From the NCBI GenBank assembly GCA_050633245.1, contig JBOEGD010000026.1:34358-98357 (forward strand): a stretch of 64,000 nt of DNA, read 5' to 3'. Each line of letters opens with the position of its first letter. The stretch's first letter is position 1. Source of the stretch: Calditrichia bacterium (GTDB lineage Bacteria > Calditrichota > Calditrichia > RBG-13-44-9 > J075). Under the pieces are notes generated by a model. The model was not told where the DNA came from. It searched no databases and saw nothing but the letters and a program-made list of their open reading frames with translations. The position numbers were made by a program, and so were the translations under genes. Below are positions 1 through 64,000 of this stretch, in pieces.

Positions 1-911
1 CCGTACAGTGCAATACTGCCAATCAACAAAAAGTTCTTTTTTATATCCACGGGTCGCAAGCAGAGTAGTAAAATGAAACCGGGCAGAATAAAGCCCGGAT
101 GAAATAAAGCGCTTCCTGCATAGACGATATTGGGGAGTGTATAATTGGCGAAGCCATCCAATGTTTGAAAACTGCGTATTGGCCAGTTCCCCAAAGACCA
201 ACTCACTAACCACGGATGCGCAAGAAACGCGCTGCTTTCGCCACCTCGAAGCAACATGTGCGGTATTGCAGGAGCAAGCGAGAAAAGAGCGCACTTAATT
301 AGAAATAACGGTCTAAATGTGGACATTTGAATGCGTAAAAAAAAGATGACCGGCAAAGCGATAAGTGGTGCAACGGCATAGCGTGTGGTTACGGCACACG
401 CTGCGTAAAACAACAGGAGGATATAGCCGTTGTCTGTCGGCCTTGTTCGCAATCGATGCGCCATAAAAAAAGTGGCCATTATAAAAGCAGCGGCCAGCAT
501 GTCAGACATAATGAGCAGGCTGTTAGTAAAAAAAAGAGGCGACAGAAGTAAAAGGATGAGAATATACGATGTTCGCCCTAAGGCATTCGGATAGACAGAC
601 TGCAAATAACTGCTTGTCATCCATATCGTTGCAGATGCCGCGAGCATTGAAATAAGCTGTGCGGATATCGCGCTGTCACGAAGAAAAATTGCTAATATAG
701 CTGCGTCCAATGGATAGTTCACCGGCCAAAAAAAAATCCCCGGGTGCTGTCCCTCCTCTAAAAATATGCGCAGACGCTCTGCAAAACGTAAATATTCGTG
801 ACTATCCTGCCCATAGAGCCCGTTGAAGTCGGAAAAAAAGCGAATAATGAGTACGGTAAGGAAGAAACATGATGAAAGAAAAATGGGGGAGGTTAATTTG
901 ATGTTTCGCAT
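1..911 (-). CDS. Partial multi-TM GT-C (ArnT/PMT-like) glycosyltransferase; runs off the left edge, not in ORF track
   Basis: Manual translation from ATG at 911: MRNIKLTSPIF...FNGLYGQDSHEY...FWPVNYP...IMSDML...VTTRYA; hydrophobic, GT-C-like motifs. Confidence 0.65.
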   Translation of the reverse strand, partial: MRNIKLTSPIFLSSCFFLTVLIIRFFSDFNGLYGQDSHEYLRFAERLRIFLEEGQHPGIFFWPVNYPLDAAILAIFLRDSAISAQLISMLAASATIWMTSSYLQSVYPNALGRTSYILILLLLSPLFFTNSLLIMSDMLAAAFIMATFFMAHRLRTRPTDNGYILLLFYAACAVTTRYAVAPLIALPVIFFLRIQMSTFRPLFLIKCALFSLAPAIPHMLLRGGESSAFLAHPWLVSWSLGNWPIRSFQTLDGFANYTLPNIVYAGSALFHPGFILPGFILLLCLRPVDIKKNFLLIGSIALY

Positions 912-1074
912 GGAGTCGTATCACTTGGATGTTGATGAAATCTAACCGAATATAGGCATTTCGCAGTTTGTTACAAGCTAATGCTGATAAAGTGTATCGG
1001 AAAAATTTATATTTTGCTCAGCTTGGAGAGAAGTCAATCCGAAACTAATTATAGCATAAAACAAGGAGGTTGAT

Positions 1075-2154
1075 ATGCTGGAAGCTGTGAATCGAGAACA
1101 ATCAGATGTCCTTGTGTCTGTTGAAACCATGAAGGCATTGGTCTATTACGGTAGCCGTGATATTCGAATAGAACATGTTGAAAAACCCACCCCCGGACCT
1201 AATGAAGTATTGATTCGGGTAACTCACGCCGGAATCTCTCAAACTCAAGTAAATGAATTTGTTGAAGGCCCTTTTGTTATCAATACAGCTCCGCATCCCC
1301 TTACCGGAAAAGCTGTCCCGCTTATTCCCGGTCACGAATTTGGTGGTATTATTGAAGAAGTTGGCGCTACTGCCGGTAAGCAGCTTATCGGCAAGCAAGT
1401 CGCGGCATTACCACGGATAACGTGTGGAGAGTGTCGCTATTGTAGGTCTGGTAAAGAACATATCTGCAAGAAAATTGCCTATATCGGTTTGCTTGGTGAG
1501 AATGGTGGTTTTGCTCAATATGCCGTTGTACCAAAGCAAAATATTGTGGAGGTGCAGGATACTGCTGCTATGTCTTTTATTGAGCCGATTCTTGTTGGAC
1601 TTCATGCCGGAAGAGTTATTCAACACTTATTGCCTGCCAGTAAGGTGCTGGTTATGGGAGCGGGAGGTATTGGTGTTTGTCTGGCCGCAGTTTTACGAGA
1701 TTACTTTCGAGCTGATGTTACGCTTACCGATATTTTGCCAAATCGTCTTGCACGTATCAAAAAAGCGGGCTTCAATGTCTTGGGTAAAAATCAGTTGAAG
1801 CGCGAGTATGATATTGTAATCGATTGTGCCGGAGGCGATCCGATAAGTCAACGCTCAGCAATCTTTGAGGCATTTGATTATATCTATAACGGCGGGACAG
1901 TGCTTAATCTTGGGACTTATTTCCACCCGCTCTCCTTTGTACCGGTTACACTCACGGTTCCTGAAATGCAGCTGAGAACGTCCTTTGCTTATGATTCGCA
2001 TGATGAAGAGCTGCTCAATGATGCGTTGGAGGCGATCAAACTCGACTTCAGCGAGCTTATTGATAAGATTGACTTTGATAAACTTATCGTTGAGGGATAC
2101 TTTCGTTCGGAAGTAGACAAAGACAGCTTTATCCGTTTGGTGGTGCAACCGTAA
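1075..2154 (+). CDS. Zn-dependent MDR (2,3-butanediol dehydrogenase-like) protein with degenerate catalytic Zn site
   Basis: GHEFGG, structural Zn CxxCxxC-x7-C, GAGGIG Rossmann motif, PHPLT loop; GICGSDLH replaced by GISQTQVN; SD AAGGAGGT at 1063-1070. Confidence 0.85.
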   Translation: MLEAVNREQSDVLVSVETMKALVYYGSRDIRIEHVEKPTPGPNEVLIRVTHAGISQTQVNEFVEGPFVINTAPHPLTGKAVPLIPGHEFGGIIEEVGATAGKQLIGKQVAALPRITCGECRYCRSGKEHICKKIAYIGLLGENGGFAQYAVVPKQNIVEVQDTAAMSFIEPILVGLHAGRVIQHLLPASKVLVMGAGGIGVCLAAVLRDYFRADVTLTDILPNRLARIKKAGFNVLGKNQLKREYDIVIDCAGGDPISQRSAIFEAFDYIYNGGTVLNLGTYFHPLSFVPVTLTVPEMQLRTSFAYDSHDEELLNDALEAIKLDFSELIDKIDFDKLIVEGYFRSEVDKDSFIRLVVQP

Positions 2155-3818
2155 TGCAACTGGAGAAGCTCATAGCCGATATGCTTCAGGTTGAAATTCT
2201 TCCTGAAGATCAGGAATTGAGTTCGGATGCCGAACTAAAGCGAATTCCACTGCGCAATACCGGGATGGTTGTCTATGTGGACAACAGCTATTCTACGTCT
2301 GAGATTTTTCGCATAAAGAGCAGCCTGGAAAAACTGCTTACCAAAATTCAACCTATGCAGGCGGCTCAGGCAGAAAACGATATTCTTCGCAATGAGCTTC
2401 GTGATATCTCTGCCGCTGCCGATAAGCTGGCTCTTCAGGGCGTTGCACTTGAATATGAGTTCGATTTTTTGGCGGTTGTAAAAGCGCGCTATGTTCTTTT
2501 AAAGAACGATCAAGTATTAGTTAACACCGGCCTGGATGAACACACAATTAAGTCATCTGCTCACAAATTGATTCACCGAAATACATTTTCACTCTATATC
2601 CGTGCAGGGGAACTGATCGGTTTTAAAACGACCAGCTACAAGCTAATTGTGGTGAGTGACGAGATTTTGGATGAATCAATTAAACAGATCATCTCTACCA
2701 AGCTCAATTGGCTGGAGAGAATGCTTCAGCAGACAAGCCAGGAGCTGGAGGCTGTTTTTGAAGTGATCCCCGACTTGTTTTTGAGGGTCGATAATCAGGG
2801 TATACTTTTGGACTCTCGTGGTTCGCTTGTCTGTGGGTTACATAATTTTACCGGCGAGAACTTGGGTAAGCCGCTTTATGGTGTTTTACTCCCGGATGTC
2901 ACGGAGCAATTTCGTGCTGCGCTAGAAAGCTGTTTATCCAATAACGCCCGTGAAACAGTAGAGTTTAGCTCGAATCGATGTAATGGTATCATGCACTATG
3001 AATCGCGCTTTGTACCGCTCTCGGAATCGCAGGCTGTTATCATTATTCGGGATATTACGTATCAAAAAGAGGTGGCAGAAAATCAACATCTGCTTTTAGA
3101 CCGAGTCGAGAGCATAAATTCAGAGCTAAAAGATTTTGCATATATTGTCTCTCACGACTTAAAGGCACCACTGCGTTCAATAAAGTCGATCTCCGATTGG
3201 CTGATAAGCGATTACCAGGAACAGCTCGACGATAGCGGAAAAGAAATGCTCGATCTTCTGGGAAGCAGGGTATTGCGCATGCACAACCTTATCGAAGGAG
3301 TGCTGGCATACTCGCGGGTTGGCCAGGCAAACGAAGATCGGGTTTTGGTCGACTTGCAGCAATCTGTGAAAGACGTAACTGAGATGCTTAGTCCACCGGA
3401 GAACATCGAGATTCAGGTTTTGGGCTCACTACCAACGTTGCGGATTGGTAAAACCAGAATTGAACAGGTTTTTCAAAACTTCCTGAGTAATGCTATTAAG
3501 TATATGGATAAAGAAAATGGCAAAGTTGAGGTTAGCTATACCAGGTCGGCTTCGGAGTGTATCTTTTGCATCAAAGATAACGGACCAGGTATTTCGGAGA
3601 AACATTTTGATCGAATCTTTCGCATCTTCCAAACCGTTTCCGGTAAAGAGAGTTTCGAAAATACCGGCGTAGGCCTTAGCATTATAAAAAAGATTGTTGA
3701 AAACTATGGTGGAAGAGTCTGGATAGAATCGGTGGAGGGAGAAGGCTCTTCTTTCTTTTTCAGTTTACCGAATAACATGAGTGTTAATGCTTCAGAAGAA
3801 GAGCCTGTCGCTTTTTAA
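2154..3818 (+). CDS. Cytoplasmic PAS sensor histidine kinase (orphan)
   Basis: H-box FAYIVSHDLKAPLR, N-box NFLSNAIKY, DNGPGI, GVGLSI; PAS ending in IIRDIT; no TM; TAATG overlap with upstream gene. Confidence 0.92.
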   Translation: MQLEKLIADMLQVEILPEDQELSSDAELKRIPLRNTGMVVYVDNSYSTSEIFRIKSSLEKLLTKIQPMQAAQAENDILRNELRDISAAADKLALQGVALEYEFDFLAVVKARYVLLKNDQVLVNTGLDEHTIKSSAHKLIHRNTFSLYIRAGELIGFKTTSYKLIVVSDEILDESIKQIISTKLNWLERMLQQTSQELEAVFEVIPDLFLRVDNQGILLDSRGSLVCGLHNFTGENLGKPLYGVLLPDVTEQFRAALESCLSNNARETVEFSSNRCNGIMHYESRFVPLSESQAVIIIRDITYQKEVAENQHLLLDRVESINSELKDFAYIVSHDLKAPLRSIKSISDWLISDYQEQLDDSGKEMLDLLGSRVLRMHNLIEGVLAYSRVGQANEDRVLVDLQQSVKDVTEMLSPPENIEIQVLGSLPTLRIGKTRIEQVFQNFLSNAIKYMDKENGKVEVSYTRSASECIFCIKDNGPGISEKHFDRIFRIFQTVSGKESFENTGVGLSIIKKIVENYGGRVWIESVEGEGSSFFFSLPNNMSVNASEEEPVAF

Positions 3819-4619
3819 CTATCTTTTTATACATAGCCATGGAAATGGCGACTTTGGAGTTCCTTTCAACTTTTGACCCAATCTTATGCGAAACGATCGT
3901 GGATCGTATAAGGTCTTTGGCTTAAACGCCGCGAGTTCTTCATACGCATGATGGAAAAAATGAGAGCTTAACGCTGGAAATCCTGCCGACTGATAATAGC
4001 TGTTGCTCCGAGTTTTAGCAGCTTCGATTCCTTCTCTCGCATAGAATGGGCTGTCGATAATATGAACTTCTCCGCCCTCAGCCAGAAAGTATTGCAATCT
4101 GTTTAGTAATGTAGTGACGTTTGGAAAATACTGAATCGAGCTTCCCAATAAAATGATGTCAAAACACTTTTCCGGAAGAACGTTGTCAAAAATACTGCCA
4201 TACAGCCACAGCAATTTATCGCCGTATTCATGGAAGACCCGAGCCGCTTGCAGCAGTTCTTCGCTGTTCATGTCAAGCCCGACAGTTAGTTGGGAATAGG
4301 GGTGGAGATGTCGGGTCATCCAGCCATTACCACAGCCAATGTCTAACAGACGGGGTGGACTTTTTAGATCGGATAAGTAGCGTTGCATTCGTTCGAGAGA
4401 CTGCGCGCGAATCGTCCATTCTTGTGTTAGAGGATGATTTTCTGAAACCAGTGGCAAGGCATACAGCTGCGCATCGGAATAAAATCGACCTTCTTTTTTG
4501 CGTAGTGCAATATACGCTTCTTCAAAGCTGGTTGGGATAATGCGATCGTAGAACCAGAGTCGCTTTTCTCTGCGAGCACCGGCCTGCTTTAATTGATTTT
4601 CTAGCTGCTGTAGGGGCAT
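3819..4619 (-). CDS. Class I SAM-dependent methyltransferase
   Basis: LLDIGCGNG motif I, FDII motif. Confidence 0.88.
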   Translation of the reverse strand: MPLQQLENQLKQAGARREKRLWFYDRIIPTSFEEAYIALRKKEGRFYSDAQLYALPLVSENHPLTQEWTIRAQSLERMQRYLSDLKSPPRLLDIGCGNGWMTRHLHPYSQLTVGLDMNSEELLQAARVFHEYGDKLLWLYGSIFDNVLPEKCFDIILLGSSIQYFPNVTTLLNRLQYFLAEGGEVHIIDSPFYAREGIEAAKTRSNSYYQSAGFPALSSHFFHHAYEELAAFKPKTLYDPRSFRIRLGQKLKGTPKSPFPWLCIKR

Positions 4620-4631
4620 TCTTTTCTCATC

Positions 4632-5396
4632 TTAGCTGTCATCTCTTCTGGCAAAAACATAGCAGACATGATCTCCGCCAACCCATTCCGGGAGACGTTC
4701 CGCAAGATATTTATCCAGTCTTTTTAACAGGGGAAAGAACGGTATAAACAATTTTTCATGATTTGCGAATTGATCCGGTGTTGGTAAGACAGATGCCAGA
4801 TGAACCCGTTGTAAAACTTCAAACTCCGCCGGAAGCATATTTTTAGAGTAGTAATGCACGCTCATGCCTCCGGAAACCGGTAGCGTTTTAGAAATAAGCC
4901 TGCCATATAGTGAGGAAAAGCGCAATCGACAAACATTACCAAGTGCAGAGAAAAGGTGTAGTGGCGGCATCGTTACAATGATAACTCTTCCACCGGGAGC
5001 CAAAAGACGTTTTAGTTTTTTTTGTATCTGCACGATATCCGGCATTGCATTAATAACGCCGAAGTTCAGCAGAATGGCATCATAGAGTCTGTCCTCAGGC
5101 ATCTGAAAAAAATCGAGATGATGGACTTCTGCATCAAGTCCGGTTTTACCAGACTGTTCTTTTGCAAGTTTTACCATTTCATTGGAAATGTCGAGGGCGG
5201 TAACAAGCAGACCACGCGAACCATACCAGCCGAAATCAGAGCCGGGGCCGCAGCCAACATCCAGCAGCGTGCTGCCGGGAGAGAGCAAATTTGCCAGCAC
5301 GCGATGGATGCGCTTGCGCTGATATCGTCCAACCCTATTCAGGTTGAATTTCTGCTCGTAATCTGTTGCGTAGACGTCGAAGGTTGCTTCGATCAT
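4632..5396 (-). CDS. Class I SAM-dependent methyltransferase
   Basis: LLDVGCGPG, ALDIS, YDAI, LAPGG motifs. Confidence 0.88.
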   Translation of the reverse strand: MIEATFDVYATDYEQKFNLNRVGRYQRKRIHRVLANLLSPGSTLLDVGCGPGSDFGWYGSRGLLVTALDISNEMVKLAKEQSGKTGLDAEVHHLDFFQMPEDRLYDAILLNFGVINAMPDIVQIQKKLKRLLAPGGRVIIVTMPPLHLFSALGNVCRLRFSSLYGRLISKTLPVSGGMSVHYYSKNMLPAEFEVLQRVHLASVLPTPDQFANHEKLFIPFFPLLKRLDKYLAERLPEWVGGDHVCYVFARRDDS

Positions 5397-5427
5397 GTGG
5401 CTATCTTAGTTGGCCTGAGGCGAATTG

Positions 5428-6810
5428 TCAAGTATTTTTTGCTCTTTGGGATTTCCGGTAGACCAGAAACAGCGTCATCAGCAGAATTGCCAGCATATAC
5501 GCTGCATTAACTAACATAAAGTTGCGTTTAAAAAAGCTCTCGTTTACGTCGCGCTGGAGCCACTCGGAGAGCTTCCCGTAAATTTGCTGTCGCATCGCCG
5601 GCGGAAAGCTGCCAATTCGGGTATCGTGATAACCACCGGGATTTATCATGCGCAGTGCATCGACAGATGTGGCAGGAACAACTCCAGCTCCACTCCAGGT
5701 ATCTAATTCTCCATGGATGTAAAGAATCTCGTTGCCTTCGTTTACCAGCCACTGATGAATATCCTGCATAACCTCCGGACGATAGGTGAGATCGGCTTCC
5801 TGTGGTGCAAACGGACGATTGGAGGGCTCCGGGGCGGATGTTAGTAGATGAGCAAGGTGGTTGCTGACAAATCCGTAGTAGCCCAGCTCCGTCATTGCCT
5901 GATAAAAGAACGGCTGATAGGTAGTGATGCCTTTTTGAGTATACAGGCCGAAAATGTTCATCTTTGCAATATGGCTGAAAATCTGTGCGGCAGATGCTGT
6001 CAAATCTGGAATTTGATCGCAACGCCATCTTCCCCATTGCCAAAAAGAGAAAGGGTATTCCAAAACGGTATATTCCAAAGCCGTATCAGCGCCGTGGGGG
6101 AAAACTTCATTCTTCTCGATAGCCCATTCTTCCAGAAGTGGAATTAGTTCATGACGCTTCTCAAGCATTAGTATTTGAAACTGTTCAATCGCTTCTCTGC
6201 ACTCGCTTGTGCCAACGGTTGCGAGATGCTCATCCAGACGTTTATCCTCAACTGCCAGTGGAATGGGTGCTACCATCGGGATGGCTACATCGACATCGTT
6301 TGGATAGAACCGCTTGTGGAAGAGCGTTGTTTGTCCACCTTTGCTGATTCCGGTGCTGATCCATTTATCTGCATAGATGGACTTGAAGTGCTCGGCAATT
6401 TTGTGTAGGTCGTCGACAGACTGACGAACCGTCAGGTATTGCCAGTCCAGGCTGTCCGGAACCGATTCTCCGAAAAAGCGATGTTCAACTCTCAATTGAT
6501 TTGCCGAAAGAAGGTCACACAATTCGCTGCGAACGTGTCCATTAATTTGGTAGCCTTCGGTAATAAAAATTACCGGCTGGGTGATATCATAATGATCGAG
6601 GTAGATGCGCTGCTCAAAGTTGCCCGCTGCCGGGTTTTGATGATCCAGTGGCTGCGAGATGAAAATCTCAAACGATTGGTTAAACCCGTCTCGGGTTTCG
6701 ATTGTTTTAACGCGCATGCCTTCAAGGGCAGATAGTTGATCGCGGATATCTGCAAGCCCGCAGAGTGTGCAGCCGATTAAGAGTAGCAATATCGAGATAG
6801 AGAGTCTCAT
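5428..6810 (-). CDS. S37/S28-family serine aminopeptidase (PS-10-like) with signal peptide and C-terminal TM anchor
   Basis: QPLDH, FEQRI, VEHRFFGES, nucleophile GISKGG, C-terminal hydrophobic helix plus basic tail; start moved to MRLSISI (6810). Confidence 0.85.
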   Translation of the reverse strand: MRLSISILLLLIGCTLCGLADIRDQLSALEGMRVKTIETRDGFNQSFEIFISQPLDHQNPAAGNFEQRIYLDHYDITQPVIFITEGYQINGHVRSELCDLLSANQLRVEHRFFGESVPDSLDWQYLTVRQSVDDLHKIAEHFKSIYADKWISTGISKGGQTTLFHKRFYPNDVDVAIPMVAPIPLAVEDKRLDEHLATVGTSECREAIEQFQILMLEKRHELIPLLEEWAIEKNEVFPHGADTALEYTVLEYPFSFWQWGRWRCDQIPDLTASAAQIFSHIAKMNIFGLYTQKGITTYQPFFYQAMTELGYYGFVSNHLAHLLTSAPEPSNRPFAPQEADLTYRPEVMQDIHQWLVNEGNEILYIHGELDTWSGAGVVPATSVDALRMINPGGYHDTRIGSFPPAMRQQIYGKLSEWLQRDVNESFFKRNFMLVNAAYMLAILLMTLFLVYRKSQRAKNT

Positions 6811-6892
6811 AATATCTGTCCGGGGGATACGTTCTTGTCTGGCTAACCGATTTATTGGCAAATATAATGGACAAAACTGTGATTCGGGATCG

Positions 6893-6957
6893 GTCAGGCT
6901 GAGCGGAGTCGAAGCCCTATTGATATCTTACCAGCTTCTCGGCTGCGCCAAGGTGAC
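6893..6957. repeat. Degenerate inverted repeat GTCAGGCTGAGCGGAGTCGAAGC...GCTTC-CGGCTGCGC-CAAGGTGAC
   Basis: Left arm 6893-6915, decayed right arm 6934-6957 in a divergent intergenic region. Confidence 0.5.
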
Positions 6958-7093
6958 AAAACCCGAGTGGAAATCATTCTGTCAACGTCCGAGTTTTTCA
7001 AACATACGATTTTTTGACCAAATCTGCACGTTCTGTGTCTTTTAATTGTTCGCCATCATCGAACAAGTGAAGGCTCATCAAGGAGAAGCATTT

Positions 7094-7456
7094 ATGAAAC
7101 CACAGCTCGTTTTTGTCTACAATGCCGATAGCGGTTTGTTTAACACCATGGCCGATATTGCGCATAAGCTTATTTCTCCGCAAACCTATAGCTGTAACCT
7201 CTGCGCGCTCACCCACACGGCATTTGGAATGAAGGATGACTGGCGGGATTTTCTGGAAACTCTCAATGCGGAACTGGAGTTTTTGCATCGCGATGAATTT
7301 GTTAAGGCCGGTGGTTCCGATAGTGCCGACCTGCCGGCAATCTTTCTGCGCAAGGAAATCACGTTTGATGTTTGGATGTCGGCGGCTGAGATCAACAAGC
7401 TGGAAGATTTGGAGAGTTTGAAAAGCGGTATTCACCAGCGGCTTCAAGCAGAGTGA
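7094..7456 (+). CDS. Conserved hypothetical protein (thioredoxin-like, VYNADSG / YSCNLC motifs)
   Basis: SD AGGAG before ATG 7094; CxxC motif. Confidence 0.7.
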   Translation: MKPQLVFVYNADSGLFNTMADIAHKLISPQTYSCNLCALTHTAFGMKDDWRDFLETLNAELEFLHRDEFVKAGGSDSADLPAIFLRKEITFDVWMSAAEINKLEDLESLKSGIHQRLQAE

Positions 7457-7585
7457 GTAGCGGTCTGCTTTTCTGACCCAAAACTATCGCAGCAGCACCA
7501 TCTTTTTCACCTGTGATTGATTGGCTGCTATTAGATTGTAATCAATTGTAATAAATGGCAAGTACGTGCCGATAAAGAAATCACT

Positions 7586-7617
7586 TGCATTGTAGTTACA
7601 TCGTGTCTGCATTGTAG
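7586..7617 (+). promoter_or_regulatory. Candidate TA promoter/operator: direct repeat TGCATTGTAG x2 (22-nt period) overlapping imperfect palindrome TGTAGTTACA
   Basis: Repeats at 7586-7595 and 7608-7617, ~130 nt upstream of the antitoxin. Confidence 0.3.
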
Positions 7618-7749
7618 CTCGGAAATAGAGCAGTTTAGTTGGATATTATAAAGCGTGCTCCACCCACATCGATTTTTGTGATCTATAGCGCCCAAGTCGT
7701 TTTGTAGGAAGAGTACGCTGATTTTAATTACACAGCCCAAGGTGTCATT

Positions 7750-8025
7750 ATGAGCAGCAATAAGAACACAGTCGTTAGAGCTCGAATTGATTCTGAGTTA
7801 AAACAGGATGTCGAAAGTATATTGAATACTATGGGATTGAATGTATCTGATGCAATCAGTCTCTTATTCAATATGATTAGACTACATAATGGAATACCCT
7901 TTGAAGTTAAAATACCCGTTTTAAAACCAGAAGTAATTGAAACCTTCAAGAAAACTGATGCAAACGAAGACTTAGAAGAATTCGAGACCATTGACGATCT
8001 GAGGCAATCAATCAAGAAATGGTGA
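7750..8025 (+). CDS. dinJ: RelB/DinJ-family antitoxin
   Basis: VRARIDSELKQ...MGLNVSDAI...GIPFEV RHH signature, directly upstream of YafQ-like gene. Confidence 0.88.
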   Translation: MSSNKNTVVRARIDSELKQDVESILNTMGLNVSDAISLLFNMIRLHNGIPFEVKIPVLKPEVIETFKKTDANEDLEEFETIDDLRQSIKKW

Positions 8026-8031
8026 TGTGTA

Positions 8032-8291
8032 ATGAAAAAGATTGTTGTAACGGGTAGTTTCAAGAAAGGGATGAAGAGGGTTAGAAAAAGAGGTTGGGAC
8101 GAAGAGGAACTTGTAACAGTTGCTCAAATGCTAGCAAAGGATGAAGTTTTACCTGAGCGATATAAGGATCATAAACTTGTTGGCAACGCCGCGAGTGCCA
8201 TATACGTCCCGACTGGCTATTAATCTACAAGGTTGAAGAAGATCGTATTATTCTTGAATATACCGGAAGTCATTCAGACCTTTTTGACTAA
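8032..8291 (+). pseudogene. yafQ: YafQ-family mRNA interferase, frameshifted near 8188
   Basis: N-part ...LPERYKDHKLVGN; C-part in another frame RECHIRPDWLLIYKVEEDRIILEYTGSHSDLFD* (TAA 8289-8291). Confidence 0.85.
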
Positions 8292-8494
8292 CCTTATTAT
8301 TCAGTGATGAAGTTATGATGTCGAGAATGCATTTGACGATTTTTGGGAGGAACTACCATAAACTTTATGTGAGTTACTTTGTAGGATTGCTTTTGGAAGT
8401 AAACTTCAATCTCTAAATCTGATTTTTTTTGACTTCTGCCAAGGGATTCTTAATACACAATTTAATAAGCTGTTTAAGAGAAAAGAATTGAATG

Positions 8495-8534
8495 AAATGT
8501 AAAGCGCCGATTTTTTGACGCTTTACATTTTTTT
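8495..8534. terminator. Probable bidirectional intrinsic terminator
   Basis: AAATGTAAAGCG (8495-8506) / CGCTTTACATTT (8519-8530) followed by T-run, between convergent units. Confidence 0.7.
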
Positions 8535-8560
8535 GTAGTAAATAAAAATATCGAGGAGTT

Positions 8561-9568
8561 TTAAGGCGTATTACCAATTGCCCAATCAATCAGATACAGT
8601 GCCGCAGGCAGATTCTCTTCAAACGTCGGCTGGATCTCGCTATCTGGTAGTTCAAAACCGGGAAAACGGCTGCGCGGACGCAATTCAATGGTGAAGGCCA
8701 TCGCGTTTTGCACGGCATATAACCAGTCCGCAGTGTCTCCACTGGCAAGATACAGATCGGATGCCTGTTGCGGCGTGTAGGACTTGCCGTGTACCGCCAG
8801 TATCTTTGCGGCCATCGCGCTGGCAAGCTGATCGAGCTGCACGTCATCAGGTGTCGGTGCATTGGTATGTCCCCAGGGATAGAGAACCAGTTGACTATAG
8901 CTGTGATAGGTAATCATTGCTTTTGGCTGTTCGCGATTTAGAAAATCACGCACGGCACGAGACTCCGGCTCCGAGAAGGCTGACGGTCCTCGATAGGTCT
9001 CGGAAAAACTGTCTCCCGATGAACCGGGTCCACCCCACTGATAACCATAGTTACGATTGAGGTCGACGCCAAATGTTCCATCACCATTATCGCGACGATT
9101 TTTACGCCACAGGCGATTGGTGGTAACCGAGTACTGGTGTCCATCGGGATTTACCATTGGAACAAACCAAACTTCTGCATTGTCGATTAAGCGCGTTATT
9201 AGTGTATCACTCCCGTATGCGTTTAACAGGTGATCCGCAGTTAGCAATGGAACGTCGACGGAAATCCATTCGCGGGCATGATGTGCGCCAAAGAAAATTA
9301 CCACCGGTTCGTCTTCATCCTGGCTGACATTGTCGCTTATTTTTAATGCGGAAATCTGACGCCCTTCCAGAGATTGGCCAATTGAAGACACCGCTGCTAT
9401 TTGTGGATGCGTGTTTTGAAATGACTGTAGTTTTTGATTCACTTCCGCATAGTTATGAAAAAGGCCGGCCGTCGGATCGGGCGGAGTGGTGGTGCCGTTA
9501 CACGAGTTGAGCAGGAATAGCAGGGAAGCATTTAGCAGCATTAAGGAACTTATTTTCGACCAGCTCAT
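8561..9568 (-). CDS. M14 zinc carboxypeptidase (carboxypeptidase T-like) lipoprotein without propeptide
   Basis: HAREW, WRKNR, GVDLNRNY, YHSYSQ, IELRP motifs; lipobox LNSC. Confidence 0.92.
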   Translation of the reverse strand: MSWSKISSLMLLNASLLFLLNSCNGTTTPPDPTAGLFHNYAEVNQKLQSFQNTHPQIAAVSSIGQSLEGRQISALKISDNVSQDEDEPVVIFFGAHHAREWISVDVPLLTADHLLNAYGSDTLITRLIDNAEVWFVPMVNPDGHQYSVTTNRLWRKNRRDNGDGTFGVDLNRNYGYQWGGPGSSGDSFSETYRGPSAFSEPESRAVRDFLNREQPKAMITYHSYSQLVLYPWGHTNAPTPDDVQLDQLASAMAAKILAVHGKSYTPQQASDLYLASGDTADWLYAVQNAMAFTIELRPRSRFPGFELPDSEIQPTFEENLPAALYLIDWAIGNTP

Positions 9569-10020
9569 TTGTTCTCCTCCCTGCGCGTTTGACTGTTCTC
9601 TTCCAGAATGGCCACCGTAAAACCGGCGTCTCTTAAGCGGGTGATGTGCAGGTCGTACGCCTGTGCAACTGCTTTGTTTTCCTCAACATCCCACAGGTCA
9701 ATTCCCATGTCAACGATGGTTTGGACAGATGTCGAATCCTGAAGTTGAATTTCAACGACGCGCTGTATCAAATCTGCTTCATTTAGCTGCACGGTGTTAA
9801 CGGCCTGCACGGCCTGCATGCCGTCGATGCGAATAATAATGTAATCGGGTTGCTTTACCAGAATTTCAGCTCCGGCATTGGTCAACTTTTCAATCGTTGC
9901 TGCATCGGCCGTCGGAACTTTACGCAGGCCTTTGCCGGTTGAAAGTGCTTCAACGGGTTCGGGGGTAGCGCATCCGGTAAGGAAGGCAACAATTAAAAAA
10001 ATACTGAAGAATATTCTCAT
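9565..10020 (-). CDS. Lipoprotein with two M14 propeptide-like modules
   Basis: Start MRIFFSI (SD GAGGG), lipobox LTGC; GIDLWD...LRDAGFTVAILEE pattern; ATGA overlap with the carboxypeptidase. Confidence 0.65.
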   Translation of the reverse strand: MRIFFSIFLIVAFLTGCATPEPVEALSTGKGLRKVPTADAATIEKLTNAGAEILVKQPDYIIIRIDGMQAVQAVNTVQLNEADLIQRVVEIQLQDSTSVQTIVDMGIDLWDVEENKAVAQAYDLHITRLRDAGFTVAILEENSQTRREENK

Positions 10021-10111
10021 GCGGTGACCCTCAGATGTGTGAATACGGGTGTATAAAACTAAAAACGCCGAATGCTGATGCATTCGGCGTTGAAAAAGAG
10101 TAGGGTGAATT

Positions 10112-11245
10112 CTATTCTGCGTAGACTTCAAATTCTTTGTCTGTAGAAAAGCGACGTGTGTTTTTGTTGGTCGTTTTTGTCGTTTTTTTCTTCACTGTTT
10201 TCGCGATTTCCTTTTCCTGCGTTTCGCGATTGTATACCAGGAAGTCTCTCTTCTCCGGGTCGATCTTTACTTCCACTTTTCCAAAGCGCCAGATGCCAGA
10301 GTAGGTGCGACCACCGTTGGTTGATTCAACTTCAATGTCGATAAGCTGGTAACCATTACGCTCGAACGTTTTTCGCTTGGAATTAAAACCATTCCAGTTG
10401 TCTTCCAGCCAAAGCTTGTGGTTGTCATCGCCATCACGCCAGATGCCGAGGTGTTTTCTGCTATTGCCCTCACCTGTATAAATTTCCATATCGACCAGCC
10501 TGAGGTTATTTGTGTTGTAATCTTTCCATTTCGCCACAAATTCATCTTCAGAGGAAGCCTTCCAAATGCGTTCATCATCTGATGCTTCTTCCCACACTGC
10601 TGCATATCGTAGATCACCCTTATAGCTATAAGGCTCCACGTCCAGCAGGCGATAGCCGCGTTCACTGAGATCACGCTGAAGTTCAAGAAAGGTTACCCAG
10701 TTAAAGTTCGCGCGAAAAATGTGTGGCTTCGAGCTTTTACGCCACAAGCCGAGAATCTGTCGATCACCGTCGTCCTGATAAATTTCCAGGTCAATAAGAC
10801 GATAGTCATCACCGGCATTGTCATCCCATTTATCCTGAAAGTCTGTCCAGCTACCGGTTTTCCACAGGCGATCATCGTCGCTGCCTTCAAACCAGACGGC
10901 TGCATAACGAACGCTGCGTCCAACAAGATAAGGTTCGACGTCTACGAGTTGAAGATCACCACGCTGTAGGCTCGTTCGCTTCGAATTAAGTTCGCTCCAT
11001 GAGAGGTCGGTCCAGGTTTCGCTGACGTTGTCGCCACCGCCGCCGGTGTCATCGCCAGTATCATTCCCATTGTCGCCGCCGGTATCATCTCCGGGCACAG
11101 TGGTGTCGCTACCGCCGTCATCATCATTTGGTGTGCGTAGTGGTTTACAGCTTTCGAGAGCCACCATCAAAACAAGCAGAGTGAGTCCAAGTGCCAAAAT
11201 ACGACGTATTGCCGACACAAGTGTGGCTGGTGAGGTCTGTTTCAC
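10112..11245 (-). CDS. Lipoprotein of five polyglycine-hydrolase-like (BTRD1) repeats with D/G/T-rich linker
   Basis: Lipobox LESC; ~50-aa repeats W..F......GYRLxDxExY...RYAAVW. Confidence 0.75.
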   Translation of the reverse strand: MKQTSPATLVSAIRRILALGLTLLVLMVALESCKPLRTPNDDDGGSDTTVPGDDTGGDNGNDTGDDTGGGGDNVSETWTDLSWSELNSKRTSLQRGDLQLVDVEPYLVGRSVRYAAVWFEGSDDDRLWKTGSWTDFQDKWDDNAGDDYRLIDLEIYQDDGDRQILGLWRKSSKPHIFRANFNWVTFLELQRDLSERGYRLLDVEPYSYKGDLRYAAVWEEASDDERIWKASSEDEFVAKWKDYNTNNLRLVDMEIYTGEGNSRKHLGIWRDGDDNHKLWLEDNWNGFNSKRKTFERNGYQLIDIEVESTNGGRTYSGIWRFGKVEVKIDPEKRDFLVYNRETQEKEIAKTVKKKTTKTTNKNTRRFSTDKEFEVYAE

Positions 11246-11478
11246 GATTCAGTCTCCTACGGGCGCATGCCTAATTTGTACATGTTAGCGTCATTTTCAC
11301 TGTGAAAAATCAGCGAAAAACACAAAACTCTGATAATCGAGCTAAACAATTTATCTTTTAGGATTTAGCATCTGTCGCAATTATACGGATAATTCTTAAA
11401 AAAATCCACCAAAAAATAAGAGTTAAAGATTCGCTATAGTCTTTATTTCTCTTGGTTTATGGTAGATTTTATGTCCGT

Positions 11479-12510
11479 TTAGTTTTGCTGCCAGACGCCG
11501 CTGTAGCGTAGGCTGCCGGTATGGACGTCAACTTCCAAGTCTACAAGTCGAAGCCGCTGGCGACTGTATTCGCGATGTTTCTCTCGGAAGCCATCCCAAT
11601 CATCTCCCATCCAGAGGCGATAACTTCCGGATTTTCTATGGAAGATACCAGCATATTTACGGCGTCCGTCTTCAACAAAAATTTCCAGATTATAGAGGCG
11701 ATAACCATCTCCGGCAAATTCTTTCCATTTGTCCTGAAATTCACTTTTAGAACTGGTTTTCCATATTTTATCCGAAGAGCTGCTCGGCTCCCACACTGCG
11801 GCATATCGAACGGCACCATTTACAACATAGGGCTCCAGATCAATAGTGCGATAACCGTCGTTGCGCGCGGTTCTTTGATGACCGACGAATGTTTCCCAGT
11901 CCATATTTGCGCGAAAAAGGTGAGTTTTGCTGCTGCGTTTCCATACGCCTACGATATGATTGCTGCCATTTTCCGGATAAACTTCCAAATCGATGAGACG
12001 AAACCCCTGTCGACCGAACTCTTCCCATTTGTTGCGCATGTCGCTCCAGCTCCCGGTGTTCCAGATAGGGCGTCGGTTTTGATCTTTATGCCAGATTCCG
12101 GCATAGACATTTTTGCCATTGCGACGATAGACCTCAACATTGGCTAGTCGCAGATTATCTCTCGCAAACTCTTCTCTTTTTTGAAGAAACGAATTCCATC
12201 CGGAGTTGACCCATATCGCATAGGAACCGACGGGGCCACCGCTGTTAAAGCGCGGATTATCTTCCTCGATAATAAACTCACCAATCGGACTGTTCTTGTC
12301 TACGACCTCTCCAACATTGGTTGTTGGTGTGCCTTTTCCAACTTCACCTTTTCCGGCCTGTTTACTGTCTTCCAGGCCAATGGAGTCGTGCGGATTGATG
12401 ATTCTTGGCGCACTACACGCCGAATACGTGAATACTGCGAAGCAAATTGCGATGGAACTAAATCGCAGAAAGTTAGCGAACGATGCGGGTCGTTGCGACG
12501 GGTGATGCAT
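11479..12510 (-). CDS. Paralogous lipoprotein of five BTRD1 repeats
   Basis: Lipobox YSAC; same repeats, shared HxFRANxxW and IWKTxS segments with the neighbour. Confidence 0.75.
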   Translation of the reverse strand: MHHPSQRPASFANFLRFSSIAICFAVFTYSACSAPRIINPHDSIGLEDSKQAGKGEVGKGTPTTNVGEVVDKNSPIGEFIIEEDNPRFNSGGPVGSYAIWVNSGWNSFLQKREEFARDNLRLANVEVYRRNGKNVYAGIWHKDQNRRPIWNTGSWSDMRNKWEEFGRQGFRLIDLEVYPENGSNHIVGVWKRSSKTHLFRANMDWETFVGHQRTARNDGYRTIDLEPYVVNGAVRYAAVWEPSSSSDKIWKTSSKSEFQDKWKEFAGDGYRLYNLEIFVEDGRRKYAGIFHRKSGSYRLWMGDDWDGFREKHREYSRQRLRLVDLEVDVHTGSLRYSGVWQQN

Positions 12511-12702
12511 AAGAGACCTCCTCCAGTTTTGTCTTCCGGCTTATTCCCTCCATCCGGCAATACGATCTCTTCAATCAATATACATAATCTAATGCTTTTT
12601 CTAAAGAACGCATTTTCGTAAAGATTTGCAACGGTTTGATATGTCGTTTGTAAGTGAGATATTTCAGCATTCAACCAAATTGCTAAAAATGGAGAACATG
12701 AT

Positions 12703-13479
12703 ATGTGGCGATTGATTTTACCTGTTTTCTTTGCATTACTGGTCTTTGTCGCTTGTAATAATCACAATGCAGAGAACCATTATGCTGAGGGTGAGCATAG
12801 CGAGGCGCATGGTGAACACGACGGGGACCTGAGTGATGAGCATGATGGTGATCCTGCGGATGAACACGATGGGCATAATCATAATCATGATGACGATGCC
12901 AACGCGCATATGCATAAGACACCCTTCGAAGAACTGGTAAAGCGTTTTGAAGAGCCTGGACGCGACGATTGGCAACAGCCGAAAAAGGTGGTGGCTATGA
13001 TGGGCAACCTGGCAGGAAAGACGGTTGCTGATATTGGTGTTGGAACCGGGTTCTTTGCATTTCCTTTGGCAGAAGCCGGGGCGAAGGTGATTGCTATTGA
13101 TATTGATCAGCGCTTTCTTGACTACGTAGATGCAAAGAAGAATAAGATGGAAAGCCAACCGGCGATTGAACTGCGTTTGGCAAAAGAAGATGATCCTCTG
13201 CTGAAAAAGGACGAAGCTGACCACGCAATTATTGTGAACACCTACCATCATATTCACAATCGAAAAGCTTATTTCGCCGGCGTACGCAACGATTTAAAAG
13301 AAGGCGGCTCGCTGTGGGTCGTAGATTTTCGCAAAAAAGAACTGCCGATGGGGCCGCCGGTTGAAATGAAAATGAGTGCCGAGACGGTTGAAAAGGAACT
13401 ATTAGCCGCCGGTTATAGCAAGGTTACAATTGATCGCAGCTCGTTGGCTTATCAGTATATCGTGGTTGCAGAAAAATAA
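12703..13479 (+). CDS. SAM-dependent methyltransferase lipoprotein with His/Asp-rich N-terminal tract
   Basis: Lipobox FVAC; EHDG x3 and HNHNH; VADIGVGTG; VNTYHHI. Confidence 0.85.
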   Translation: MWRLILPVFFALLVFVACNNHNAENHYAEGEHSEAHGEHDGDLSDEHDGDPADEHDGHNHNHDDDANAHMHKTPFEELVKRFEEPGRDDWQQPKKVVAMMGNLAGKTVADIGVGTGFFAFPLAEAGAKVIAIDIDQRFLDYVDAKKNKMESQPAIELRLAKEDDPLLKKDEADHAIIVNTYHHIHNRKAYFAGVRNDLKEGGSLWVVDFRKKELPMGPPVEMKMSAETVEKELLAAGYSKVTIDRSSLAYQYIVVAEK

Positions 13480-13493
13480 TCCCATCTGTACTG

Positions 13494-13535
13494 CCGTATT
13501 GTAGAGCCGCAATGCATTGCGGCTCTACAATACGG
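13494..13535. repeat. Perfect 42-bp palindrome with GTAG-type REP core GTAGAGCCGCAATGCATTGCGGCTCTAC
   Basis: ccgtattgtagagccgcaatg|cattgcggctctacaatacgg, between convergent genes. Confidence 0.85.
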
Positions 13536-13537
13536 AA

Positions 13538-14971
13538 TCATCTTGCCAATATCATTTGTCTTGTAATGCTGTAACTTTGTTGACCAGATGATACATCCAA
13601 TCGATAAAAATAGCTGCCGCTTGGAAGCGCATTGCCGTTTGAGTCGCGTGCATCCCAGACGGCGCTATGTACTCCGGCCGATTGCCTTTGCTGTGTGAGA
13701 ATCTGGAGTTGCTGTCCCAGCGTATTAAAAACGCTCAGTTTGATGTCCGCACCCGCAACCAACTCATATTCGATTGTTGTCGATGGATTAAATGGATTGG
13801 GATAATTCTGCTCCAAAATGACCGTTTCAATCTGAGTATTCTGCTCATCTTCGACACCGGTAATGTTGCGATTCAATTTTAGAACCGTCAGGTCTCCATT
13901 GAAGTTACTGGTGTACACGTAGTCACTCTCAGGCGTGAGATACGCTCCCCAGCAACCCCAAAATCCCGGTGAGTCGTTGCGCGGATAGGTATCGTAGCTG
14001 GCGACTTCTTCCATATTTAATGGATCACTAATATCGACAACAGACACGCCGTATGCATAATGTGAAATTACCGCAAGGTCTCCCCAAATGTGGGCATTAT
14101 GCGCAATGTTATTGGGTGCGAGGTATTCATCTGCCAAAACGATATTTGAAAGATCCGAGATATCCCACAATTTCACGGTTCGATTGTTAGTTTCCTCTGT
14201 GGTCATCAAATAGCGTCCATCGTCAGTTGGCCAGGCATTGTGGCCGTAGCCACCTGTCGGCGACACGATGCGATTAATGAAGACCGGGTTTTGTTTATCC
14301 GTAGCATCCCAAATCGAAAAGGCACTATTGGTACCTTCTGACACATACAGCGTATCGTTGCGCGCATAGACATCGTGGGTCAGTGTGTTTGAGGTTGGCG
14401 TAATAAGCAGATTGACATCGACAGGATTTACCGGATCGGCAAGATCTACAAAGCGGACGCCGCGCGCGTTCTGTGAAATAATATAGGCGAATCCCTTGTT
14501 CACATCGATGTGCATATTATGTGAGCGAATATTTGAGCCGGTTTCATAGGTGTTCACCAGGCTAACACTATCGGGCAATGTTGACATGTCCATGATCATG
14601 AGTCCGCGAACTGTGCCACTCATCTCGCTAACGGCATAGGCGTACTGACCATAGGTCTGTATATCGCGATGGTAATAGCAGTCGCCAAGTGATGGTCCGG
14701 TAATTACATCAATAATCTGCATTTCCGGAACCTTTACAAAGGCAACCCCGGTCGTAACACCCATTATAGCGTATTCGCTGCCATCGGGTGCAGTATACCC
14801 CCAAACGTCCGAACCGCCGGTGGTATCTGTGCCTGCACAATTTGTGCGCAGCGCAGTAAAGTTCACTTTCCCTACTAAGTCCAGGCTATAGCTTTTCTGC
14901 GCCTGAGCCGAGAGAGAAAAAATTAGTATGAATAGAAGAGCCTTGAAATATAGTTGTAGTAAACGCTTCAT
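13538..14971 (-). CDS. Choice-of-anchor B / LVIVD-repeat secreted protein with FlgD-Ig/Por-type C-terminal domain
   Basis: SDVWGY, HNAW, LMTTEE, WGAY motifs; QNYPNPFNP tail; signal peptide. Confidence 0.8.
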   Translation of the reverse strand: MKRLLQLYFKALLFILIFSLSAQAQKSYSLDLVGKVNFTALRTNCAGTDTTGGSDVWGYTAPDGSEYAIMGVTTGVAFVKVPEMQIIDVITGPSLGDCYYHRDIQTYGQYAYAVSEMSGTVRGLMIMDMSTLPDSVSLVNTYETGSNIRSHNMHIDVNKGFAYIISQNARGVRFVDLADPVNPVDVNLLITPTSNTLTHDVYARNDTLYVSEGTNSAFSIWDATDKQNPVFINRIVSPTGGYGHNAWPTDDGRYLMTTEETNNRTVKLWDISDLSNIVLADEYLAPNNIAHNAHIWGDLAVISHYAYGVSVVDISDPLNMEEVASYDTYPRNDSPGFWGCWGAYLTPESDYVYTSNFNGDLTVLKLNRNITGVEDEQNTQIETVILEQNYPNPFNPSTTIEYELVAGADIKLSVFNTLGQQLQILTQQRQSAGVHSAVWDARDSNGNALPSGSYFYRLDVSSGQQSYSITRQMILAR

Positions 14972-15467
14972 ATTTGCCCCTAATTATTGTGATATCGTAA
15001 AAAGTAATTGAATTTCATGTTCGTTATTTTCATTCCCGCTTGTGCCGTTATTTGGATATACCAAAATTATGGTTATTTTTATATATGGGATATGAATTGG
15101 CTTACCATAACTGGGAATGGTTACGTCAATATTCAATCAATTAGCTTTAATGTCAATGTTTTGCCTGATATTTGTGGTTTTTTCGGTAAATTACCGAGGA
15201 CTATTTCAGTGCAGCATTGGGCTATTTAATTTGTGTTAAGAATTGATTTCATCATTTGTTGAGCAAAATCAACACAAAAGTGACAGGTGTCAATACTTTG
15301 TCTAGCATAGCACTGGAGGGGATGCCTTAAAAATCATTCCGCTATTTCACCGATGTGGCCTCGCATCAGGTTCTTTCAAACACAATTATTCCCATTAAGT
15401 TTTGCCCATGCAAACCCGATTATGGTTTGTGACAGGGCCGTTTGTTCAATTTACCCAGGGAGGGGTT

Positions 15468-15671
15468 ATGAGCTTCAAGGAGCTATTTATGTTATTTAAT
15501 CGAGCCGTTACCATCGAAGTACCCAAAATCACTCATGAAACAAGAACCGGTATTCTTATTGAACACAATAGTATGAATGCCTGGCTTCCCAAAGCCAAAG
15601 TTACTATTGAGCAGTTAGATGATTGCGTGCGAGTAAAGTTGCCTCGCCGTCTCTACAAGAAAAAGTTCTAA
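15468..15671 (+). CDS. Small hypothetical protein (67 aa, HET...AWLPK motif)
   Basis: Strong SD GGGAGGGG before ATG 15468. Confidence 0.6.
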   Translation: MSFKELFMLFNRAVTIEVPKITHETRTGILIEHNSMNAWLPKAKVTIEQLDDCVRVKLPRRLYKKKF

Positions 15672-15876
15672 ATACAGGTATTCTATCGAGTTCTTACGCT
15701 ACTATAATATTACTATTCCTTTTCTCGGCTGCCATTGCCAACTAATTTTCGTGCGTCCCAACGCATGCCGGTAGAGCTGCGCCCTCTCGAACCTAAAATT
15801 ACTTTTTATTTCCTCTTTCTGCTGTTACATTGTAACCCCGATAACGAAACCTGAATCCAATAACATATGTGGACTG

Positions 15877-16485
15877 ATGATTAAGGATAAAGCTCTTCAA
15901 AAAAGCCATGTGCTACAGTTGGTCGAGAAAACAAAGCAGGGCGATGAACAGGCATTTACCGAGTTGGTAACGATATATAGCGATCGCGTTTATAATCTCG
16001 CCCTAAGGATTCTGCGCAAGCAGGATGATGCTGCCGATATTTTACAAGAAACCTTTATTAAGGTTTATGAGAAAATAAATACGTTCGATGGTAGAGCCGA
16101 TTTTTTTACCTGGCTATATCGTATTGCAACGAACCTGAGTCTGATGAAGTTGCGCAAGGAAAAGCGCACGGTGGTCACGGATAAGGACCTGGAGGAACAT
16201 TTCGATCGTCCGGATAGCGTCGAAATTCAGAAATGGCGCGATATTCCACTCGAAAGTATGTTGTCTGCGGAGTTTCGTCTGCACTTGGATAGGGCTGTAG
16301 ACTCGCTGTCAGAAATTTATCGCTCGGTATTTGTTTTACGCGATCTTGAAGGTCTTTCAATAAAAGAAACCAGCAAGATTCTCAACATTACCGAAACAAA
16401 TGTAAAAGTAAGATTAAAACGTGCACGCATGTTCTTACGAGAAAAACTAGCAGGCTATATGAGTGAATTGGTAAAGGAAGCGTAG
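15877..16485 (+). CDS. ECF (RpoE-like) sigma-70 factor
   Basis: GDEQAF, DAADILQETF, TWLYRIATN, NVKVRLKRAR. Confidence 0.93.
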   Translation: MIKDKALQKSHVLQLVEKTKQGDEQAFTELVTIYSDRVYNLALRILRKQDDAADILQETFIKVYEKINTFDGRADFFTWLYRIATNLSLMKLRKEKRTVVTDKDLEEHFDRPDSVEIQKWRDIPLESMLSAEFRLHLDRAVDSLSEIYRSVFVLRDLEGLSIKETSKILNITETNVKVRLKRARMFLREKLAGYMSELVKEA

Positions 16486-16487
16486 CG

Positions 16488-16742
16488 ATGTCAAAATCTG
16501 AAAAAATGAAGTTTGATCCCTCTGCTATTGATGAGCTTTGTAACTATCTCGGCTATGAACTCGATGGAAATATGTGTCAGGAACTAAGAGACTTTATCGA
16601 AACGTGTCCTGAATGGCGCGATTACATCTCTTCCGTTGAAAGTACGGTAAAAATTTGCAAAAAATTACACGAGCAGGCACCTGTCCCGGATCAGGTAAAA
16701 TCTGAGCTCCTTCAAAAGATAAAGCGCGTTTGTAAAAAATAA
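16488..16742 (+). CDS. Small soluble anti-sigma factor, degenerate zf-HC2/ZAS
   Basis: 2 nt after sigma; LCNYLGYELD..MC..LRDFIETCPEW. Confidence 0.7.
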   Translation: MSKSEKMKFDPSAIDELCNYLGYELDGNMCQELRDFIETCPEWRDYISSVESTVKICKKLHEQAPVPDQVKSELLQKIKRVCKK

Positions 16743-16856
16743 GCTGCTTTAACCGCCCTTTTCTCCCTTCTTAAGAAACTTCTTTCGATTTTGCAAAGGA
16801 CACAGCATATTTTATGCTGTGATCTACTTGTATGCTTTCCAAATGAGGAGTCTCCG

Positions 16857-19052
16857 ATGAATTTTCGTGCAATGGTTTTACTGTCGTTCTGTGCCGCTTT
16901 TCTAGCCTCTGGCTTATTCGCTCAGGATTCCACTTCCCCCACAAAAAAAGAAAAGAAAATGCTGACGGTTGAAGAGGCAAACAAATTGGCTTTTGCCGGC
17001 TTTTTTCGTCTTCCCAGAAGTGTGAAATGGCTACCTAAAGGACAACGCTCCAGCCATGTCAAAACAGATCGTAAGACTCGCAGCCAACAGCTATGGAAAA
17101 TGGATGCCGCATCTGGCAAAGAGGTAATGATTCTATCCAGTGATGATTTGAAAAAAGACGAAGATACTGCCGGACCTTCTTTTAACAACTATAGCTGGGA
17201 GCCCGATGGCAACGGCATCGTGTTTCAGGATGGCAATACCATCTGGCGATATCGCTTTGGCCAGAAGAGGCTGATTCAGGTGATATCAAGTGAAACCGAT
17301 ATCGAGTTGATGCAGATGTCGCCTACTGGAAAGCATATTGCCTTTGTCGATGCCGGAGATTTATATGTGGTCGACCTTGAGGGCAACAAAACCCGTCTGA
17401 CAACTGATGGTTCCGATATGGTATTGAACGGCAAGCTGGATTGGGTTTATCAGGAAGAGCTTGTCGGAAGAGGGCAGTTTAGTGCTTATCTATGGTCTCC
17501 GGATGGAAAACATATTGCCTATTTACAATTTGATCAGGAACCGGTTCCGCATTATCCTCTGGTAAACTGGGATCCATATCGTGCTGAAGTAGACATGATG
17601 CGCTATCCGAAAGCCGGTGATCCAAATTCAATTGTTAAACTGGGCGTTGTGTCTGTCGGCGGTGGGGAAACAAGCTGGATAGATAGCAATGCCGAAAATG
17701 ATGCCTATTTCCCACGACTGTACTGGCTTCCTTCATCTAAAAAAGTTGCATATTTTCGCCTCGATCGGCGACAGAAGAACCTCGAATTTGTTTTTGCATC
17801 CACCAATGGCAAAAAAAAGACTGTCGTGCTAAAGGAAAGCGATCCGCACTGGATAAATTTGAACGACTTTGTTCACTTTTTTGAAAAGAAAGATCAGTTT
17901 TTATGGAGCTCCGAGCGTAGCGGTTACAACCACCTCTACCTTTATGATTATAGCGGTAAGATGGTTAAGCAGCTGACATCCGGAGACTGGCTTGTTGATA
18001 AGCTTGCTGCTGTAAATGAAAAGCGCGGTGAGGTTTACTTTACCTCGACCAAAGCCGATGTTCGTGAACGTCATCTGTATAAGGTAAAGACGAATGGCAA
18101 GGGTTTAAAGCAGTTGACCAAAGCCAAAGGTGTTCACCGTATTAACATGGACAAGGCTGGAGAATACTACCTTGGCTCATTTAGCAATACAAGCACCGGC
18201 ACAGAAATGCGCAGCTATACTCGCGAAGGCAAACTGACACACACGCTGGTTGAAGCCGATAATTCACTCGAAGAAACGTATCATCTTAGTAAGCTGGAAT
18301 TAATTACATTCAAAGGGGATAACGGCTTTACCTATTATGCGAATATTCTTAAACCGATAAACTTTGACCCGAACAAAAAATATCCGGTTCTTATCTCTAC
18401 TTACGGTGGCCCGCATGCGCAGGTGGTGCAAAACAATGGGCGAGGGAATCTCTGGCATCACATGCTGGCGCAGAAAGGCTATATTGTTTTTAGTATGGAT
18501 AATCGTGGTGCTGCAGGGCGAGGCCACGAGTGGGAAACGCCGATACATGAGCAGATGGGTAAAATTGAATTGGAAGATCAGCTGCGTGGCGTTGCTTATT
18601 TAAAATCTCTTCCCTACGTCGATGGTGACCGTCTTGGCATTTGGGGCTGGAGCTATGGAGGTTATATGACGCTGTATGCAATGACGCACTCCGATGTTTT
18701 TAGGGCCGGAATATCGGTCGCGCCGGTAACGGATTGGCGCAATTATGATACTGCTTATACTGAACGATATATGGGACTCCCCTCTGAGAATGAAGATGGC
18801 TATCGCGATAGCGCACCGGTAAATGCTGCCGAAAATTTGAGTGGGCGGCTCTTGCTGGTTCATGGTACGGGCGATGATAATGTACATATGCAAAACGCTG
18901 TGCATATGACGGATAAGCTGGTTGACGCCGGTAAACAGTTCGATCAGATGTTTTATCCAAATCAAAAACACGGTATTCGCAATGATCGTAATCATCTCTT
19001 TAAAAAAATGACAGAATTTCTGGAGATGTATTTGCCACTGAATAAGGATTAG
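16857..19052 (+). CDS. Dipeptidyl peptidase IV (S9B)
   Basis: DWVYQEE, YPKAGD, GWSYGG, HGTGDDNVH, C-terminal His; start MNFRAM after SD GAGGAG. Confidence 0.93.
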   Translation: MNFRAMVLLSFCAAFLASGLFAQDSTSPTKKEKKMLTVEEANKLAFAGFFRLPRSVKWLPKGQRSSHVKTDRKTRSQQLWKMDAASGKEVMILSSDDLKKDEDTAGPSFNNYSWEPDGNGIVFQDGNTIWRYRFGQKRLIQVISSETDIELMQMSPTGKHIAFVDAGDLYVVDLEGNKTRLTTDGSDMVLNGKLDWVYQEELVGRGQFSAYLWSPDGKHIAYLQFDQEPVPHYPLVNWDPYRAEVDMMRYPKAGDPNSIVKLGVVSVGGGETSWIDSNAENDAYFPRLYWLPSSKKVAYFRLDRRQKNLEFVFASTNGKKKTVVLKESDPHWINLNDFVHFFEKKDQFLWSSERSGYNHLYLYDYSGKMVKQLTSGDWLVDKLAAVNEKRGEVYFTSTKADVRERHLYKVKTNGKGLKQLTKAKGVHRINMDKAGEYYLGSFSNTSTGTEMRSYTREGKLTHTLVEADNSLEETYHLSKLELITFKGDNGFTYYANILKPINFDPNKKYPVLISTYGGPHAQVVQNNGRGNLWHHMLAQKGYIVFSMDNRGAAGRGHEWETPIHEQMGKIELEDQLRGVAYLKSLPYVDGDRLGIWGWSYGGYMTLYAMTHSDVFRAGISVAPVTDWRNYDTAYTERYMGLPSENEDGYRDSAPVNAAENLSGRLLLVHGTGDDNVHMQNAVHMTDKLVDAGKQFDQMFYPNQKHGIRNDRNHLFKKMTEFLEMYLPLNKD

Positions 19053-19057
19053 TCTTA

Positions 19058-20842
19058 ATGAGCTACCAATCTTCCGATGCCCCGGTTTCCGATCGTGTCG
19101 CCCATGCAATGATGCGTGGGTTTGAGGGGTTCTTTGCTCAATTCAAAGCCGTTACACGTCGCGCTAAAGGCCGTTTTGAGCGACGCCATTGGCACGGAAT
19201 GCAAACGGATGCTTCCGTACGATTAAAATTTTATCGTCGCGCTACAGATATGGCACTCCAGGATATCAAGGCTATTATGGGTGATAGAATTAATGAGCTT
19301 GAGCTATGGAGTATGGCGAAGGCCTGTTATTCAGAGCTGCTGATTGATCGGGAAGATTGGGAACTGGCCGAGACGTTTTACAACTCTGTTACGCGTCGGT
19401 TGTTTACTACGGTTGGTGTTAATCCACAATTCGAATTTGTTGATACCGTTGTCGAAACCCCACCGATATTATATGGCGAGCAGCTCTATTATACCTATCA
19501 AGATGATATTCCGCTTGTTGATTTAGTCCTCCGGATTCTACAGGACTACCCTTTTCAGCCAACCTACTGTAATCTTCGTAAGAGCGCCGACCTTATTGCC
19601 AGTCGAATTCAGGAACATCTCGAAAGCATTGGTGCGATGCGTACGGTGCAACGAACGCAGATGATAAAGTCGGTATTTTATCGCGGTAAAGGCGCCTACA
19701 TTATTGGCAAATTGTTTAGCGGTTCCCATCAAATTCCAATCGTTTTGGCGCTTCTGAATAAAAAAGATGGCGTTTCCATAGATGCCGTTTTGTTGGAAGA
19801 GAATGATGTGAGTATTCTCTTCAGCTTTACGCGTTCCTACTTTCTGGTAGATGTCGATCGATATTACGATCTTGTTCGTTTCCTTAAGTCCATTATGCCC
19901 CGTAAGCGAATAGCGGAGCTGTATATTGCTCTTGGCCATAACAAGCATGGCAAAACGGAACTATATCGGGATATTATTTATCATTTCCAGGCTTCGGATG
20001 ACCGTTTTGAATATACCCAGGGTGTAGTTGGCATGGTAATGATTGTGTTTACAATTCCCGGACTGGATGTTGTCTTTAAGATTATCCGCGACAAATTTAC
20101 CTACCCGAAGATTACGGATCATAAAATGGTGCTGGATAAATACAATTTGGTATTCAAACACGATCGTGCCGGTCGTTTGGTAGATGCGCAGGAATTCAAT
20201 TACCTTGAATTTGACAGGACTTTATTTAATGAAACGTTGTTGGCCGATTTGCTTAAGGATGCAAAGAAGACCGTGGAAATTAAGGGTAATCAGGTCGTAA
20301 TAAAGCACGCATATATTGAGCGTCGGATGATTCCACTAGACATTTTTGCTGCCGAAGCATCGGAAGATGCGGCAATTGCAGCGGTTGTCGACTATGGGCA
20401 GGCGATTAAAGATCTTGCTAAGACGAATATCTTTCCGGGTGATATGTTGTTGAAAAACTTTGGTGTCACCAGACATGGTCGGGTGGTCTTTTACGATTAT
20501 GATGAGCTTTGTTTATTAAGTGAATGCAATTTCAGACATATTCCACAGGCCCCCAACCTGGCCGATCTTGATGAAAATTTTGATGCCGAGAAATGGTTCA
20601 CCATCGGTGAGAAGGATATTTTTCCGACCGAATTTATTCATTTCCTTGGTTTATTGGGGAAGCTGCGGATTGCCTTCCTGCAAAACCACCAGGAAATTTA
20701 CAAAGTGGAATATTGGCAATGGTTGCAGGAACGAATCGATAAAGGGGAAATTATTCATACTCTGCCCTACAGAAAGGATAAACGTTTGCAGCCGGATTCT
20801 CCGGTGAACATTCCGTTTGTTTCGCAGCCGGAAGCAGAATAA
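19058..20842 (+). CDS. aceK: Isocitrate dehydrogenase kinase/phosphatase
   Basis: AETFYNSV, FSFTRSYF, KHGKTE, GMVM, HDRAGRL, IFPGDMLLKNFGVTRHGRVVFYDYDE. Confidence 0.95.
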   Translation: MSYQSSDAPVSDRVAHAMMRGFEGFFAQFKAVTRRAKGRFERRHWHGMQTDASVRLKFYRRATDMALQDIKAIMGDRINELELWSMAKACYSELLIDREDWELAETFYNSVTRRLFTTVGVNPQFEFVDTVVETPPILYGEQLYYTYQDDIPLVDLVLRILQDYPFQPTYCNLRKSADLIASRIQEHLESIGAMRTVQRTQMIKSVFYRGKGAYIIGKLFSGSHQIPIVLALLNKKDGVSIDAVLLEENDVSILFSFTRSYFLVDVDRYYDLVRFLKSIMPRKRIAELYIALGHNKHGKTELYRDIIYHFQASDDRFEYTQGVVGMVMIVFTIPGLDVVFKIIRDKFTYPKITDHKMVLDKYNLVFKHDRAGRLVDAQEFNYLEFDRTLFNETLLADLLKDAKKTVEIKGNQVVIKHAYIERRMIPLDIFAAEASEDAAIAAVVDYGQAIKDLAKTNIFPGDMLLKNFGVTRHGRVVFYDYDELCLLSECNFRHIPQAPNLADLDENFDAEKWFTIGEKDIFPTEFIHFLGLLGKLRIAFLQNHQEIYKVEYWQWLQERIDKGEIIHTLPYRKDKRLQPDSPVNIPFVSQPEAE

Positions 20843-20854
20843 TTAGCTGTTGTT

Positions 20855-21493
20855 TTAAGCTGTCCCTTTTTTAAAAATAACGGCAGTACGAGTGTGGTAA
20901 ACAATGTTCAGCGTATAACTGTTTGCTAACCAATCGAACGTTTCGCGAGAATAAAATGAGACATGTGTATCGTCGCGAATGTAGTGCCATGTGGGGAAGC
21001 GTTTGAGCTCGGTAAGCTGCTGAGTCATAATGCCCAAATATCCATCCTCTTTCACCAATTCAACTAAAGTTTTCCATTCCTTTTCCGGGTTACGAAAGTG
21101 CTCTGCTGTTTCTGTACAGACGACAAAGTCGTAGATCTTTTCTAATACTTCAGGATTGTTGGCGTAATAAGGATCGAATAATGTCATTTCAAAATCGGCT
21201 TCTTTCAACATTCTTGCGAGCGCCGGCCCGGGTCCGCAACCAAAATCGAGCCCACTGGCTCCGGTTGGTAACAGCGGAATGAGCGGTTCGCTCATCTGCG
21301 ATAAAAACTGCCGGTAACGTGGATCCTCCGGGTTGTTATCATGATTATCGTAACGCCTTTTTTCCTCATCAGGGGTAAGATGAAACGATTGCGGAACAAA
21401 TACCAAATGACATGTCGAGCAGTGAAAGTAATCACGTGTGGTATCACGGTGAAAGGCGGTTGCCTCGGATTGACAAAGAGAGCAGGTGGTCAT
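20855..21493 (-). CDS. Class I SAM methyltransferase with N-terminal CxxC...CxxC zinc ribbon
   Basis: MTTCSLC...CSTC, GLDFGCGPG, WHYIRDDTHVSFY; start moved to 21493. Confidence 0.88.
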   Translation of the reverse strand: MTTCSLCQSEATAFHRDTTRDYFHCSTCHLVFVPQSFHLTPDEEKRRYDNHDNNPEDPRYRQFLSQMSEPLIPLLPTGASGLDFGCGPGPALARMLKEADFEMTLFDPYYANNPEVLEKIYDFVVCTETAEHFRNPEKEWKTLVELVKEDGYLGIMTQQLTELKRFPTWHYIRDDTHVSFYSRETFDWLANSYTLNIVYHTRTAVIFKKGTA

Positions 21494-21525
21494 AATTGCG
21501 AAAATTCCGTGTTTTTTATCAGGCC

Positions 21526-21556
21526 AGACTGGAGCATTGTAAGAATGGAGCAGTCT
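21526..21556 (-). repeat. RAYT-associated 31-nt hairpin repeat (family A), copy 1
   Basis: Minus strand reads AGACTGCTCCATTCTTACAATGCTCCAGTCT. Confidence 0.9.
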
Positions 21557-21694
21557 GGGGATTTCTAAGAGTACTATATATTCCTTAGAAAAGTAGGAAA
21601 TTTTGATTTTTTTAAAAAATACATCCAAGGTGCATTATTGCTTGACTTAGAGAGGGAGAGTTTTCGCTGAACAGATGTTGCCCGATTTTTAATC

Positions 21695-21721
21695 AGACTG
21701 GAGCATTGTAAGAATGGAGCA
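21695..21721 (-). repeat. Family A copy 2 (truncated where it abuts the family B palindrome)
   Basis: agactggagcattgtaagaatggagca identical to copy 1 over 27 nt. Confidence 0.88.
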
Positions 21722-21759
21722 TTAGGGTGGAGCAGTTTTCAAAACTGCTCCACCCTAAT
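21721..21759. repeat. Family B palindrome, 19-bp perfect arms, core GAGCAGTTTTnAAAACTGCTC
   Basis: attagggtggagcagtttt-c-aaaactgctccaccctaat. Confidence 0.88.
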
Positions 21760-21914
21760 TCAAATTTGGGGTCCCCCACTTTTCGAAAACCTCGCCTTAA
21801 TAAGCCAGAATTTATACTTACGTGATACTTTATTGAGGTTGACAGGATTCTTCTTTTCAACAATCTTTGTATGTTTGACTATCACAAGTTTGTCTATCTC
21901 AAAATGAGGTGTCT

Positions 21915-22892
21915 ATGAAGTTATTACTTGTTTTCTCAATTTGGTTTATGTGCAGCGGCCTTCTGCAATTGACGGCGCAGGAAACACCTAAAGGTTATGA
22001 GCAATTACTGCCACGTGGCAAAATTTCTGCTATCGTTCAGCCTACATTCATTTCGGCTGGAGAGGCCGAAATCGCAGATGACAGCTGGATTTTGGGAGTC
22101 GTTGTAAATGGCAAGGCTCGCGCTTACAGCTTAAACTTGCTTAATTCACATGAAGTTGTAAACGATACTGAAGGTGATATTCACTTTGCCGCAGTGTGGT
22201 GACCTCTCGCAAATACCGCCGTCGTGTACGGCCGAGAATACAATGAGCAGGTCTATACTTTAGAGGCATCTGGTGGCTTAATAAACGCGTCACTGATTAT
22301 GCGTGACCGCGAGACCGATAGCTTTTGGTCACTTATGACCAGTGAAGTGATTGCCGGAAAACTCTCTGGTACCCAAATAAACGAATTGCCAATCGGTACT
22401 AAAACAATCTGGAAAAAGTGGCTACAGAAACATCCGAAAACAATGGTGCTGTCAGTAAATGATAAAGAAGATGCCCCCTTTGGCTATGCGCGCTATTTCA
22501 CTTCCGAAGGCGGATTTCGTGGTCTGGAAGCAACGGATGATCGTCTCTCAACCAAAGCGCAGGTTTATTCCTTCCACTATAATGGTCAGCCGTATGCCGT
22601 TTCCGCAAAAAAAATTGAAGGCGGGGCAGCGTTTGATGTCGGGGGTAAGCAGCTCTTCTTTTATCGTCCCAAAGACGCCGCGATGTATTTTTCCAGTATT
22701 GCAGTTATCGGAGACAAATTTGAACAGAAAGATGGTGTCTGGACAGAGACCACGTTGGGCGTTAACTTTAACGTTGAAGAAATGCGCTTTAGAGGTGACG
22801 ACTCAATGAAACTAAAGGCTGTTGGTGGATTCGATACTTTTTGGTACAACTGGAGTCTCACAAACCCTGATACCGAGTTGCTGGGGCAGTAG
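21915..22892 (+). CDS. DUF3179-family selenoprotein (single 325-aa ORF, TGA 22200-22202 read as Sec)
   Basis: Two track ORFs are in frame across one TGA: HEVVND...AAVW-U-PLANTAVVY...MRDRETDSFWS...FWYNW; TGA at the position of the family Cys; signal peptide. Confidence 0.85.
22206..22236 (+). promoter_or_regulatory. Putative bacterial SECIS hairpin
   Basis: GCCGT (22218-22) / loop CGTGT / ACGGC (22228-32), lower pairing CTCG/CGAG; loop begins 20 nt after TGA with G at loop position 2. Confidence 0.7.
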
Positions 22893-22980
22893 CGCAGAAA
22901 AAATGTTTGGGAAAATGCCTGTGTTTGGCTATTATTCAATAGCCCGTCACCGTTTTGCATACGCTGCAGGATCTGAGACT

Positions 22981-23787
22981 ATGACGCATTCTCCCCAAAA
23001 TCCTATTAAGCCTGTCAAAGGTTTTCTGATAGATATTGATGGCGTTTTGTATGTTGAAAAACAGGTTATTCGCGGTGCTGTCGAATCCATCAATTACCTG
23101 CAGAAAAACAAGATCCCATTCTGCCTCGTCACAAACACCACAAGTAAAAGTCGCAATACTTTACACACGAATTTACAGCGAAAAGGATTTAAACTAAATC
23201 TTGAGCAGGTTTTCTCTGCTCCCTTTGCTACTGCTCAGTGGTTGAAAGAGCAGAATGTCTCCTCAATAAATCTTTTTTTACGCGGCGATGCGTATCGCGA
23301 GTTCAAAGATTTTCGGATCACCAATAACAAGCCTGAATATGTGGTGATTGGTGACGTTGGCGATGATCTTACTTATAAAAGCTTGAACCAGGCTTTCCGC
23401 CTTATTTTCAATGGGGCAAAAATGATTGCTTTGCAAAAAAATCGCTATTGGTTACGTGGAGATGGCCTGGCGATTGATGCCGGAGCAATTGTAGCAGCAC
23501 TCGAATATGCAGCCTCAAAAAAAGCGCGCATTATCGGTAAGCCAAGCCCGGACTTTTTTCAACAAGCCATCCGGTCAATCGGCATTGCCAAAGAAAATCT
23601 TGCCATGATTGGCGACGATATGGAAGCGGATATCATTGGGGCAGCAAAAGAGGGACTTTATACAATTGCTGTTAAAACAGGCAAGTTTGGTAAGCGCAGC
23701 AATGTTAAAAAAGGACTACCTCATCTGGTTTTACCTTCAATTGCAGACCTTCCGGATTGGTTGGAGAAGCAAAAGGATTCACCATGA
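22981..23787 (+). CDS. HAD subfamily IIA hydrolase (LHPP/TIGR01458-like)
   Basis: LIDIDGVL, VTNTT, IGKPSPDFF, MIGDDMEADIIGA, VKTGKF. Confidence 0.9.
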   Translation: MTHSPQNPIKPVKGFLIDIDGVLYVEKQVIRGAVESINYLQKNKIPFCLVTNTTSKSRNTLHTNLQRKGFKLNLEQVFSAPFATAQWLKEQNVSSINLFLRGDAYREFKDFRITNNKPEYVVIGDVGDDLTYKSLNQAFRLIFNGAKMIALQKNRYWLRGDGLAIDAGAIVAALEYAASKKARIIGKPSPDFFQQAIRSIGIAKENLAMIGDDMEADIIGAAKEGLYTIAVKTGKFGKRSNVKKGLPHLVLPSIADLPDWLEKQKDSP

Positions 23788-24407
23788 TGATAAGACATAT
23801 ACTTCCCCACTATCTAATGATTCTGGTCTTGTTTTTTCTTGCGGGATGCACAACGTATAACCCCGAAGATACGGAATACCTCAACGCCATTGCCGAAGAG
23901 CGACGAACAAAAGATCTGAACTTCCGAACGGCAGAACATTCTCCACTTAAGCCGGAAATGAAGAATGACTTTAAGGGACTCAACTATTTCCCCGCCAGCG
24001 TGGATTGGCGTTTTGAAGGAAAGCTGGTTCTAAATGAGTCCACTGTAATTGATACAATATTGGGAACTAAGGCGAAAGATAAGCGTCCTGCCAAGCGTCA
24101 TGGCTGGTTTAAGTTTAGCAAAAACGGCAAAGATATGAGCCTGTTGGTCTACAAGATGTTACGCTCCAAGAGTGGATATGAAGACTATTTGTTTCTTGGG
24201 TTTACAGACAAAACGAGCGGAGATGAAAGCTACCCCGCCGGTCGATATATTGATCTGGTGAAAAATGATAACAATTTCTATGTTGTAGACTTCAATAAAG
24301 CCTACAATCCATACTGCGCGTATAATGCAAAATTTTCCTGTGCAATCCCACCATTAGAAAATGATCTGCCAATTGCCGTAACCGCAGGTGAAAAAGTGTT
24401 TAAATAG
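23784..24407 (+). CDS. DUF1684 lipoprotein
   Basis: Lipobox LAGC; FTDKTSGDESYPAGRY, DFNKAYNPYCAYN, CAIPP, VTAGEK. Confidence 0.88.
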   Translation: MMIRHILPHYLMILVLFFLAGCTTYNPEDTEYLNAIAEERRTKDLNFRTAEHSPLKPEMKNDFKGLNYFPASVDWRFEGKLVLNESTVIDTILGTKAKDKRPAKRHGWFKFSKNGKDMSLLVYKMLRSKSGYEDYLFLGFTDKTSGDESYPAGRYIDLVKNDNNFYVVDFNKAYNPYCAYNAKFSCAIPPLENDLPIAVTAGEKVFK

Positions 24408-24423
24408 AGCCGCACAATTGTAA

Positions 24424-24906
24424 TCATTTTTTTTCATACGTCTGCGTTTTTTCCTCGAAAATTTCAACAATCTTTTTCTTACGATATTCGAAAATGGTTT
24501 CTACGTTTTTTCGAACCATTGTGCTGTGAATCAGCGGAGAAAAAAACCAACCCGGAACCTCGTACTCTACGCGATCTGTCATCCAGGTGCCACCATCCTT
24601 TGCCTCGAAGGTGTGGGTGTGCTCCCATTTATTGTATGGGCCGCGTAGTTGGCGATCCATAAAACGATATGGTGGTTCCCAAACGAATATTTCTGTTCTC
24701 CAGCCAAATGGAATGCCGTAAAGCTTTAGTCGGTAGTTAAGCAAGCTGCCTTGCTCAATTGGGTCTGGAATTGGCGGTAGAATATTGAACTTTAAGATTT
24801 GTGGTGTAATTGCTTCCAAATTGCGAGCGTCCTGAAAAAATTGAAATGTCTCCTCTACGCTGGTAGGTAGCCAGAGCTCGGTTTCCAGTAAATACGTTTT
24901 TTTCAT
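24424..24906 (-). CDS. SRPBCC-family protein
   Basis: FFQDARNLEAITP, FMDRQLRGPY..WEHTH, MTDRVEY, IFEYR. Confidence 0.85.
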   Translation of the reverse strand: MKKTYLLETELWLPTSVEETFQFFQDARNLEAITPQILKFNILPPIPDPIEQGSLLNYRLKLYGIPFGWRTEIFVWEPPYRFMDRQLRGPYNKWEHTHTFEAKDGGTWMTDRVEYEVPGWFFSPLIHSTMVRKNVETIFEYRKKKIVEIFEEKTQTYEKK

Positions 24907-25001
24907 CGCGAAGCCTTTTCTATATTGGTTGGGTTATTTGGGTTTTATGTCGATCAAATATACAAATCGTCTCCATTGTTCACCATACTCGGATTTTATA
25001 T

Positions 25002-25829
25002 ATGAAGAAACCATTTGTTGCTACTGTGCGCGTTCAACAAAACTCCGAAGCGTCGGCATACTTTTTTGCTTTTCGTGGAAATCAACTGCTTATCCGGATG
25101 GAAAATGAACAAGTTGATATACCTCAACTATCGTCAACTATGATGTTAGACATGCGATTTCTGCGCAAACAGAATATTGGTTATTACGACGGCGTGCCAT
25201 GTTTCTCACTTGAACTGCATTTGGATACAGAAGCACCCCCCGGCATGACTTTTCAAACATTGCGGGAGCTTTTTTTTCGCGTGGATGAAGACCTACTGCA
25301 AATTGCCGGGCGAGCGTATCAAATTGTGAACTGGGATCGCGATCATCAGTTTTGTGGTCGTTGCGGCAGTCGGATGGTGACCAGCGAAAAAGATCATAGC
25401 AAAGCATGTCCGAACTGTAAGCTTGTAAATTTTCCACGAATTGCCCCGGCAGTTATTATGAGCATAACACGAGGTGATGAAATTCTACTGGCTCGTAGCC
25501 CGCGTTTTCTTCCCGGGCGCTATAGCGTGCTGGCAGGGTTCGTTGAGCCAGGTGAAACGCTTGAGGAAACCGTAGCCCGCGAAACCTTTGAGGAGACGGG
25601 AGTTCATATCAAAAATATTCAGTATTTTGGCAGCCAGCCCTGGCCATTTCCAAATTCACTGATGATTGGTTTTACCGCTGAATATGATTATGGAGACATC
25701 GTAGTAGATGGCGAAGAGATTGAAGATGCCGGATGGTATACACGTGATACGCTCCCGGGACTACCATCAGCCTACAGTATTTCCCGCAGTTTAATTGACA
25801 ATTTCCTAAGCCGGAGAGAACATTCATGA
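25002..25829 (+). CDS. nudC: NAD+ diphosphatase
   Basis: FCGRCG...CPNC Zn ribbon, Nudix box AGFVEPGETLEETVARETFEETG, SQPWPFPNS. Confidence 0.95.
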   Translation: MKKPFVATVRVQQNSEASAYFFAFRGNQLLIRMENEQVDIPQLSSTMMLDMRFLRKQNIGYYDGVPCFSLELHLDTEAPPGMTFQTLRELFFRVDEDLLQIAGRAYQIVNWDRDHQFCGRCGSRMVTSEKDHSKACPNCKLVNFPRIAPAVIMSITRGDEILLARSPRFLPGRYSVLAGFVEPGETLEETVARETFEETGVHIKNIQYFGSQPWPFPNSLMIGFTAEYDYGDIVVDGEEIEDAGWYTRDTLPGLPSAYSISRSLIDNFLSRREHS

Positions 25830-26914
25830 CAGAACGAATTCCGCCATTTTTACCATCCGAACTTGTTGTTAAGCCGGTTGAAGAAGCGGATACAATCCCG
25901 TCTTCCTGGTACACCGACCCGGCATTTCATGACTGGGATCAGCAGACGCTTTTTGCTCACAATTGGCAATGTGTCGGACATGTCGCACGCGTTGCCAATG
26001 AGGGCGAGTATTTTGCTACAGACATTGGCGGTAATCCTGTTTTGGTAGTGCGTGATAAAGACGGTATACTCAGAGCATTTTATAATGTGTGTCGCCATCG
26101 AGGTGGGCCATTGGTTACCGATGAAAGTGGCTGCGTGAATGCACTCCAGTGTAAATACCACGGTTGGACGTACTGGCTGGATGGCATGCTTCGCGGTGTG
26201 CCAGAGTTCGATCGCGTAAAGCTATTTGATAAGAAAGATTTTGGCCTTACACCTGTTCCCATCAAGGTATGGCAGGGACTCATCTTTTTGCGCTTGGAAG
26301 ATGGTGAGAACCACCTCGATAAAACCCTTACGGAAATCGAGCAGCGAATCGCTCCACTGGACCTTACCGAACTTCAGTTTCACTCCCAGACAGTCTATGA
26401 TATTGATTGCAATTGGAAGGTGTATATCGACAATTACTTAGAGGGATATCATATTCCACATGTGCACCCTGAACTGAATAAACTTCTGGACTATCGTGAA
26501 TATGCCACCGAAACGTTTCCCTTTCATTCACTTCAATACAGCCCTTTCAAAAAGGGGGAAAACATCTATGGCAGCGATGGTGGTGAGGCTTATTACTATT
26601 TTATCTTCCCAAACATCATGTTGAACATTCTTCCCGGAAGACTGCAAACGAACTTGATTCTGCCGTTGGAGCAGCAGCGTTGCCGCGTCATTTTCGACTA
26701 TTATTATGCTGATCTGCATTCATCTGAGGCAAAAAAGCTCATTCGCGAAGACATCGAGTACAGCGATGTGATACAACAGGAGGATATCGACATCTGCCTT
26801 CGCGTGCAGTGTGGTTTAAATTCTCGCGCCTACGATAAAGGTCGTTTTTCCGTCACGCGCGAGTCAGGCGTTTACCATTTCCAGAGCTTATTGAAGAAGA
26901 TGTATCGAAGATAA
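25826..26914 (+). CDS. Rieske non-heme iron oxygenase alpha subunit (choline monooxygenase-like)
   Basis: CRHRG...CKYHGW Rieske motif; NWK...DNYLEGYHIPHVH; EDxxIC. Confidence 0.9.
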   Translation: MTERIPPFLPSELVVKPVEEADTIPSSWYTDPAFHDWDQQTLFAHNWQCVGHVARVANEGEYFATDIGGNPVLVVRDKDGILRAFYNVCRHRGGPLVTDESGCVNALQCKYHGWTYWLDGMLRGVPEFDRVKLFDKKDFGLTPVPIKVWQGLIFLRLEDGENHLDKTLTEIEQRIAPLDLTELQFHSQTVYDIDCNWKVYIDNYLEGYHIPHVHPELNKLLDYREYATETFPFHSLQYSPFKKGENIYGSDGGEAYYYFIFPNIMLNILPGRLQTNLILPLEQQRCRVIFDYYYADLHSSEAKKLIREDIEYSDVIQQEDIDICLRVQCGLNSRAYDKGRFSVTRESGVYHFQSLLKKMYRR

Positions 26915-27029
26915 AAGTGGGAAGCTCTTTACGCAGCAGAGCCCCGGAAAGAGAATGCACAGTCCGGAGCTTTGCGAGGGTTGGCATTGCAGAACGGCTG
27001 CTAAAAACGCCAAACGTAGGGCGAGGAAT

Positions 27030-27422
27030 TTATTTTGCTGCTGCCACAGCTTCTACCTCAATAAGCCAATGCGGGGAAACTAATCCCGACACAAAAAGCG
27101 TTGTTATAGCCGGACGAACACCGTCCAATATTTCTTTGCGAACGTCTACAAGTGTTGCCATGTCTTTCGGCCGCGTGAGGTAAAAAGTCATCTTAATAAT
27201 GTCGCTTAGCTGCATATCGGCACTTTGCAATACTGCTTCGACATTGCGTAATGCCTGCTCACACTGCCCGCGAAAATCTTCCGGTAAATGGCCTTTCGGC
27301 GATTCACCCACCTGCCCGGAAATGTGTAGCATTCTAACATCAGCTGCTGTCTCTACTCCATAGGAAAAAATGCCGTGGTATGGATCTCTTACTGGTTGAG
27401 GATCATGTCTTTTTGATATCAT
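27030..27422 (-). CDS. RidA/YjgF-family protein
   Basis: LHISGQVG, RPAIT, LIEVEAVA. Confidence 0.9.
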   Translation of the reverse strand: MISKRHDPQPVRDPYHGIFSYGVETAADVRMLHISGQVGESPKGHLPEDFRGQCEQALRNVEAVLQSADMQLSDIIKMTFYLTRPKDMATLVDVRKEILDGVRPAITTLFVSGLVSPHWLIEVEAVAAAK

Positions 27423-27473
27423 ATTTTTTCCTTTTAGATCTAGACTTTATTAAGGCGTAAAGCTTTACTCTAT

Positions 27474-27498
27474 GAGACGCGAGGCATCGCGTCTTTAC
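27474..27498. repeat. Degenerate GTAG-type REP (AGACGCGA-GGCA-TCGCGTCT)
   Basis: Same architecture as the 13501 and 37827 elements. Confidence 0.6.
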
Positions 27499-27514
27499 TA
27501 TGATGACAAAGCCC

Positions 27515-28816
27515 TTAAGATAGTTTTAGTTCGTAGTGTACGGGAGCCTCATCCGGTTCAGCCAATAGCTTCATGCAGGTGTCGTAAAAGCGAGTCCGGT
27601 TGATGTCGCTTCCGGTATATCGCTGTAGTGCTTCCAAATTCTCCCATAGTGTTAAGAGGAAAAAGTGTGTGTTTTCACCTTCCGGCCGTTGAAAGACAAA
27701 TACTCCGCGGTTGCCCTTTACTGCCTTGTAGCCGGGGACGCCGGTTGATTGTAGGAACTTATAGTATTCTTCCGCCTGCTCATTTGCCACCACGCCATGC
27801 CAGGTGCGTGCAATAAACCCTTCCGTATTATCCAGGGCAAACTCCGGGTATTTTGCTGTTGGAATATGCCCTACTTCCTGACCGGCATCTTCGCGTAGCT
27901 GCGAGATTGAAATCAATAGAACTGCTATTAGGATTGCAACTGCACCAACAAGCATTGGTTGCGTAAGCAGTTCGCCGCGAAAGCTCCAACCGAGAATGAC
28001 TGCCACCAGTGGATTAAAGAAAGCATACGTTCCAACCTTCGCGGGTGTGCTGACGGAGAGCAACCAAACATAAGCTACGTAGCCAAGCAGCGTTCCAAAG
28101 GTAATCAGATAAACCAACGCGGCAATAGAGCTGCCGGTAAGAGTTGCCGTCGAAAACTCGTTCCACTCGCCACTATAGCCACCCATTGCAAACAACATCA
28201 CCGCTGAGCTTAACATACTCATGCTGATTGTCATGAGAATTGGCAGTTCGTTTTTTACATACTTTGAATAAAGAGAGCCTACCGCCCAGCTAAGCGTGCC
28301 GAATAGCAGAACCAGAATTCCCGCTTGCTTTGTCCCGGCAGATTCACCGCTAAACAGAGGCTGAAAATCCGCACCAGTCAGCAAGCCAACGCCAATAACA
28401 CCTAATGCCATTCCAGCGACTAGTCCGAATGAAGGGCGCTGTTTCTGGTAGATGCAGCTAATTAAAACCATCCAAACCGGTACCATTGCACAAATAAGTG
28501 CTGCCATACCCGATGAGATATACTGCTCGGACCAAATGAGGCTTCCGTTTCCGAAGAAAAGCAATAATGCTCCAACGATAGTAGCATAACGCCAGTCGGA
28601 CCAGGAAGGTCGCGCATCATACTTAAACCAGGCCCAGATAAAGAGTGCCAGTCCTGCGACACCAAACCGCAATCCACCCATCAAAAAGGGAGGGATCGAA
28701 TCGATTGCATAGCGAATTGCCAAAAAAGTGGAGCCCCATACCACGTAAACGACTGCGAATGCCCCAAGCACCTTTAGCGAAGTGCTGCTGAATTTTTGCT
28801 GAATCATTGCTATCAT
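27515..28816 (-). CDS. EamA/DMT transporter (YedA-like) fused to a C-terminal ABM-like barrel
   Basis: VVYVVWGSTFLAI, TYAFFNPLVAV; then IARTWHG...GNRGV...LTLWENLEA. Confidence 0.85.
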   Translation of the reverse strand: MIAMIQQKFSSTSLKVLGAFAVVYVVWGSTFLAIRYAIDSIPPFLMGGLRFGVAGLALFIWAWFKYDARPSWSDWRYATIVGALLLFFGNGSLIWSEQYISSGMAALICAMVPVWMVLISCIYQKQRPSFGLVAGMALGVIGVGLLTGADFQPLFSGESAGTKQAGILVLLFGTLSWAVGSLYSKYVKNELPILMTISMSMLSSAVMLFAMGGYSGEWNEFSTATLTGSSIAALVYLITFGTLLGYVAYVWLLSVSTPAKVGTYAFFNPLVAVILGWSFRGELLTQPMLVGAVAILIAVLLISISQLREDAGQEVGHIPTAKYPEFALDNTEGFIARTWHGVVANEQAEEYYKFLQSTGVPGYKAVKGNRGVFVFQRPEGENTHFFLLTLWENLEALQRYTGSDINRTRFYDTCMKLLAEPDEAPVHYELKLS

Positions 28817-29274
28817 TGTGAGTCCCTTTCCAAAGGTAAGATTGACGTCTCTTTGATGGTTTCCAAAACGATGATGCTGCGAGAGGATGCCTGTGGGTTA
28901 ATAGCGCGCATCTTTGTGCGCATGAAGTTTGCCAAATCCTGTGGATTGGCGACCCGTACTTTTAGCAGATAACAATCCTCTCCTGCTACGTGGTGTACTT
29001 CCAATACCTCCGGAAGCTCAGCCAATTTTTGGGTAGACTCGTCGTGCCATAATTCGCCGTTGACGCGAACGAATACAAAAGCCAGAAAGTTCAGATTTAA
29101 GGACGATGGATTAACCTGGGCATGAAAGCCGGTAATATGACCCTGTTCTTCCAATTTACGGATGCGCTCGAGAATGGCTGACGGAACCATATCGAGCTTG
29201 CGACCGATCTCTGAATTGCTAATGCGGCCATTTTCCTGAAGTAATTTGAGTATCTGTAAATCGATCTGATCCAT
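28813..29274 (-). CDS. Lrp/AsnC transcriptional regulator
   Basis: MDQIDLQILKLLQENGRISN, VHHVAGEDCYLLKV; overlaps transporter start. Confidence 0.93.
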   Translation of the reverse strand: MDQIDLQILKLLQENGRISNSEIGRKLDMVPSAILERIRKLEEQGHITGFHAQVNPSSLNLNFLAFVFVRVNGELWHDESTQKLAELPEVLEVHHVAGEDCYLLKVRVANPQDLANFMRTKMRAINPQASSRSIIVLETIKETSILPLERDSQ

Positions 29275-29474
29275 CTGAACTCCTGATAAATTGTGGTTAA
29301 CTTGAGATAAATAAAAACAATAAATCATGTCTTGTCAAGAAAAAATGATAATTTATCAAATAAGTGTTGTCTTTTTGATGTTTTGTCTTTGGTTCATGTC
29401 TTTTGCCGACAAATTACCAGAAAACTAATTTATTTCTTCTGCGTAAAAGATTTAGAACCTGTCCCGGGAGAGAC

Positions 29475-30581
29475 ATGCTAAAAGACTACTCTAATCTGAT
29501 GTTATTTCTAACCGCTTTTCAAAGCGGTCTTTTTGCACTGTTTTTATTGGCGTTACGAAGTAAGAAAAAAAGCGACAACCGAATACTGGGAATATATTTG
29601 TTGACGCTATTTTTTCAGTTAATGCATGCCTTGGCAGCCCGCTTCCAACTATTGGAAACGATCCCTCATATTGCTTATCAGGGGAGTAAGTTTATCTTTC
29701 TGGGGGGACCGTTACTGTATTTGTACACTCGCTCTGTAGCTAAAGGTGTAGGCATCCAGCTGAAAGACTGGCTTCATTTTTTCCCTGCAATTGCTCTTGG
29801 CGGCTATATCTTTTTTAGCTACGATATACTTTCTGCATCCGAGAAACTGGCCTTTCTACAAAGCAGGGAAGCGCTGGTTGCGCCCTGGGTTTCTTCCTTG
29901 TTGCTTTACTCCTATTACCTACAGCTTATCACATATGTTGTAGTTTCTATTAAACTTCTCGGGGCCAGCTCTGCGGAGAATATCTCCTGGTTGAAATTTG
30001 TGCTGTATGGCTTTGCGATAATCTGGATATTTGACATGGTTATGCTGGGGATGAAGGCATTTACGCCCGAGCTGGCGAGCGTCTATTACCCCTGGCTGGA
30101 AGCCGTTTCAAGAACCTATACCTTTAGCTATATTAATGTATTCGTTTTCAAAGGTTTGCTTAAACCGGCTCTTTTTCATGGGGACGGCAAGGAATCTGCC
30201 GCTCCCAAATACGAAAAGTCGGCGCTGTCTGAATCCCGTAAGCAGCAGATGGTGGAAGATTTACAAGGCCATATGCAAACCCGTAAGCCGCATCTTAATC
30301 CTGAGCTCACTCTCGCGCAGCTTGCTGAAGCATTAAATGTTCAGCCGAAGTACCTCTCGCAAGTGATCAATGAAAAGCTGGGGAAAAATTTCTTCGATTT
30401 TGTGAACTGCTATCGCATCGAGGAAGCAAAGGCAAAACTGGTGAACCCACCGGATGAAAAGATCACTGTTCTGGAGGTACTTTATGATGTCGGATTTAAC
30501 TCGAAATCCTCTTTCAACACTGCCTTTAAAAAAGCTACCGGCATGACACCTTCCCAATTTCGCCGTCTTTCGCTTGAATAA
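29475..30581 (+). CDS. Membrane-spanning AraC-family regulator
   Basis: Multi-TM N-terminus; LSQVIN...FFDFVN.YRIEEAK, VGFNSKSSFNTAFKK.TGMTPS. Confidence 0.9.
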   Translation: MLKDYSNLMLFLTAFQSGLFALFLLALRSKKKSDNRILGIYLLTLFFQLMHALAARFQLLETIPHIAYQGSKFIFLGGPLLYLYTRSVAKGVGIQLKDWLHFFPAIALGGYIFFSYDILSASEKLAFLQSREALVAPWVSSLLLYSYYLQLITYVVVSIKLLGASSAENISWLKFVLYGFAIIWIFDMVMLGMKAFTPELASVYYPWLEAVSRTYTFSYINVFVFKGLLKPALFHGDGKESAAPKYEKSALSESRKQQMVEDLQGHMQTRKPHLNPELTLAQLAEALNVQPKYLSQVINEKLGKNFFDFVNCYRIEEAKAKLVNPPDEKITVLEVLYDVGFNSKSSFNTAFKKATGMTPSQFRRLSLE

Positions 30582-30670
30582 TTTTCGAAAAAGCGTTCGA
30601 CTTCCTGAATTACGACGATTTTCGCCATTCTGCGCTCTAGTTTTCTCCTAAAACTTAAAGGAGAAAGCCA

Positions 30671-32428
30671 ATGGCGCTTTTCAGAACAACGGCAATTATG
30701 ACGGTTTTATTTCTTTCAATGGCATATACGCAAACCTTTACGCGAATAACAAGCGGCAGTGTTGTAAGCGATGGTGGACACTCGGTAGGTTGTAGCTGGG
30801 CGGATATTGACAATGATGGCGATCCGGATCTGTATGTAACGAACGGCATTGTTAATGGAGCCGAAGTAAACTATCTGTATCAAAATAATGGTGACGGCAC
30901 GTTTAGCAGCCTTACCGGTAATGTGTCTGTTCAGGATGATCCGTTTTCAGAAAGCAGTAGCTGGGGCGACTTCAATAATGATGGCTCTATCGATCTATTT
31001 GTAGCCAATTCGCGCTTTGGCATCCGGCCGCATTTTGATTTTCTATTCGTGAATACTGGTAGCGGCGATTTTCAAAAGATCAGCGGCGGAGCGCTTGGTG
31101 CACAGCAATACGACTCTCGCAGCGTGTCTTGGGTAGATTACAACAATGACGGTTTACTGGACGTATTTATCGCAAGCGAATCGGGCAGGAATTTTCTCTA
31201 TCGTAATGATGGTGACAGCACGTTTAGCTCGGTGGATGCCGGGGCGCTAACCACAGGTGCCCGTGTTTCAGCAGCCTGTGCCTGGGCTGATTATGACCTG
31301 GATGGCGATCCTGACGTGTTTGTAGGTAATCTGTCTAATCAGAACAACACTCTCTATCGCAATGATGGCGGAGATGTGTTCACTGCAATTACCGGCGTGG
31401 ATATTTCAAACAATGGTGGGAATTCCATTGGCTGTAGTTGGGGAGACTATAACAACGATGGATATCCAGATTTGTTTGTGGCGAATTTTAACAATCAAAA
31501 TAACTTCTTCTACCGCAATAATGGCGACGGCACATTCGCGCGAATTACCAGTGGGGATATTGTTGGAAATGGTGGCAGCTCATTTGGCAGTGCCTGGGGA
31601 GATTACGATAACGATGGTTTTCTTGATCTCTTCGTAACAAATCTATCGAATCAGAACAACTTTCTCTATCGCAATAATGGTGATGAAACATTTACTCGCG
31701 TTTCAACAGGTGATATTGTCAGTAATGGAGGTCAGTCTGAAGGGTGTGCCTGGGCAGATTACGACCTTGATGGTGATCTGGACATGTATGCGGTGAATTT
31801 TGATGGCCAGGGTAACTTTTTGTATCAAAATGATGGAAATACCAATGCCTGGATTAACGTATTGTTAAAGGGAACGACTTCAAATAATTCAGGAATCGGA
31901 GCCAAAGTAGCGATTAAAACCACGACCGGCTGGCAGTATCGAGAGGTTTCCGGGCAAACGGGTTATCAGAGTCAAAATAGCCTTAACGTTGAGTTTGGGT
32001 TGGGGATGGCGACAACGATTGATTCGCTGATTATAAAATGGCCTTCCGGCGCTGTCGATGTGCTGGAAAATGTCTCCGCGAATCAATTTTTGACCATTAC
32101 AGAAAGTGGCGGAACCACGGGAATTCAGTCTGATGATCAAGGCCTTTTTAATGGATTTCAGCTGTTTCAAAACTATCCGAATCCGTTTAATCCGCAGACG
32201 ACGATTCGCTTTTTTTTACCCGTATCGCAGAAGATTAAACTAACGATTTACAACCTCTCAGGGCAGCGTATCTCTACGCTGCTCAGCAACAAGATTCCAG
32301 CGGGAGAGCATACTGTTGAATGGAACGGTCGTGATGAAAAGGGTGCGCTGGTCAGCTCGGGATTATATGTCTATCGCATAAAAAGTGATAAATTCTCACT
32401 GTCTCGTAAGATGATGTTTTTAAAGTAG
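30671..32428 (+). CDS. FG-GAP/VCBS repeat + ASPIC/UnbV (CRTAC1-like) protein with FlgD-Ig/Por-type tail
   Basis: Seven WxDxxxDG repeats, GIGAKV...FGLG...WPSG, QNYPNPFNP. Confidence 0.9.
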   Translation: MALFRTTAIMTVLFLSMAYTQTFTRITSGSVVSDGGHSVGCSWADIDNDGDPDLYVTNGIVNGAEVNYLYQNNGDGTFSSLTGNVSVQDDPFSESSSWGDFNNDGSIDLFVANSRFGIRPHFDFLFVNTGSGDFQKISGGALGAQQYDSRSVSWVDYNNDGLLDVFIASESGRNFLYRNDGDSTFSSVDAGALTTGARVSAACAWADYDLDGDPDVFVGNLSNQNNTLYRNDGGDVFTAITGVDISNNGGNSIGCSWGDYNNDGYPDLFVANFNNQNNFFYRNNGDGTFARITSGDIVGNGGSSFGSAWGDYDNDGFLDLFVTNLSNQNNFLYRNNGDETFTRVSTGDIVSNGGQSEGCAWADYDLDGDLDMYAVNFDGQGNFLYQNDGNTNAWINVLLKGTTSNNSGIGAKVAIKTTTGWQYREVSGQTGYQSQNSLNVEFGLGMATTIDSLIIKWPSGAVDVLENVSANQFLTITESGGTTGIQSDDQGLFNGFQLFQNYPNPFNPQTTIRFFLPVSQKIKLTIYNLSGQRISTLLSNKIPAGEHTVEWNGRDEKGALVSSGLYVYRIKSDKFSLSRKMMFLK

Positions 32429-32588
32429 TTTAATAGCCTCTATTGTGTGCTTTGTATGATGGTCTTTGAAAATGTTTGTGATCCAAAATCAAGACCTCGT
32501 CCGTAATAGCTTTTGAATAATCGATACCTCCAACGGGCCCCGAGGAGCTTTCAACTTTATGTGAAAGACTCAAAATACGGATGAGGTT

Positions 32589-34796
32589 ATGATGAAAAAA
32601 CTACACTTGAATTATTCAATACTTTTAACTCTGTTTTTGACCTTTAGCGGAGCGTTTAGTTTAGTTTCTGCACAGACGCAACCGCAAAGTCTGAACTTAC
32701 CAGGCGGTAATGTGCAGGCGTTGGCTACTGTTACTATCCAGGGTGAGGTAATACAGGTTGCCGGGCTTACCGGTTCTCCTGAGTCTCCATTAATTCCGAT
32801 TAGTGAAGGAATATTACCCAATCCGCTCTTTAGCGGGTTCCTATTTGAGGAAGTTGCCAGTATTGCAAGAAACAGTGCGAATAACAATGTGCTTGTTGGA
32901 TCAGGTAATGGTGGTGTACATCAATTCGATGTAGCGCAAGAGCTATGGCGAACACTACGACCCGAAACAGGAGGCGGACGAACTCAGGTCGGGGTAACTG
33001 ATAACTCGACAATCGTTGCTGCAACTGAGTTTTTTGGTATCAATCGAAGTATTGACGGCGGACAGACTTTTCTTCCGGCACAAAATCCCCCCGGGATGAG
33101 TTTCATAGGTGACATGGCTACAAAGGGCGATACCGTTTTGCTTGGGGGCTTTCCCGGAGTATTTATATCAACTGATGCGGGTAATACTTTTGTCAGTACT
33201 TCTTTTCCGTTTGTTCCAGTAAGCGAAGTTGATATTGACCCCTCTACCTGCACCATCTATGTTGGAACGTTTACCGATGGGCTTTATCGCTCTGTAGATG
33301 ATGGTAACACGTTTCAAAAAGTATCCAGCGTAACGCCACTGAACGGATGGGTTACTGCAATTAACGCAAATGGTGGACCGGTTTATGTCTCGGTCGTTGG
33401 CTTCCCGGAAGACTTTTCCCGTACTTTTACATCTGTAGATGATGGTGCAACATTTACCGAATTGCCTGCTTCAGATGATAAGGATATCGTGAATGATTTT
33501 TTGGTTGTTGACGATACAACGTTTTTCGGCACCACCGGTGCTGGACTAACAAAGAGCGTGAATAATAGTGCTCCCGTAGTCCTACAGCGGGCTGAATCTA
33601 ACCATAACACCACAGCGATACTCATACCGGATGATAGCACACTGGTGGTTGGTAATAATACCGGCGGAATCTATAAGGCGGACATACAGGACCCGACCGC
33701 TACCTGGAAGAAGCTGGATAATTCCAACCTGATTGATGTAACTGCCGCAACGTCCGATCAATTCGGAAACTCGTATTTTGTGGGTACCAGCATTGTAGGA
33801 CCTGAAGTACGTTATCTGGAGGCGGGGAGCGATTCTATGGCGAAGCGGATTAATGGAATTACTTCTCCTTTTATTCAATCCATTGCAGTCTCAGACTCAA
33901 CCGGCACTTTGCTGGTGGGAGGGGAAGAGATGTTTCGCAGCAGCGACCAAGGGCTAAGCTACACGTCTTCAAATAAGCCACAGGGCTTTATTTCAGATAT
34001 GATTTACGTAACCGATACGAATAAGTTTATTGCGCAATCCAACTTCGGTCTTTATGAATCGACTAATGACGGCAATAGCTGGTCGCAGTATACCGATCCG
34101 ATTTTTACCAGTGAAATGGTAGCATCTCCGCAGGGAACGTCGTTTGCATTTGTCGCGCGCGACACCGTTTACCGCGCAACCGGAATGGGAGATGTCGAAG
34201 CACTGGATGACGGCTTTCCTAATGGCAGACGGGCGCTGGATATTGATATCAGTGATGATGGTCAACTGATTGCAATAGTAGCGAAAAACCCCAATGTCGG
34301 TGTTTATGAATATATGGAATCTGCTAATATCTGGCAGGAGACAGAGGAGTGGGACAGCGGATTTGAATTTATTAACGACTTTAAAGCTGCCGGTGTTTTT
34401 GCACCATCGGCTCAGCCCGGTGTTACACTGAATCCCTTTGTGGGAGTTACCGGTAAAGGTGTTTTTGGAATGCCTACTCTAACGGGAATAGGGAATGAAG
34501 ACATATTCGCTACGCCACAGATTTTTGTATTGGATCAGAACTACCCAAATCCATTTAATCCCGAAACGACTATTCGTTATCAGCTAAACCAGCCAGGCAA
34601 TGTTCAGCTGATAATCTACAATACGCTGGGGCAGAAAATAGCAACATTGATTAATGAACTGCAAATTGCCGGTACTTATCAGGTTCGCTGGAACGGTCGT
34701 GACGCCGTAGGCTTGCCGGTGAGTTCAGGGGTGTATTTGTATCAACTCAGTGTCGGTAGTGAGCTTCTGACCCGCCAAATGCTACTGGTAAAATGA
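32589..34796 (+). CDS. Secreted BNR/Asp-box beta-propeller protein with FlgD-Ig/Por-type tail
   Basis: Repeated SxDxGxTF/W boxes; QNYPNPFNP. Confidence 0.8.
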   Translation: MMKKLHLNYSILLTLFLTFSGAFSLVSAQTQPQSLNLPGGNVQALATVTIQGEVIQVAGLTGSPESPLIPISEGILPNPLFSGFLFEEVASIARNSANNNVLVGSGNGGVHQFDVAQELWRTLRPETGGGRTQVGVTDNSTIVAATEFFGINRSIDGGQTFLPAQNPPGMSFIGDMATKGDTVLLGGFPGVFISTDAGNTFVSTSFPFVPVSEVDIDPSTCTIYVGTFTDGLYRSVDDGNTFQKVSSVTPLNGWVTAINANGGPVYVSVVGFPEDFSRTFTSVDDGATFTELPASDDKDIVNDFLVVDDTTFFGTTGAGLTKSVNNSAPVVLQRAESNHNTTAILIPDDSTLVVGNNTGGIYKADIQDPTATWKKLDNSNLIDVTAATSDQFGNSYFVGTSIVGPEVRYLEAGSDSMAKRINGITSPFIQSIAVSDSTGTLLVGGEEMFRSSDQGLSYTSSNKPQGFISDMIYVTDTNKFIAQSNFGLYESTNDGNSWSQYTDPIFTSEMVASPQGTSFAFVARDTVYRATGMGDVEALDDGFPNGRRALDIDISDDGQLIAIVAKNPNVGVYEYMESANIWQETEEWDSGFEFINDFKAAGVFAPSAQPGVTLNPFVGVTGKGVFGMPTLTGIGNEDIFATPQIFVLDQNYPNPFNPETTIRYQLNQPGNVQLIIYNTLGQKIATLINELQIAGTYQVRWNGRDAVGLPVSSGVYLYQLSVGSELLTRQMLLVK

Positions 34797-34815
34797 GCGC
34801 TTCAAAAACAACAGA

Positions 34816-34851
34816 CTCCGCCCGAACGCTGATACGTCGCACCGGGCGGAG
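34816..34851. terminator. GC-rich hairpin between convergent genes
   Basis: CTCCGCCCG (34816-24) / CGGGCGGAG (34843-51). Confidence 0.55.
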
Positions 34852-34881
34852 CCGTGTTTACCCCTTGTAAGGACAGTTTCT

Positions 34882-35334
34882 TTAGACGCCAAATTGCCGC
34901 AGATGATGATCAAAATGCTTGTAATTCAGTTTGCTCCATTCATCGGCGTTCATTGAGCCAAAGAAAGGATGTTTTCGTCCGCTGATATCATCTGCTTTTT
35001 GCTGCGGATACTTCTCCAGCAGTTTTATTAAACGAGATTTTTCAGTAGCAAATCCATTTGTTCTCGTTACGACATAGTCTGGATGTGTTGCAATGTTTTT
35101 TGCAATTGGAGAATTATCTTTGATGCTTTTTTTCAAAATGAAACGCCCAAGCAATTTGCCGATCAGCCGTTGTTTGGCTTGACGAGCGCCGTAAGTGATC
35201 TCAATAGACTCAGAACAGTGACGCAACATTTGTGCTGCATTCATCTTGCCCCATTCTGACGAATGCTCCGGGGTAAGTTGTTGAATGCGCTCTGTAATTT
35301 CTATAATGGTCGCGGTGCTAAACATGTCTTTCAT
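34882..35334 (-). CDS. DUF1569 (DinB-like) protein
   Basis: WGKMNAAQMLRHC, HPFFG, KHFDHHLRQFGV. Confidence 0.88.
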   Translation of the reverse strand: MKDMFSTATIIEITERIQQLTPEHSSEWGKMNAAQMLRHCSESIEITYGARQAKQRLIGKLLGRFILKKSIKDNSPIAKNIATHPDYVVTRTNGFATEKSRLIKLLEKYPQQKADDISGRKHPFFGSMNADEWSKLNYKHFDHHLRQFGV

Positions 35335-35430
35335 AATCGTCTCCTTTGTTAGGTGAAATAAATGATGTTCACCCAGATAACGATTGAGTTAGACACTATT
35401 GGACAAAAATGTGAATGAGTTTAGGAAAAG

Positions 35431-35664
35431 CTATTCTTCGCCGAGTTTCTTCTTGAAGTAACGGTGGGTGAGTAAGACGGCTGCGATTGGCAGGAAGGCG
35501 ACAAGTGCGGCATAGACACCCCAGATTTGACGCTGAGTTTCTACACTGTTTCCGGAGTTCTCACCGGTTAGAAAAGGCAAAATCGGGAGTCCTGCGAGTA
35601 GCAGAACTCCCAATGTTGCGGAATAGGCAAACAGAAGATATAGAATACGGATGGAGATTTTCAT
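35431..35664 (-). CDS. Small two-TM hypothetical protein coupled to hflC
   Basis: Two hydrophobic helices; 1-nt stop/start overlap with hflC. Confidence 0.6.
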   Translation of the reverse strand: MKISIRILYLLFAYSATLGVLLLAGLPILPFLTGENSGNSVETQRQIWGVYAALVAFLPIAAVLLTHRYFKKKLGEE

Positions 35665-36623
35665 TACCGTCCGTTCTTGTCTTTCAGATATTTGAAAAAT
35701 TCATTGTCGGTAGATAGAATGAGCATGTCATTGTTCGAGATAGCTTCTTCGTACGATTCCATACTTTTCAGAAAACGATAGAATTCTCGGGTATCGCTAT
35801 TGCGGTCGTAAGCCTGCGCATAAATACGTGTTGCCGAGGCATCGGCCTCTCCACGAAGCGTTTCTGCCTGCTTAAAAGATTCCGATTCGATCTCTTTTAA
35901 GTCGCGCTCTTTTTCACCAAGAATACGTGAAGCCTCACCCTGGCCTTCAGAACGGTACTGCTCGGCAATACGTTGACGGGCGGTGGTCATACGACTGAAG
36001 ATTTCGGTCTCAACCTTTTTTACGTAGTTGATGCGCTTAAACTGTAAATCCAACAGCTCGATGCCCAGTTCCTCAATAATCGGCTGCGCTTTAGAAACAA
36101 TAGCGCGGCGAATACTGTCGCGACCTACGGTAATGGCTAAATAGTCGTAGCGTGAGGTTGTATCCTGAAGCTGTCCGTTTGCAACTGAAAATTCACGATT
36201 ACTGGTACGAATCAATTCTACCAGATTATTCGATGCAATGGCATCACGAGTTACACCGTCAAGAATATCGTCCAGACGACTTTGAGCCTGTCGTTCATCA
36301 CGAACGCGCTGAAAAAACTTCAGCGGATCGGTTATGCGCCAGCGACCATAGGTATCAATAAAGATATTGCGCTGATCCAGCGTTGGAATCTCTTCACGAT
36401 CACCATCCCACTCGAGGAAGCGCTTATCGAAACGGTTAATTTTTTGAATAAAAGGTATTTTAAAGTGCAAGCCGGGATCACTAATCGTTTCACCAACCGG
36501 CTTACCAAACTGAGTAATAATAACCTGCTCGGTTTCGTGCACGGTATAAGCAGAACGAGAAAAAATCAGCATGCCGATAACGGCGATAACGAGGAAAAAT
36601 ATGAATCTTGGATTATTGTTCAT
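35664..36623 (-). CDS. hflC: FtsH protease modulator HflC
   Basis: QFGKPV, PGLHFKIPFIQ, RSEGQGEA, FYRFLKSMESY. Confidence 0.93.
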   Translation of the reverse strand: MNNNPRFIFFLVIAVIGMLIFSRSAYTVHETEQVIITQFGKPVGETISDPGLHFKIPFIQKINRFDKRFLEWDGDREEIPTLDQRNIFIDTYGRWRITDPLKFFQRVRDERQAQSRLDDILDGVTRDAIASNNLVELIRTSNREFSVANGQLQDTTSRYDYLAITVGRDSIRRAIVSKAQPIIEELGIELLDLQFKRINYVKKVETEIFSRMTTARQRIAEQYRSEGQGEASRILGEKERDLKEIESESFKQAETLRGEADASATRIYAQAYDRNSDTREFYRFLKSMESYEEAISNNDMLILSTDNEFFKYLKDKNGR

Positions 36624-37600
36624 TTCTGGCCTCCCTTATTAAAATCGAACAACGGGAGAATGCCGCTGGCCTTGTCGTCGGTAATAAACTTCTTGTCTAT
36701 CTTTTTCATTACTTTTGTCATGGTCTCAAGATACATACGCTGTTTGGTTACTTCACGAGCCTTGGAGTATTCCGCATAGATAGCGTTAAAACGAGCCGCT
36801 TCACCCTTTGCCTCATTGATACGCTCTAGCGCATACCCGCGCGCTTCTTCAATCTTGCGTTGGGCTTCACCACGCGCCTTTGGGATAACGCGGTTGTACT
36901 GAGCCTGTGCTTCGTTGACCAGCTTTTCGCGCTCCTGCTCCGCAACGTTTACGTCGTTAAAAGCAGGCTTTACAGCATCTGGTGGAGTTACGCTCTGCAT
37001 CTGAACTTTTTCAACGGTAAGTCCAAGCTCGTAGCTCTCGCAGAGACCCTGGATAATATCAGATACGGTTTGTGCCAGTTCACCACGTCCGGTAGTGAGG
37101 ACTTCAAGAGCACTGCGGTCTCCAACAATCTCGCGCATTACTGCTTCATTGATATCGCGGAACGTTTGATTGGCATTGCGCACGCGGAATAAATACTTAT
37201 ATGGATCACTAACGCGATATTGTACAATCCACTCTACTTCCGCCATGTTCAAGTCGCCGGTTACCATCAGCGATTCATCATCATAGCTTTTTTCAGAATA
37301 CTGGGTGCGTTTGCCGGCAACCAGTGTACGAAAGCCAAACTCCTGCTTTAACTGACGCTCAACCGGTACTTTTTGAACGGACTCGATGCCGAACGGTAAT
37401 TTAAAATTTAATCCTGATGTAACAGTGCGATCGTATTTACCGAAACGCAATACGATTCCAACCTCTTCAGGCTCAACTGAAAACCAGCTGGTACCAAACA
37501 ATCCAAGTAGCAGGATCGCAAGAACACCGACCTTTACCAGATTGCCGGATACAGAGGGTGGCCGAAAATCGTTTAGATCAAACGGCGGTTTAGATGACAT
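36620..37600 (-). CDS. hflK: FtsH protease modulator HflK
   Basis: LRFGKY, MVTGDLN, VKPAFNDV, IPKARGEA, RMYLETM. Confidence 0.93.
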   Translation of the reverse strand: MSSKPPFDLNDFRPPSVSGNLVKVGVLAILLLGLFGTSWFSVEPEEVGIVLRFGKYDRTVTSGLNFKLPFGIESVQKVPVERQLKQEFGFRTLVAGKRTQYSEKSYDDESLMVTGDLNMAEVEWIVQYRVSDPYKYLFRVRNANQTFRDINEAVMREIVGDRSALEVLTTGRGELAQTVSDIIQGLCESYELGLTVEKVQMQSVTPPDAVKPAFNDVNVAEQEREKLVNEAQAQYNRVIPKARGEAQRKIEEARGYALERINEAKGEAARFNAIYAEYSKAREVTKQRMYLETMTKVMKKIDKKFITDDKASGILPLFDFNKGGQK

Positions 37601-37633
37601 AGACTTGCTCCTTTATGAGATGTTTAATTTTTG

Positions 37634-37787
37634 TCAGAACAGAGAACTCAAAGAGCGGGTGACTGGGAGAAGGGGAGAGCGGGAAAAAGACAATAAGAAG
37701 CAGCAACACTGCCCAACAACCCAAACTCTGTATTTTAAACCCGGAATCCAGATCCCAGAACCTAGAACTTTTGAACTTCTGAATTCT
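37634..37787. repeat. Patchwork of degenerate 7- and 8-mer tandem repeats
   Basis: GGGTGACT/GGGAGAAG/GGGAGAGC/GGGAAAAA (37657-88); CCGGAAT/CCAGATC/CCAGAAC/CTAGAAC (37741-68). Confidence 0.55.
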
Positions 37788-37816
37788 AATATACACCTAA
37801 TTCACCGCAGGTTCAA

Positions 37817-37973
37817 GGGGCGCGTAGTAGAGTCACGATGCATCGTAACTCTACTACGCGCCCCATGGTGTTCTACTCTCCACCACTATCGTAACTCTAC
37901 TACGCGCCCCCATGGTGTTCTGCTCTCCAACACTATCATGACACTACGACGCTGGGCATCGTGACTCTACTAT
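37817..37973. repeat. GTAG-type REP cluster: ~23-bp-arm hairpin (37817-37864) plus tandem ~46-nt duplications of its right arm
   Basis: ggggcgcgtagtagagtcacgat-gc-atcgtaactctactacgcgcccc; unit restarts at 37842, 37888 and (decayed) 37935. Confidence 0.85.
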
Positions 37974-38057
37974 CCAATGCCTTTGAATTGTTAAAAAAGC
38001 CGCTGATTGAAGCCAATCTATGTCTTATATTATGCCTTTACGAAACGGTAGAGCGCC

Positions 38058-40016
38058 ATGTTACAAATACAGAATCTGAACTATTCCATCGGCGATCGAG
38101 AATTGCTGAAGAATGTTGAATGGACAATTCGTCCGGGAAAAAAAGCCGCGTTAATCGGTCGCAACGGAGTTGGTAAAACCACACTGCTGCGCATTCTGGC
38201 CGGTGAACTGGAGTATGATAGCGGCAAGATGTTGCATGCCAAGGATTATCGCATAGGCTATTTGCCTCAGGAAGAGAAGTCGGAAGAGGTCGGCCCAATT
38301 CTTTCCGTTGTGCAGCGTGGTAATCAAGAATTGCAGCAGCTGGAAAAAGATATTCAGGTGATTCATAAGCGTCTGGAAGATGGCGAAGAAGCAAACGATG
38401 CTTTGCTCAATCGCTTGGGCAATCTTGAAGAGCAGTTTACCGCGCGCGGTGGTTACCAGATGGAAAGCAGCGCGAAGGCTATTCTTACCGGTCTGGGATT
38501 TAATCCGGCAGAGCTGGAAAATCCGATGTCCACTTTTAGCGGTGGCTGGCGGATGAGGGTACATCTGGCGCGTCTGCTATTACAGCAGCCCGATCTGCTT
38601 TTACTGGATGAGCCGACAAACCACCTGGACCTGGAATCTATGCTGTGGCTGGAACAATATTTAAAAACGTTCGAAGGCAGCATGGTATTTATCTCGCACG
38701 ATAGATCGTTTATTGATCGCCTTGCTGAGGAAATCTATGAGTTAGATCGCGGGCGTTTTACCTTTTATGCCGGGAATTACAGCTTTTACGAGAAGAAGAA
38801 GGCTGAGGACGAAGAGCTTCTCTTAAAACGCATTGAAGAACAGCGTATTGAACGCGAGCGGATTCAACGCTTTATCGATCGCTTTCGCTATAAGGCCAGT
38901 AAAGCAGCACAAGTGCAAAGCCGTGTAAAGCAGCTTGAAAAAATGGAAATGCTGGAAATTCCGCCGCCGGTAGCTAATATCAGCTTTAATATTCAGGTAG
39001 AAACCCAAAGCTATAAACACGTGCTTTCGGTAAAAGACCTGTCGTTTCGCTATGATGAACCGTGGATTCTGCAGGATGTACATATCGATCTGTTTCGTGG
39101 TGAAAAAGTGGCCTTAGTTGGTATAAACGGTGCTGGAAAGACGACACTTACTCGTTTGATAAGCGGTGAACTTCAGCCTCAAAAAGGGGATGTAAATATT
39201 GGTGAACGCGTGGCGTTAGGTTACTATGCGCAGCACCAAATAGACTCACTGAGGCTGGATGCTACAATCTTTGAAGAGGTTGAAGAAACAGCGGCAGATG
39301 CACATCGCCCAAGACTGCGGGATATCCTGGGCGTGTTTCAACTTAGCGGTGATGATGTCAAGAAGCCAATCAGCGTGCTGTCTGGTGGGGAAAAGGCTCG
39401 TGTCTCGCTGGCAAAGATTTTACTTTCGCCGGTAAATTTTTTGATTATGGATGAGCCGACAAATCACCTCGATATGCAGTCGCAGGATGCGCTGGAAACA
39501 GCGTTAAATGCTTATGATGGAACTTTACTGCTTATTTCGCACGACCGCTACTTTCTGGATAAGCTGGTAACGCGGGTTATCGAAATTCGCGACGGTGGTG
39601 TTTCAATTTTTGAAGGTAACTATTCGGATTATTACGAACGCCGTTTAAAGGTCGATGCGCAAGCTGCCCCTGCTGAAACCGCCGCTGTAAAAACAGAAAA
39701 GTCGGATTCCGCAGCGGTTCAGAAAAAGAGCAAGGAGCAGAAGCGACTTGAAGCAGAGGCGCGGCAGGCGGTAAGCAAAAAACGCAGTGCGTTGAAAAAG
39801 GAAGTGGAGACCTGTGAAACCGGCATTATTCATCTTGAAGATGAGAAGGCCGATCTTGAAAAGCAGATGGCCGATCCGGAGACTTATCAGGATGCGGAAA
39901 AAGCGAAAACACTTCAGAAGCGACACGGTCAGGTTCAAAAGGAGCTTCAGGAAACAATGGTGCGTTGGGAAGAAGCTCAATTGAAGTTAGAAGAGTTGCT
40001 GACAGAGCTGGATTAG
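38058..40016 (+). CDS. ABC-F family ATPase (Uup/YheS-like)
   Basis: Two ABC cassettes (GRNGVGKT, FSGGW, LLDEPTNHLD; GINGAGKT, LSGGEK), C-terminal coiled coil, no TM. Confidence 0.95.
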   Translation: MLQIQNLNYSIGDRELLKNVEWTIRPGKKAALIGRNGVGKTTLLRILAGELEYDSGKMLHAKDYRIGYLPQEEKSEEVGPILSVVQRGNQELQQLEKDIQVIHKRLEDGEEANDALLNRLGNLEEQFTARGGYQMESSAKAILTGLGFNPAELENPMSTFSGGWRMRVHLARLLLQQPDLLLLDEPTNHLDLESMLWLEQYLKTFEGSMVFISHDRSFIDRLAEEIYELDRGRFTFYAGNYSFYEKKKAEDEELLLKRIEEQRIERERIQRFIDRFRYKASKAAQVQSRVKQLEKMEMLEIPPPVANISFNIQVETQSYKHVLSVKDLSFRYDEPWILQDVHIDLFRGEKVALVGINGAGKTTLTRLISGELQPQKGDVNIGERVALGYYAQHQIDSLRLDATIFEEVEETAADAHRPRLRDILGVFQLSGDDVKKPISVLSGGEKARVSLAKILLSPVNFLIMDEPTNHLDMQSQDALETALNAYDGTLLLISHDRYFLDKLVTRVIEIRDGGVSIFEGNYSDYYERRLKVDAQAAPAETAAVKTEKSDSAAVQKKSKEQKRLEAEARQAVSKKRSALKKEVETCETGIIHLEDEKADLEKQMADPETYQDAEKAKTLQKRHGQVQKELQETMVRWEEAQLKLEELLTELD

Positions 40017-40033
40017 TTCTTTGGGGGAAGACA

Positions 40034-40885
40034 ATGGTGGTTGAGGAAATACCGGAAGACAAAAGTGAATTAAATCGACAGGATTCGTTCTCAGCAAATG
40101 ATGATCAATCGAATGAATTGACTGATGAACCTGTTTTTGAAAACGATGACGGTGCTGCAAAGAAACTAACTTTTAAGCGCAGTGCCACGATCATTGCCGT
40201 GATGGTTATAGGCTATCAATTTACAGCACTCTTTCTTGCTCTGGCTTACGGCGTTAGTCTATTTGTCGCTTCAGAGAATGAACCCTCTTACAGCTTTTAC
40301 ATAATAAATGATCTGCTGGGGATTGTTTGGTTTTTCTTATTTTTGGGAGTTGTGCTGAACGATATCTACCGACATAATATTGCTCCCTCGTCGCTTTTTA
40401 ATTGGGACTTTCGTATTCTGAGTCAGCAGATTCCGCGTGTCCTCCTCTATTTTATTCCATGCGCATTATTTGTAGGACTTACCTCTGCTCTTTCTACCGA
40501 AACGGAACTCGAGTTTGCTGACGGTGATCCGCTCGTGGTTTCTTTGGCATTCCTAAGTGCGGTTATACTCGCACCGATAATAGAGGAGTTGATTTTTCGA
40601 GGGTATTTACAGACGTCTATGCTGGATGAGTTTAAGCGACCACGTGAGCGCATTGTGGTAAACGGGATGCTCTTTGCGGCGGCACATATGTTTATTCTCG
40701 CGGCGATGTTCTCAACGTTTCCCTATTACATCTTCTTATTGGGGTTTCTCTTTGCGAAGCTATATGAAGAAACCCGGTCTGTTCTGCCGGGAATCCTGCT
40801 ACATGGTTTAAACAACCTGCTGGTTTTCGGTATTGATGTATACAAGTTTCTCTACCTACAGGATTCCGCGTCAGACATTCTGTAA
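40034..40885 (+). CDS. CPBP (CAAX/Abi) intramembrane metalloprotease
   Basis: APIIEELIFRG, FAAAH, HGLNN. Confidence 0.9.
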   Translation: MVVEEIPEDKSELNRQDSFSANDDQSNELTDEPVFENDDGAAKKLTFKRSATIIAVMVIGYQFTALFLALAYGVSLFVASENEPSYSFYIINDLLGIVWFFLFLGVVLNDIYRHNIAPSSLFNWDFRILSQQIPRVLLYFIPCALFVGLTSALSTETELEFADGDPLVVSLAFLSAVILAPIIEELIFRGYLQTSMLDEFKRPRERIVVNGMLFAAAHMFILAAMFSTFPYYIFLLGFLFAKLYEETRSVLPGILLHGLNNLLVFGIDVYKFLYLQDSASDIL

Positions 40886-40893
40886 ACTACTGA

Positions 40894-41373
40894 TCAGGAA
40901 AAATTATCTTCCACATAATACACATAACAACTCGCCATCTTGTCGTGCCACATTTGCTTATCTTTATCCCAAAAAGCGTTTAGGTAACCGATATAGCAAA
41001 CCAGTCCGGAAATAAAGCGCCCAATAATTTCGCGAAAAAAGGCGCTGCCAACACCGATTGGCTCACCCCTGTCATTTAGAACTGCAATATTCAGGAATTT
41101 TCTTCCCAGAGATTGCCCGGTATTACCCATTCTGATAATAGTGTTCCAAATAGCGAAAGCGAATATCCCAATGATTGTTGCGAGCATGACTATAAGAACG
41201 AATCCCGGCATTGTATCATTCTCTTCAAGGTTCTCTCCAAAAATGGCAAAGATTATAAACATTGGAATATAAAAGGGAAGCATAATAAGCCCATCAATAA
41301 TAATAGCACCGAATCGTGTTAATACGCTAGCGTACTCACGTTGTGGGGATGAAGAATGTTCTCGGTCTAGCAT
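40894..41373 (-). CDS. RDD-family membrane protein
   Basis: RFGAIIID, GQSLGRK, QMWHDKMA. Confidence 0.9.
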   Translation of the reverse strand: MLDREHSSSPQREYASVLTRFGAIIIDGLIMLPFYIPMFIIFAIFGENLEENDTMPGFVLIVMLATIIGIFAFAIWNTIIRMGNTGQSLGRKFLNIAVLNDRGEPIGVGSAFFREIIGRFISGLVCYIGYLNAFWDKDKQMWHDKMASCYVYYVEDNFS

Positions 41374-41428
41374 AGTAGTTTCTCCAATCAGTCGTGTTAA
41401 ACAATCTTGAATTAGTGATAGAAAAGTC

Positions 41429-41833
41429 CTAGATGAAAAGCAGACGCCGATAATAGTATAGTCGAATCAGCCACACAATGATAAAAGCGATCGCCAAGGC
41501 TTTAAAGGAAAACCAGTGCCGTAAGGACGGGCTGATTTTCTCAATAACAGTATGACCGGAACGAACATTGTTAGTTAACAGAGTTAATACGATCCAACTT
41601 AATGTTAACCACCCCAGCGGATGATATACCAGGCTTTTAGCCATATCCATGTGCAGTATCGCGTTCATGCTTCGGGTCAGGCCACATGCCGGACAAGATA
41701 TTTGTAAAAGCCAGTTACTCGGACAGCTTGAGTACCCGGTTCCACCATAGGGTAGAAGCGCGATTACAATTAGTGCAATAAGCGCCGGAACGCGAAATTG
41801 TAAGGATCTATTTTGCTGGGTTGTTGGTATCAT
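41429..41833 (-). CDS. DUF2752 membrane protein
   Basis: CP...CPACGLTRS...YHPLG. Confidence 0.85.
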   Translation of the reverse strand: MIPTTQQNRSLQFRVPALIALIVIALLPYGGTGYSSCPSNWLLQISCPACGLTRSMNAILHMDMAKSLVYHPLGWLTLSWIVLTLLTNNVRSGHTVIEKISPSLRHWFSFKALAIAFIIVWLIRLYYYRRLLFI

Positions 41834-41906
41834 GATAAGATTCAACTCCGAACCTTAGACAAGATTAATACTATTCGATTAGATTTGAAAGAGGAGATTG
41901 TGAAAA

Positions 41907-42002
41907 ATGCGAAAGTATCCAATTGTAGTTGTGATGGTCATTGCATTGATCGTGGCATCTTTTTTTGCACAGATTATACAAGGACAATGTCCGGTACCTT
42001 AA
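41907..42002 (+). CDS. 31-aa single-TM peptide MRKYPIVVVMVIALIVASFFAQIIQGQCPVP (below ORF-track cutoff)
   Basis: SD GAGGAG 41891-96, basic N-terminus, TM helix, stop directly before a hairpin. Confidence 0.65.
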   Translation: MRKYPIVVVMVIALIVASFFAQIIQGQCPVP

Positions 42003-42039
42003 AAAAAGTCCTCTCACCGAATACCCGATGAGAGGACTT
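42001..42039 (-). terminator. Intrinsic terminator of the M16 operon (may also serve the small peptide gene)
   Basis: AAGTCCTCTCA / TGAGAGGACTT stem, A7 run on + strand = U-tract on - strand. Confidence 0.8.
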
Positions 42040-42071
42040 AAGATTAACACGCTGCCGTTTAGCCGCGTCAT

Positions 42072-43631
42072 TTATCCTTCAAATATTGCTTCAACCGGTT
42101 GAATTACCACATTGTCCGGTTTAACCATCAGCGGATAGTTGATGATCTCTTTGTCTTCTTCCAAAACCTCTGCCGGCTTATCCGATGAGTATTCAATCGG
42201 ACTTGGCAGATTCTCCGTCAGAGTCTTTTTAAGATCTTCCGCGTCGCGAGTAATAAAGACGGCCTTCAGATTTTTATAGTTCAGATGCTTTTTCAGTGCG
42301 GCGTTTACTTCTGCGCGCGTAATCGTATCGAGAGACTTGGAATAACGCTTCCAGTGCCCCTCTTTGATGCCGTAAAAGCGGTCGTCTATTTTGTCTGCAA
42401 GGCGCTTCATATTCGTTGTCGCATAGTGCAGGTTATAGCTCTTTAGGAACTTCTTGGTCAGCGTAAAGTCTTCTTCACTCATACCGTTGTCAACAAGCAT
42501 CTGTAGTTCACGAAGTGCGGCGCGAAAAGCAAATACGCGTGCCTCATTGGGAACCGGGCGAATCCAGATTTGAAAGACCTGCTGGCTACGTGCCACGTTT
42601 GCCTGTGGAAAGGAGCGTCTGCCGCCATTCGGAAAATGCTCGATATAAGCATAGTCACCATAGTTTAGCCCACGTATCTCACGAATAACTTCGTAGAGGT
42701 GTGAGAACGAATTGCGGTGCTCACCCAGCCAGGAGCGAGCAATATCCAGAGCGTAAAACTCACGACTTCCGCGCTGTACGTCGATTGGAAATCCGAAGCT
42801 AATAGCGGTGGAATTGGCGTTCTTCTCTACAATCTTTACATGCATGCCGTCTATCGCAGTAACCTGCGGTTTGGCTTTCATTGCTTTGCTGCCCTCTGGC
42901 AGAGCCTTGAAATCTGCTTCTACCTTCTTAAGAAAAGAGGCCGAATATCCGCCGCCTAATCCCAGCAGCATATTACTCTGGGTATAGTTTGCTGCATAGA
43001 AATCCTTCACGTCCTGAAGCGTCAATGCCTGCAGGCTTTTTACATAGCCTTCTTCATTATGCTCATAGGGCGTGCCTTTGAAGATGAACTCATATAGTAC
43101 TTCTTTTCCGAGTTCCTCATCCTGAGAATAGCGTAGCGCCTTTTGCACATAATTCAGATAATCGCTTTTTACGCGATCAAAGTCTTCCTGAGCAAATGCC
43201 GGCTGTAGTAGAACCTCTTTAAATAAGGCGTAATACTCATCAAGGTTATCTTTATGCGTACGACCGGAAAAAACAGTCATTTCTTTATCTACGGATTCGC
43301 TGATTCCAGCAGCCATTGGATATAGCTTGGCCAGAATCTCTTCATAGGTATGATTTTGCGTAGCGCCTTCCGTCAGCATAGTAGCAGTAATTGCTGCAAT
43401 GCCTTCTTTACCAGCCGGGTCATTCTGTGAACCGACGAGGAATGCAATGCGAAATGCAATAGTCGGGTCGGTTGCATCTTTTAACTGCACGACGTTCCTG
43501 GACATCGGCATCATGGTTTTTTTGGTGTTTTCAACCATTGTCGTTGTTTTCACCATTGTGTCTTTTGATGAGCAGCCGGAGAGCAGCAGTGCCGCTGTCG
43601 CCAGCATAATAAGTGGCTTAAAGCGATTCAT
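42072..43631 (-). CDS. M16 peptidase, non-catalytic subunit, lipoprotein
   Basis: Lipobox LSGC; GSQNDPAGKEGIA without HxxEH; IREIRGLNYG. Confidence 0.88.
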   Translation of the reverse strand: MNRFKPLIMLATAALLLSGCSSKDTMVKTTTMVENTKKTMMPMSRNVVQLKDATDPTIAFRIAFLVGSQNDPAGKEGIAAITATMLTEGATQNHTYEEILAKLYPMAAGISESVDKEMTVFSGRTHKDNLDEYYALFKEVLLQPAFAQEDFDRVKSDYLNYVQKALRYSQDEELGKEVLYEFIFKGTPYEHNEEGYVKSLQALTLQDVKDFYAANYTQSNMLLGLGGGYSASFLKKVEADFKALPEGSKAMKAKPQVTAIDGMHVKIVEKNANSTAISFGFPIDVQRGSREFYALDIARSWLGEHRNSFSHLYEVIREIRGLNYGDYAYIEHFPNGGRRSFPQANVARSQQVFQIWIRPVPNEARVFAFRAALRELQMLVDNGMSEEDFTLTKKFLKSYNLHYATTNMKRLADKIDDRFYGIKEGHWKRYSKSLDTITRAEVNAALKKHLNYKNLKAVFITRDAEDLKKTLTENLPSPIEYSSDKPAEVLEEDKEIINYPLMVKPDNVVIQPVEAIFEG

Positions 43632-44965
43632 TAGCTTTCCCCTTTCAATGTGATTATGGTACGCTGCTCTTTATTCAAGAACTTGTTTGCAGCATCGCGA
43701 ATATCTTCCGGTGTGAGCGTCGCGATAGTTGCGTAAAGTTTATTAATTACTTCAATATCCTGACCAAGCGCGATAAAGCGGGCCAGATTGCTGGCAACGC
43801 GGCTTGGGGTATCCAGTGCCATCAGATAGCCGTAGCGATTACGCTTTTTTAGATTCTCTAATTGGTCTGTCGAAACCAGATCGGTCTTAAACTTGGCGAT
43901 GGTCTTGTCTATTTCGCCTTTTACATAATCGAGGTCGTCTTCACTCTTAACCATCGTATAGATGTCGTAGAGTTTAGGATCGCGGTTAAACCCGAAGTCT
44001 GCAGAAACAAATTGAACTTTGGATTCACGAATAACCAACTGCTTATAAATGTCGCTGTTTTCACCAAAGGCAAGATCACCCAGAAGATATGCGGAAGCTA
44101 CTGCTTTGCTTGCGGGATCAAACTTTGCGCCCTTATAGCCCATCCAAACGAGGGGAAGAGTTTGGCCGTCGTACTTTACCTGCTTTGTGCGTTCGGCTGT
44201 TTGACTCGGCTCCTGCTTGATTTCCGGTTCTACGTAACCAGGTTTCCAGTCGCCGTAGTATTTTTCAAGCATCGGCTTAACGGCGGCTGCATCAAAATCA
44301 CCCACAATCATCACGATACAGTTTTCCGGGCGATAATAGCGCTCGAAGAAAGAACGACTGTAATCGAACATATTTGGCATCTCTTTAATGTCGCGTTCGA
44401 AGCCCATTGTCGTATGTTTATAGGTGTGGTTATCAAACGCCACATTGGAGATTTCTTCGTAGGCAACCGACCATGGATTGGTGCGATTTTTACGATATTC
44501 CCCATAAACAGCTCCGGCTTCGGTGCGAAATGCTTCTTCCGCATACTGTAGATTTTGAAAGCGATCGCTTTCCAGATCCATCATTGTTTCCAGACTACTG
44601 CCTGGAATCACTCCGGTATAGCACGTATAATCATCTGTGGTGTAGGCATTATTGTCTGCGCCCATCTCGCTGATTAAACGTTGGTATTGTGCAGCGGGAT
44701 ACTTCTCGGTACCACGAAACATCATGTGTTCGAAAAAGTGGGCAAAGCCACTGCGACCGGGCTCCCATTCGTCACGGCTTCCGGTGCGAACGATGGTGTA
44801 ATACGCCACCAGGCCGCTACCTTTCATGGGAATTAAGATGCTGCTTAGTTTATTGGGCAGCGTGTGCGTCTCATACGCGTAGGGAAAGAATCCCTTTTTG
44901 TCTTGCCCGCTTACCAGCATGGAAGCCGCCAGTAAAAAGACAAGGCTGAGGGTTAGCTTGCGCAT
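43631..44965 (-). CDS. M16 peptidase, catalytic subunit
   Basis: GFAHFFEHMMFRGT, NAYT, YYRPEN; start MRKLTLS. Confidence 0.92.
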   Translation of the reverse strand: MRKLTLSLVFLLAASMLVSGQDKKGFFPYAYETHTLPNKLSSILIPMKGSGLVAYYTIVRTGSRDEWEPGRSGFAHFFEHMMFRGTEKYPAAQYQRLISEMGADNNAYTTDDYTCYTGVIPGSSLETMMDLESDRFQNLQYAEEAFRTEAGAVYGEYRKNRTNPWSVAYEEISNVAFDNHTYKHTTMGFERDIKEMPNMFDYSRSFFERYYRPENCIVMIVGDFDAAAVKPMLEKYYGDWKPGYVEPEIKQEPSQTAERTKQVKYDGQTLPLVWMGYKGAKFDPASKAVASAYLLGDLAFGENSDIYKQLVIRESKVQFVSADFGFNRDPKLYDIYTMVKSEDDLDYVKGEIDKTIAKFKTDLVSTDQLENLKKRNRYGYLMALDTPSRVASNLARFIALGQDIEVINKLYATIATLTPEDIRDAANKFLNKEQRTIITLKGES

Positions 44966-45184
44966 AAATAGTTTCTCCTGAATCGATTGATTATAAAAAT
45001 GGTCGATATATTTACGAAGCATTATTGAGATTGTTTTCACAATAAATAGAAATTAAGATACAATCTCAAAAAGCTGTATTACAATAGTTTCCTTTTTCCA
45101 TGTCTATTTATCGGAATAGCCTGTGTTATTTGTCATTCGCTATTTAGTAGAACTGCTTATTTTTCTTTGATAATATGCTTACAT

Positions 45185-45296
45185 TCAGAACTCAGAACTC
45201 AGAACTCAGAACTCAGAACTCAGAACTCAGAACTCAGAACTCAGAACTCAGAACTCAGAACTCAGAACTCAGAACTCAGAACTCGGAACTCGGAAC
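45185..45296 (+). repeat. Heptamer tandem array (TCAGAAC)14(TCGGAAC)2
   Basis: Counted directly. Confidence 0.97.
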
Positions 45297-45323
45297 GGTG
45301 GGAGCCATCGAAAATTGCCAATT

Positions 45324-45384
45324 CACTTTCCACTTTCCACTTTTCACTTTTCACTTTTAGAACTTAGAACTTAGACCTTAGAAC
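45324..45384 (+). repeat. Heptamer arrays (CACTTTY)5 and (TTAGAAC)4
   Basis: 45324-45358 and 45357-45384. Confidence 0.85.
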
Positions 45385-45409
45385 AAGAATAAGATAGTAG
45401 GAGAATTAC

Positions 45410-45808
45410 ATGTCATTTCAAGGTGCAGGTGGTACGGCAGGTGGTACTGGTCGTTTTTTTCTGGGATTCGTAATGCTGGTAGCAGGAGGCTACATGTTCT
45501 TCGACGCTGTTCAAGTGCATCATGGATTTGGTATGGGCAGCCGCATCGGTGGCTTCGGCGGATTTGGACTAACTACGGGGATGGTCTTGGTACCATTTAT
45601 CTTTGGTATTGGTATGGTCTTTTACAATTCTGAAAATCCCATTGGATGGATTCTTGCCGGTGCCAGTCTTGCGATGTTGCTCTTTGGGGTAATTTCGTCG
45701 ATTGACTTTCACCTTCGCCGAATGTCTGCATTTGAACTGATTACAATACTAACGTTGTTTATTGGCGGTCTGGGCATAATGGTCAGCGGATTGCGCGAAA
45801 CAAGCTAA
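45410..45808 (+). CDS. Gly-rich four-TM hypothetical protein
   Basis: SD AGGAG; GAGGTAGG N-terminus, four hydrophobic helices. Confidence 0.75.
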   Translation: MSFQGAGGTAGGTGRFFLGFVMLVAGGYMFFDAVQVHHGFGMGSRIGGFGGFGLTTGMVLVPFIFGIGMVFYNSENPIGWILAGASLAMLLFGVISSIDFHLRRMSAFELITILTLFIGGLGIMVSGLRETS

Positions 45809-45825
45809 ACGGAACTACTATAAGT

Positions 45826-46377
45826 ATGCAATACAATGCCCCCTTTGCTTTAACCTTTACTTTCTTGTGCGTTTTGGTGATGGTTTTTAGCGACCTTACT
45901 GGTGGAATGTCTACCAAGCTGTATTTTACGGTTTATCCAATAGAATCGTATACCAATCCACTGAGTTATCTGAGAATGGTCACTCATGCACTTGGGCACG
46001 GTAACTGGGAACATCTGGCATCGAATCTGACTTTTATCCTTTTGCTTGGGCCTATACTTGAAGAAAAGTATGGAACCGGTAAGATGGTTGTAATGGCGTT
46101 TCTGACAGCATTGATTACAGGTGTTGCCAATGCCTTTTTCTTTCAGACCGGCCTATTGGGAGCAAGCGGTGTCGTTTTTATGTTGATTCTACTCAGTTCG
46201 TTTGCAAACTTCCGGGCCGGAACAATTCCGCTGACGTTTCTATTAGTGCTCATTCTTTTTCTTGGAAAAGAAATTGTGAATGCCTGGCAGAGCAATCAGA
46301 TTTCTGAGTTTGCACATATTGTCGGTGGGATTTGTGGAAGTATCTTCGGGTTTACACGTGATACTGAAGGAGCTTAG
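45826..46377 (+). CDS. Rhomboid-family intramembrane serine protease
   Basis: HxxxEHLASN, GASG, AHIVGG. Confidence 0.88.
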   Translation: MQYNAPFALTFTFLCVLVMVFSDLTGGMSTKLYFTVYPIESYTNPLSYLRMVTHALGHGNWEHLASNLTFILLLGPILEEKYGTGKMVVMAFLTALITGVANAFFFQTGLLGASGVVFMLILLSSFANFRAGTIPLTFLLVLILFLGKEIVNAWQSNQISEFAHIVGGICGSIFGFTRDTEGA

Positions 46378-47084
46378 GGTTTATCCTTTAATGGGTTTAT
46401 ACCATTGGTGGTGCCTTCAACTTCTATTGGAATAAATCGTGCGAACAAATCTTCTGCATACCAATCCTCATCCCGCGTTTTTTTCACTACCTCACGATGC
46501 GTACGCTGCGAATAGGCAAACTCTTTAACACTTTCCAAAGATTCCCATACGCTTATTGTTGCCTGTAAAACAAATGGCGCTTCACCAATGCCAAATGAAC
46601 AAATGAGGCCGGGCGCTTCTTCCAGTGATTTGCTGGCAGCCGGGACGTGTTTCCAGAACTGTCTCAACTTGCTCCAGCGGATCTTTGCTCGGGTTAATAC
46701 AGCTACCGGACCAGCATCCGGCTTGCCGATTGTACCAGAAAAGGGGTTCTCTCCAGACCATTTCCCATGAGATTGAAACGGCACCATCTTTAGCGTAAAT
46801 GATTCCTCGGCATGTTTGCGATAGGTTGCAATAAGAGTAGACTCGGTGTAGAACCTTTCGGCATCTTCTTCAGATTTCCAGACGGCTAAAATTCCGTATC
46901 GAGACCAGTCTGGTATCAGACTAAAACCGATGCCTTTCCCGCTGCCAACCAGCTTACAAAAATCCAGTCCTTGAACATTGCGTAATTTTGGTAGAGCGAG
47001 TCCCATTTGTAGGAAAGCCCAGAGATATTTGGACGGTGGATAGCGAAATATTGTGAAGGTTGTATAAGACGGATTCGGTTTCAT
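46374..47084 (-). CDS. Spheroidene monooxygenase (CrtA)-like dimeric barrel protein
   Basis: KLVGSGKG.GF, SHGKWSG, VAVLTRA, GIGEAP..QATISVW, WYAEDLFARF. Confidence 0.78.
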   Translation of the reverse strand: MKPNPSYTTFTIFRYPPSKYLWAFLQMGLALPKLRNVQGLDFCKLVGSGKGIGFSLIPDWSRYGILAVWKSEEDAERFYTESTLIATYRKHAEESFTLKMVPFQSHGKWSGENPFSGTIGKPDAGPVAVLTRAKIRWSKLRQFWKHVPAASKSLEEAPGLICSFGIGEAPFVLQATISVWESLESVKEFAYSQRTHREVVKKTRDEDWYAEDLFARFIPIEVEGTTNGINPLKDKP

Positions 47085-47096
47085 GCAGGAAGTTAG

Positions 47097-47227
47097 AGAC
47101 GCAAGATGCAAGACGCAAGAGGCATGATGCGAGCCGAAAGCCGGTAGCGCGGGTCATGACCCACATTTTTTATAGCAAAGCCCGCGTTTTTTATAGCAAA
47201 GCCGTCGACCGGCGTGTCGACGGCTAC
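47097..47227. repeat. Mixed repeat region: (AGAyGCA)~5, TTTTTTATAGCAAAGCC x2, hairpin AGCCGTCGAC/GTCGACGGCT
   Basis: 47097-47131; 47166-82 and 47187-203; 47200-47225 (likely terminator of the DUF5916 gene). Confidence 0.7.
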
Positions 47228-47238
47228 ATATCAATTAG

Positions 47239-49866
47239 TTAATTCACTGGTAGCCAGTAGTTAAATTTTACGGCAAAAAATTGATCGCCATCGTTTTCAA
47301 CCGAGCGAAAGAAGCGACTTATATTAGCACGTCCTGCAATGTCATCTTCGCGGTTTTGTTGCCAAACCAGAAAGAAGGTACTGCCCGGTCGCCATTCCCA
47401 GCGCATTACCAGGTTACTACGAAATGACTGTGCATTAAAATCCGGATTGTCAAAGGAAAAGCTTTCGGTGCCCTCCGTTACATTGATTTCATCATCTGTA
47501 CTTTGTAACGTGGTATTTGCATCGCGTCCGTAGAGCAGTAAATCATTGTTGCGTGCTTCGGTTAGCTCGCCATAGTTCCAAAAGCGTCCACTGGCATTGA
47601 ACGGCTCGGCGTATAGTTCAAGTGTAAGATCCGGGCTAAATGCATAGCTAAGACGAAAACGAGCAGCGATGGTTTTCTGATCGATTGTGGCAAAAATGTA
47701 GCGGTTGCCGAAGGTTGCAGCACTGCCGCTTGGATTGGCAATGGTCTCGACGTATTGTCGTCGATTTTCCGAGCGCTCAAAATCCGGACTAAGTCCAATT
47801 GTCCACCTTTCGCCGGGTTGATAATTAAAATCAAGTTGATACGAATACTGACGAGAATCGAGTTCATCAGAGGCATATTCAACTTCTGCCTTCCAACGAA
47901 AGGATGATGCTTGATTGTTTTGATGTTCGAGTTCTATGTCCCAGGTAGTTGCCGTTTTCATCAACGGTCCACCTCGGGTAAGACGATCATCCAGTTTTGC
48001 CGGAACATAGTCGATATCGAGTTCACTTACCCAGAAGTTCTTCCAGGTGATACCGCCGCCGACTCCAAATACCGCGACATTATGGATGCCATCGAAGTTC
48101 CACTCGTTGGCGTTGAAGATGAACCCGTAGTAGTTTTGGTAAAAGCTCTTGGGGGTACGCTCTTGGTAAATCAATTCACCGGTAAGAGAGAGATCATCTG
48201 CACCGCGCAGGCGCCCTACATCATTTACCTCAAATCCCGGGGATTCTAAGCCGGTGAAAATGCCCCAGGTCCAGTGTTCACCGTTAATCTTTTGCAGACG
48301 TAAACTGGCGCTCATTCCATTCATTGAGGTACTGGTCGTGTCAAGCTCTACGTGGTCGGCATCAGGACGTTGAAAATAGTGTGTGCTGTTTTCCTGGATA
48401 TTGCGAATGGCAGCGGCGTCTCCGGCGATATGGCTGAATCCCATTGCACCACGCAACCTGTAGGTATTTTGTTTCAAGCGAAGATTCCAATCGGCTCCAC
48501 CACTGAAGGCATTTTTGTTATACGCTTCTTTTAGAATGTCCGTGCGAAGATCCCGGCCAACACCGGTTAGGGATACCCCGAATGTTGAGGCGCTTTCGCC
48601 GAACTCTTGTTGAAGCCGCAAAACGGAGAAGCTGCTGAGGGGCGCCACTTCCACTTCGCCTTTTGTATTTGTCGCCTCGTCGAATGTTTTGGCATATTCG
48701 CGCGAGGTTATGGCTGTTAAGGCACCGATAGAGAGTCCGGTATTGAGTCGACCGGTAATTTTCGTGGCTCCCAGAATAGTCGTATTATCCGGTTCATCAA
48801 CAAAATCTCCATCTGCCTCACCACGTGGATTGGCGCCGATGCGTCTTGAATAATAGTAACTTGAACCGCCGCCCTGCAGAAGCTGATCACCTTCGGTAAA
48901 AAAAGGTCGTCTTTCATCGAAAAATGTTTCAAACGCCGATAGATTTACTTCAGCAGGATCGGCTTCTACCTGACCAAAGTCCGGATTGATTGTGGCGTCA
49001 AGTGTAACATTGGGACCGATTCCCATCTTCAGATCAAGACCGACTCGTGACGTATAGTCGGTCTTGGAAGCGAAGGGATCGTCATTGTCGATAGCATCCC
49101 GAACGGTTGACTCTCCGGCGATGTAGGGAAATACCTCAAGTCGACGAGAAGGTTTTAGATTTTTGATTCCCTGAAGGCTTCCAAACCGGGAAGACCAGCC
49201 GCCCTCATTTTGTGGGATTTGCACCCAATATGAGTCCTCATTGATAGCCGGAACCCAACGATTAATATTCAGTCCCCAGGTTTGTTTGTCTGTACTCTTG
49301 AAGCGCAGCTGTGAAAACGGGATCTTCAATTCTGCAGTCCAATACGTCTCACTTATCACTGTTTCGCCCTGCCAAACCGGATCAAATGAATAGTCGCGAT
49401 TAAACTCAGAATCCTCTGGGTGATAATAGTCTACGCGTGTTCCGGTAGCAGAAATACCAAAACTGTAGGCGGTGCGGCGGTCGCCATAGGTGTCCAATAC
49501 AATAATAATCCGTTCGGCATTCGAAATATCATCCCGACGCCCACGAGGGCTTATAATAGATTCCGGATTGGGTATGAACATGGTGGCGCCAATGTAGAGT
49601 GCGTCATCGTCATAAGCGAAGCGAACGACGGTCTTTTGCGAAGAGGCCGTTCCCTCAAGCGGTCGTGTCTGGACAAACGCGCTTGCAAATGATTCATTTT
49701 GCCAGATGCTCTCATTGAGCTTACCATCAAGCTCGATATCAGTGCCCTTATATGCAGTTACCGAGCGTTGGGAAAGCCCACTTTGCTGAGCATAATGTGG
49801 AGATATAAATAATAGTGTTATCAGGAAACAAGTAAGTAAACTGAGTTCTCTTCTCGTTGGCGCCAT
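47239..49866 (-). CDS. CBM9-like + DUF5916 outer-membrane protein
   Basis: LDGKLNESIW, WTAELKIPFSQLRF, DATINPDFGQVEAD, ERRPFFTEG, YSRRIG. Confidence 0.88.
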   Translation of the reverse strand: MAPTRRELSLLTCFLITLLFISPHYAQQSGLSQRSVTAYKGTDIELDGKLNESIWQNESFASAFVQTRPLEGTASSQKTVVRFAYDDDALYIGATMFIPNPESIISPRGRRDDISNAERIIIVLDTYGDRRTAYSFGISATGTRVDYYHPEDSEFNRDYSFDPVWQGETVISETYWTAELKIPFSQLRFKSTDKQTWGLNINRWVPAINEDSYWVQIPQNEGGWSSRFGSLQGIKNLKPSRRLEVFPYIAGESTVRDAIDNDDPFASKTDYTSRVGLDLKMGIGPNVTLDATINPDFGQVEADPAEVNLSAFETFFDERRPFFTEGDQLLQGGGSSYYYSRRIGANPRGEADGDFVDEPDNTTILGATKITGRLNTGLSIGALTAITSREYAKTFDEATNTKGEVEVAPLSSFSVLRLQQEFGESASTFGVSLTGVGRDLRTDILKEAYNKNAFSGGADWNLRLKQNTYRLRGAMGFSHIAGDAAAIRNIQENSTHYFQRPDADHVELDTTSTSMNGMSASLRLQKINGEHWTWGIFTGLESPGFEVNDVGRLRGADDLSLTGELIYQERTPKSFYQNYYGFIFNANEWNFDGIHNVAVFGVGGGITWKNFWVSELDIDYVPAKLDDRLTRGGPLMKTATTWDIELEHQNNQASSFRWKAEVEYASDELDSRQYSYQLDFNYQPGERWTIGLSPDFERSENRRQYVETIANPSGSAATFGNRYIFATIDQKTIAARFRLSYAFSPDLTLELYAEPFNASGRFWNYGELTEARNNDLLLYGRDANTTLQSTDDEINVTEGTESFSFDNPDFNAQSFRSNLVMRWEWRPGSTFFLVWQQNREDDIAGRANISRFFRSVENDGDQFFAVKFNYWLPVN

Positions 49867-49969
49867 AAAACGATCCTTGATTTGTATAGTGTTAGATTGC
49901 CTTCAGGGGGCAGGTGTTGTATCTTTCAAAATGTTGAATGCACATGCTTTATCACTTCTACGGAGAAAG

Positions 49970-50578
49970 ATGGCGAAGGTTATACTTCCAGGCAATTATT
50001 TTTCAACGGCATTGCAAGCGGTTACTCTGCTGCTTTTTCTCTTTTCCGCTATGCAGGCAGATGAAAAACTTTTTTCAACCATACGAGTTCACGCCGATGG
50101 CGCAGTGAATACCAATCGTGAATTGCTTCACCGCTATTTCAAATCTTCAACGGCAATTTCCGGAACAGTATCTACTCCGTTTTATTTAGGGCAGGCAGGT
50201 CTCGGATTCGCAAAGCTCGATTTTACCGGCAAAAATGAGTCTTTGCCCGATTTTGATATGACGATGTTATTTGTTTCCTGGGAGCTTTCACGAACTATTT
50301 CTGTTGCGAGCCTTTCTGCGAGAACACGTGTCGGCAATACTCTTATGAAGTTTGAAGAGAATCAGGTCTATCGTGGTTTGGGCGAGGTCTCGGAAAGTGA
50401 GCTTCATATTGGTGTTGGTGCAGGGGTGAATTTTCGTATCTGGAAGCGTCTAAGTTTTCAAACTGCGTGGGACAGAATAACCATTTTTACTCGTCAACGT
50501 ATTACTCTTCATTTTATCTCTGCTGGTTTAAGCATTGATTTTAATTCGCCAGACTGGTTAATTGATATACTAAAATAA
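49970..50578 (+). CDS. Hypothetical secreted protein, possibly small beta-barrel
   Basis: Signal-like N-terminus, alternating beta pattern; start uncertain. Confidence 0.55.
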   Translation: MAKVILPGNYFSTALQAVTLLLFLFSAMQADEKLFSTIRVHADGAVNTNRELLHRYFKSSTAISGTVSTPFYLGQAGLGFAKLDFTGKNESLPDFDMTMLFVSWELSRTISVASLSARTRVGNTLMKFEENQVYRGLGEVSESELHIGVGAGVNFRIWKRLSFQTAWDRITIFTRQRITLHFISAGLSIDFNSPDWLIDILK

Positions 50579-50596
50579 GTAACCGGAGATAGCTCG

Positions 50597-52204
50597 ATGC
50601 GATTTAGGCAATTAGCACTATTAGTCACTTTCTGTTCATCCATTCTTTTGGCACAAATCAGTCAGAATGTCAGCCTGTTAAATAGTAATAGCATTGCCCC
50701 AAGGCATTCAGGATCATGGGGGTACGTTGACGCTTCAGGAAACGAATATGCGCTGATTGGTGGAGGCGATGGCCTTTATGCGTTTGAAATGTCGACGTTT
50801 ACTCAGGTGGGATTTGTTGCAGGGCCATCGTCAAACTGGCGAGAGATAACCGTTGTGGGTGACTATGCCTACGTGACGTCAGAAGGTTTTAGCGGGACTC
50901 CCGGTTTGCAGATTGTTAACCTTGGCAATTTACCGGCCGGCATAACTCTGGAAACCACCTATACAACTGGATTTTCGACAGCCCACATTATTCAGGCTGA
51001 CATTTATACGGACTCGCCATATATATACGTGATGGGAGCTGGAGCGAACCCGGGTGCTCGGGTGTTAGACGTATCAAACCCTGTTAGCCCCGTTGAAGTA
51101 GCGAATTACGATCCCTACTATATCCATGATGCACATATTCGTGAAGACCGAATGTATGCTGCCGCCTTGGGAAATGGTCTTGATATCATAGACATCTCTG
51201 ATAAAACAAACCCGGTTTTCCTGGCAAAAATAACGCATCCGCAAGATTTCACGCACAGTAGCTGGACGCTCAAAGATAACAAGCACATTATAGTTACTGA
51301 TGAAGTGGATGGATTAACCGCGCGAATTTGGAATATTGAGGACTTGTCGAATATTTCTCTGGTTGCTGAATACAGTGCAAATTTGCAGAGTCTTGTTCAC
51401 AATCCTTACGTGCGTGATGACTTTGTTTTCATTTCGCACAATACAGAAGGGTTTCGCGTCTTGGATGTTGCCGACCCTGCGTTGCCGATTGAAGTAGGAT
51501 TTTACGACACTTGGTCGGGATCGAGTGGTGGCTTTAATGGCTTATGGTCTGCGTATCCCTATTTTCCATCAGGGCGTGTAATCGGAGGAGATCGCACAGA
51601 AGGATTTGTGGTGTTTAACTTTAACAACACCAAAGCTGCGCGCGTTTATGGAACGGTTATAGATTCGATTAGTGGAGATCCGATAGCCGGAGCGCAGGTC
51701 TTGGTTACTCCCGGATCTCGGCAGTTTTCTACCGACTTCAATGGCGAGTTCCAGTTTGGGGATTTGCCAAGCGGAGAAAGCTCTATTGATATTGAAGTAA
51801 GTGCTACAGGTTATACAACTCGTATTATTGATGGAATTGCATTACAAGGCGGAGATAGCTTGGCAATCGATATTAAGTTGGTTGATCCGACTCTGGTTGG
51901 AATATCAGATGATAACGTTCAGGCCCAACGCTTTACGCTTACCCAAAATTACCCTAACCCATTTAACCCGGCGACTGAAATCCGATATTATCTGCCGCGA
52001 AGTGAGCGAGTTCAGCTTACGGTATTCGACTTGCTTGGACGCCAAATAGCAAGTCTTGTTGACGCTACACAACCTGCGGGTTGGCATATTTCCCGCTGGG
52101 ATGGTTTAGACAATTATGGTAATGAAGTGACTTCCGGAGTGTATCTCTACCGTCTTGAAACAAATCTGGAACGTGACCATAAGAAGATGATCCTGATGAG
52201 ATAG
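50597..52204 (+). CDS. Choice-of-anchor B protein + carboxypeptidase-regulatory-like Ig domain + FlgD-Ig/Por-type tail
   Basis: GSWGYVD...EYAL, WREI, HSSW, TDE, WSAYPYFPSG; QNYPNPFNP. Confidence 0.82.
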   Translation: MRFRQLALLVTFCSSILLAQISQNVSLLNSNSIAPRHSGSWGYVDASGNEYALIGGGDGLYAFEMSTFTQVGFVAGPSSNWREITVVGDYAYVTSEGFSGTPGLQIVNLGNLPAGITLETTYTTGFSTAHIIQADIYTDSPYIYVMGAGANPGARVLDVSNPVSPVEVANYDPYYIHDAHIREDRMYAAALGNGLDIIDISDKTNPVFLAKITHPQDFTHSSWTLKDNKHIIVTDEVDGLTARIWNIEDLSNISLVAEYSANLQSLVHNPYVRDDFVFISHNTEGFRVLDVADPALPIEVGFYDTWSGSSGGFNGLWSAYPYFPSGRVIGGDRTEGFVVFNFNNTKAARVYGTVIDSISGDPIAGAQVLVTPGSRQFSTDFNGEFQFGDLPSGESSIDIEVSATGYTTRIIDGIALQGGDSLAIDIKLVDPTLVGISDDNVQAQRFTLTQNYPNPFNPATEIRYYLPRSERVQLTVFDLLGRQIASLVDATQPAGWHISRWDGLDNYGNEVTSGVYLYRLETNLERDHKKMILMR

Positions 52205-52530
52205 TATTTGCGGAAGGATAGAAATTAGAGTAGCGCCTGCTCTCTGGTTTCTTCGTCCTGCTTAATCCAAACTCTGGCATAGCTCATGCCTGTTTCCGGA
52301 TCTGTGCTGACACCCTTGGTATTTTCAGGAATATCATTCCCGTATACCATCATGCGTTTATAACCATTGCAGCATTTTACTGCGTCTGCTTTTTTCGACC
52401 AAACATGTCGTTTCGTTTTGCAAAAGTGCATCCGAATTCCCTTTCCATTAGATGGTTTCGTCCATGAAAGCTTCTCAGCTTACCAGTATTATCGTCTGGT
52501 CGAAAACCGTCATTAGGAATTAGTGAGTGT

Positions 52531-52557
52531 AAAAATTTGTCGTAAATATACGACAAA
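52531..52557 (-). terminator. Intrinsic terminator of the PhoH-family gene
   Basis: TTTGTCGTA / TACGACAAA stem, A5 on + strand. Confidence 0.65.
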
Positions 52558-52563
52558 CATTTT

Positions 52564-53883
52564 CTAAAGCAAGTTACTTGCTAATTCGGCTAGGGCAGAG
52601 CGTTCTCCCTTTTCCAAATTCACGTGTGCGTGCAGAGATTGGCCCTTCATTCGGTCGATTAGAAACGTCAAACCATTGGACTGAGCGTCGAGATAAGGCG
52701 TATCTATTTGGTATGGGTCGCCAGTGAAGATAATCCGTGTACCTTCTCCTGCGCGAGTAATAATTGTTTTCACCTCGTGTGGGGTAAGGTTTTGAGCTTC
52801 ATCTACTATGAAGAAAATTCGCTCGAGGCTTCTACCACGAATGTAGGATAACGGCGATATATAAAGCTTTTGATTGTCGATCATTTCGCTGATACGTTGA
52901 AAGTCACGATCATTTTCTTTGAAGCGATTGCGTATAACAGCCAGATTATCGTAGAGCGGCTGCATATACGGATCCAGTTTTTCTCCGATGTCTCCTGGCA
53001 GGTGGCCTAAATCGCGATTTGAAAGTGGCACGATTGGCCGTGCCAGATAGATTTGCTGATAGCGTCGTCGCATTTCAAGAGCAGCGGCTAAAGCGAGCAA
53101 CGTCTTTCCGGTTCCGGCCTTGCCCGAAAGCGTTACCAGTAGCACATCCGGATTTGTAAGCGCATGTAGCGCAAACGTTTGTTCTGCATTTCGCGGCGTG
53201 ATGCCATAGGCAGCCTGCTTATCGACTCGCATAATGGACTTTGTAGAGGTATTGTAATATGCCAGAACGGATTTTTGCTGTGTTTTTAAAATGAGATATT
53301 CGTTTGGCTGTAGACCGCGAAGTCCAATCTCTCGGGGGGCTAAGCCGTCCTGGTTAGCATACAGCATGTCGATATGAGAATCTGCAATATCAGTAATAAC
53401 TCGTTTGCCAGGATAGAGATTACGAATATCGGCAACGCGATCACTGAAATAATCCTGTGCAAGAATGCCAAGAGATTTTGCCTTGAGCCGCAGATTGATG
53501 TCTTTTGATACGAAGACAACTTCTCGTCGCTTGAACTTCTCATTTAAATTAAGGACGACACTTAAGATGCGGTGGTCTGGTTTGTCTTCCAAAAAGATTT
53601 GTTGAAACTCGGGGGTGCGTTGGTATTCGGTAATGATACGGATTTTACCTTTTCCTTTACCAAGATTGGCCCCGCCATTTACCAGCTTGTCGCCGGAGAG
53701 GCCATCGAGAGTGCGGATAAACTCTCGTGCGTTGTAATGAATCTGATCCTTGCCTTTTTTAAAGTGATCTATCTCTTCGAGAACGGTGATAGGGATAGCG
53801 ATATCGTGCTCATCAAAATTTTGAAGACAGTTGTAATCGTGGAGAAGAACATTCGTATCCAGCACGAACAGCTTTTTAGGCAT
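52564..53883 (-). CDS. PIN-PhoH (PhoH2/YlaK-like) protein
   Basis: VLDTNVLLHD, SKDINLRLKA, GKAGTGKT, YIRGRS, VDEAQNLT, GDPYQID. Confidence 0.93.
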   Translation of the reverse strand: MPKKLFVLDTNVLLHDYNCLQNFDEHDIAIPITVLEEIDHFKKGKDQIHYNAREFIRTLDGLSGDKLVNGGANLGKGKGKIRIITEYQRTPEFQQIFLEDKPDHRILSVVLNLNEKFKRREVVFVSKDINLRLKAKSLGILAQDYFSDRVADIRNLYPGKRVITDIADSHIDMLYANQDGLAPREIGLRGLQPNEYLILKTQQKSVLAYYNTSTKSIMRVDKQAAYGITPRNAEQTFALHALTNPDVLLVTLSGKAGTGKTLLALAAALEMRRRYQQIYLARPIVPLSNRDLGHLPGDIGEKLDPYMQPLYDNLAVIRNRFKENDRDFQRISEMIDNQKLYISPLSYIRGRSLERIFFIVDEAQNLTPHEVKTIITRAGEGTRIIFTGDPYQIDTPYLDAQSNGLTFLIDRMKGQSLHAHVNLEKGERSALAELASNLL

Positions 53884-54090
53884 AAAGGCTCCTTTTAAGT
53901 CTCAGATTATACTCCTTTTTTTATCTTCGGGTTCATAAAAGGTAAGATGAAGGCGGAATAAAATCTATAGTGGAATCAAATAAAATGTTGCTGTACCTGA
54001 TGAAGTTGAATTGGTAGAAATGGACTGTAGGTGAGGAGGAAGGGGGAGAAATAACAATAATTTCAAAATTTCGATGTTTTTTTCTAAGAA

Positions 54091-54121
54091 AGACTGCTCC
54101 ATTCTAACAATGCTCCAGTCT
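54091..54121 (+). repeat. Family A copy 3
   Basis: AGACTGCTCCATTCTAACAATGCTCCAGTCT; 54061-54122 nearly identical to 62375-62436. Confidence 0.92.
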
Positions 54122-54191
54122 GGTTCTCAGAAAAACAATTTCCAAAAAATGCGTCTTTTTTTCTAATATAGTACTAACTGTCTAGCTCACA

Positions 54192-54222
54192 AGACTGCTC
54201 CATTCTGACAATGCTCCAATGT
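54192..54222 (+). repeat. Family A copy 4 (decayed 3' end)
   Basis: AGACTGCTCCATTCTGACAATGCTCCAATGT. Confidence 0.88.
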
Positions 54223-54263
54223 GGCTAATACAATTGTTCTTCGAAAACGATTTTCTACTTAGA

Positions 54264-54294
54264 AACGTGAGTAGTTTTTAAAACTGCTCACGTT
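54264..54294. repeat. Family B palindrome copy 2
   Basis: aacgtgagtagtttt-t-aaaactgctcacgtt. Confidence 0.8.
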
Positions 54295-54382
54295 AAGTCG
54301 TTCTCCAGAATGCCCTATTCGAATCTGACGATGTTTTGATGTGGTGTATTAAATGTAGGGCGAGACTATCAACCTTAATAGA

Positions 54383-55855
54383 CTACTGCATCAACTCATT
54401 TAGCTTCTCCTGGCTGCCATCGCTTCCCAATTTAACCGCTTTTTTGAAACTCGCTATGGCCTTTGCCTTCTCATCATTGGCTAAATATCCATCACCAAGT
54501 GAATCCCAAACGTTGGATTCTTCCGGAAATAACGTCGAATTCAGCTTGAATAGTTCCAGCGCCCACTTCACATTATTATCCACCCTGAGAATAAGATAGC
54601 CGATTCGATTCAGTGGATCCGGATTACTGATATCCTCTATGTAGGCTTTGTTTAAATACGTTAGTAAGCCTGGAGATTTTTCAGGGCGGTTTTGTTGTGT
54701 ATACTCCCGAATAAAATAGTAGACATTTTTTTTGATCGGTTCAGGACTATAAGCCTGATCAAATATCATGTCCTTAATTGTATAGGCCAGTCTTTCAACA
54801 CTTGGACTATTTGCATTGGTTGCATATATGATTAACACATCTTCCTCCGGGAGCCAAAGGAGGGTATGTGAGAACGGGCCGTTCGAGCCATTATGAGAAA
54901 GAACAGCTGTATTTCTCTTCGATTGTCTTACTCCCCATCCATAGGCATACTTAAATGTGCCGCCCTTCGGTCCAATTCTTGGAGTCGTAAATTCGTAAAA
55001 AAGAGACTCTGGTAAAACTGTATGACTTTTCAAAGCGTTAAACCATTTGTGCATATCTTGCTGAGTCGAGTTAATTCCTCCATTCCCTTTAAGATGCCAA
55101 CTAATTGTGCCATCTTCCTGATAACGTGTAACCATAGACCCCATATCTAGAACATTACGATTATAACCTCTTGCTAAATTGCGACCGTTCCACTCCGGCA
55201 TTAGATAGCCTGTTTGATTCAGCCCGGCAGGTTTGAATAAATGTTCATTTAGAAAGCTTTCATAGCTTTGGCCCGAAACAAGTTCAATGATTCGTGCCAA
55301 AATGCTATACCCGGTATTAGAATAAGAATAGGTTGCCCCCGGCTGGTGAAGTAGTTTGCTTTCGTAAAGTTCCTCAAAAAATGCCTCCGTAGAAATTGTA
55401 TCAAAGTCTCGACCTATAGATTCTATGAAACCTGCTGAATGAGTTAGCAATTGCTGAATGGTTATTTCTTGTTTATCTGCCGGGAGATTTGGGAAAAAAT
55501 TGCGGAGGGGGTCACTCACTTTTAGCTTTTTGAACTGTACTAGCTTTAATATTGCCGCTCCTGTAAACTGCTTGGTATTGGAGCCAATATCAAAAACTGT
55601 ATTCGGGGTATTCAGAACTCCGCTTTCCTTGTTGGCTATACCATATCCCTTGTTAATTATGAGTTTTCCCTTAATAGCAATCAGAACTGCTCCCGAAAAT
55701 CCGTTCGCTGTTCCGGCACGAAGATATCCGTCAATGCGATTTTTAACGTCGTCAAGCTCACTTGCCGCTTTAGCAGACAGCAATTGTGCTCCTGCCAGAA
55801 ATAGAGCCGTCATTATAAGAGTTAAGGTCTTTTTACTGAAGCAGTTCTTCTTCAT
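54383..55855 (-). CDS. Serine hydrolase (beta-lactamase/AmpC-like) with C-terminal TPR
   Basis: IGSNTKQF (SxxK), LLTHSAG, YSNTGY, HNG; NVWDSLGDGY. Confidence 0.9.
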   Translation of the reverse strand: MKKNCFSKKTLTLIMTALFLAGAQLLSAKAASELDDVKNRIDGYLRAGTANGFSGAVLIAIKGKLIINKGYGIANKESGVLNTPNTVFDIGSNTKQFTGAAILKLVQFKKLKVSDPLRNFFPNLPADKQEITIQQLLTHSAGFIESIGRDFDTISTEAFFEELYESKLLHQPGATYSYSNTGYSILARIIELVSGQSYESFLNEHLFKPAGLNQTGYLMPEWNGRNLARGYNRNVLDMGSMVTRYQEDGTISWHLKGNGGINSTQQDMHKWFNALKSHTVLPESLFYEFTTPRIGPKGGTFKYAYGWGVRQSKRNTAVLSHNGSNGPFSHTLLWLPEEDVLIIYATNANSPSVERLAYTIKDMIFDQAYSPEPIKKNVYYFIREYTQQNRPEKSPGLLTYLNKAYIEDISNPDPLNRIGYLILRVDNNVKWALELFKLNSTLFPEESNVWDSLGDGYLANDEKAKAIASFKKAVKLGSDGSQEKLNELMQ

Positions 55856-55946
55856 AGATTACCTTCGTTCGTTGTTTAAGGGCAAAGGAATACCTTTGCC
55901 AAGGTTATTGGTTGAAATAGCTGTGAAACTTGTTTTTAAGAGGGGG

Positions 55947-56672
55947 TTAGCTATTCTTTAAAAGCTCATCCACATTTTTACGATATACTCTGCCGATCGG
56001 CAGTGTGGCCTTACCGATATGAATCATATTGCCTTCGATTTCCTCAATATGAGTAATTCCCGCGATAAATGATTTGTGGACCCGCATAAATTTGGATGAG
56101 GGTAATGTTTTCGCCAGGACAGAAATCTTTTCCGGAGTTAAGATCACTTTTTTAGGCAACGTGAGTTCACAATAATTCCCTTTGGCTTCAACAAAAAGAA
56201 TATCAGCGATCGCAACCTGGTGATATTTTTTTTCTCCCTTTAAAAAAAGCGACTCCTTACCAGACTTACCTGTCATTGTTGCCGCGACATGGGTTGTGCC
56301 TTCGGGCGCTTTTGCGGAAAAGGTATTAATGGCCTTGTTCACAGCCTTCAGGAACCGTTCGAACCCGAATGGCTTGAGCAGGTAATCGCAAACGCTTAGT
56401 TCAAATCCTTCCAGCGCAAATTCTTTATGAGCCGAAGTAACTATAACCTGAGGTGGATTGTCCAATGTTCTTAGAAAGTCGAAACCACGCAATTTTGGCA
56501 TATTCATGTCCAGAAAGATAATGTCTGGCTGATTGTCTCGCAGAAAGTCCAGCGCCTGTAGCGCATCGTAGCAATTTGCCTGCAGATTCATAAATGCGAG
56601 ATCTTTGCAATAGGTCTCGATAACGCGATGGGCAATTGGCTCATCATCAACGATTATGTAGGATATATTCAT
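55947..56672 (-). CDS. LytTR-family response regulator
   Basis: IVDDEP, FLDMNMP, DYLLKP, FMRVHKSF. Confidence 0.93.
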   Translation of the reverse strand: MNISYIIVDDEPIAHRVIETYCKDLAFMNLQANCYDALQALDFLRDNQPDIIFLDMNMPKLRGFDFLRTLDNPPQVIVTSAHKEFALEGFELSVCDYLLKPFGFERFLKAVNKAINTFSAKAPEGTTHVAATMTGKSGKESLFLKGEKKYHQVAIADILFVEAKGNYCELTLPKKVILTPEKISVLAKTLPSSKFMRVHKSFIAGITHIEEIEGNMIHIGKATLPIGRVYRKNVDELLKNS

Positions 56673-57559
56673 GATAGAAACAGTTTCAGTGATGCTTTAT
56701 AGGTGGATGTATTTTCAATTTTAGTCTGCAGCGAATGCTTGTCCGGATAGAGAAGCTCCAGCCTGCGTCGCAAGTTTTTCAAGCCTATTCCTGGCTCTCC
56801 CTTTTCTGTTGGATCGAAGTTGTTAGAGATTTCAAAATAGACCTGTTCGGTTGTTACCATGAGTTGCATATGAATAAAGGCATCATCAATCAGGGTTTCC
56901 GCGCCATGTTTAAACGCATTTTCTACCAGCATGATAAGCAGTAGTGGTGGAAGTTTACAATCAGGATCTTCTACCATGTGACTGAAGGAAATATCTACCT
57001 TCTTATGATGGCGGATTTTATTCAGCTCGATATAGTTCTCTAAATAAGCAATATCAGCTTCAACCGGTACCAGGTCTTTTTCGCCCTCATAGATTGTATA
57101 TCGCATAATATCCGATAGTTTTAGAATGACCTCAGGTGCCTTGTCTGACTTCTCTACAGTTAGACCATAAAGGTTGTTTAGCGTATTGAAGAAGAAGTGC
57201 GGGTTGATCTGAGTCCGCAGCATATGGAGCTCGGCCTGCATCGCCATCTCATGAAGCTGCTTTACCTTGCGTCGTTGAATGAAGCGATCGACGATTAAGA
57301 ATGCTGCAACTCCAAAAATTATTAATGCTAGAATTGTTTCCGGAACACCCTCTTCACCTGCATTGGCAATCATTAGAAAAAATGCCAGAGCCAGAAGGGC
57401 AATTCCAATTTTACTGCGTTGTTGCCAAATTACTTTGCCAAGACGGGACAAGCCCCTGACGATTTTTTTCAACAGCCAAACGGGGAAATAAAGACCCTTG
57501 GTAAAAAGTGCGCGAAAAAATCGTCCTATTCCGGTAAATATCGATTTGAATATTTTCAT
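56669..57559 (-). CDS. LytS/YehU-type sensor histidine kinase
   Basis: QINPHFFFNTLNN, LVENAFKHG, GIGLKNLRRRL; start moved to MKIFKSI. Confidence 0.92.
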   Translation of the reverse strand: MKIFKSIFTGIGRFFRALFTKGLYFPVWLLKKIVRGLSRLGKVIWQQRSKIGIALLALAFFLMIANAGEEGVPETILALIIFGVAAFLIVDRFIQRRKVKQLHEMAMQAELHMLRTQINPHFFFNTLNNLYGLTVEKSDKAPEVILKLSDIMRYTIYEGEKDLVPVEADIAYLENYIELNKIRHHKKVDISFSHMVEDPDCKLPPLLLIMLVENAFKHGAETLIDDAFIHMQLMVTTEQVYFEISNNFDPTEKGEPGIGLKNLRRRLELLYPDKHSLQTKIENTSTYKASLKLFLS

Positions 57560-57803
57560 GCTGCAACATAAAGATGAATTCTCGGTGAGGCAAAGTTTGT
57601 CGTTAAACAGCATGTTTTTACTGATAAACGACATTTTATAACTATTTATAACACTTTATCCATGCAGGATTGTCATTTAGGTGGCAAATCGTGTCGTTTG
57701 TCCTCATAGTTTGGTGCCAAGTCTCTTAGGTATTACTTTCCATACAGAAAACGCAACCCCCACATTTTATTTAATACAATTTTGATATTGGGAAGGACAG
57801 CAA

Positions 57804-58670
57804 ATGCTGGAAATACAAAATTTATCCAAAACCTATGCAAATGGAACTCGCGCTTTAGATAATGTCTCCTTGTCAATCCCAAACGGGATGTTTGGATTGC
57901 TCGGACCAAATGGTGCCGGTAAATCGACATTGATTCGCACAATTGCAACGCTACAGGAACCCGATAAGGGGGAGTTGCTGTTCAGCGGAACGAATATTCG
58001 CAAAAAGCCGGAAAGCTTGCGCAAGCAGCTTGGCTATTTACCCCAGGAGTTCGGTGTTTATCCAAAGGTTTCAGCGCTGGATCTACTTGATCATATAGCG
58101 GTGCTTAAGGGCGTGCTGAAAAAGAAGGAGCGTAGAGAGCAGGTTGAAGCTCTGCTGCAGCTTACTAACTTACATGCCCATCGCAAGAAAGCAGTTAGCA
58201 CGTTTTCCGGGGGAATGCGCCAGCGTTTCGGTATCGCCCAGGCACTTTTAGGAAATCCAAAGCTGATCGTTGTCGATGAGCCGACGGCAGGATTGGATCC
58301 ACAGGAAAGAAATCGTTTTTTGAATATGTTAAGTGAGATAGGCACAAATGTCGTTGTGCTCTTATCAACACATATTGTTGAAGACGTGCGAAACTTATGT
58401 TCTCGAATGGCTATCCTGGCAGGCGGAAAGATTCTTTCTGAGGGCGTTCCAGAGGTGCTTATTGCGGAACTGAGCGGACGGCTTTGGAAAAAAACTATCG
58501 AGAAAGAGGCTGAGCCGGCTTATCGCAAAGCGTATAACGTGATTTCTTCCAAGCTGTTTGCCGGGCGAACTATTATTCATGTTATCGCCGATATTCATCC
58601 CAATAATGGGTTTGAAGCAGCAAAACCTGATCTCGAAGACGTTTATTTTTCCACACTTCTAAATAATTGA
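57804..58670 (+). CDS. ABC transporter ATP-binding protein
   Basis: GPNGAGKS, FSGGM, VDEPTAGLD. Confidence 0.95.
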   Translation: MLEIQNLSKTYANGTRALDNVSLSIPNGMFGLLGPNGAGKSTLIRTIATLQEPDKGELLFSGTNIRKKPESLRKQLGYLPQEFGVYPKVSALDLLDHIAVLKGVLKKKERREQVEALLQLTNLHAHRKKAVSTFSGGMRQRFGIAQALLGNPKLIVVDEPTAGLDPQERNRFLNMLSEIGTNVVVLLSTHIVEDVRNLCSRMAILAGGKILSEGVPEVLIAELSGRLWKKTIEKEAEPAYRKAYNVISSKLFAGRTIIHVIADIHPNNGFEAAKPDLEDVYFSTLLNN

Positions 58671-58709
58671 TCAGAACGAAAACACTTAGAATATTGTCAC
58701 GAGGCGTTG

Positions 58710-61700
58710 ATGCTTGGTAAACTTATCGGTTTTGAATGGCGCTTTTATAGCCGCCAATTACTCTTTTTTATAGCCGCCATTTTATATGTGCTCCTTGGAA
58801 TAGCCGGAACCAAAGGAAATTTTGGTGGATTAGATGTGCATATTAACTCTCCTTTTGTCGTTACCTATTTCCTGACGCTCCTCTCTCTGAAATCTATCTT
58901 TCCGGTGACAATATTTTGTGCAAGCGGTGTTCTGCGTGATAAGTCTTACCTGATGGAAGAGATTGTTTACACGACATCAATTAGTAAGTTTGGCTATCTG
59001 TTTAGTCGATTTATTGGGCTGTTTTTGGCATCATGGGCGATTCTTGTTTGCGCGGCTGTTGGAATGCTGATTGGTTCTGCCATGGCAGACCAGTCACAAA
59101 TTGGGCCAATCCAACTTTGGAATTACCTTTATCCACTAATTATATTTTGCATTCCCAACGTACTGTTTGCCTGTGGTATTTGTTTTACAATTGCTCTTCT
59201 TACCCGAAGCGTGGCGGCAACATATGTTGGAGGTGTTCTTGTTTACGCACTCTATTTTGTGGGTTCGATTTTGGGTAACTCCCCACTTATGGCACGTTCG
59301 ACGGCGACCGGCCCGGAGAATGAACTCTTTCCAATTTTAATTGATCCTTTTGGTTTAGTGGCCTTTTTCGATCAGGCGCGCTACTGGACAACCTTTCAAA
59401 AAAACACCCAATTTTTGCCTCTTGAGGGAGATTTCCTCGTCAATCGACTCTTTTGGCTGGGGTGTATTACAGCTCTTTTTTTATTGACGTATACCATTTT
59501 CAGTTTTCGTGTTCTATCGCGATCCAGAGAAAAAAATACCGATCTTGGTTCGGGAGTATTGGTTAAGCAAGCCTATCGTCCATGGAATGTTCAGATCAGT
59601 GGATTTGCCTATTATGTTCAAACTCTTTTTCTCGCTGCAAAATCTGAAACAAAATCAATCTTTAAGAGTGTTCCCTTTTTAGTGTTGATGGCACTGTGGA
59701 TACTCTTATTGGGAATTGATACCAGTGAATCGCTTTTTCGCGGAATGATGGGAACAAGATCTTATCCAACGACTGGTCAAATCGTATCGTTTATTCTTGA
59801 TCCACTAAGAATGTTTGGGGTTTTGTTGATCATCTTTTATGCAGGTGAACAATTCTGGCGTGAGCGTTCGGCAAATTTTAGTGAAATTATGTACGTTACC
59901 CCGATGTCAAATATTACCATATTGCTATCCAAATGGCTCTCGCTTGTCTGCATGATTTTTTCATTTATTGGAGTGGGAATTCTAGTTGGAATCTGTATTC
60001 AAATTGCCAGCGGATATATCCACTTTGAACTCGAAAAATATGCCCGGCTCTTTTATTATGGCGGGGGTCCACTACTTCTTATCGCAGCTTTTGCACTAAT
60101 TGTGCAACTGGCGGTGGGTAGAAAATACCCTGCGATGCTAATAACAGGCATCTTCTTCTTTTTGATTTATACACCACGAGACTTTGGCTTTGAGCATCCT
60201 TTGTTGAGATTTGCGATGATGCCGCCGGTGTCGTTTAGCGACATGAACGGATTTGGACATTACGCGGATTCTTTTCATTGGCGAATGCTATATTGGGCCG
60301 GCATTTCTGTTTTGCTAATTCTTGGAGGGCATCTCATTTGGCGTCGCGGGACTGAAAATGGTATAAGCAAAAGGCTGAATTTCTCGCCTGCGCTTCCTGG
60401 CCATATATCCGGAATACTTGTCGGGTTGGTGACGTTCAGCATTCTTGTCGGCGGTTACATCCTCTATCAAACCAACTACAAGAACTCCTATCAAACGATA
60501 ATGGAGCAGTTAGCGTTTCGTGCGGATTACGAAAAGAAATATTGCGAATATAAGTGGTTGTCTCATCCGATAATAGTTGGGGTAAAAACAACGGTTGATT
60601 TGTTTCCAGAGGAAATGCGCTATTCGGTTAAGGGGCATCTGCTGGTGGAAAATAAACACGATGATCCCATAAACACCATTCTGATTGGCGTGGATCCAGA
60701 GGTCAGCAATGTGCATCTGGAGATCTCAGGTAGTGAGTTGTTGGAGGAGGATCAGCGATTTAAGAATTTTCGTTATCGACTGGATCCCGTGCTTTTACCT
60801 GGTGAGCGGCGAGAGATACACTTTTCTACCGAGGTGTTGCGCAATAGCTTTGTTGCATTTAACAGCGAACATTCGGTTCAAAAAAACGGCTCTTATATTG
60901 AGATGGAAAAATATCTGCCGTTCTTCGGTTTTTCAGATAAAATACAGTTGAGTAAACCAGCTCAAAGACTTGCTGTTGGTCTATCTCGAGACCCGAAAGC
61001 GTGTAGCCGGGCTGAAAGCCAAGAATATCAGTGGATCGACTTTGAATCAACTATTTCAACCACGGTCGGACAGACTGTTGTTTCGGTTGGTAATTTAGTC
61101 AACAATTGGACGAAGGAGGGGCGTTCTTACTTTCACTATAAATCCTCTCAGCCAATTCCATATATGTTTGCATTCTCATCTGCGTTTTACGAAAAGATGG
61201 AGCGTCGCTATAAAGATGTTTCGCTGCAGCTATATTATCACCTCGGCCATGAATATAATGTCAAACGGCTTCTGGATAGCGGCGTATCATCTTTAAGTGT
61301 TTTCGAAAATTCATTCAGCCCATATCAATATGATGTGCTGCGGTATGCACAAATACCACATTATATCGGAGCGGCTACTGCTTATCCTTCAACATTATTT
61401 GCCACCACTGACTTCGGGTTCTTGTTAGATGTGCGTGATTCTACGAAGATGGATTATGTTTCAATGCTTTCGGCGCATGAGGTATCACATCAGTGGTGGG
61501 CGGGGCAACTTGAGCCTGTATATGAACCCGGATATAAATTTCTGACTGAAGGACTGGCACAGTATTCTGAGATTCTTGTTTTAAAGCGTCAACGTAAAGA
61601 CGGCTTTTTGAGGGAGTTTGCTGTAAATGAGCTGGATTTTTACACCATGAATAGAGGATTTGTCAGTGAAGAACGAGCACTTAAAGATGTTGAAGCGAGA

Positions 61701-62258
61701 ACGGACGCTTATGTCTATTACAATAAGGGAGCGATTGTTTTGATGGCTCTTGATGATCTTCTTGGTGAAGAAATAGTGAATGGTGTTTTACAGGACCTTT
61801 TAGAAGAACACCGTATTCCCTCGCGAAAGGCAACGATAGCCGACTTTTTACAAAAGCTTTATGCGATTGCACCGCCAGAGCGTCTTGCAACAGTTAAAGA
61901 GTGGTTGGAAGAAGTGACTTCTTATGACTTAAAAGTTGAGAATGTTGTCGTTACCGAACTTGAGGATCAGAGATTCAGGGTTGAGGTTGCTGTTGATGCA
62001 GGAAAGCGGTCGTGGGATAAAGGGGGTAAACCAACGAATCGTGATTTGGATGAGGAGTTACAAATTGGTCTTTTTCGGGAACATCCTGATCGTGATGGAA
62101 CGGAAAATAATGTGCTTTTGCTAGAGAAACATCGTTTTCGCTCTGGCAAAACGGTCGTTGAGCTGATCGTGGATGAGCGTCCTTCAGTGGTTGGAATTGA
62201 TCCAATGCACCTAAGAGTTGATTTAAATCGCTATAATAATTTTAGTAGCGTTGAATGA
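58710..62258 (+). CDS. ABC-2 permease / M1 aminopeptidase fusion
   Basis: Two multi-TM halves, then AHEVSHQWW...LTEGLAQYS, YNKG. Confidence 0.9.
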   Translation: MLGKLIGFEWRFYSRQLLFFIAAILYVLLGIAGTKGNFGGLDVHINSPFVVTYFLTLLSLKSIFPVTIFCASGVLRDKSYLMEEIVYTTSISKFGYLFSRFIGLFLASWAILVCAAVGMLIGSAMADQSQIGPIQLWNYLYPLIIFCIPNVLFACGICFTIALLTRSVAATYVGGVLVYALYFVGSILGNSPLMARSTATGPENELFPILIDPFGLVAFFDQARYWTTFQKNTQFLPLEGDFLVNRLFWLGCITALFLLTYTIFSFRVLSRSREKNTDLGSGVLVKQAYRPWNVQISGFAYYVQTLFLAAKSETKSIFKSVPFLVLMALWILLLGIDTSESLFRGMMGTRSYPTTGQIVSFILDPLRMFGVLLIIFYAGEQFWRERSANFSEIMYVTPMSNITILLSKWLSLVCMIFSFIGVGILVGICIQIASGYIHFELEKYARLFYYGGGPLLLIAAFALIVQLAVGRKYPAMLITGIFFFLIYTPRDFGFEHPLLRFAMMPPVSFSDMNGFGHYADSFHWRMLYWAGISVLLILGGHLIWRRGTENGISKRLNFSPALPGHISGILVGLVTFSILVGGYILYQTNYKNSYQTIMEQLAFRADYEKKYCEYKWLSHPIIVGVKTTVDLFPEEMRYSVKGHLLVENKHDDPINTILIGVDPEVSNVHLEISGSELLEEDQRFKNFRYRLDPVLLPGERREIHFSTEVLRNSFVAFNSEHSVQKNGSYIEMEKYLPFFGFSDKIQLSKPAQRLAVGLSRDPKACSRAESQEYQWIDFESTISTTVGQTVVSVGNLVNNWTKEGRSYFHYKSSQPIPYMFAFSSAFYEKMERRYKDVSLQLYYHLGHEYNVKRLLDSGVSSLSVFENSFSPYQYDVLRYAQIPHYIGAATAYPSTLFATTDFGFLLDVRDSTKMDYVSMLSAHEVSHQWWAGQLEPVYEPGYKFLTEGLAQYSEILVLKRQRKDGFLREFAVNELDFYTMNRGFVSEERALKDVEARTDAYVYYNKGAIVLMALDDLLGEEIVNGVLQDLLEEHRIPSRKATIADFLQKLYAIAPPERLATVKEWLEEVTSYDLKVENVVVTELEDQRFRVEVAVDAGKRSWDKGGKPTNRDLDEELQIGLFREHPDRDGTENNVLLLEKHRFRSGKTVVELIVDERPSVVGIDPMHLRVDLNRYNNFSSVE

Positions 62259-62404
62259 CGCAATTGAGTGGGCTATTGGATATGCTTTTGGGGATATGAT
62301 TGATAGGATGTTGTTGGAAACGGTGTGGAAAATTGAGGGATTATTTGATCTTTGTTGGTGGTTCTTAAAGATTTTTTCAAAATTTCGATGGTTTTTTCTA
62401 AGAA

Positions 62405-62435
62405 AGACTGCTCCATTCTAACAATGCTCCAGTCT
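62405..62435 (+). repeat. Family A copy 5
   Basis: Identical to copy 3. Confidence 0.92.
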
Positions 62436-62627
62436 GTTTTTTTCCCTTAGACTCTTTCCTTTTCGGCTGCGCTGAAGGTCATCTGTCTTTCTTCTTTTGA
62501 GATGGCCTCCCCAAGTTATGCAATATTAGTAGTTGCGTAGGTTCTTTCCTTGTTGGTTCAAGTTTCTGGATTACCTTTTCAAAAAACGGTGGTTTTTTTC
62601 TAAGTATATAGTACCCCGAAAGCTCCC

Positions 62628-62658
62628 AGACTGCTCCAGTCTGACAATGCTCCAGTCT
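62628..62658 (+). repeat. Family A copy 6, 28 nt before the RAYT start
   Basis: AGACTGCTCCAGTCTGACAATGCTCCAGTCT. Confidence 0.92.
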
Positions 62659-62686
62659 GGCATCCAAAAAAACAATCGGAGCCACC

Positions 62687-63307
62687 ATGTCTAAAACAAA
62701 CTTTCCACTACTCCCAGGTAAATATTATCACATCTACAACCGCGGAAATAATCGCCGAATGATTTTCTTTGAAGAACGTAATTATGAGTACTTTCTTCGA
62801 CTCTATGCAAAACACATCAATCCGGTAGCGGAGACCTATGCTTACTGTCTTATGAAAAATCACTTCCACGCACTGGTGCGAATTAAATCGGAAAGTGAAA
62901 GACGTATTGGAAGTCAATCTGAAATATCAGAGCTAAAACCAGCCTGGCGTCACTTCAATAATTTCTTTATTGCCTACTCTAAGGGAATGAATAAAGCGTA
63001 TGATAGATCTGGCAGCATGATGGAAAAGCCATACCGGCGTAAACTGATTGATTCCGATTACTATTTTCTTAAATTGATTACGTATATCCATCTAAATCCG
63101 CAGAAGCACCAACAGGTAACAGATTACCGTTTGTGGCCATGGTCCTCTTATCAGGAGATGCAGCTACCGTTTCGGAAGCAGTTGATTGTTGCCGGATCTG
63201 AAGTGCTCGAAATATGTGGCGGATTTAAAGCTTTCCAGGCAATTCACGCGCTACAGATAAATCAAATGAAAGAAACTGGAGATCCGTATGAAGATATGTT
63301 TCATTAG
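62687..63307 (+). mobile_element. REP-associated tyrosine transposase (RAYT/TnpA-REP, Y1 HUH)
   Basis: YHIYNRGNN..IF, YAYCLMKNHFH (HUH), YIHLNP catalytic Tyr, WPWSSY. Confidence 0.92.
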
Positions 63308-63749
63308 CTTGATTTCCATTGCCTTGCTGATTGGCTGTGCGGAAGAAAAGGATTCGAATACCAGACAGTTGGAGCGTTTGGAGCTAGAGATCGGGGAGCT
63401 GACGAAGCGACTTGAAAACTTGCCTGACCGTAAGGTTGGCTTAACACATTTAGTTTTTTTAGATTTGAAGAGTGATCTTTTGCCAGAGCAGCTTGAGGGG
63501 ATCATGGAGAAAGTCAATCAGCTTGGCGAAATTGCCAACGTGCAGAGTTTTAACATTGGACGCTATCAGGATGTCGGTGATCCGCGTGCGATGTCTCAAT
63601 ACGAGATAGTGCTTGAGCTGCTGTTTGAAAATGCTGCCCGGCTTGCTTCATACCAGCAGAATGAGCAGCATCTTGCCATTCGTGCAGAGCTCAAAAAGTA
63701 TCTTGCTGGTCCGCCAGTTGTGTACGACTATTTAATACATCGTGAGTAA
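63288..63749 (+). CDS. Dabb (stress-responsive A/B barrel) lipoprotein
   Basis: Lipobox LIGC, coiled coil, HLVFL..., YQQNEQH, VVYDY. Confidence 0.78.
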   Translation: MKICFISLISIALLIGCAEEKDSNTRQLERLELEIGELTKRLENLPDRKVGLTHLVFLDLKSDLLPEQLEGIMEKVNQLGEIANVQSFNIGRYQDVGDPRAMSQYEIVLELLFENAARLASYQQNEQHLAIRAELKKYLAGPPVVYDYLIHRE

Positions 63750-63783
63750 CGCCTGCATGAAAAAGGATGGTAACGTTGAATGT

Positions 63784-63951
63784 ATGTACGCTCTCTATCG
63801 CCAGGACGATAATGGTAATGTGTTTCTTATTCAGAAAAATCTAAGCCGCAGCAAAGCCACGGATTTAATGAAAGAATATGAAGCACGTGGACACAAACAG
63901 ACTTGTTGGGTTTGTCGGCAGTTAACAGATGGTAAGATCAGTGAGAAATAA
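63784..63951 (+). CDS. Small conserved hypothetical protein (RQDDNGN...GHKQ motif)
   Basis: MYALYRQDDNGNVF...YEARGHKQTCWV; start uncertain. Confidence 0.6.
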   Translation: MYALYRQDDNGNVFLIQKNLSRSKATDLMKEYEARGHKQTCWVCRQLTDGKISEK

Positions 63952-63978
63952 TGAGAAATAAATAAAGTTATACATTTT

Positions 63979-64000
63979 CGACTGCCGACTGCCGACTGCC
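63979..64000 (+). repeat. Heptamer array (CGACTGC)3+, cut by window end
   Basis: Read directly. Confidence 0.85.

Follow-up and report, generated by a model that had tools for sequence, protein, structure and literature searches.

A clade of butanediol-dehydrogenase-like MDR proteins is encoded beside kinases and c-di-GMP enzymes that share an N-terminal domain: a candidate cytoplasmic sensory module

The inputs of most cytoplasmic kinases and c-di-GMP enzymes are unknown. Some regulators that sense NAD(H), namely CtBP, Rex and NmrA, derive from dehydrogenases. Metabolic state is also relayed to regulators by protein contact in trigger enzymes and transporter co-sensors such as RocG-GltC and DctA/DcuB-DcuS (excerpt of PMC6978683), and in the H-NOX/HnoK, H-NOX/diguanylate cyclase and NosP/NahK pairs a soluble stand-alone sensor is encoded beside the kinase or c-di-GMP enzyme that it regulates (as outlined in part of PMC8846402). 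Pterin signalling by the systems PruR-DcpA and PruR-DTB relies on two-gene operons in which the gene of a SUOX-like PruR protein lies ahead of that of the regulator, whose cognate receiver domain is joined to a GGDEF-EAL or a sensor-kinase core (excerpt of PMC13259868).

Here we describe a gene pair of related organization in a window of 64,000 nucleotides (the whole stretch of DNA analyzed; contig JBOEGD010000026.1, positions 34,358 to 98,357) from a Calditrichia bacterium. Its first gene encodes an MDR-like protein and its second a soluble histidine kinase with an N-terminal domain that is shared by the partners of related MDR proteins. As far as the excerpted descriptions go, the pair resembles the H-NOX/HnoK and PruR/DcpA types in its conserved adjacency to several output classes (HK, GGDEF and GGDEF-EAL), and it follows the same modular logic as the PruR modules, with an enzyme-fold-derived ligand-binding protein encoded 5' of a regulator. 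In these same descriptions, however, the PruR modules are periplasmic and membrane-spanning, combining a SUOX-like protein with the DcpA periplasmic domain, whereas the present pair is predicted to be cytoplasmic and combines an MDR with a Roadblock/GAF-like domain; moreover, binding was demonstrated experimentally for PruR, whereas for the MDR-like protein and its partner we infer it from the genes. The H-NOX and NosP sensors, as outlined in the cited part, are haem-based gas sensors, in contrast to a candidate sensor with a dehydrogenase fold and NAD-binding motifs, and, unlike the partners in those pairs, the MDR partners share a dedicated N-terminal domain. None of RocG-GltC, DctA/DcuB-DcuS, CtBP, Rex and NmrA is known to be an MDR paired through a dedicated domain with kinases or c-di-GMP enzymes. 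The layout of the locus is as follows.

1061..1067, forward strand: Shine-Dalgarno-like AAGGAGG, read from the letters, 7 nt 5' of the ATG at 1075
1075..2154, forward strand: MDR-like gene (ORF, 359 aa) of the 'QTQ-NEF' clade, a butanediol/polyol-dehydrogenase-type MDR and proposed co-sensor
2152..2156, forward strand: TAATG stop/start overlap (TAA at 2152-2154, ATG at 2154-2156, one base in common)
2154..3818, forward strand: soluble histidine kinase gene (ORF, 554 aa)

The spacing of AAGGAGG supports 1075 as the start codon of the MDR-like gene, and the TAATG junction points to translational coupling of the two genes. This overlap had been reported in a first-pass annotation of the sequence, as had the lack of an adjoining response regulator; both observations held, the latter over a wider interval, since no Response_reg gene is present in the 10 kb upstream or the ~5.7 kb downstream of the pair, which makes the kinase an orphan. 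A scan for promoters and terminators gave counts at the level of shuffled sequence (7 found for 5.6 expected; 4 for 3.2).

The MDR-like protein comprises a GroES-like catalytic domain and a Rossmann coenzyme domain (Pfam ADH_N, 1.7e-23; ADH_zinc_N, weak). Its AF2 model (pLDDT 93, pTM 0.91), in which an 18-residue N-terminal extension common to the closest relatives is disordered, has as its best structural match 6ie0_A (TM 0.81, 24% identity), the (R,R)-butanediol dehydrogenase of B. subtilis, which was also matched at the sequence level (phmmer E 1.2e-27). The following segments are relevant to its function.

1231..1260, forward strand: altered catalytic loop G53-I-S-Q-T-Q-V-N-E-F62, from alignments to solved MDRs and relatives
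1330..1338, forward strand: G86-H87-E88, the kept His/Glu of the catalytic zinc site, from alignments
1423..1467, forward strand: structural-zinc lobe, Cys117/120/123/131 (CCCC in 84/88 family members)
1657..1731, forward strand: Rossmann motif G195-A-G-G-I-G200 through D219

With the Zn-dependent MDR polyol dehydrogenases (6ie0, sorbitol, threonine) the protein shares its fold, a structural zinc lobe, the PHPLT, GHE and GxGxxG motifs, the EP glutamate and an acidic residue after beta-2. P73-H-P-L-T77 and E170-P171 (the EP-motif Glu zinc ligand) are present, and the His, both Glu and the Thr of the catalytic site are kept; by analogy with MDRs in general, the acidic D219 would favour NAD(H) over NADP(H). 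The catalytic loop, in contrast, is altered. G53-I54-S55-Q56-T57-Q58-V59-N60 aligns with G-I-C-G-S-D-L-H of 6ie0, so that Ser55 (codon tct, 1237-1239) stands where solved MDRs have the catalytic-zinc Cys (Cys46 of horse ADH), and the canonical G, D and H (100%, 94% and 80% at these positions in 35 canonical relatives) have given way to the family-specific Q56, Q58 and N60, leaving T57 alone of the second-shell and proton-relay residues in G-[ST]-D-x-H. These alignments agree with the first reading of the gene, which had listed a kept structural Zn site, GHE, GxGxxG and PHPLT beside G-I-S-Q-T-Q-V-N at the catalytic segment.

Considering that TCT is one base away from TGT, a sequencing error at Ser55 was evaluated and rejected: the same Ser is found in all 8 members with the S/GHE combination described below, down to 54% identity, and the residue is therefore taken as real. 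The same conservation bears on another explanation of the locus, an ordinary butanediol/threonine-type dehydrogenase that lies by chance beside an orphan kinase and carries a neutral or erroneous Ser. Although its relatives bear dehydrogenase names in the source records ('(R,R)-butanediol dehydrogenase', 'alcohol dehydrogenase catalytic domain-containing protein') and the nearest relative with a solved structure is a butanediol dehydrogenase, all 25 NCBIfam dehydrogenase equivalogs listed (Tdh, IolM, GatD and others) fell under their cut-offs, the best of them, L-threonine 3-dehydrogenase, by a wide margin (118.4 bits against 380). Together with the neighbourhood counts given below, this makes the explanation highly improbable.

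Our analysis identified 93 relatives of the MDR-like protein at 44-75% identity (267-627 bits), below which matches drop to at most 137 bits and 30% identity; the closest named relative is a protein from a Calditrichota MAG. This clade was monophyletic in a tree with 6 ordinary MDR outgroups, and its HMM scored 310-570 bits on members against 93-144 bits on 11 ordinary MDR loci. Residues Q56, T57, E61, F62, E170, G195, G197, G200 and R224 do not vary within the family, which differs from the polyol dehydrogenases, with their catalytic Cys and G-S-D-x-H, in having C, S or T followed by Q-T-Q-x-N, Y-F-H-P and G-Y-[YF]-R-x-E-V-D motifs of its own and R354 in place of Lys. The catalytic zinc site itself is variable. 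In an alignment of 88 proteins, the states at the Cys position and at G86-H87-E88 were C/GHE (44), S/CQE (22), S/SQE (11), S/GHE (8) and C/GHQ (3), and a deep branch carries T/GHS and lacks the PHPLTG loop; branches other than that of the window thus have CQE, SQE or GHS in place of GHE. The Cys is retained in 47/88 members and the full Cys/His/Glu triad, accompanied by the Thr equivalent to Ser/Thr48, in 44/88, while His is replaced by Gln in 33/88.

Judged from these alignments, the clade has re-modelled its catalytic loop to [C/S]-Q-T-Q-x-N-E-F and can dispense with the catalytic-zinc ligands, and it maintains its fold, the lobe that holds the structural zinc and the Rossmann motifs for NAD(H) binding. 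Q-T-Q-x-N is a clade signature rather than a sign of inactivation in the window's gene alone, and private decay of a single gene was discarded because the altered segment is strongly conserved throughout the clade. The first-pass annotation had argued from several coordinated substitutions that a single error was not involved; this was correct in that the Ser is no error, but the substitutions belong to the whole clade, about half of which keeps the Cys. Since 47 of the 88 members retain this residue, 44 of them with His and Glu, the clade cannot be called pseudo-enzymes as a whole, and the 44 triad-keeping members may be working oxidoreductases.

The partner in the window is organized as follows.

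2154..2735, forward strand: un-named N-terminal domain (residues 1-194), from profiles and model; proposed receiver for the MDR-like protein
2856..3068, forward strand: weak PAS_4 (residues 235-305; E 0.0039, below the Pfam cut-off)
3126..3323, forward strand: HisKA (residues 325-390; Pfam 3.6e-8), H-box H334 in HDLKAP
3453..3773, forward strand: HATPase_c (residues 434-540; Pfam 6e-26)

A close relative has a precomputed PF08448 assignment. No transmembrane helix is predicted, since the maximum 19-residue Kyte-Doolittle mean is 1.01, and residues 1-194 gave no consistent Pfam family at E<=1 (15 members) and no NCBIfam match at E<=0.1; hydropathy and domain scans therefore corroborate the initial description of a kinase without TM segments and with ~190 unrecognized residues before PAS-HisKA-HATPase. 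A word-based search with residues 1-193 returned only 3 close relatives; further members of the family were recovered through locus scans and profiles. A profile search of the PDB with the domain gave an unrelated chain as its best match (E 0.23), and there was no sequence-level match to Robl_LC7 (PF03259) or GAF.

In the model, the domain consists of a small beta subdomain, a helix (residues 48-95), a Roadblock/GAF-like alpha/beta module (97-170) and an exit helix (174-193). Fold searches, which barely covered residues 1-95, matched residues 97-194 to Roadblock/LC7 (Z 11.3, rmsd 2.4 A over 97 residues), GAF (Z 10.1), profilin (Z~10) and MglB (Z 10.0), scores at which the Roadblock, GAF and profilin folds are not separable. 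Foldseek E-values were weak (best 1.4e-3), and structural neighbours in the Atlas were Roadblock/LAMTOR-like. The C-terminal half of the domain models as a Roadblock/GAF-like fold that superposes on Roadblock/LC7 (the group of MglB and Ragulator) and on GAF, and the extra N-terminal beta subdomain and 48-residue helix set it apart from both. Roadblock, GAF and profilin folds serve as protein-docking or small-ligand modules.

The first-pass annotation had proposed that homologs of the GISQTQ-type MDR would neighbour signalling proteins sharing this N-terminal domain, and this was found in both directions. In the forward direction, all 27 evaluable non-duplicate MDR loci (the window, 14 from genomes and 12 from metagenomes), detected by a scan limited to members that carry both of the clade motifs it looked for, have a same-strand ORF with the domain directly downstream; 11 of the 12 metagenome loci were not among the sequences behind the HMM. 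The profile matched end-to-end in 23/27 loci, the partial matches being due to contig ends in two (L026 and L030) and beginning at profile position 27-30 in two others (L038 and L040). The two genes overlap in 21/27 loci and lie at most 2 nt apart in 3 more. In the reverse direction, searching 1281 genomes of four lineages (178, 401, 301 and 401) with the domain profile yielded 15 genomes, each with a full-length MDR of the clade directly upstream of the domain gene; 10 loci were new.

In addition, the domain occurs once in the window's 6.3-Mb genome and is single-copy in 9/10 other pair-holding genomes, the tenth having two adjacent partners. No other ORF of the 64-kb window matched it at E<=10, and neither did any of 11 ordinary MDR loci used as a negative control. 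A search for MDR-signalling fusions counts, weakly, against a module: no protein of 635-2000 aa matched the MDR family at E<=1e-20. In both directions the pairing is strict, with tight coupling of the two genes, and this constant association with a signalling gene sets the clade apart from the polyol dehydrogenases. These counts (27/27 and 15/15 over several phyla, against 0/11) already contradict a chance association of an ordinary dehydrogenase with the kinase.

An alternative that accommodates the pairing is that the MDR works as an NAD-dependent oxidoreductase, with zinc required in some branches but not in others, whose product or substrate is bound by the Roadblock/GAF-like domain of its partner, with no need for protein contact. 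The presence of the full zinc triad in half of the clade and of NAD-binding motifs in all members is consistent with this, as is the proximity of the partner domain to GAF as well as Roadblock, given that a GAF-like module could itself bind a small molecule; a precedent, in the excerpted text, is the PruA reductase that feeds a c-di-GMP regulator in the PruA-PruR-DcpA pathway (PMC13259868). However, the pairing persists through at least four zinc-loss states (S/GHE, S/CQE, S/SQE and T/GHS), which is hard to square with one conserved catalytic reaction, and adjacency, frequent gene overlap and a near 1:1 gene count are more typical of subunits. We therefore regard this alternative as unlikely, though it is the rival to be taken most seriously.

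Comparison of the 37 partners revealed 12 kinase-type proteins, 1 with PAS/GAF only, 6 with GGDEF, 14 with GGDEF-EAL and 4 cut by contig ends. Their N-terminal domains are homologous between output classes (hhalign probability 99.9, E 1e-32, 193 columns), showing that output domains have been swapped around a constant MDR-domain pair. The MDR and domain trees agree in terminal clades, with a mirror-tree correlation of r=0.79 over 31 pairs (reached in 0/2000 permutations) that speaks for co-inheritance only, because shared descent alone can give such a correlation. It should be noted that most loci come from metagenome-assembled genomes and that, many being kin, the 37 pairs amount to a much smaller number of independent events, with about a dozen clades in the tree. 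Besides the window, carriers belong to the Chloroflexota, Desulfobacterota-type bacteria, Bacillota, Aquificota, Campylobacterota, Myxococcota and Gammaproteobacteria.

Adjacency and coupling by themselves carry no direction, and the N-terminal domain could in principle be a regulatory clamp by which the signalling protein governs the MDR enzyme or is scaffolded by it, the MDR being a target rather than an input. The domain lies N-terminal to PAS, HisKA, GGDEF and EAL, however, which is the position of input domains, and it is joined to several alternative output enzymes, a pattern of sensor modules rather than effectors. Moreover, Pfam scans of 22 partners of the kinase, GGDEF and GGDEF-EAL classes showed no further input domain at the cut-offs applied (a set that excludes the window's kinase and L025). 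Control in this reverse direction is thus quite improbable.

Taken together, we favour the interpretation that the two genes encode one conserved cytoplasmic two-protein sensory module, to which we assign a probability of roughly 0.6. The MDR-like protein would be its ligand-binding input, with the former active site most likely occupied by NAD(H), a small diol/ketol-like metabolite or both, and would bind the N-terminal domain of its partner at roughly 1:1. Ligand-dependent domain closure of the MDR might then be relayed by way of the exit helix to an output of the PAS-DHp-CA, GGDEF or EAL kind, which in the window's genome would be autophosphorylation of the orphan kinase, with a response regulator encoded elsewhere.

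More tentatively, and at slightly less than even odds, the clade may represent dehydrogenase-derived cytoplasmic receptors caught between enzyme and sensor, reading the NADH/NAD+ ratio or a diol/ketol while docked stoichiometrically on a new Roadblock-like domain. The Q-T-Q-x-N-E-F loop and the NAD(H) pocket would form the sensing site of such receptors, the gradual disappearance of zinc ligands (from C/GHE to S/GHE, S/CQE, S/SQE and T/GHS) would mark release from catalysis, and the MDR complex would drive two-component phosphorylation, or the formation and degradation of c-di-GMP, across seven or more bacterial phyla.

Our search of open full-text literature, which did not extend to subscription-only articles, yielded no article in which an MDR/ADH-like protein is described as the partner of kinases or c-di-GMP enzymes, and the word 'dehydrogenase' occurs zero times in a 2022 census of c-di-GMP sensory inputs; an MDR-to-signalling route is therefore without a published description in the literature searched. 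Since the module is found in the cultured Vibrio hannami and Vibrio sp. HN007 (by record titles), and clade members also occur in the named genera Nitratiruptor, Nitrosophilus and Persephonella (by source names), the sensor proposal is directly testable.

Through this pairing, a specific candidate for the input protein and a delimited receiver domain can be named for about 37 signalling proteins, and the clade offers a natural series for studying the change from enzyme to receptor. If the MDR reads NAD(H) or a fermentation-type metabolite, the module would couple phosphorelay and biofilm/motility signalling directly to redox or carbon state.

We analyzed the gene pair at the start of the window, which consists of two adjoining ORFs on the same strand:

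1075–2154, + strand, medium-chain dehydrogenase/reductase (MDR)-like ORF, 359 aa
2154–3818, + strand, histidine kinase ORF, 554 aa

The MDR stop and the kinase start have one base in common (TAATG), and a strong AAGGAGG lies 7 nt upstream of the MDR ATG. The MDR-like protein matches Pfam ADH_N (1.7e-23), with ADH_zinc_N under the cut-off, and none of the curated NCBIfam dehydrogenase models reaches its cut-off (top model, 118 bits vs 380). Its best solved relative is the (R,R)-butanediol dehydrogenase of B. subtilis, 6ie0 (E 1.2e-27 by sequence; TM 0.81 and 24% identity in structural comparison with the model). By fold and descent it belongs to the Zn-MDR superfamily, nearest to the butanediol/polyol dehydrogenases, but two defining catalytic features, the G-[ST]-D-x-H relay and the Cys ligand, are absent. 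Aligned to 6ie0, its G-I-S-Q-T-Q-V-N-E-F stands opposite G-I-C-G-S-D-L-H-E-Y, so that Ser55 (tct, 1237–1239) occupies the place of the catalytic-zinc Cys. The protein retains the PHPLT loop, GAGGIG and D219, as well as all four structural-zinc Cys and the residues H87, E88 and E170. The kinase harbors a weak PAS, a HisKA (H334) and a HATPase_c domain; it has no hydrophobic stretch and is soluble, and its residues 1 to ~194 match no Pfam or NCBIfam family. No response regulator is encoded in the 10 kb preceding the pair or in the roughly 5.7 kb that follow it. The first-pass annotation had described the altered MDR segment, the overlapping start and a soluble orphan kinase with an unrecognised N-terminus, and every detail was borne out.

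Two SAM-methyltransferase genes (3819–5396, − strand) converge on the 3' end of the kinase gene and a PMT_2-like glycosyltransferase (3–911, − strand) lies upstream on the opposite strand, with further glycosyltransferase, methyltransferase, PIG-L and GNAT genes on the contig upstream of the window. These methyltransferase/glycosyltransferase surroundings have no relation to the module and are absent from the other loci. At 7750–8223 (+ strand), a RelB antitoxin (PF04221, 3.3e-11) is followed by a short YafQ-like toxin ORF of 63 aa, which covers only positions 2–53 of an 88-position profile and may be truncated.

It had been predicted from the window that homologs of this GISQTQ-type MDR would adjoin signalling proteins with a common N-terminal domain, and this was found in both search directions. 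In forward pattern scans, species-representative genomes yielded 15 loci and metagenomes 19. Six of these end within the MDR gene and are not judgeable (L020, L036, L037, L044, L045 and L046), and two more repeat another locus, with the same coordinates and scores (L043 that of L021, L032 that of L027). In all 27 remaining loci (window counted), the next same-strand gene carries the ~195-residue N-terminal domain. An HMM of this domain (197 positions, built from 14 domains, with 11 of the 12 metagenome loci outside training) matched over its full length in 23/27 loci, at the N-terminus of the downstream ORF; in L026 and L030 a contig end truncates the match, and in L038 and L040 it starts at profile position 27–30. 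The two genes overlap in 21/27 loci, are at most 2 nt apart in three more (the figure for L018 being taken from the match end only), and are separated by 22–154 nt in the last three. Twelve of the overlaps have one and the same 7-nt form (ATG-n-TAA/TAG), recurrent over several phyla (e.g., L014 at 2242, L017 at 7029 and L027 at 8921), which would encode the C-terminal Cys of the MDR together with the Met-Leu start of the partner.

For the reverse search, profile A7, which represents the domain alone, was run against four genome samples. It matched 9/178 genomes from the phylum of an Aquificales carrier, 1/401 in a Chloroflexota sample (solely its centre genome), 2/301 in a Vibrionaceae sample and 3/401 in a Campylobacterota sample. 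A full-length MDR of the clade (310–570 bits) was located immediately upstream on the same strand in 15/15 matches, ten of these loci being new. The window's 6.3-Mb genome has a single copy of the domain, as do nine of ten other carrier genomes, where it lies at the MDR locus. The tenth, an Anaerolineae MAG (L025), encodes two partners in tandem: its MDR is followed by two successive PAS-rich proteins (1577–6244 and 6771–9575, contig end), each beginning with the domain. No other locus departs from a one-to-one pairing of MDR and partner. As a control, 11 ordinary MDR loci from genomes related to the window's own gave no match to the domain, even at E<=10, nor did any other ORF of the 64-kb window at the same threshold. 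The 40 nearest genomes yielded no ortholog of the clade MDR, which makes the distribution of the module sparse and patchy. Cultured carriers include Vibrio hannami KACC 19277 and Vibrio sp. HN007, and members of the clade also occur in Nitratiruptor and Persephonella. In a Shewanella record (L018, 1499–7389), a DMSO-reductase-like cluster encoding an MtrB/PioB porin, a molybdopterin oxidoreductase, a 4Fe-4S protein and a chaperone lies just upstream of the module; such surroundings were not seen at other loci.

Among 37 non-duplicate partners, 12 are kinase-type, one has PAS and GAF domains only, six are GGDEF proteins, 14 are GGDEF-EAL proteins and four are cut by the contig end. The kinase-type partners include plain kinases, hybrids with receivers, one protein with a PP2C phosphatase and one PAS/GAF giant; two have HATPase_c alone detected and one is cut after HisKA. 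GGEEF is present in 6/6 GGDEF-only partners and GG[DE]EF in 0/14 GGDEF-EAL partners, suggesting that the outputs probably include both cyclases and phosphodiesterases. Locus L014 encodes a 1467-aa partner (2242–6642) with many PAS and two GAF domains and without a recognised output domain, and a stand-alone receiver protein (7187–7561) about 545 nt past it. Profiles of seven kinase-type and seven c-di-GMP-type N-termini aligned to each other with probability 99.9 (E 1e-32, 193 columns). Taken across the loci, these sequence comparisons show a gene pair that is ancient and tightly coupled, each member specific to the other, with exchangeable output domains.

An AF2 model of the N-terminal domain, obtained from a 29-row alignment (mean pLDDT 83.6, pTM 0.51), comprises four elements:

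residues 1–43, helix plus three strands
residues 48–95, one long helix
residues 105–168, alpha-beta2-alpha-beta3 module
residues 174–193, exit helix

Foldseek returned no match under E 1e-3 with this model, and profile searches of PDB sequences and NCBIfam gave none. With an exhaustive aligner, residues 97–194 superpose on Roadblock/LC7 (Z 11.3, rmsd 2.4 Å, 97 residues), followed by profilin, GAF and MglB at Z~10; the Atlas neighbours are of the same kind (Roadblock etc.), but below the Atlas bar. Conserved polar residues are K55, N124, T131, K138, G152-E153, K177 and W186. Where the partner is shortest (about 396 aa), its exit helix runs nearly straight into GGDEF, a placement that would correspond to the usual position of an input domain steering a dimeric output via a helix.

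A word-indexed search of 5.8 billion proteins showed that the MDR clade is sharply bounded: after the window's own protein, ranks 2–94 have 44–75% identity (267–627 bits), and the first match beyond has 30% (137 bits). In an alignment of 88 proteins (partial rows P0004 and P0090–P0094 left out), G53, Q56, T57, E61, F62, E170, P171, G195, G197, G200 and R224, among others, are invariant. Comparison with 35 canonical relatives marks Q56, Q58 and N60 as clade-specific, the relatives having G (100%), D (94%) and H (80%) at these three positions; F62, G90, L173, Y282-F283-H284, Y342, R344, F352, V356 and R354 (K in 100% of the relatives) are clade-specific as well. The loop being conserved across the clade, the "coordinated substitutions" singled out in the first-pass annotation are real, but they are old and clade-wide, and only the Cys-to-Ser change is specific to the window's sub-clade. 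A sequencing error at Ser55 is ruled out, because the same Ser recurs in 8/8 members of the window's type, down to 54% identity.

Written as the residues at S55/G86-H87-E88, the zinc-ligand states of the 88 proteins are C/GHE (44), S/CQE (22), S/SQE (11), S/GHE (8, the window's type) and C/GHQ (3). An exhaustive representative search added more degenerate members, e.g., S/GQQ, as well as a G-I-C-Q-T-D intermediate preceding the canonical G-I-C-G-[ST]-D-x-H-E-Y proteins. In a deeper branch, the Cys is replaced by Thr and GHE by GHS, and the PHPLTG loop is deleted; this branch is found in four small genomes (L054–L057, 1.1–1.4 Mb), where a GGDEF-EAL partner is still paired. In a FastTree phylogeny of 31 paired members and six outgroups, which left out duplicates (L032, L043, L050, L053), partial sequences (L030, L039) and truncated or unpaired ones (L020, L026, L036, L037, L044–L046), the clade is monophyletic and the S/GHE group is nested within C/GHE. 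In sampled pairs, kinase outputs accompany GHE-type MDRs and c-di-GMP outputs accompany S/[CS]QE and T/GHS types, with one exception (L019); this distribution follows the tree, and no functional rule is to be read from it. Across the alignment, the catalytic-zinc ligands are thus shown to be dispensable, and the NAD-binding motifs and re-modelled loop to be invariant. The leading alternative reading, that the MDR is still an enzyme whose product is bound by the partner's domain, would fit the full zinc triad kept in 44/88 members, but the ligands were lost repeatedly while the pairing stayed, and we consider this reading unlikely.

MDRs close their two domains upon coenzyme binding. We favor, with a probability of about 0.6, a module in which the MDR-like protein would be the input, binding NAD(H) and/or a small metabolite in its former active site; the resulting change would be read by the Roadblock/GAF-like domain of the partner and relayed through the exit helix to the output, be it a kinase, a cyclase or a phosphodiesterase. 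The sensor module first proposed from the window is partly supported: the signalling neighbours with a common domain held strongly, and the "dead enzyme" and its docking on the partner are hypotheses.

The logic of this module resembles that of PruR-DcpA/PruR-DTB, a two-gene operon of an enzyme-fold-derived binding protein and a regulator, in which the receiver domain of the regulator is fused with either GGDEF-EAL or a kinase (PMC13259868). Further parallels are the partner-sensor systems of H-NOX and NosP (PMC8846402), as well as trigger enzymes and co-sensors (PMC6978683). Full-text searches of open-access literature turned up no account of an MDR-type partner or of the N-terminal domain, and a 2022 census of c-di-GMP inputs nowhere mentions a dehydrogenase. 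An accessory sensor protein with a cognate receiver domain is already known as an arrangement; what is new is that it is built here from two families with no known part in such systems, the un-named domain being one of them.
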